Shown here: piece by piece, positions 1-17,501 of the stretch
How positions within the stretch are numbered: the stretch's first letter is position 1
Layout: every line of letters begins with the position of its first letter
From: Candidatus Methylomirabilota bacterium
Lineage (GTDB): Bacteria; Methylomirabilota; Methylomirabilia; Rokubacteriales; CSP1-6
Assembly: GCA_046726415.1 (NCBI GenBank)
Contig: JBKPAK010000235.1
Location: 1 to 17,501, forward strand
DNA: 17,501 nt
Direction of reading: 5' to 3'
The notes under the pieces: generated by a model
What the model was told of the DNA's origin: nothing
What the model saw: only the letters and a program-made list of their open reading frames with translations
The model's database searches: none
Program-made: the position numbers and the translations under genes

Positions 1-2
1 GG

Positions 3-300
3 GTGGAGGCCCTCGAGCAGCTCGGCGGGCGTCGCGGCAGTTCCCGTCTCCGTCGACGCCGTCCTAGTCCAGCGCTTCCGCGTCTATCAGCGCAGGGCGG
101 CCGCGGGGTGCCGCACCGAGTCCCACGCGACTTCTGGCGGACGGCCTCCGGAATCTGGAGCGCGACGAGTTACGCGGTCGGAGGCCATGAAGATCGTGGG
201 TCACAGACCGAGGCGAGCTCTCGGCGTACGCCATGGCCGACGCGAGCATGCTGCGCGAGGGCGCGGCAACTGACTCAGCGGGACGCTATGCGTGTCGTGG
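3..300 (+). pseudogene. Degraded C-terminal fragment of a tyrosine recombinase/phage integrase
   Basis: Stitching frames gives GVPHRVPRDFWRTA / RNLER / RSEAMKIVGHR / TEASSRR / YAMADASMLREGAA. This matches the integrase pattern HDFRRTAVRNL..AMK.VGH.T...YRRYAI (H-x-x-R, GH, catalytic Tyr), with several frameshifts and the His lost. Confidence 0.75.
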
Positions 301-423
301 TGTCGTCGAGAACCGGCAAAGCAATGGCGAAGTCGGCCGGTCGCGCAAGGCATCACCTCGCACAGCAGCGTGCCCAGGCACCGCTTCAGATCGGCTTGAC
401 TGTGTCATGTTGGCGGTAATGGG

Positions 424-1023
424 ATGGGCCCCGTAGCTCAATCCGCCCTGTATTCCCTTGCCCCGGTCGCCGGGATGGTTGCCGGCGGCGCGGCGGCCGC
501 GTGGTGGCAGCCGGGCGGGCGCGTCCGCAGCTACATCCAGCACTTCGCCGCCGGGGTGGTGTTCGCGGCCGTCAGCGTGGAAGTCCTACCGGACGTCATG
601 CACCGGCGCGGCCCGCTCGCCGCCGGGATCGGTTTCGCATTCGGCGTGGCGGCGATGCTCGCCATCCGCGCGATGAGCCGCCGTGCGGAATCCAGTGGTG
701 AGCGGTCCGCCGCCGGCCGGACGCCTTGGGCGCTGGTGGCGGCCGTCGCGGTGGACGTGTTCGTGGATGGGATGCTGATCGGGGTCGGGTTCGCCGCCGG
801 CCAGCGTCAGGGCGTGCTGCTGGCCGTCGCGCTGACCGGCTGTACCGTTGCGCTCGGCCTGGCCACCGCCTCGGATCTGTCGCGCGCCGGGACGTCGCGC
901 GTCCACGCGGCGGCGTTCACGGCCGGCCTCGGCCTCCTCCCGGCGATCGGGGCGGTGGGCGGGGCGTTGCTCGCCCGTCAACTGACCGGGGGGTGGATGT
1001 ATCCCCCGTGGGAGTCACATTGA
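424..1023 (+). pseudogene. ZIP (ZupT/GufA-like) metal transporter, 3'-truncated
   Basis: Hydrophobic ORF with QHFAAGVVFAAVSVEVLPD and AVAVDVFVDGMLIGVGF motifs. Resemblance stops at ..LTGGWM (about 1000), and the last helices typical of the family (..LLYLVTEELLVEAH..) are missing. Confidence 0.7.
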
Positions 1024-1567
1024 CTCACCACCCGCCGGTCGAGTTACGCTCGCGGTGCGGCGACGACAAGTGCGCATGCCGCGCCTCCCTACTGGGAGGT
1101 GCCCCGCGCGGCTCCTCGGGATACGCGCCTGAACGCCTCCAGCGTCGCGCGGGCGTTGGACGCGCGCGCGGCGCCCCAGGTGAGCCGCAGGATTTGCGAG
1201 ACCAGGTCTCTGCGTGGCCGTCACGGAATCCTGCTTTCGACCTTCGCGATCGTCTCGGCCATGAGCCGGGCCTGCGTCGTTCGACCCGGCCGCCGATCAG
1301 CGGCGCCACGTGGTCGCGCGATTCAGGGACTCGTTCGCGCTTCCCCTCTCTCCCCTCCCGGTAAGCGCCGTCACGGCTCGGCGATGTCGTCGTGAACCCA
1401 TCGCACACCCCTGGACGCGTGCTCGACGGTGGCCGCGTGTCCCCCCGGGCACGGCGCTTGCTGTCAGGGATTCCGTCGCGTCCCCGACCATTGTTCCAGC
1501 GAATGATGGAACGCCGGCTCACTGGAGCGTGTCGGATGCCGGGCCGGCGACTGCGCGGAGGATACAG

Positions 1568-1940
1568 ATGCGGCTGCGGTCATTCGGAGTGTTTGCCCGT
1601 CGGATATCTCATCATCGCGTTCCCGGGAGATTCGGAGGCCACGAGCGCCCGCGAGGCCCTGCTGACCGGTGCAGACGAAGACGACGAGGTGGTCACGTTC
1701 GACAGGGGGGCAGGTCATGTCGGACATCGAGAACAGCCGCGACACCATCTCGCCGTTCGCATACCTCGGTGCCGAACTCGGCCACCAGGCAGCAACTCGA
1801 GTAGGCGCGAAGCAGGGGGCGAGCTCCCTCGTCGTCCACGCCCCGACGGAACCGGAGACGAGGCGCGTCATGGATGTCGCCGCTTCGGCGCTCGGCTCGC
1901 GCACAAGTACAACCGTCTCACCGTCGAGGAGATCCTGTGA
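1568..1940 (+). pseudogene. Frameshifted conserved hypothetical protein
   Basis: GGAGG RBS before ATG 1568. Frames join as MRLRSFGVF / PVGYLIIAFPGDSEATSAREALLTG..EVVTFD / GQVMSDIENSRDTISPFAYLGAEL..LVVHAPTEPETRRVMDVA / RRFGARLAHKYNRLTVEEIL*, one coherent protein split by at least 3 indels. Confidence 0.55.
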
Positions 1941-2065
1941 CACGGCTCCCGCTCGCCGCCCGTGCGTTGCTCCTCGAGCCACCACGTCACCATCACAGGG
2001 CGGAGCGCCACACCATCCCGGGCGGAACCGCCGTCAGCGAGCGCGGCGCCGGGTGTGTTAGCGGC

Positions 2066-2244
2066 CTCCTCGTGCCGGCGATCTCCATCTCGACGCTGGT
2101 CCTGCTGTCCATCCTCAGCGCCATCGCGACCCGACTGGCGGCGCGCCCCGGCTCAAGGCGAGCCTGCACGTCGCGTTCTGGGGCGCGGCAACCATGACGC
2201 GCGCGGGCCTGGTCGGGCGGCTCTTCGGCACGACCGGCACGTGA
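2066..2244 (+). pseudogene. VIT1/CCC1 family transporter C-terminal remnant
   Basis: LLVPAISISTLVLLSILSAIATRL / RLKASLHVAFWGAATMTRAGLVGRLFGTTGT* resembles the VIT1 C-terminus (..RVTFWGALAM..GVGALFG). One frameshift; most of the gene is absent. Confidence 0.6.
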
Positions 2245-2259
2245 TTCGAAGGCCACGAT

Positions 2260-2385
2260 ATGCACGGCTCACGGCCGGGCCGACCTGGAAGGCAGGACCT
2301 TCCTGTGCCTCGTCGTCGCAGTCTCCATCGCCTTCGCCTGGATCCTCTGGCCGTTCTACGGAGCTATTTTGTTTTTCCCATCTGG
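2260..2385 (+). pseudogene. AI-2E family transporter N-terminal remnant
   Basis: The frame from 2282 reads DLEGRTFLCLVVAVSIAFAWILWPFYGAILF, like AI-2E/YdiK-type N-termini (..F.WILWPFYGA..), then breaks off. Confidence 0.6.
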
Positions 2386-2748
2386 CGTGGAACACCGTGC
2401 CTCGCCGATGCGCGCGGCCGCTGCCGTTGTGTGCGTCCTTCGGTATGTGCTAGTCCTAGGAGCGCGCCAGTCCCGGTGAGGCGAACCCCTTGAGAGAATG
2501 ACGCGTGAATGACGCGTGGTCCGAGGACTCGACGTTCGATGGCTTGCCGTTTGTACGCGCGATAGCGTTCGCTATGCGTTAACCGGACCCGCGACAGGGG
2601 TGCTGGTGACGAGAACGTCCCGACGACGGTGGCAGGGCAGATGCGTTCCGTTGCTACAACCCCGGTATCGGACACTCCGAGGATGACGACGCCTGCGCGT
2701 TCCGCGTTGATCGCCCACCGTCAGGCAACGTGCCCCCAGGAGGTGACC

Positions 2749-4848
2749 ATGAGCTCGACGGGACCGCAGACACCACGCAATCGCGACTCCACCCCGACCC
2801 AGCGGATCCCGCCGGCCGACACGAGGCCTGGGGGCGCGAAGGTTCCCGGACAGACAACGATGCCGCCGCGCAGGACCTGGCTGTGGTTCGTGCTCGTCGT
2901 GCTCGCGAATTTCTTCCTGGTGAGGCTCTTCATGCCGACCCCGGGGGCGCCGGTCACGGTGCCCTATACCCTCTTCAAGGAGGAGGTCGCAAAGGCGAAC
3001 GTCCAGGCCATTCACAGTCAGGGCGACACCATCACGGGGCGCTTCAAGGCGCCCGTCACGTACCCGCGGGCGGGCGACAAGGGTGCAGCGCCCGGCGGCG
3101 AGGCGCAAAGGACGGCGAACGAGCGCGGTGGGTCGGCCCGGGATGTTCCGAAAGCGGTGACCACTTTCTCGACGACGGTCCCCTCCTTCGTCGACCCCGG
3201 CCTGGAAGCGTTCCTCATCGACAACGGCGTCGAGATCAGCGCCAAGCCGATCGACGAGGGCGGCAGCCTCTTGACAACCTTCCTGTTAGGGTTCGGCCCG
3301 GCGCTGCTCTTCATCGGTTTTTATGTCTGGATGTTCCGGCGGGCCCAGCAGGGCGGTGGCCTGGGTGGCGGGCTCATGGGAATCGGCAAGAGCAAGGCGC
3401 GCCGCTACGACCAGGAGCAGGGTGCGAAGGTCACATTCGACGACGTGGCCGGGATCGACGAAGCCGAGAACGAGTTGGTCGAGATCGTGGATTTCCTCAA
3501 GAACCCCCCGAAGTACACCCGCCTGGGCGGGACCGCCCCGAAAGGCGTGCTGCTGGTGGGTCCGCCGGGAACAGGGAAAACCCTGCTGGCGAAGGCCGTC
3601 GCGGGAGAGGCCGGAGTGCCGTTCTTCTCGATGAGCGGCTCGGAGTTCGTGGAGATGATCGTGGGGGTGGGGGCAGCCCGGGTGCGCGACCTCTTCAAGC
3701 AGGCGCGCGAGCATGCGCCGGCCATCATCTTCATCGACGAGCTGGACGCCATCGGCCGGGCGCGAGGGCAGATGGCGATCGGGGGCGCGAATGAGCAGGA
3801 GCAGACGCTGAACCAGATCCTCACCGAGATGGACGGCTTTTCCAGCCGAGAGGGCATCATCGTCCTGGGGGCAACCAACCAGCCGGACGTGCTCGACAAG
3901 GCGCTCCTCCGGCCCGGACGCTTCGACCGTCGCGTCGTGGTGAACCTCCCGGACAAGATCGGACGCGAGGCGATCCTGAAAGTCCACACCCGCGGCGTGC
4001 CGCTCGCGAATGACGCGAACATAGCGGACGTTGCGGCGGTGACGCCGGGGCTCTCAGGGGCGGATCTGAGGAATCTCGTCAACGAAGCGGCGCTGCTGGC
4101 GGCCCGGCGCGAGCAGAACGAGGTGCGCCACAAGGACTTCCTGGATGCGCTGGAGAAGATCGTGCTCGGCCCCGAGCGTCCGCTCCTGCTAAGCCGCGCC
4201 GACAAGGAGCGCATCGCCTACCACGAAGGCGGACACACCATTCTTGGTCTCGTGGTACCGGGCGCCGATCCGGTGAACCGGGTATCCATCGTGCCGCGCG
4301 GGCAGGCCCTCGGGGTGACCTATCAGCGCCCAGACAGCGACCGATACAACTATCCGGAAGCATATCTGCGCGCCCGCATCGTCGGCATGCTTGGAGGCCG
4401 CGCGGCCGAGGAGATCGTCTACGGCACCAAGACCACCGGGGCCGAGAGCGATATCGAGCAGGCTACTGACCTGGCCCGCCGTATGGTCACGCGCTGGGGC
4501 ATGAGCGACCGAGTCGGAATGGTGCAGCTCGCGCCCCGCGAGAACCCCTACCTCGCCGGCCCCGGCGCCTACGGCGGGGCCAGGCCGTTCAGCGAATCAA
4601 CCGCCGCCGCCATCGATGCCGAGGTGCGCAAGATCATCGGCGACAGCCACGACGAGGCCAAGCGTCTCTTGATCGCCCACCGCAAGCAGCTCGACGCGCT
4701 CGCCACCGCCTTGCTGTCGCGTGAAAGCCTCAGCGAGCAGGAGATCCTCGCGGTGACGGGGCTTCCGCCGGCACCGGCTCTGGCGACGGGGATGTTGCCC
4801 TTTTCGGAGGCGGGAAGCCGGAGCGCGGGTCCCCTCGTGAGGACCTAG
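2749..4848 (+). CDS. ftsH: ATP-dependent zinc metalloprotease FtsH (699 aa)
   Basis: Two TM segments, [12 protein letters not shown], Walker A GPPGTGKT, pore motif FVEM, Walker [22 protein letters not shown], Zn motif HEGGH and GGRAAEE. AGGAGG RBS just before ATG 2749. Confidence 0.97.
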
Positions 4849-4902
4849 GCCCGCGAACACTGAGCACCGCATGCCTCAATGCGGCAAACATCCGTCGCAA
4901 AG

Positions 4903-5080
4903 GCTCAGATCCACGGCCACCAGTCCAACGTGGCGCGGTCTCGCATTCCGCTCATGATGCTCGACGCCCGGGAGCACGCCTAATACCTGCAGTACCAGGC
5001 GCAAGACCCTCGATGCAATGTGGCGGTATGGAACTGGAAGGTGTCGGCGAGAGGCTCATACGCGGCGCGCCGGCTCGATC
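4903..5080 (+). pseudogene. Fe/Mn superoxide dismutase C-terminal remnant
   Basis: AQIHGHQSNVARSRIPLMMLDAREHA*YLQYQ..WNW is a decayed PL..LDAWEHAYYLQY..WNW signature. It has W>R and an in-frame TAA at 4981-4983. Confidence 0.8.
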
Positions 5081-5203
5081 TACGGTTCGCGACGCTACGC
5101 TATCTCGCCGACGAGAGCATGTGCGCGAGGGCGCGGTGAAGCTGGGGGCGCTGTTCGAGGCTCAGCGGAACGCCATGTTGTTCCGTTGAGAACGGCAAGG
5201 TAA
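5075..5203 (+). pseudogene. Second tyrosine integrase extreme C-terminal remnant
   Basis: SIY..RRYAI / ADESM / REGAVKLGALFEAQR..VVPLRTAR*. Similar at nucleotide level to 222-340 and lies directly beside the att core. Confidence 0.65.
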
Positions 5204-5277
5204 CGGGACCGTCGGCCGAAAGCGATCTGAGGCTTAAAGGTAGGCAGCGTCGGAACTCAGCCAAATGATGCTGAAGA

Positions 5278-5323
5278 TGGTGGGCAGGGACGGGATTGAA
5301 CCGCCGACACCAGGATTTTCAGT
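5278..5323 (-). mobile_element. att core: 46-bp 3' half of tRNA-Phe(GAA), not a complete tRNA gene
   Basis: Reverse complement ACTGAAAATCCTGGTGTCGGCGGTTCAATCCCGTCCCTGCCCACCA contains the anticodon loop (GAA), T arm (GTTCAAT), acceptor strand and CCA. The D arm and 5' acceptor strand are absent beyond 5323. Confidence 0.88.
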
Positions 5324-5440
5324 GATCCCCAGGGTCCGAACCATGTACCGCCATCGTCAGACATCGTTGACAATCAAGCGGATAGCGAGGGGTAGGCGTC
5401 GCGTTATCGAGCGATCGCCACGCATGTTAGCCCATGGTTT

Positions 5441-5464
5441 CGGCAAAGTTTCGGCAAGGTCAGC
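5441..5464 (+). repeat. Putative integrase arm-type binding sites (CGGCAA(A/G)GT x2, 11-bp period)
   Basis: cggcaaagt-tt-cggcaaggt-cagc. Degenerate copies with the same spacing and orientation occur at 314-336 and 5193-5216. Confidence 0.55.
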
Positions 5465-5514
5465 TCACCTGGGAGCCCTCGCTGCCGTACCTTGGTTGGC
5501 GGTGGTGGGAGTAG

Positions 5515-5722
5515 CATCGTCCCCAGGACCCGCTGCGCCCTTGAGCCGACACTCTTGTGCGTTGACGCATTCGCCGGGCCGGGTTGGCCTCCGGGAGGCA
5601 AAGACGGCTGCCCCCGTCGCCTTGAGGAGGCTGATCGACCACTCGCACCTCCAGGACCCTCAAAGAACGTCGCGGGGGAGTCTTCATCTTCCTCGAAAAG
5701 GAGGAGGAGAACCTCAGGCTGG
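5515..5722 (+). pseudogene. TcmP-like (three-Cys-motif partner) N-terminal remnant
   Basis: VPRTRCALEPT..LLCVDAFAGPGW.PGGKDGCP / VALRRLIDHSH / VFIFLEKEEE resembles TcmP (LEPHT..YIDGFAGPG.Y..G..GSP..AL....H..F.FIE). Internally deleted and frameshifted. Confidence 0.5.
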
Positions 5723-6017
5723 CCGTTGCCAGCGTCGCGCCGTCCGATGGCGCGAAGCCCGCCGTCCACCTGGAAGAACTCCGTGAAGCCCCGCCAACGC
5801 CAATGGTCGATTGTGCGGCCGCGGTTGCGACTTCCCGGCGCCTCGGCCGTCATCACGGCGCCCCGGCCGTGGGGCTTCCGCGTCGAGCAGGCTCTTCAGC
5901 GCGCGATCTGGGAAGCGTGTGGGTGCGCGCGAATCCCGGGCGAATGAGCTGGTAGGGGTCGACCGCTCGTGACTGAAACAATGCCCTTGCTGTTGCGCCG
6001 TGGGCGGGCCAACCAGT

Positions 6018-6422
6018 ACCCTGGGGCAGGGGCTGACGCTGCCGTGGCTCATCCGGGCGCTTCGCCTCGGCAAGGACGCCGGACTCCGAGAAGAAGAAGG
6101 GCGAGCGCGACAGCGGCTGCTCGAAGCGGCCACGCGGCGCATCGATTAGCTGTATCCAGTCTGGCCAGGGCATCACCCGCTGCTCGACCAGCTGCGCGAG
6201 ATCTACCGGCACCGCTCCAAACACGTCGAACGCCAACGCGATGCACCCGCGGGCGACGGGGAAGATCGCGAACTCATCGAGCACCGCGAGATCAGACGAA
6301 CAGTCATCGATGCGGAGCGCGAGGCGCTGCTGCGCCTTCGCGCCGAGGGCGAGGTCAACGACCAGGTGCTGCGCGATCTCGAGCGTGAGCTAGACCTCGA
6401 AGAGCGCCGAATGGACGCTTGA
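6018..6422 (+). pseudogene. CPA1 Na+/H+ antiporter (YjcE/NhaP-like) C-terminal remnant
   Basis: TLGQGLTLPWLIRAL..AEREALLRLRAEGEVNDQVLRDLERELDLEERRMDA* in one frame, with an internal TAG at 6147-6149. The membrane domain is missing. Confidence 0.85.
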
Positions 6423-6476
6423 CGCGGCCGCGCTCGGTCCGATGCTGCGCCGTGTGCGGGACACGGTCGCCTTCAG

Positions 6477-6641
6477 TGATGGAAGGGACTCCTCCCACAG
6501 TCGCCTGGCGTCCAAGATTGCCTTGGATGGAGGAGTCCGATGAATTCTACGACGATCGCAGTGGACGTGGCCAAGGCAGTGTTCGAAGTAGCGGTGTCCG
6601 AGCACCCCGGACAGGTGCGGGAACGGCATCGGTTCTTCGCG
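6477..6641 (+). mobile_element. IS110-family element remnant (left end plus first ~34 codons of the transposase)
   Basis: GGAGG RBS, ATG 6540, MNSTTIAVDVAKAVFEVAVSEHPGQVRERHR.FFA, which is the DEDD RuvC-like N-terminus (IAVD.AK..F). Inverted repeat ggactcctcc 6486-6495 / ggaggagtcc 6529-6538. Confidence 0.8.
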
Positions 6642-6946
6642 GGAATGGTTACTACTTCGGACGCAAGTATGCGGGAGAGATACGCGGGTGACATTCGTGA
6701 TCACGATTCTCGGAGCCGCGCTTGGTCCACTGCCCTGCTGCTGGTCGTCATCGCCGGGCGGCTATTTCGTGGTGCTGGTGGCCGGAGCTATCTTGTGTGC
6801 CCGCGCGGCGACCGCCAATCTAGTGGCCAAACCTCCACGACCGAAGCCGCTGGCGAGAAGCTACCGCCACCGGGACTGACGAGTACCGTTGGGAGGCGTC
6901 ACGGTACGTTGGGCCTTTGGCGCGGGGACCCGCGATGGGGGATTCC

Positions 6947-7483
6947 ATGAGCTGTAACCCGATCGTCGTAGCCGGGCTCGAAGTGCCATGCGATTCCCCG
7001 GTCTTTCTCACAGTTCTCGCGGTCCACATTCCGTTTGGCCTTGCCTGCGTGGTGACCGGTATCGTCGCGATGTTGAGCACGAAGGGCCGGGGCCTCCATC
7101 CGACGTTCGGGACGATGTACTACGGGTCTCTCGTCGTGGTGTTCGCGTCCGCCACGGCCCTGGCGGCAATGCGCTGGGCTGAGAACTATCACTTGTTCAT
7201 CCTAGGGCTGTTGTCCTTCACCGCGGCGTTTGTCGGCCGCATGGCTCGTCGGCGATTCTGGCCCGGCTGGGTCACGCCGCATATCGGTGGCATGGGCTTG
7301 TCGTACATCCTGTTGCTGACGGCGTTCTACGTGGACAATGGCGAGCGCCTGCCGCTCTGGAAGGAACTTCCCCCGTTCGCGTACTGGCTGTTGCCCGGCG
7401 CGATCGGGCTCCCGCTGATCGGTCGGGCGCTGTGGCGACACGCAGTAGTACAGCAACCGAAAGGGCCACGGCACGTGCCCTAA
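6947..7483 (+). CDS. Integral membrane protein, DUF2306-like
   Basis: 178 aa with about 5 TM helices and the pattern H..GL..V.TG.VAML..KG.G.H...G..YY, HI.GMGLSYILLLTAFYVDNG. Purine-rich SD before ATG 6947. Confidence 0.75.
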   Translation: MSCNPIVVAGLEVPCDSPVFLTVLAVHIPFGLACVVTGIVAMLSTKGRGLHPTFGTMYYGSLVVVFASATALAAMRWAENYHLFILGLLSFTAAFVGRMARRRFWPGWVTPHIGGMGLSYILLLTAFYVDNGERLPLWKELPPFAYWLLPGAIGLPLIGRALWRHAVVQQPKGPRHVP

Positions 7484-7508
7484 CCCTGCGGTCCGACGAG
7501 GACGAGAC

Positions 7509-8327
7509 ATGGACCAGAGCACCGGAAATGAGGGTGCGGAGGCCGGCCGATTTTACGATGCGCTGAGGTCCAGCGGGTTGTCCGCAGCGGCACTCGCGCA
7601 TGGCGCAGCCTCGATCGGTCAGGAATGCCTGCTGACGGAGGACGAGATCGCGACTCTAGCCCGGCGGGCCGGCATCACCGCCGGGGAGTCGGTGCTCGAC
7701 ATCGGGAGTGGCACCGGTGGGCCCGCGTGCTATCTGGCGCGCGAGTTCGAGTGCCGCGTGCTCGGCGTGGACGTCTCCGCCGTCGGCCATGCGCAGGCCC
7801 AGGCCCGGGCGCGCGACAGCGGGCTCGACCATCTCGCGCAGTTCTGTCTTGGCGACATCCACACCGTCGCGTTGCCACTGGCGGGTTTCGATGTCGTCAT
7901 CGGCCTCGACTCCTGGTGTCATATCCCGCGGCGCGCCGCCCTTCTCCAGCGCTGCGCGGAGCTGCTGCGTGGAGGCGGGAGGGTCGCCTTCTACGACCAC
8001 GTCGTGCGTCAGCCATTGGCCGAGGACCAGCGACAGCGTTTTTGCGCGGCGTGGCGATTCGCCGACCTCGAGAGCCCCGCGAGCTACCTCCAGGCCCTCG
8101 AGGCTGCCGGCCTCGAACCGCTATGGCATGAGGAGACCTCGGCCTACGTCACGCGCTTCTACACCCGCGTGCTCGAGGGCTACCTTGCCGAGCGGGCCCG
8201 GTTCGAAGCCGCCCGCGGGCCCGAACTCTACCAGCAGGGACGCGAGCGTCTGGAGATGAGCCAGCGTCTTGCCGCCGCGGGCGTGCTCGGCGAGTTCGGT
8301 TGTATCGCGGTGAAGCCGGCGAGCTGA
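7509..8327 (+). CDS. Class I SAM-dependent methyltransferase (copy A)
   Basis: VLDIGSGTGG motif I, VLGVDVS motif II, GDI, FDVVIGLDSWCH, LLRGGGRV. GAGGA-like RBS. Resembles sarcosine/phosphoethanolamine N-methyltransferase-like proteins. Confidence 0.92.
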   Translation: MDQSTGNEGAEAGRFYDALRSSGLSAAALAHGAASIGQECLLTEDEIATLARRAGITAGESVLDIGSGTGGPACYLAREFECRVLGVDVSAVGHAQAQARARDSGLDHLAQFCLGDIHTVALPLAGFDVVIGLDSWCHIPRRAALLQRCAELLRGGGRVAFYDHVVRQPLAEDQRQRFCAAWRFADLESPASYLQALEAAGLEPLWHEETSAYVTRFYTRVLEGYLAERARFEAARGPELYQQGRERLEMSQRLAAAGVLGEFGCIAVKPAS

Positions 8328-8604
8328 GATAGCCGATGATCTGATCGCTTGGGGTTCCGCGGCGCCTCGGCTTCGATCCGGCGAGCACCTCTGCGCCCTT
8401 CGTCGCTACCTCCGTCGGTCCCCGGTCCCGTCATTTACGAGCGTCGCGTGCAGGAAAGCTTGCCCCCTCAGCGCGGTCCCGCGCTCTTGAGGCTGGCGCT
8501 GCACCCAGACCATTGGCCGCGGCGATCAGGCCCTCCACGGTGACCTCGCCGATGAAGAGTCCCCGCTCCCTGAGCGAAGAATAGGCCTGCCCCAAGGGGT
8601 AAGG

Positions 8605-9024
8605 TCACGAGCCCCAGAAGCTGGCCGGGCTCCGGGTTTTCACGCTGGGCCCGTCACGCTCCCAGGTCGCGCTTGCGCGCCTCGAACTCCTCGAGCGGCC
8701 TCCGGCGAGCGCGGCGCGCAGGGTTGGACTGGCCGGTTGCTCCGAGAGACGCTCCCGCACGTACCGCAGGGTGCGGCCGGCCGCCGGGATGGGGATCGTC
8801 AGGACGCGAGGCAGCGGGATGGGCCGGGGAGCATCCGCACAGCGCAGCACCGCGTCGAAGAGCGCCTCCTTGCTCTGGACGCACAAGTAGAGAGTCCCTT
8901 TGGCGACGCCCAGCGCCTCAGCCACATCGGCCATCTGGGTACGCCGGAAGCCCTGGGCGATGAATACACGGGTCGCGGCGTCGATCAGGTCTTCGAAGCG
9001 CGTTTCGAGTGTCGTGCGCGGCAC
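8605..9024 (-). pseudogene. TetR/AcrR family regulator, C-terminally truncated (joined near 8700 to a SHOCT-like tail)
   Basis: LIDAATRVFIAQGFRRTQMADVAEALGVAKGTLYL..SKEALF is the TetR HTH. The ORF is only 139 aa and its tail is not protein-like. Another frame at 8654-8695 reads EEFEARKRDLGA*. Confidence 0.75.
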
Positions 9025-9030
9025 GGCCCC

Positions 9031-9059
9031 AAGTAAACATGACCGACTAGGTCAGTCAA
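9031..9059 (-). promoter_or_regulatory. tetR promoter with overlapping dyad operator
   Basis: Minus strand TTGACT-17 bp-TTACTT. The dyad TGACCGAC-tag-GTCAGTCA (9040-9058, 1 mismatch) overlaps the -35 and spacer. Confidence 0.65.
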
Positions 9060-9083
9060 CTACATAAGGGGGTTCGCCAATCG

Positions 9084-9509
9084 CTATGTCGCTCGTCCGG
9101 CACGGGCCGCGGCGATGGCCTTCAACGAATCCTGCTCGAGCATGAGCACGTGCTTCGCCACCACGCGGTATGTCCACTCGCCCGGGGCGGTCTCCGCGTT
9201 GAACTGCTCGTCAGTCAGCCCGACCAGTGACCCGATGAATCGTGCTCGCTCCTGCAGCCCCTCGGCCAGCAATCGCTGCAGCGGCGAGACTGTGATTCGT
9301 GACTCGTAGCGCCCTCGAGCACCTGCCCGGTGTGAATCTTCTCGTGATCAATGTCGTTGGTGATCAGTGTCCAGAGGGTCCTTGCCTTGCGCGCACGCAT
9401 GCGACGACGGCATCGCCAGTTCATCATCCGATGCCGCCAGCAGTTCGTCCATCGTGACCATCGTTTGCTCCAGCAGTTCGCGCACCGCCCCACGAACAGT
9501 CGCCGCCAT
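9084..9509 (-). pseudogene. DinB-like protein with two compensating frameshifts
   Basis: GGAGGA RBS, ATG 9509. Reconstruction: MAATVRGAVRELLEQ..PSSHACAQGKD/LWTLITNDIDHEKIHTGQVLEG/RYESR..LVGLTDEQFNAETAPGEWTYRVVAKHV.. It has DinB-like H..H and L.GLTDEQ..PGEWT...V..H motifs, with +1 near 9375 and -1 near 9312. Confidence 0.65.
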
Positions 9510-9608
9510 AGTCGTTCCTCCACGTCCGCCTGGGTTTCGCAGGCTACTCCACCGCGAGCCGGCACAGCCTCGTCCCCGCCCAGTATCCAGCTCGTCAACA
9601 ACCGCTAC

Positions 9609-11229
<1,621 letters not shown>

Positions 11230-11244
11230 CTGGCGTCCTTCAGC

Positions 11245-12522
11245 TCATCGGGAGGCACGGCGCTTCTCGCGCATCGTGGCTGCAAGCGAACCTGATGTGG
11301 GTCCAGGCGCCGGCTGGCGCATGGCCAACCCCACGACTCCGCCCGATAGCAGGGTGAGAGCCGCCACGACATGGATGGCCGCTTCAAGATCTATCGCGTC
11401 GGCGACCAGCCCAGAGAGTAGCGCGCCAATGGCGTACCCGAGGTCGCGCCAGAACCGGTACACGCCGAGACTCGACGCGCGCCACGTCGGATGGGCGTGA
11501 TCGGCGATGGCCGCCAGGAGTGTCGGGTAGACCATCGCGGTACCGAGCCCCTGGAGGGCGGCGGCGAGCAACCAGGCGCCGTACGCTGGCATCAGCACGG
11601 TGAGCCAGATGCCCACGGCCTGGACGACCATGCCCCACGCGATGAGACCTTTCCGGCCGACGCGATCCGACAGCATGCCGGTCGGGATCTGCAACAGGCC
11701 CCACACGATCGGGTAGACGGCCTTGACGATTCCGATGCGCTCGACGTCGAGTCCGTGGGCGCTGAAGAACAGCGGGTAGAGGCCCCAGGACATCCCGTCG
11801 TTGAGATTGTTGACCAGCCCGGCCTGACAGGCGGCGAAGAGGCTCACGTTGCCGAGCGTGGTCACGTAGAAGATGCGGCCGAGCGACAGCGGATGAGTGG
11901 GCATCGTCCCGGAGGTGGCCTCGAGCTTCACGTAGTCGCGAGTCTCTCGGACCAGGAAAATCGACATCAAGAGTCCGGCGACCGCGATGGCGATCCCGAG
12001 ATAGAACGGCTGCGGACGCAGCGCGTAGTGACCAGCGATGTACCCCGTCACCCAGGCCATTGTTCCCACCGCGAAGTAGCCCGCGAACTCGTTGAGGCCG
12101 AGGGCCAGACCCCGGCGGCGCGGGCCCACGAGGTCAATCTTCATGATCACCGTCATCGACCACGCCATCGCCTGGCTGGCGCCCAGGAGCACGTTAGCGA
12201 GGTCGATCCACCACCACACGGGCGCGTAGATGATGAGGAACGGCACGGGCAGCGCGAAGAGCCATCCCACGACGAGGACCGGCTTGCGCCCGATGCGGTC
12301 GGACAGCCGCGCCGCCACCAGGTTCAGCACAGCCTTCGACACCCCAAAGCTGACGATGAACGACGTGATCGCGGTCTTCGAGCTGAGACCGAACTCCTGC
12401 TCGCCCAGGAGCGGGAGCACGGTTCGCTCCAACCCCACCATCGCTCCCACGAAGGCGTTAAGCAGGACGAGGAGTGAGAACTGCGGGAGGTTCTCCCGCA
12501 GTCCGAGGCGGAGCTCAGTCAC
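11245..12522 (-). CDS. MFS transporter
   Basis: 425 aa with about 12 TM and MFS motif A twice (RLSDRIGRK, GMLSDRVGRK). LGLRENL.QF.LLV..NAFVG.MVGLERT subfamily. GTG overlaps the upstream stop (GTGA). Confidence 0.95.
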   Translation of the reverse strand: MTELRLGLRENLPQFSLLVLLNAFVGAMVGLERTVLPLLGEQEFGLSSKTAITSFIVSFGVSKAVLNLVAARLSDRIGRKPVLVVGWLFALPVPFLIIYAPVWWWIDLANVLLGASQAMAWSMTVIMKIDLVGPRRRGLALGLNEFAGYFAVGTMAWVTGYIAGHYALRPQPFYLGIAIAVAGLLMSIFLVRETRDYVKLEATSGTMPTHPLSLGRIFYVTTLGNVSLFAACQAGLVNNLNDGMSWGLYPLFFSAHGLDVERIGIVKAVYPIVWGLLQIPTGMLSDRVGRKGLIAWGMVVQAVGIWLTVLMPAYGAWLLAAALQGLGTAMVYPTLLAAIADHAHPTWRASSLGVYRFWRDLGYAIGALLSGLVADAIDLEAAIHVVAALTLLSGGVVGLAMRQPAPGPTSGSLAATMREKRRASR

Positions 12523-13256
12523 TCCAGGCCGAGGTTGCGCCGCCGGTTCTCCGCGAAGGCCTCCGGCTGCGGCGGCAGCCCTTCCAGCACGAACTCGACG
12601 AAGTCGGCCTTCGACCCCCTCTGCAGCGCCGGGTTGAAGCGCCGCTCGAAGCCGATCGTGGAGCCGGGCTTGCCGCTCAACCCCTTGCCACAGGCGGCCC
12701 CACCGAAGTGCGCCGGGAAGACCTCGATGTGATCCGGCAGCCGGAGGAGTGCCCCGTGGAGGCTCTCGTAGAGCTGCTCCGCCTGGGCGACCTCGACGCC
12801 CTCGCCGAGCAGGTCCGGTCGCCCCACGCCGCCCGAGAAGAGCGTGTCGCCGGTGAGCACGAACCAGGGCTCCGGGGCGCGCGTCCGGTCCGTGACCAGA
12901 AGAGAGGTGCTGTCCGGCGTGTGGCCCGGAGTGTGGAGCACCGTCACGCGGACATTCCCCAGCTCGTGCTGCTCGCCGTCGGCGACGTCGACATGCGAGA
13001 ACACGACCGGCGCCGACTGGTGGATGAGCACCGGGGCCCCGGTCAGCGCGGCGAGCCGGCGCGCCCCGGAGACGTGATCGGCCTGGACGTGCGTCTCGAA
13101 GATGTGGGTGATGCGCATGGACTTCTGGGCTGCCGCTTCGACGTAGGCCTCGACGTCAGGCTGTGGATCCACCACAGCGCAGGTGCCCTGGCCCCCTCAG
13201 CCGAAGAGATAGCTGGCGCAGCCGGTCGTGGCGTTGAGGAAATGGCGGAAGATCAT
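12519..13256 (-). CDS. MBL-fold persulfide dioxygenase-like (CstB/ETHE1-like) protein, probable selenoprotein (UGA at codon 20), 245 aa
   Basis: AAGGAGG RBS, ATG 13256, MIFRHFLNATTGCASYLFG(TGA 13199-13197)GGQGTCAVVDP, in frame with the 12519..13175 ORF. Motifs THVQADH, HTPGHT, TGDTLF.GGVGRPDL, PAH.GGAACGK, STIGFERRFN. Confidence 0.85.
13157..13196 (-). promoter_or_regulatory. Putative bacterial SECIS element
   Basis: After the UGA come 18 nt, then a perfect 7-bp stem GCUGUGG/CCACAGC closing the loop UGGAU. The loop starts 25 nt after the UGA and has G at its second position. Confidence 0.7.
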
Positions 13257-13333
13257 GGCCCGGCCTCCTTCCCCTGTCGGGGTCTTCTTCCGCTTGATAG
13301 CGCCTGGATCGACATAAGCGCCAATACTGTTTT

Positions 13334-13350
13334 CTTATCCGACCGATAAG
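13334..13350. promoter_or_regulatory. LysR recognition site (T-N11-A dyad)
   Basis: Perfect dyad CTTATC-cgacc-GATAAG containing T-N11-A, in the AT-richer divergent intergenic region just upstream of the lysR ATG. Confidence 0.7.
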
Positions 13351-13364
13351 CTTATGCTCCCGCC

Positions 13365-14309
13365 ATGACGCTCCGACAACTGGAAGTCTTCCTGGCCGTG
13401 GCTCGGGCCCGGAGCTATCGCCGTGCCGCCGACACCCTGCACACCAGCCAGCCCGCGCTCTCGCAACACATCCACGAGCTGGAGAGCGATCTCAAGGTGA
13501 AGGTGTTCGACCGGCTTGGACGGAGCGTCGCCCTCACCGAGGCTGGCCGGCTTCTCGAGACCCACGCGCTACGCGTGTTCGGCGCGCTCGACAGCGCGCG
13601 CGAGGCCATCGGGGAACTGCAGGGCCTCCAGCGAGGCTCCCTCGTGGTCGGGGCGAGCACCACGCCAGGGATCTACGTCCTCCCCAGCGTGATCGGCCAC
13701 TTCCGTCGGCAATATCCCGGTGTCGACCTGCATCTGAGGATCGCCAACTCACGGCTGATCGAGGACCGCATCCGCAACAACGAGCTGGATCTGGGCGTGG
13801 TCGGCGGTCATGGGTTGGCGGCCGGCGAGGAGTGCTTGGTCACCGGCCTGGACGACGAGCTCGTGTTGATCGTGTCGCCCCGGCACCGCTGGGCGCGGCG
13901 TCGCACGGTGGCGCCCACCGATCTCGCCAGCGAGCCTCTCCTCATGCGCGAGGAGGGCTCAGCGAGCCGTGACGTGACGGTGCGCGCCCTGCTCCAGGCC
14001 GGCGTTCGCTACCAGACCGCCATGGAGCTGGACCACACCGAGGCCATCAAGCAGGCGGTGATGGCGGGGCTGGGCGTGGCCTTCGTCTCGGTGCACGCCG
14101 TCCGCCGGGAGGTGGCGAGCGGGCATCTCGCGGGAGTGCGCCTGACGGGCGTGCCGATCCGCCGTCACTTCCACGTCATTCACCACGAAGCGCGCACGCT
14201 GGGGCCAAGCGCACGTGCCTTCCTCCAGATGCTCGCGATGCCGCCGCGCGAGTCCCGGTCGAAACAGACATCACATCGCGCGCCGCCTGACCGGGTCGCT
14301 GTCCGCTAG
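13365..14309 (+). CDS. LysR family transcriptional regulator (CysL/CmpR-like substrate-binding domain)
   Basis: MTLRQLEVF..S..RAA..L..SQPALSQHI..LE HTH; GASTTPGIYVLP, LMREEGS..R, TEAIKQAVMAGLGVAFVS. Confidence 0.95.
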   Translation: MTLRQLEVFLAVARARSYRRAADTLHTSQPALSQHIHELESDLKVKVFDRLGRSVALTEAGRLLETHALRVFGALDSAREAIGELQGLQRGSLVVGASTTPGIYVLPSVIGHFRRQYPGVDLHLRIANSRLIEDRIRNNELDLGVVGGHGLAAGEECLVTGLDDELVLIVSPRHRWARRRTVAPTDLASEPLLMREEGSASRDVTVRALLQAGVRYQTAMELDHTEAIKQAVMAGLGVAFVSVHAVRREVASGHLAGVRLTGVPIRRHFHVIHHEARTLGPSARAFLQMLAMPPRESRSKQTSHRAPPDRVAVR

Positions 14310-15001
14310 CCAGGAAGCGCGATGTGGTCGAACCCCTCGGCGTAGGTGTAGCCCTTCGTCTCCCCGAGGGCTGCCCCCGCGCGCCCGCACTTGCCCTTCC
14401 ACGGCCTTGAAGTCGCCGACCTGGGTCACATGGCAGGTGATGGCCTTTGAGTTTCAGGTCCATCACGTCGGTGATGTCGGCGACCAGCTGGGGCTGGTCC
14501 CACTGGATCAGGTACACCTCGCGCACCGCGTGCGGCTCGTACTCTGGCAGGAGTTCGGGGAAGGACAGGTGGTCTCGGGCAAGCGGGTAGATGTAGTCGA
14601 GGACGACCCCGCCAGTGATCCGATGGTCACGGTGCCAGCCGTGGAAGTTGGGAGACGTCCAGCTCGGGTTCTGCGCGATGATCAGGTCGGGCCGCCACCG
14701 GCGGATCTGGCGCGTGACATCACGCCGCAGCTGGCGTGTGTCCTCCACCTCGCCGTCCTCGTTAGCCGAGGAACTCCACATACCCAGCACCCGGGCGGCG
14801 TTCCGCTGCTCTTCCTCGCGGATCTCCGCCAGGAGCGGCGGCGGGATGGTGCGGCCGCTCGACCCCTTGTTACCGTTGGTCACGATGGCGTAGGTGACCT
14901 CGCGGCCCTCCCTGACCAGCCTCGCCACGGTTCCCCCCGCCGCGAATTCAGGGTCGTCGGGATGCGCGGTCACGACCAGGATCCGCTCGATCGCTTGTCA
15001 T
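14306..15001 (-). pseudogene. PIG-L family deacetylase/amidase (MshB/BshB/Mca-like), multiply frameshifted
   Basis: GGGAG RBS, ATG 15001. RILVVTAHPDDPEFAAGGT, VTNGNKGS, IREEEQRNAARVLG, HRDH, DITDVMDLKLK/AITCHVTQV../YAEGF. About 5 indels. The reconstructed stop shares CTAG (14306-14309) with the convergent lysR stop. Confidence 0.85.
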
Positions 15002-15086
15002 GGTTTCTCCCGTCTGGCGGTGACGGCGCCGTCGCACAGCTGGCGTGCGGTCCGAGAGCAGTCCGCCGCGTGCCGTCACCGCATCC

Positions 15087-16235
15087 TCACGTTGCCGCCG
15101 AGATCACGCGGGCTGGGCGGCCGCACTGCCACGCCGCCGCCATCAGCAAGGCCGCCCCCACGAGAAACGGCGTGGAGAGATCCACGGCATCAGCGACCGC
15201 GCCCATCACCAGAGGTCCGAGAATCTGCCCGCTATCCGTCATGGTGCGCAGCCACCCGATCGCTACCCCATGTAGAGGCGGCGGAACTTGATCTGCGATG
15301 AGGGCGGTGGGGAGGGCCGCCACGAGGCCCGCGGCAGCACCGATCGCCAGGCTCCATAGACCCAGCGCGAGTGGATGCGTCAGGAAGGTCAGACTCACGA
15401 GCAATGCGGCATAGATCACCAGGCCGGGAATCAACACGGGCAGGCGGCCCCACCGGTCTGAGATACTGCCCCCCAGCCAGAGCGCGAGAAGTCGGCCGAG
15501 CACGCTGAGGCTCACGATGAGTCCGACGGCGTCCGGGCCCACGCCACCCCGCTTGACCAGGTAGAGCGGGAAGAGGAAGACGAGCACACCAGTCTGGTTG
15601 GCGGTCAGCACTGCGTTGGTCACGCTCATGAGGAGCACACCGGGCGTGCGCAGCACCGTGGCGACGGGGCGCCACTCGCGCGATTCTCGCGGAGGCGTCG
15701 ACCGGGTGGCAGCCGGCAGCGTCCACTTCCCGACGGCAACCGCCGCCACGAGCATGCACGCCGCCTCGAACACGAACGGGCTGGCCGCGCCGACACCCTG
15801 ATAGAGCCAGCCACCCGCGGCGCTGCCCAGCAACAGCCCCGACGTCTCGCACATCAACAAGAGACTGACCGCCCGGCCCCGCCGCTGCGCGGCCGGGAGA
15901 TCGACCATGGTCGTGGTCGCGACCGTGCCGAACATGGCCCAGCCCACGCCCGCGAGGGCGCGGAAGCCCAGAAAGAAGCCGTAGGCAGAGGTCATCACGC
16001 TGGCGACATCGCTGAACGCGATCAACAGCAGCCCGCACGCCATCAGCGTCCGTCGCCCGACACGGTCCAGCACGTATCCGGTGGGCAAGCTGGCGACCCA
16101 CTTCCCCAGCCCGAACACAGTCGGGATCGACGTCACCATCCGGTAGTTCGCGGAAAACACTTCCTGCAGGTAAAGCGGCATGGTGGGACGAAGGACGCCC
16201 TGGCCAAGATTGAACAGGGCGGCGGCGGCGAGCAC
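15087..16235 (-). CDS. MFS transporter
   Basis: 382 aa hydrophobic ORF with GYVLDRVGRR and GSISDRWGR motifs. The start is uncertain, as the frame stays open to about 16289. Confidence 0.9.
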   Translation of the reverse strand: MLAAAALFNLGQGVLRPTMPLYLQEVFSANYRMVTSIPTVFGLGKWVASLPTGYVLDRVGRRTLMACGLLLIAFSDVASVMTSAYGFFLGFRALAGVGWAMFGTVATTTMVDLPAAQRRGRAVSLLLMCETSGLLLGSAAGGWLYQGVGAASPFVFEAACMLVAAVAVGKWTLPAATRSTPPRESREWRPVATVLRTPGVLLMSVTNAVLTANQTGVLVFLFPLYLVKRGGVGPDAVGLIVSLSVLGRLLALWLGGSISDRWGRLPVLIPGLVIYAALLVSLTFLTHPLALGLWSLAIGAAAGLVAALPTALIADQVPPPLHGVAIGWLRTMTDSGQILGPLVMGAVADAVDLSTPFLVGAALLMAAAWQCGRPARVISAAT

Positions 16236-16269
16236 AGCGACGGCCCCTTGCCACCACCGAGCGCCTTCT

Positions 16270-16755
16270 CTAGCGATGATGGCTCTTCCTCATAGCTCGC
16301 GAAACTTTCGGCGCGGAGTGGCAGCGACACGCCGTGCCGCGCACCGGGACCTCCTCGAGGTCGAGGCAGCGGCAGCCTTCGTGAGAACGCGCCCGCGATC
16401 GCGTCTGGAGTCGCCGCAACACGTGTTCGAGCTGTCGCTGGAGCAAGCCCAGCTCGCTGATCTGGTGTTGCACCGCGGACAGGTGTGCGCGGACGGCCTC
16501 GAGCAAACGTGGGCGCATCGCCGCGCGAGGCCCGCCGCTCAGCGCCACCGCCAGGGTCTTGAGGTGGTGCACTGACAGTCCAAGCGCCCGAGCCCGGCGG
16601 ATGAACCTGAGCTGCTGGACGGCCTGCTCGCCGTACTGCCGGTATCCCGCCGCGGTGCGGCCCGGCGGTGGCAGCACGCCGACCTGTTCGTAGTAGCGAA
16701 TGGTCTTCGCCGCCATGCCGGTAGCCTTGGCGACCTGGCCCACCGTCAATGCCAT
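16270..16755 (-). CDS. MerR family transcriptional regulator (161 aa) with C-terminal CRC..CRC
   Basis: GGGAGGTG RBS, ATG 16755. LTVGQVAKATG..AKTIRYYEQVGVLPPP.RTAAGYRQY..LRFIRRARALGLS, then a coiled coil. Confidence 0.95.
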   Translation of the reverse strand: MALTVGQVAKATGMAAKTIRYYEQVGVLPPPGRTAAGYRQYGEQAVQQLRFIRRARALGLSVHHLKTLAVALSGGPRAAMRPRLLEAVRAHLSAVQHQISELGLLQRQLEHVLRRLQTRSRARSHEGCRCLDLEEVPVRGTACRCHSAPKVSRAMRKSHHR

Positions 16756-16783
16756 CGGCTCACCTCCCGTGTCTGCGTTGCGG

Positions 16784-16814
16784 AGGATAGACCTTCCAGT
16801 GACGGGAAGGTCAA
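16784..16814 (-). promoter_or_regulatory. MerR-type promoter (19-bp spacer) with CueR-like operator
   Basis: Minus strand TTGACC-19 bp-TATCCT. Perfect dyad ACCTTCC-N7-GGAAGGT at 16791-16811. Confidence 0.9.
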
Positions 16815-16912
16815 GGAGGTTCGGCACAGCCTTGGGGTGGTCCGATCGGGCTCGTTGTCGTGCGCGGACGCGCGCCGAAGGGAATATCCTGGGCGCCCGA
16901 GGAGGACCGTGC

Positions 16913-17501
16913 ATGGACCAGAGCACTGGAAGTGAGGCTGCGGAGGCCGGCCGGTTCTACGACGCACTACGGTCCAGCGGGCTGTCCGCGGCGGCCCTCG
17001 CGCATGGCGACGGGTCGATCGGTCAGGAATGCCTCCTGACGGTGGACGAAATCGCGACTCTAGCCCGGCGGGCGGGCATCACCGCCGGGACGCCGGTGCT
17101 GGACATCGGCAGTGGCACCGGTGCGCCCGCGTGCTATCTGGCGCGCGAGCTCGGGTGCCGCGTGCTCGGCGTGGACGTCTCCGCCGTCGGCCATGCGCAG
17201 GCCGAGGCCCGGGCTCGCGACGACGGGCTCGACCATCTCGCGCACTTTCGTCTCGACGACATCCACACCATCGAACTGCCGCCGGAGGCTTTCGATGTCA
17301 TCATCGGCCTCGACTCCTGGTGTCACATCCCGCGGCGTCCCGTCCTCCTTCGGCGCTGCGCGCAGCTGCTGCGGCCGGGCGGGAGGGTCGCCTTTTACGA
17401 CCACGTCCTGCGTCAGCCGTTGGCCGAGGACCAGCGGCAGCGTTTCTGCGCGGTGTGGCGGTTCGCCGACCTGGAGAGCCCCGCGAGCTACCTCCAGGCC
17501 C
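16913..17501 (+). CDS. Class I SAM-dependent methyltransferase (copy B), runs off the window end
   Basis: GGAGGA RBS, ATG 16913, frame open to the end: MDQSTGSEAAEAGRFYDALRSSGLS..VLDIGSGTGAPACYLA..DSWCHIPRR. Colinear with 7509-8097. Missing from the ORF track because there is no stop in the window. Confidence 0.93.
   Translation, partial: MDQSTGSEAAEAGRFYDALRSSGLSAAALAHGDGSIGQECLLTVDEIATLARRAGITAGTPVLDIGSGTGAPACYLARELGCRVLGVDVSAVGHAQAEARARDDGLDHLAHFRLDDIHTIELPPEAFDVIIGLDSWCHIPRRPVLLRRCAQLLRPGGRVAFYDHVLRQPLAEDQRQRFCAVWRFADLESPASYLQA

Follow-up and report, generated by a model that had tools for sequence, protein, structure and literature searches.

Does the TGA at codon 20 of an MBL-fold gene in a Candidatus Methylomirabilota genome end a reading frame, or is it translated as selenocysteine (Sec)? 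The window, i.e., the whole stretch of 17,501 nucleotides that was analyzed (contig JBKPAK010000235.1 of assembly GCA_046726415.1), carries on its minus strand a Shine-Dalgarno sequence, AAGGAGG (13264..13270), which can be read directly from the sequence and is separated by a 7-nt spacer from an ATG (13256-13254). Translation from this ATG gives 19 sense codons, a TGA as codon 20 (13197..13199), and then an open frame down to a terminal TGA (12521-12519); the gene (12519..13256, minus strand, stop included) has 245 residues. A sequence-only reading of this DNA had described the same layout, from the strong ribosome-binding site to the open frame beyond the TGA, and sequence and translation confirm it. 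It had also predicted that gene callers would truncate the gene. The mechanical ORF list indeed holds at this place only a 218-aa ORF (12519..13175), whose GTG start lies inside a hairpin, and 118 of the 120 closest database homologs listed are called at 199-219 aa, truncated at the N-terminus and mostly labeled hydroxyacylglutathione hydrolase. The Sec-enzyme family is present in databases only as truncated proteins.

Sequence and fold comparisons identify the full-length product as a predicted single-domain CstB-type persulfide dioxygenase without rhodanese domains, which bears out and refines the MBL-fold, CstB-like assignment made earlier. The protein matches Pfam Lactamase_B (1.7e-13). 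Its top match in both sequence and fold is the fused beta-lactamase and rhodanese protein 3tp9 of Alicyclobacillus acidocaldarius (7e-51; TM 0.94 at 40% identity for the predicted structure), and Staphylococcus aureus CstB (3r2u) is also matched in both respects (3e-45; TM 0.92). In the HMMER alignment to 3r2u, the iron triad H56/H112/D137 falls on CstB H56/H119/D145, the residues F140, R146, and L193 on F148, R154, and L205, and C189-G190-K191 on C201-G202-K203, the Cys-Gly-Lys mobile loop. H56 and H112 are invariant in the ortholog alignment A1 and D137 is nearly so; C189 (codon 12690..12692, minus strand) and G190 are invariant as well, and an equivalent Cys occurs in 142 of 150 family representatives. 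In the predicted structure, pLDDT is low across the loop (64-66). The available portion of a 2026 preprint on CstB (PMC12934615) describes roles for H56, H119, D145, C201, and C408 and a mobile C201 loop whose Cys is itself persulfidated and oxidized at the iron. The same text treats the Cys-Gly loop as a feature of CstB alone, one that ETHE1 lacks, and states that ETHE1-type enzymes use free glutathione persulfide. Type I persulfide dioxygenases of the ETHE1 kind (4chl, 4ysb, 2gcu) share the fold (TM 0.85) and the iron triad with the window protein; 4ysb differs in having Asp at column 20, which lies outside the alignments for 4chl and 2gcu.

The protein also differs from its fused relatives. 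CstB has 444 aa with a pseudo-rhodanese and a rhodanese domain, and 3tp9 is a fused protein of ~470 aa, whereas the window protein ends at residue 245 and is followed by an MFS transporter gene; as the rhodanese domains are absent, it has no equivalent of C408. Gln58 and His61 stand in place of CstB His58 and Phe, and the metal motif reads H56-V-Q58-A-D60-H61 (HxQxDH) rather than the HxHxDH of glyoxalase II. The latter belongs to the MBL superfamily too, and its model TIGR03413 (GSH_gloB) is the best NCBIfam match, but the score of 87.3 bits lies well below the cut-off of 200.8, and the folds match less well (TM 0.72, rmsd 8.4). The hydroxyacylglutathione hydrolase label is a misnomer for homologs of the Sec enzyme. 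The model for the Blh bifunctional sulfur transferase/dioxygenase (NF040641) gives 54 bits against a cut-off of 625.

The TGA is a stable feature of this gene across genomes. Among relatives, it is codon 20 in all 22 TGA-bearing loci, and in a second set drawn from genome contigs it is codon 20 in 27 of 33; the other six comprise five distant homologs with Cys, Ser, or Asp and one locus that starts at residue 26. The two sets (22 and 27) overlap in some records and contain 40 distinct sequences among 45. All 40, which form clade 1 and span 66-100% protein identity, keep the TGA. Across the phylum, a TGA-bearing match turned up in at least 62 of the 251 genomes sampled, with column 20 confirmed for the part of these found earlier. 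The sequence-only reading had placed the TGA on the Cys of a SYL.GC motif, and HMMER alignment to CstB (C20) and 3tp9 agrees; Cys also occupies this column in 8 of 8 fused paralogs. Codon-position entropies over the 40 distinct sequences reveal purifying selection both before and after the TGA. Codons 1-19 evolve as coding sequence, since they vary at third positions but conserve the encoded amino acids; the region 5' of the ATG is unconstrained and variable, but entropy is lower at -12..-6, the Shine-Dalgarno zone. One related locus (L079) has a frameshift just 3' of the TGA, and one clade-2 copy (L092) is broken.

Just downstream of the UGA, inside the coding sequence, lies a putative SECIS hairpin (13160..13178, minus strand) detected by RNA folding and cross-genome comparison. 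It begins 18 nt 3' of the UGA, has a 7-bp stem (GCUGUGG/CCACAGC) and a UGGAU loop, and is found in all clade-1 loci, with a single compensatory change within the clade (U-A to C-G in L039). Third-position entropy is ~0 in codons 27-32, compared with an average of 1.03 over the 61 conserved codons elsewhere; third positions do not vary at all in five of the six conserved codons within the hairpin versus none of the 61 outside it (Fisher p = 6e-7). The Cys paralogs exhibit no such synonymous freeze at the hairpin codons (entropy 0.95-1.5). Clade 2 has a different invariant hairpin over a near-identical peptide, whose shared VVDP residues are encoded by other codons. In the bSECISearch model, the bacterial SECIS reportedly has a G in the apical loop, and the window hairpin is a stem-loop shortly 3' of the UGA with G in its loop (UGGAU). 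The hairpin's distance from the UGA matches that expected of a bacterial SECIS, and these comparisons indicate that the element is under RNA-level selection. Folding of the 76 nt that follow the UGA is no more stable than that of shuffled sequences (z = -0.75); the hairpin thus stands out by cross-genome comparison and not by thermodynamics alone. In an Rfam scan of 13050-13300, no SECIS or other family appeared at E <= 10 save two chance matches, and nothing in the whole window reached the gathering score.

The host genome contains the machinery that Sec incorporation calls for. Of the genes that the earlier reading had suggested checking, all are present: selA (592 bits), selB (374 bits), selD (336 bits), and the tRNA-Sec gene selC (71 bits, anticodon tca). 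The host selD carries an in-frame TGA of its own, and SelD is itself Sec-containing. We also considered selA as a discriminator and found it uninformative, with selA detected in 55 of 61 relatives with or without the Sec gene. It was not found in three of the 26 genomes with the Sec form: G011 (95% complete), G013 (88%), and G028 (93%).

On this evidence, UGA codon 20 almost certainly encodes selenocysteine, and the alternatives can be weighed against the same observations. A TGC misread as TGA in sequencing or assembly is the least credible of them, to the point of being negligible: independent assemblies agree on TGA, and contigs of four public runs from four studies (two DNA, two RNA-library) contain no other base at positions 13197-13199 among the rows listed, which answers the earlier call for a check in sequencing data. 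For the RNA-library contigs, this is a check of the base and not proof of transcription. A nonsense mutation in a decaying gene is nearly as remote. The frameshift in L079 and the broken clade-2 copy L092 are what such decay might look like, but a TGA that is invariant in 40 of 40 sequences at 66-100% identity, with purifying selection on both flanks, refutes this explanation, and the decaying island once raised as an alternative is excluded with it.

The two remaining alternatives accept an intact gene. In one, the UGA closes a leader peptide of 19 codons, and translation of the actual enzyme begins at the GTG at 13175 to give the 218-aa product that gene callers annotate. The in-frame GTG exists and nearly all listed homologs are called at a matching length, yet residues 1-27 correspond by homology to the two opening strands of the CstB/3tp9 fold (strands 2-8 and 13-20 in a confident model), and the shorter product would begin in strand 3. 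Moreover, the GTG sits within the conserved hairpin without a ribosome-binding site of its own, and leader and body always share a frame with the TGA exactly at the Cys column; we therefore hold this account to be very improbable. Slightly less so, and still improbable, is readthrough in which near-cognate decoding or an altered code places one of the standard amino acids (Cys, Trp, or Gly) at the UGA. It must contend with the TGA that also terminates the same gene, with a full Sec machinery and a Sec-type SelD in the genome, and with a structured, RNA-selected element at bacterial SECIS distance.

The Sec gene belongs to a conserved module. Downstream, on the same strand, is the MFS transporter gene (11245..12522; Pfam MFS_1, 9e-42), whose GTG start overlaps the Sec-gene stop (GTGA); upstream, on the plus strand, is a divergent LysR-family regulator (13365..14309; Pfam HTH_1 and LysR_substrate). 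Transporter and regulator are each found in these positions in 47 of 50 related loci. The best NCBIfam match of the LysR protein is NF040786, "selenium metabolism-associated LysR" (E = 3.6e-69), and as its 233 bits fall short of the cut-off of 250, we regard it as closely related to this family without counting it as a certified member. A cysteine desulfurase and a DUF6196 protein were rejected as module members, as their adjacency to the Sec gene is not conserved.

What the Sec residue does is a separate matter. Across the 143 family representatives that cover column 20, the residue is Cys in 60, Asp in 38, Ser in 14, Asn in 1, and Ala in 1, with gaps in 29; position 20 is thus not universally Cys and the residue not needed for core catalysis. 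Nor is it a metal-site residue. In the predicted structure, strand 13-20 terminates at residue 20 and strand 25-29 includes residue 26; from beta-hairpin geometry, the two side chains probably point to opposite faces. The C13-x6-U20-x5-C26 layout noted earlier is correct for the window protein; C26 is missing throughout clade 2 and in 3 of the 40 sequences of clade 1, so it is not needed and was discarded as an obligatory selenenylsulfide partner. Gln58 was likewise ruled out as a Sec-specific partner, given that stand-alone Cys forms (P0124, P0125, P0142, P0150) have Gln58 and a Sec form (L033) has His58. In CstB, His58 hydrogen-bonds the axial water, according to the available part of PMC12934615.

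Closer to home, the fused Cys paralogs of the same bacterial family (L045-L052) and two fused paralogs in this genome (C320, C327) resemble the window protein in lineage, in the Cys-Gly loop, and in 54-58% identity over the dioxygenase domain. They differ in length (456-470 aa), in having a rhodanese active-site loop and His58, in lacking the hairpin, and in their free synonymous variation; position 20 is Cys in L045-L052 and Asp/Ser in C320 and C327. In a tree built by a quick method, the Sec forms need two changes only because P0002 and P0040 group with the window protein. The C-terminal parts of these two are nearly identical to it and their N-termini are of Cys type; we took both for mosaic or chimeric metagenome contigs and based no conclusion on them.

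[quoted passage not shown] Sec20 occupies the tip of the beta2-beta3 hairpin, remote from the metal, and may act as a highly nucleophilic chalcogen relay. It could take sulfane sulfur from low-molecular-weight persulfides, or it could resolve the Cys189 S-sulfonate, a job that in CstB falls to rhodanese Cys408 (PMC12934615, available part). The same source reports C20 of CstB as persulfidated or sulfonated in crystals, with its significance called unknown, and puts ~29 A between it and the opposite protomer's iron, a distance that makes any relay role speculative. The co-transcribed MFS transporter may move the substrate or an oxidized sulfur product, and the divergent LysR may control the pair. 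It seems doubtful to us, if conceivable, that Sec20 functionally replaces the whole CstB rhodanese module, with a selenol or Se-S persulfide of a neighboring subunit receiving or resolving the Cys189 S-sulfonate. Were this so, the protein would be a minimal one-domain, selenium-dependent persulfide-clearing enzyme and would reveal a hidden function of the conserved C20 in CstB-type enzymes.

The family had been proposed to lie outside the classic bacterial selenoproteins, and full-text literature searches and the selenoproteome papers themselves, as distinct from their supplementary family tables, where a listing is possible, yielded no bacterial selenoprotein of the MBL fold. A related case is SelTryp of Trypanosoma and Leishmania, which, in the part of PMC1557815 available, joins MBL-fold and rhodanese domains in one selenoprotein but is eukaryotic, has its Sec in a C-terminal CxxU tail outside the MBL domain, and depends on a different SECIS type. 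If the present reading is true, an MBL-fold sulfur-oxidizing enzyme joins the bacterial selenoprotein families, and a systematic annotation error, of truncated N-termini and hydroxyacylglutathione hydrolase labels, is corrected. Sec at position 20 would also mark C20 of CstB, left unexplained in the available portion of PMC12934615, as chemically important.

For the organisms themselves, the count of TGA-bearing genomes suggests that selenium use in reactive-sulfur metabolism is common among Rokubacteria and related Methylomirabilota. These are abundant soil bacteria, and the Sec enzyme is predicted from its sequence to serve sulfur detoxification in them.

The gene at 13256-12519 (−) is a real, well-supported selenoprotein gene, and we put the probability of selenocysteine (Sec) insertion at its UGA20 at about 0.9. 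A Shine-Dalgarno sequence, AAGGAGG (13270-13264, −), stands 7 nt before the ATG at 13256; 19 sense codons lead to an in-frame TGA at codon 20 (13199-13197, −), and the open frame then continues to a terminal TGA stop at 12521-12519 (−), giving 245 residues. Sequence and translation match exactly what the sequence-only reading described for the ribosome-binding site, start, TGA and frame. That the ORF track truncates the gene is also correct: its sole entry here is a 218-aa ORF from a GTG at 13175, and database entries for the family are truncated proteins as well (199-219 aa in 118 of the 120 best hits).

In a six-frame search of the host genome and 60 relatives, 21 full-length matches (66-100% identity, the host's own copy included) each carried one in-frame TGA, and an additional set of matches lay at 53-57% identity. 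The sequence-only reading had proposed counting TGA against Cys at column 20, and among 30 loci inspected in relatives TGA is codon 20 in 22/22 TGA-bearing loci (21/21 without L026, which comes from the unpublished genome G011), within the context GC(A)(S/A)Y(L/V)(F/L)G-TGA, and the other eight all have Cys. A pattern scan of species-representative genomes returned 34 loci, 33 of which were inspected (L087, a 31%-identical archaeal fragment, was omitted). TGA is codon 20 in 27 of these, one starts at residue 26, and the remaining five, distant homologues at 40-49% identity, carry Cys (2), Ser (2) or Asp (1); the record titles are those of Rokubacteria, Rokuibacteriota or Methylomirabilota MAGs, with a few bins labelled otherwise. 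The two collections overlap, and the 45 pooled sequences of clade 1, the main group of Sec-form orthologues, reduce to 40 distinct ones; L058 (sharing its record with L025), L075, L079 (frameshift) and L086 (70 aa only) were dropped from this pool. Of 251 genomes sampled across the phylum, at least 62 have a TGA-bearing match, a count in which the TGA column was checked for genomes from the earlier collections; the matches extend, at 58-62% identity, to families of the same class.

The gene is patchy even within the genus, since this query found no orthologue in two other species of the host genus (G001 and G002, 72% and 95% complete), where the best matches are fused paralogues at 45% and 39% identity. 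Damaged copies also occur: the one in a long-read MAG (L079, 3001-3740) is frameshifted a few codons past the TGA, and L092 (G045:C145), from a second Sec group that we call clade 2, is broken after ~75 codons; its genome carries an undamaged clade-1 copy too.

The TGA might instead mark a pseudogene or close a separate leader peptide, and both readings are ruled out by coding constraint on either side of it. Among distinct clade-1 sequences, codons 1-19 conserve their amino acids and vary at third positions (at Phe3, Arg4 and Ala14, third-position entropy is 0.9-1.2 and that of first and second positions 0). The ATG is invariant, and the 30 nt upstream are almost unconstrained (entropy 1.4-2.0) save for a purine-rich segment at −12 to −6. 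A sequencing error, which the sequence-only reading had suggested checking in reads, finds no support either. Twenty public runs (19 studies, chiefly of soil metagenomes) include part of the stretch; the four compared at the TGA, two DNA and two RNA-library, each have contigs spanning 13197-13199 (records 6, 30, 15/16 and 21/23/24), and among the rows listed none has another base at these positions, though nearby variable codons do vary. Because all four runs are represented by contigs, they confirm presence, not transcription.

Eighteen nucleotides past the UGA lies a hairpin with the loop UGGAU and a stem of 7 bp, whose arms are 13178-13172 and 13166-13160 (−). Its fold taken alone is unexceptional (z = −0.75 against shuffles), and no Rfam family matches it. 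Comparison between genomes gives a strong signal. L039 apart, every clade-1 locus listed has the identical 19-nt element; in L039 a U-A pair has become C-G through changes in both arms. Within codons 1-150 of the 40 distinct sequences, we compared third-position entropies at the 67 degenerate codons with a conserved amino acid: hairpin codons 27-32 give 0.17, 0, 0, 0, 0 and 0, and outside the hairpin 0/61 codons reach zero (mean 1.03; Fisher p = 6e-7, with codons and sequences not fully independent). The same codons in eight Cys paralogues, fused dioxygenase-rhodanese proteins of the same bacterial family, served as a control and have entropies of 0.95-1.5. Clade 2 (L053, L088, L089 and L090; 243 aa) has a near-identical peptide at this site (STVVDP vs AVVDPQ) and uses other codons for the shared VVDP, which yields a different, equally invariant hairpin (6 bp, loop GGUC, 14 nt past the UGA). 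Both hairpins have G in the first loop positions, a rule of the bSECISearch model. Two distinct hairpins encoded in almost identical peptides are as predicted for a SelB-binding element, and the recoding of UGA20 is shown computationally, with the hairpin as its likely SECIS.

The host genome (7.6 Mb, 352 contigs, 98% complete) contains selA, selB, selC and selD, the genes for which a check had been proposed. Its tRNA-Sec scores 71 bits (cut-off 47), is called SeC with anticodon tca by ARAGORN, and adjoins selA (592 bits) and selB (374 bits) on one contig. The selD gene (336 bits) has one in-frame TGA of its own in an N-terminal glycine-rich motif, ...CAG-U-ASK..., at what we take to be the catalytic Cys/Sec site of selenophosphate synthetase; this SelD (L019 1441-2520, contig C223) is itself a selenoprotein.

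The assignment to the CstB-type enzyme family and the kept catalytic residues are established computationally. Pfam finds Lactamase_B only, and the best NCBIfam matches, GloB (87 bits) and Blh (54 bits), fall far under their cut-offs. Among solved structures the best sequence matches are 3tp9, an MBL + rhodanese protein (7e-51), and 3r2u, CstB of S. aureus itself (3e-45). An AlphaFold model built on an alignment of 33 rows (mean pLDDT 88, pTM 0.89) superposes on 3tp9 with TM 0.94, on CstB with 0.92, on ETHE1-type dioxygenases with 0.85 and on glyoxalase II with 0.72 (rmsd 8.4). In this model residue 20 ends strand 13-20, before the turn into strand 25-29, and confidence is lowest across residues 181-200 (64-66), as would be expected of a mobile loop. 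By sequence alignment to CstB, with roles from PMC12934615, iron ligands H56, H119 and D145 correspond to H56, H112 and D137; R154, F148 and L205 to R146, F140 and L193; the C201-G202-K203 loop to C189-G190-K191; and C20 to Sec20, so that the Cys which the sequence-only reading placed at the TGA position is indeed there. The window's protein differs from CstB in ending at residue 245, without a pseudo-rhodanese or rhodanese domain, and in having Gln58 for His58. Of 150 family representatives, 142 have Cys at position 189, and the iron ligands are retained as well (H56 in 146, H112 in 149 and D137 in 142). Column 20 differs between proteins (60 C, 38 D, 14 S, 29 gap, 1 N and 1 A in the 143 representatives covering it); in the two fused paralogues of the host it is Asp and Ser. 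Cys is commoner there among proteins of ≤300 aa (24/40) than among those of >400 aa (26/76), a weak hint, given that some short entries may be incomplete and that the rows are interrelated.

An MFS transporter gene (11245-12522, −) has a GTG start overlapping the Sec-gene stop, and a LysR regulator (13365-14309, +) is divergent from the Sec gene; the regulator's best NCBIfam match is NF040786, "selenium metabolism-associated LysR" (233 bits, under the 250 cut-off). By tblastn, LysR is present in 47 and MFS in 47 of 50 Sec-form loci (six duplicates between collections included), with misses mostly at contig ends; the DUF6196 and NifS-like genes downstream are not conserved beside the Sec gene in relatives' Sec-form loci. 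The DUF6196 protein gene (10771-11229, −; Pfam 4.7e-42) lies between the MFS and desulfurase genes. The NifS/IscS-like cysteine desulfurase (9609-10800, −; TIGR03402, 348 bits) seems to carry a frameshift: the first ~60 residues are in the frame of ORF 10604-11077 and the remainder in that of 9609-10814, reflecting either a misassembly or a pseudogene. Elsewhere, ARAGORN calls an 85-nt tRNA-Pro (cgg) at 5691-5775 (−). Rfam, run over the whole window at gathering thresholds, reports no tRNA; either this call is questionable or the tRNA has an unusual form.

In a quick tree all Sec forms group together, with a stand-alone Cys form as sister and clade 2 nested among clade-1 sequences of its own bacterial family. 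The only intruders are the metagenome proteins P0002 and P0040, 246-aa Cys20 proteins with N-terminal parts of a different, Cys-type lineage that match the window's protein almost perfectly over their last ~190 and ~110 residues; from this pattern we regard them as mosaics, either chimeric contigs or natural Sec/Cys-form recombinants.

According to PMC12934615, the CstB C201-G202-K203 loop acts as a glutathione mimic: once persulfidated, it is oxidised at the iron to S-sulfonate and swings ~27 Å to persulfidated rhodanese C408, releasing thiosulfate; C201 and C408 are both indispensable, and C20 has been shown to acquire sulfane sulfur and sulfonate. Since C408 is absent from the window's protein, another nucleophile would have to load or unload Cys189, and position 20 is the only residue there that selection has upgraded to Sec. 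Taken with the sulfur uptake at CstB C20, this leads us to propose, tentatively and as a possible but rather unlikely role, that Sec20 might act as a chalcogen relay, loading or unloading Cys189 in place of C408. The MFS partner, we suggest, would import sulfur compounds or export the oxidised product.

A full-text literature search found no bacterial MBL-fold or persulfide-dioxygenase selenoprotein. The accessible text of the bacterial selenoproteome papers PMC12013277, PMC5029168, PMC1976440 and PMC1088965, supplementary family lists aside, nowhere contains the words lactamase, glyoxalase, dioxygenase or hydroxyacylglutathione, and within that literature the claim that the family is uncatalogued among bacterial selenoproteins stands. 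The nearest published case is SelTryp of kinetoplastids, with an MBL domain and two rhodanese domains; as PMC1557815 describes it, its Sec sits in a C-terminal CxxU tail, in contrast to position 20 here. Sec/Cys replacement, SelB/SECIS recoding and the CstB-type enzyme are already known; the Sec form of this enzyme is new to the catalogues searchable here, and mechanistically informative.

Follow-up and report, generated by a model that had tools for sequence, protein, structure and literature searches.

Bacterial SECIS elements (bSECIS) are described in the legend to Fig. 2 of PMC13188914 by four constraints, which we adopted as the consensus: an upper stem of 4-16 bp capped by an apical loop of 3-9 nt, at least one G within the first two loop positions, a free energy of -7.5 kcal/mol or lower, and a limit on the distance from the UGA. 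According to the same source, 63 selenoprotein genes are predicted in one Methylomirabilota MAG, and Sec-type hydrogenases have been reported in this phylum (PMC13582414). The closest described proteins are Staphylococcus aureus CstB (3r2u) and Alicyclobacillus 3tp9, both persulfide dioxygenase-rhodanese fusions. CstB structures 28MT-28MY are reported in PMC12934615, where Cys20 is persulfidated or sulfonated in the crystals, with a role that is left unexplained where that paper describes it. Here, we analyzed a Methylomirabilota locus in which a gene for a CstB-like MBL-fold protein is interrupted by an in-frame UGA. We consider it likely, with a probability of roughly 85% based on comparative sequence analysis, that the hairpin behind this UGA is a bSECIS and that the UGA is recoded as selenocysteine (Sec).

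An in-frame UGA followed by a SECIS-like hairpin

The window, i.e., the whole 17,501-nt stretch of DNA that was analyzed, contains 13 genes. The features of the MBL-fold gene are the following.

12519..13256, minus strand: MBL-fold gene, 245 codons plus stop, with an in-frame UGA at codon 20 upon translation
13264..13270, minus strand: Shine-Dalgarno AAGGAGG, 7 nt ahead of the ATG at 13256
13197..13199, minus strand: UGA putatively read as selenocysteine (U20); TGA in 30/50 readable homologous loci, TGC/TGT in 17
13179..13196, minus strand: spacer GGGGGCCAGGGCACCUGC, 18 nt, codons 21-26, fixed in length and variable in sequence
13160..13178, minus strand: SECIS-like hairpin GCUGUGG-UGGAU-CCACAGC, within all four bSECIS constraints, its 7 pairs unchanged in 29/29 aligned TGA sequences
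13178-13172, minus strand: hairpin 5' arm GCUGUGG, read directly
13171-13167, minus strand: hairpin loop UGGAU, starting 25 nt past the UGA
13166-13160, minus strand: hairpin 3' arm CCACAGC, followed by CUG at 13159-13157
13160..13181, minus strand: invariant 22-nt block TGC GCT GTG GTG GAT CCA CAG C, CDS nt 76-97, the longest invariant run in 27 distinct coding sequences

The frame runs on the minus strand from the ATG at 13256 to a TGA stop at 12521-12519, and the UGA lies in the motif C13-ASYLFG-U20-GGxxx-C26. Of the 13 window genes, 8 end in a normal TGA stop, the MBL-fold gene among them, and none of the 13 has an in-frame internal TGA except at codon 20 here. Since TGA also terminates the MBL-fold gene, recoding would have to be site-specific.

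A sequence-only reading of this DNA had proposed the order UGA, spacer, GCUGUGG-UGGAU-CCACAGC and CUG, which matches the minus strand exactly. It had also proposed that a perfect stem needs the A/T-ending codons GCT and CCA in a gene that mostly uses G/C-ending ones. This was borne out: the U of GCU (Ala27) pairs with the A of CAG (Gln32), the A of CCA (Pro31) pairs with the U of GUG (Val28), the GC3 of the gene is 0.91, and, in the rest of these genes, GCT accounts for 4.8% of the codons for Ala and CCA for 8.4% of those for Pro. The suggested bacterial SECIS layout, with a small loop and an early G just 3' of the UGA, agrees with all four constraints. The loop has 5 nt and is closed by 7 Watson-Crick bp, G is found at loop position 2 with a further G as the next base, and the free energy is -11.1 kcal/mol for the 19-mer and -12.2 kcal/mol for the 25-mer. 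The loop starts 25 nt past the UGA in the window and in 28 loci (28/29 hairpin-bearing TGA loci), the exception being L028, which shows 27 nt and a frameshift.

As a single sequence, the hairpin is weak evidence, only mildly above chance. The bSECIS model is permissive, with 2000/17421 and 1768/17421 positions passing (10-11.5% of arbitrary positions), a rate that is 3.1% and 1.6% when a free energy of -11.1 kcal/mol or lower is added. Each 17.5-kb strand has ~8 distinct hairpins whose stem pairs perfectly over 7 bp or more, i.e., ~1 per 2 kb. The folding check that had been suggested gave a divided answer: the 25-mer is more stable than most shuffled sequences (z = -2.92, 1/200 shuffles as stable), but its 73-nt context is unexceptional (z = -0.72, 46/200 shuffles as stable). 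An Rfam search of the entire window gave no hit above the gathering thresholds and nothing relevant near the hairpin up to E = 10. No other convincing hairpin with an NGGNU loop behind a TGA emerged when the window and all loci were scanned.

The hairpin is frozen in TGA loci and absent from Cys loci

Among 50 readable homologous loci, codon 20 is TGA in 30, Cys in 17, and Ser or Asp in 3. The hairpin is identical in 29/30 TGA loci, and it is also intact in L023, where the contig starts inside the gene. The lone TGA locus without it, L029, is a 56%-identical outlier, whose corresponding region adopts alternative structures (-11.5 kcal/mol, z = -2.2), none of which falls within the constraints with a contiguous stem. 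A structure within all four bSECIS constraints is found in 29/30 TGA, 3/17 Cys, and 0/3 Ser/Asp loci. The two checks that the sequence-only reading had put forward thus both came out on its side, the hairpin being neither equally present in Cys-encoding homologues (0/17) nor lost from the other TGA homologues.

The extent of this conservation was assessed in 27 full-length coding sequences, which have a mean identity of 77% at the nucleotide level and 57% at third positions. The invariant 22-nt block is followed in length by a run of 5 nt. Codons 26-32 make up 7 of the 11 degenerate codons (of 110) for which a single codon is used, and a permutation test gave a run of at least seven such codons in 1/1,000,000 trials. 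The product of the observed codon frequencies for the exact codon string of the block is ~1.4e-4. Codons 21-25, in the spacer, are variable across TGA loci. Codon 33 encodes Leu, Gln, Pro, or His, yet its first base is always C, which pairs with the G of GCU. Judged from these alignments, conservation of the hairpin across genomes is far beyond chance.

We analyzed 29 TGA sequences with RNAalifold, which predicted only the invariant hairpin; 0 of 18 predicted pairs covary, and neither the lower stem nor the flanking helices are convincing. Covariation is absent because the stem is the same throughout. Compared with synonymous recodings, the region in the putative Sec clade shows moderate discrimination (median 21/300 as stable). 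The proposal of selection on RNA structure is supported, but the signal lies in the invariance of synonymous sites and not in compensatory changes or unusual stability.

In the 17 Cys loci, the corresponding codons are GCC/GCG, GTC/GTG, GTC, GAT, CCG/CCC, then ATC/GTC GGC, and the hairpin is absent from all of them. The comparison with Cys forms, which had been suggested as a contrast, holds for this hairpin but not for structure in general, since Cys loci form other hairpins of comparable stability at the same place (-11.5 to -20.9 kcal/mol), from VVDP(I/V)GD codons. These are about as stable as clade codon usage predicts (median 44.5/300 recodings as stable) and tolerate uncompensated synonymous changes. 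This hairpin potential in Cys forms, together with the perfect 10-nt palindrome GTGGATCCAC, which includes GGATCC, could mean that the 22 nt serve another role, as a palindromic protein-binding or restriction-type DNA site or as an mRNA stability element. We regard this as highly improbable: the invariant block is longer than the 10-nt palindrome, it tracks the TGA at a fixed spacing (29/30 TGA vs. 0/17 Cys loci), and no further copy of the hairpin is found in the locus flanks or in the rest of the window.

That the TGA might reflect a pseudogene or a sequencing error, next to a chance hairpin, is hardly credible. Such a hairpin is not rare in one sequence, L028 is frameshifted, and L029 has the TGA without the hairpin, but this very codon is TGA in 30 species-level assemblies produced by independent projects, the reading frame is unbroken before and after the UGA in 27 sequences, and 27/27 keep the metal-site and Cys residues unchanged.

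The codons ahead of the UGA are predicted to encode part of the fold

Gene calls in 118 of the best 120 protein matches are 199-219 aa long and start just past the TGA, which indicates that the interruption is widespread. The annotated start of these 118 is at V(V)DPQ or at a later Met, and GUG codons sit in the 5' arm and the loop of the hairpin. The UGA could thus end a 19-residue leader, with the enzyme starting at GUG codons 28/29 and the hairpin regulating re-initiation. Several lines of evidence make this most improbable. Codons 1-19 correspond to the N terminus of the family (MIFRxF..GCASYLxG), which is aligned from residue 1 in Cys homologues, and they supply strands 2-8 and 13-20 of the fold in an AF2 model (pLDDT 96.9). 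They also appear to be under protein constraint, with entropies in codons 2-19 of 0.26, 0.14, and 0.87 at codon positions 1, 2, and 3, a coding-like variation; the bias toward third positions is seen on both sides of the UGA (codons 2-19 and 33-245). No conserved Shine-Dalgarno precedes the GUG codons (spacer GGGGGC vs. AGCGGC), whereas an AGGAGG-like motif is found ahead of the same ATG in most TGA loci. By their substitution pattern, the first 19 codons evolve like protein-coding DNA, and a conserved ribosome-binding site precedes them.

The in-frame TGA aligns with a conserved Cys, and TGA orthologues are found elsewhere, as expected for a Sec/Cys pair. In an alignment of 151 sequences, comprising the query (read as C) and 150 representatives, the U20 column contains 61 C, the commonest residue, 38 D, and 14 S. 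Many Cys homologues are ~460 aa long, with extra length.

The predicted protein is a CstB-like domain with Gln in place of an Fe-ligand His

The only Pfam domain found is PF00753 (Lactamase_B, E 1.7e-13). NCBIfam has no dedicated model, the best being GloB with 87 bits against a cut-off of 200.8. Foldseek comparison of the AF2 model gave TM scores of 0.94 to 3tp9, 0.88-0.92 to 3r2u chains, and 0.84-0.85 to ETHE1-type PDOs. Judged from the predicted structure, the protein is a stand-alone CstB-like persulfide-dioxygenase-type domain. It has the same fold as CstB and 3tp9, with 32-40% identity, and lacks the rhodanese domain with its catalytic Cys (CstB C408), ending at residue 245.

U20 aligns with CstB Cys20. 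C189-G190 aligns with the C201-G202 "glutathione-mimic" loop that PMC12934615 describes in CstB, and it is invariant in 27/27 sequences and nearly invariant in an 89-sequence alignment. The Fe(II) facial triad of CstB (H56, H119, D145) is incomplete, H112 and D137 being present while Gln58, also invariant in 27/27, replaces H56. Among the 150 representatives, loss of this Fe-ligand His (to Q, T, N, or E) occurs only alongside Cys at position 20. The most likely role of U20 would be in redox chemistry or persulfide handling, with the invariant C26 as its partner.

The gene neighborhood has a putatively selenium-associated regulator

The genes flanking the MBL-fold gene are the following.

13365..14309, plus strand: LysR-family regulator, divergent; Pfam HTH_1 and LysR_substrate
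11245..12522, minus strand: MFS transporter (Pfam MFS_1), whose GTG start overlaps the MBL stop (GTGA)
10771-11229, minus strand: DUF6196 gene, downstream of the MFS gene
9609-10583, minus strand: NifS/IscS-like cysteine desulfurase, downstream

The best model for the regulator is NF040786, "selenium metabolism-associated LysR," a family whose regulatory role is suggested only by its name and that is the top NCBIfam match here with 233 bits, below the curated cut-off of 250. All 26 LysR orthologues scanned match NF040786, whose best E-value of 8.6e-77 is unbeaten by other families. A LysR match adjoins the gene in 27/30 TGA loci vs. 0/17 Cys loci.

The GTGA start/stop overlap suggests that the MBL and MFS genes are translationally coupled; ATGA/GTGA overlaps were also observed. 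By tblastn, an MFS orthologue is found in 28/30 TGA loci, where in L029 it lies upstream of the gene, and in 16/17 Cys loci. The desulfurase is linked to MBL and MFS genes in six Cys-form loci (L038, L041-L044, and L046), and in L051 a desulfurase and an MFS gene lie beside a partial MBL copy. No tRNA-Sec was found in the window or in 31 scanned TGA-locus flanks.

Read-through can be promoted by structures located 3' of a stop codon, and the hairpin is close to the UGA. It might therefore slow the ribosome or block release factor, so that the UGA would be read through by a near-cognate tRNA (Trp, Cys, or Arg) and not as Sec. This is very unlikely in our opinion. The UGA aligns with Cys, a classic Sec/Cys pair, and the loop bases at synonymous sites are invariant, as for sequence-specific protein recognition and not for a roadblock. 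Moreover, the bSECIS geometry fits, the LysR regulator matches a selenium-associated family, and the phylum is reported to be selenoprotein-rich.

Proposed recoding and comparison with known systems

Taken together, these findings favor a bSECIS and Sec at codon 20, a reading that is also supported by the reports of Sec use in this phylum. The mRNA would be translated from the ATG at 13256. We infer that SelB would bind the hairpin and that Sec would actually be inserted at the UGA instead of termination, which would give a full-length 245-residue MBL-fold protein with U20. The codons for Cys26-Ala-Val-Val-Asp-Pro-Gln32, together with the C that opens codon 33, would serve both protein and RNA, and the rare codons GCU, CCA, and GAU would be fixed because the element lies inside the reading frame and does dual duty.

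No MBL-fold, PF00753, or persulfide-dioxygenase entry is listed among the 119 families/subfamilies in Table 1 of PMC13188914, and the family is absent from the deep-Sep supplements and from the main text and part of the supplement of BSepDB. No MBL-fold or persulfide-dioxygenase selenoprotein was found in the literature searched, a scope outside which the groundwater-MAG candidates of Deng et al. 2026 lie. We tentatively raise the possibility that this is the first MBL-superfamily selenoprotein family, a stand-alone CstB-like domain with Sec at the Cys20 position, invariant C13 and C26, and a Gln in place of the Fe-ligand His. Such a protein, whose gene would share an operon with those for an MFS transporter and a cysteine desulfurase and be controlled by a LysR regulator of the selenium-associated type, may use selenol chemistry or an altered metal site unlike known persulfide dioxygenases. 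The combination of a probable Sec at the CstB Cys20 position with the His-to-Gln change at the Fe site offers a lead on the role of that residue.

If the UGA encodes Sec, gene callers and the NCBI pipeline truncate this gene, and the proteins of this soil/groundwater clade are recorded without their first two beta-strands and their Sec residue, which matters for annotation. The 22-nt element, unchanged between genomes in which 43% of third codon positions differ, would be a clean natural case of overlapping protein and RNA constraint, and the hairpin is a candidate SelB-binding element for Methylomirabilota (Rokubacteria), a phylum reported with very large selenoproteomes.

How does the element compare with described ones? 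It differs from the bSECIS consensus in that the loop flanks N1-N2, which pair in the commonest sub-pattern, are U-U in UGGAU, and in that the stem pairs perfectly over its 7 bp, has no bulge, and lacks a convincing conserved lower part. Unlike SECIS elements that show compensating changes, it is frozen in sequence across the whole clade. Its sequence is presumably unrelated to E. coli SECIS elements. Nevertheless, like the E. coli fdhF-type element and the bSECISearch consensus, it is a stem-loop in the coding region just 3' of the putative Sec-UGA, with a small loop in which an early G is followed by G. As in catalogued Sec families with Cys homologues, the locus combines a Sec/Cys column, many TGA orthologues, a downstream candidate bSECIS, and mis-annotation of the proteins as truncated.

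A hairpin behind the in-frame UGA of an MBL-fold gene

The CstB-like MBL-fold gene of the window is interrupted by a UGA at codon 20, followed, according to the sequence-only reading, by a SECIS-like hairpin. The sequence and layout that it had described match the minus strand exactly.

Elements of the gene and its hairpin (all minus strand)
13256-12519: MBL-fold reading frame, ATG 13256 to TGA 12521-12519, with a single interruption, TGA 13199-13197 (codon 20)
13270-13264: AAGGAGG ahead of ATG 13256
18 nt between UGA and hairpin: spacer
13178-13172: 5' arm GCUGUGG
13171-13167: loop UGGAU
13166-13160: 3' arm CCACAGC

The 5' arm (GCU-GUG-G) spans Ala27, Val28 and Val29, and the 3' arm (CCA-CAG-C) spans Pro31, Gln32 and codon 33. 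As had been proposed, Watson–Crick pairing requires that GCU end in U and CCA in A, in a gene whose GC3 is 0.91. The hairpin core also contains a 10-nt perfect DNA palindrome, GTGGATCCAC (13163-13172, including a GGATCC site), which overlaps the RNA hairpin and is offset from its axis.

In one sequence, the hairpin is only mildly beyond chance. The 25-mer folds at -12.2 kcal/mol (z = -2.92), with an equally good fold in 1/200 shuffles; its 73-nt context is unremarkable (z = -0.72), and each 17.5-kb strand carries about 8 perfect hairpins with stems of 7 bp or more. When four constraints for bacterial SECIS elements (bSECIS) were coded from the Fig. 2 legend of a 2026 review (PMC13188914), the element agreed with 4/4 (loop 5 nt with G at position 2, stem 7 bp, -11.1 kcal/mol, UGA-to-loop distance 25 nt). 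The same constraints are passed at 11.5% and 10.1% of positions on the two window strands, and at 3.1% and 1.6% if stability must equal or exceed that of the element. Rfam gave no match at the hairpin site.

Codon 20 in homologues

Among the 120 best matches (78–95% identity) of a word-indexed protein search, 118 are gene calls of 199–219 aa that start at V(V)DPQ or a later Met, directly past the TGA; the 2 full-length proteins both have Cys at position 20. Relatives obtained from NCBI are truncated and named plainly "MBL fold metallo-hydrolase." Homologues at 40–58% identity, from an exhaustive search of cluster representatives, align from residue 1. Of 151 aligned sequences (150 representatives and the query, read as C), 61 have Cys in column 20, 38 have Asp and 14 have Ser, while 36 are gapped there. 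A search of genome contigs gave 52 loci, 2 of them partial at codon 20 and 50 readable.

Codon 20 in the readable loci
TGA, 30/50 loci: nearly all Rokubacteria/Methylomirabilota-labelled MAGs, 72–84% identity; L029, from one Vulcanimicrobiota MAG, 56% identity
TGC or TGT, 17/50 loci: Mesorhizobium and proteobacterial MAGs, 45–53% identity
TCG or GAT, 3/50 loci

Near-identical Sec-form genes also occur in MAGs labelled Deferrimicrobiaceae, Limnocylindria, Binatia, and Enterobacteriaceae (L001, L003, L005, L008, and L018), which are more likely mis-binned or mislabelled contigs than signs of wide lateral spread.

Codons 2-19 show coding-like variation (entropy 0.26 at first, 0.14 at second, and 0.87 at third codon positions) and encode the N-terminus typical of the MBL-fold family itself; in an AF2 model, this segment makes up strands 2-8 and 13-20. 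In most TGA loci, the same ATG has an AGGAGG-like motif ahead of it. Since TGA is the normal stop for 8/13 window genes examined, the MBL-fold gene included, and no internal in-frame TGA was found in the other window genes among these 13, recoding would be site-specific rather than due to a changed genetic code.

The hairpin is frozen among TGA loci

The expectation that other TGA homologues carry the 19-nt hairpin was borne out: it is present and identical in 29/30 TGA loci, and also in L023, where the contig begins inside the gene. In L028, the hairpin is kept with a 2-nt shift between TGA and hairpin and a frameshift (L028:5058-5140); this locus and L015 (323 codons) probably reflect faulty assembly or gene decay. 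For a codon alignment, we used 27 full-length coding sequences, no two alike, from the window and 26 loci. Left out were L015 for its altered 3' end, L028 for its frameshift, L029 as an outlier, and L052 as a partial sequence.

Mean identity among these sequences is 77% at the nucleotide level and 57% at third positions. Their longest invariant run is 22 nt (CDS 76-97, window 13181-13160), reading TGC GCT GTG GTG GAT CCA CAG C, and the second longest is 5 nt. A single codon is used at 11/110 degenerate codons of unchanging amino acid, 7 of which are the consecutive codons 26-32; random placement produced a run of at least 7 in 1/1,000,000 trials. The suspected rarity of the stem codons also held, with GCT making up 4.8% of Ala and CCA 8.4% of Pro codons elsewhere in these genes (GAT, 33% of Asp; GTG, 37% of Val; product of block codon frequencies by our own arithmetic, ~1.4e-4). 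The synonymous sites in the loop (G of GUG-29 and U of GAU-30) are frozen to the same degree as the stem, which fits sequence-specific recognition. Codon 33 encodes Leu, Gln, Pro, or His, yet its first base, the partner of the first stem base, is always C. The spacer has a constant length and a changing sequence. The bSECIS constraints are passed by 29/30 TGA loci, 3/17 Cys loci, and 0/3 other loci.

A quick maximum-likelihood tree (61 rows, column 20 excluded) places 27/28 Sec rows in one clade with support (SH-aLRT 96), so much of this conservation is inherited from a single origin; it has persisted even as third-position identity fell to 57%. The clade also holds 4 Cys proteins, 2 of which look chimeric, their C-terminal part being identical to the window protein. 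Two full-length Cys forms from the protein databases, P0003 and P0041, match the window protein exactly over a long C-terminal stretch, which begins near residue 53 in P0003 and is shorter in P0041, and diverge from it before that point. Both resemble chimeras made during assembly, or recombinants of Sec and Cys forms.

Cys forms fold into other hairpins

The covariation proposed as a check was not found, all 7 pairs being unchanged in 29/29 sequences and the rest of the RNAalifold consensus being unconvincing. The refuting case named for Cys forms did not arise, as they lack this particular hairpin. Folding as such is not confined to TGA forms, since Cys forms fold into other hairpins at the same spot (-11.5 to -20.9 kcal/mol in a 14-member alpha-proteobacterial clade). 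These folds arise from the codons of VVDP(I/V)GD (GUC GUC GAU CCG AUC GGC GAC). At codons 27-35 of the Cys-form loci L031-L046, the alternative hairpin is GUCGUCGAU-CCG-AUCGGCGAC and variants. It uses mostly preferred codons (Asp30 is GAT in 14/14), has CCG or CCC triloops without an early G, shows uncompensated synonymous variation at codons 27, 28, 31, and 34, and its region has longest invariant runs of 8 and 7 nt. When 12 codons were synonymously recoded 300 times with clade codon usage, stability in the Cys clade was near expectation (mean of recodings about -12 kcal/mol; median 44.5/300 as stable), and the Sec clade was only moderately better than its own expectation (median 21/300, range 0-52). 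Because Cys forms also fold, the TGA-specific trait is not the presence of a hairpin but a particular one, with rare codons, frozen sequence, and fixed distance to the UGA. The Cys-form hairpin may simply follow from the peptide motif, may be what is left of an earlier SECIS, or may have a function.

L029 has TGA at the same codon without the conserved hairpin and folds into alternative structures (L029:705-770). The tree groups it with Cys forms, apart from the Sec clade. It may be a pseudogene, an error, or a Sec form of separate origin that relies on a different SECIS.

Gene neighbourhood and selenium context

A LysR match lies beside the MBL gene in 27/30 TGA loci versus 0/17 Cys loci (short in L026, at a contig end). 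The top NCBIfam model for the window LysR is NF040786, named as a selenium metabolism-associated LysR family (233 bits, below the cut-off of 250), which all 26 LysR orthologues scanned match, with no other family giving a better best E-value across them. An MFS transporter gene overlaps the MBL stop codon (GTGA or ATGA); by tblastn, its orthologue is found in 28/30 TGA and 16/17 Cys loci, lying upstream of the MBL gene in L029. A perfect 10-bp hairpin, ACUGCGGGAG-AAC-CUCCCGCAGU (12479-12502, minus), lies 17 nt past the MBL stop within the first MFS codons (GLRENLPQF). Many TGA loci keep it, whereas others vary at its synonymous sites; it could influence the coupling of translation or just reflect the palindromic peptide LRE-N-LPQ. 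A second cluster (14176-16926), with a PIG-L-type deacetylase, a second MFS transporter, and a MerR regulator, lies near the LysR-MBL-MFS unit; its recurrence in at least five loci (L008, L012, L013, L016, and L021) points to a conserved neighbourhood of greater extent.

The window and 7 Cys-form loci also have a linked NifS/IscS-like cysteine desulfurase gene. In the window, no stop interrupts its frame (9609-10799, minus) over about 70 codons ahead of the first ATG/GTG/TTG, and its Pfam match begins at profile position 65, so that its start is non-canonical or its N-terminus degraded or diverged. Two SAM-methyltransferase genes (7509-8327 and 16700-17500) have weak, far sub-threshold matches to arsenite-methyltransferase-type selenoprotein NCBIfam models, with no in-frame TGA in the part seen.

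No tRNA-Sec was found in the window or the flanks of the loci. An ARAGORN tRNA-Pro(CGG) call (5691-5775, minus; 85 nt, anticodon at position 30) matched no Rfam tRNA even at E <= 1 and is probably false, built around a 7-bp hairpin at 5734-5756. PMC13188914 cites a Methylomirabilota MAG with 63 predicted selenoprotein genes, and PMC13582414 lists Methylomirabilota among phyla with Sec-type hydrogenases.

A probable bSECIS in a CstB-like protein

We consider it very probable (about 0.85) that the hairpin is a bSECIS: it would recruit SelB together with Sec-tRNA(Sec), and SelB with Sec-tRNA(Sec) would decode UGA-20. The element itself is of an ordinary kind. The MBL-fold family is absent from Table 1 of the 2026 review (119 families; PMC13188914), from the main texts of deep-Sep, BSepDB, and the 2022 review, and from the four deep-Sep supplements and the part of the BSepDB supplement that was covered.

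By Pfam (PF00753), the product is an MBL-fold protein, and no specific NCBIfam model fits (best GloB, 87 bits versus a cut-off of 200.8). A literature search did not find the family; it is possibly mentioned by Deng et al. 2026, who reportedly describe unvalidated novel selenoprotein candidates from groundwater MAGs.

The AF2 model (pLDDT 96.9) superposes, in a Foldseek comparison, on the Alicyclobacillus protein 3tp9 (TM 0.94) and S. aureus CstB (3r2u, TM 0.88-0.92), then on ETHE1-type persulfide dioxygenases; 3tp9 and 3r2u are likewise the closest solved relatives by sequence. Invariant in 27/27 sequences are C13, C26, H56, Q58, D60, H61, H112, D137, H183, C189, and G190. All 27 Sec-clade coding sequences carry the metal motif THVQADH (HxQxDH; 13083-13091, minus, codons 56-58), and a non-His residue at position 58 occurs in 8 of 150 representatives, all with Cys at position 20.

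CstB is a persulfide dioxygenase-rhodanese fusion, whereas the window protein lacks the rhodanese domains. In the alignment, CstB Cys20 corresponds to U20, its C201-G202 to C189-G190, and its Fe ligand His56 to Gln58. According to the preprint PMC12934615, C201-G202 of CstB is a glutathione mimic, self-S-sulfonated at the Fe site. In crystals, CstB Cys20 occurs persulfidated or sulfonated. The window protein is a stand-alone CstB-like domain whose Cys-Gly loop is intact; Gln replaces one of the Fe ligands, and, as we read UGA-20, Sec stands where CstB has its reactive Cys20, beside the invariant C26 (U-x5-C). Our best guess for its role is a selenol-based persulfide or redox function.
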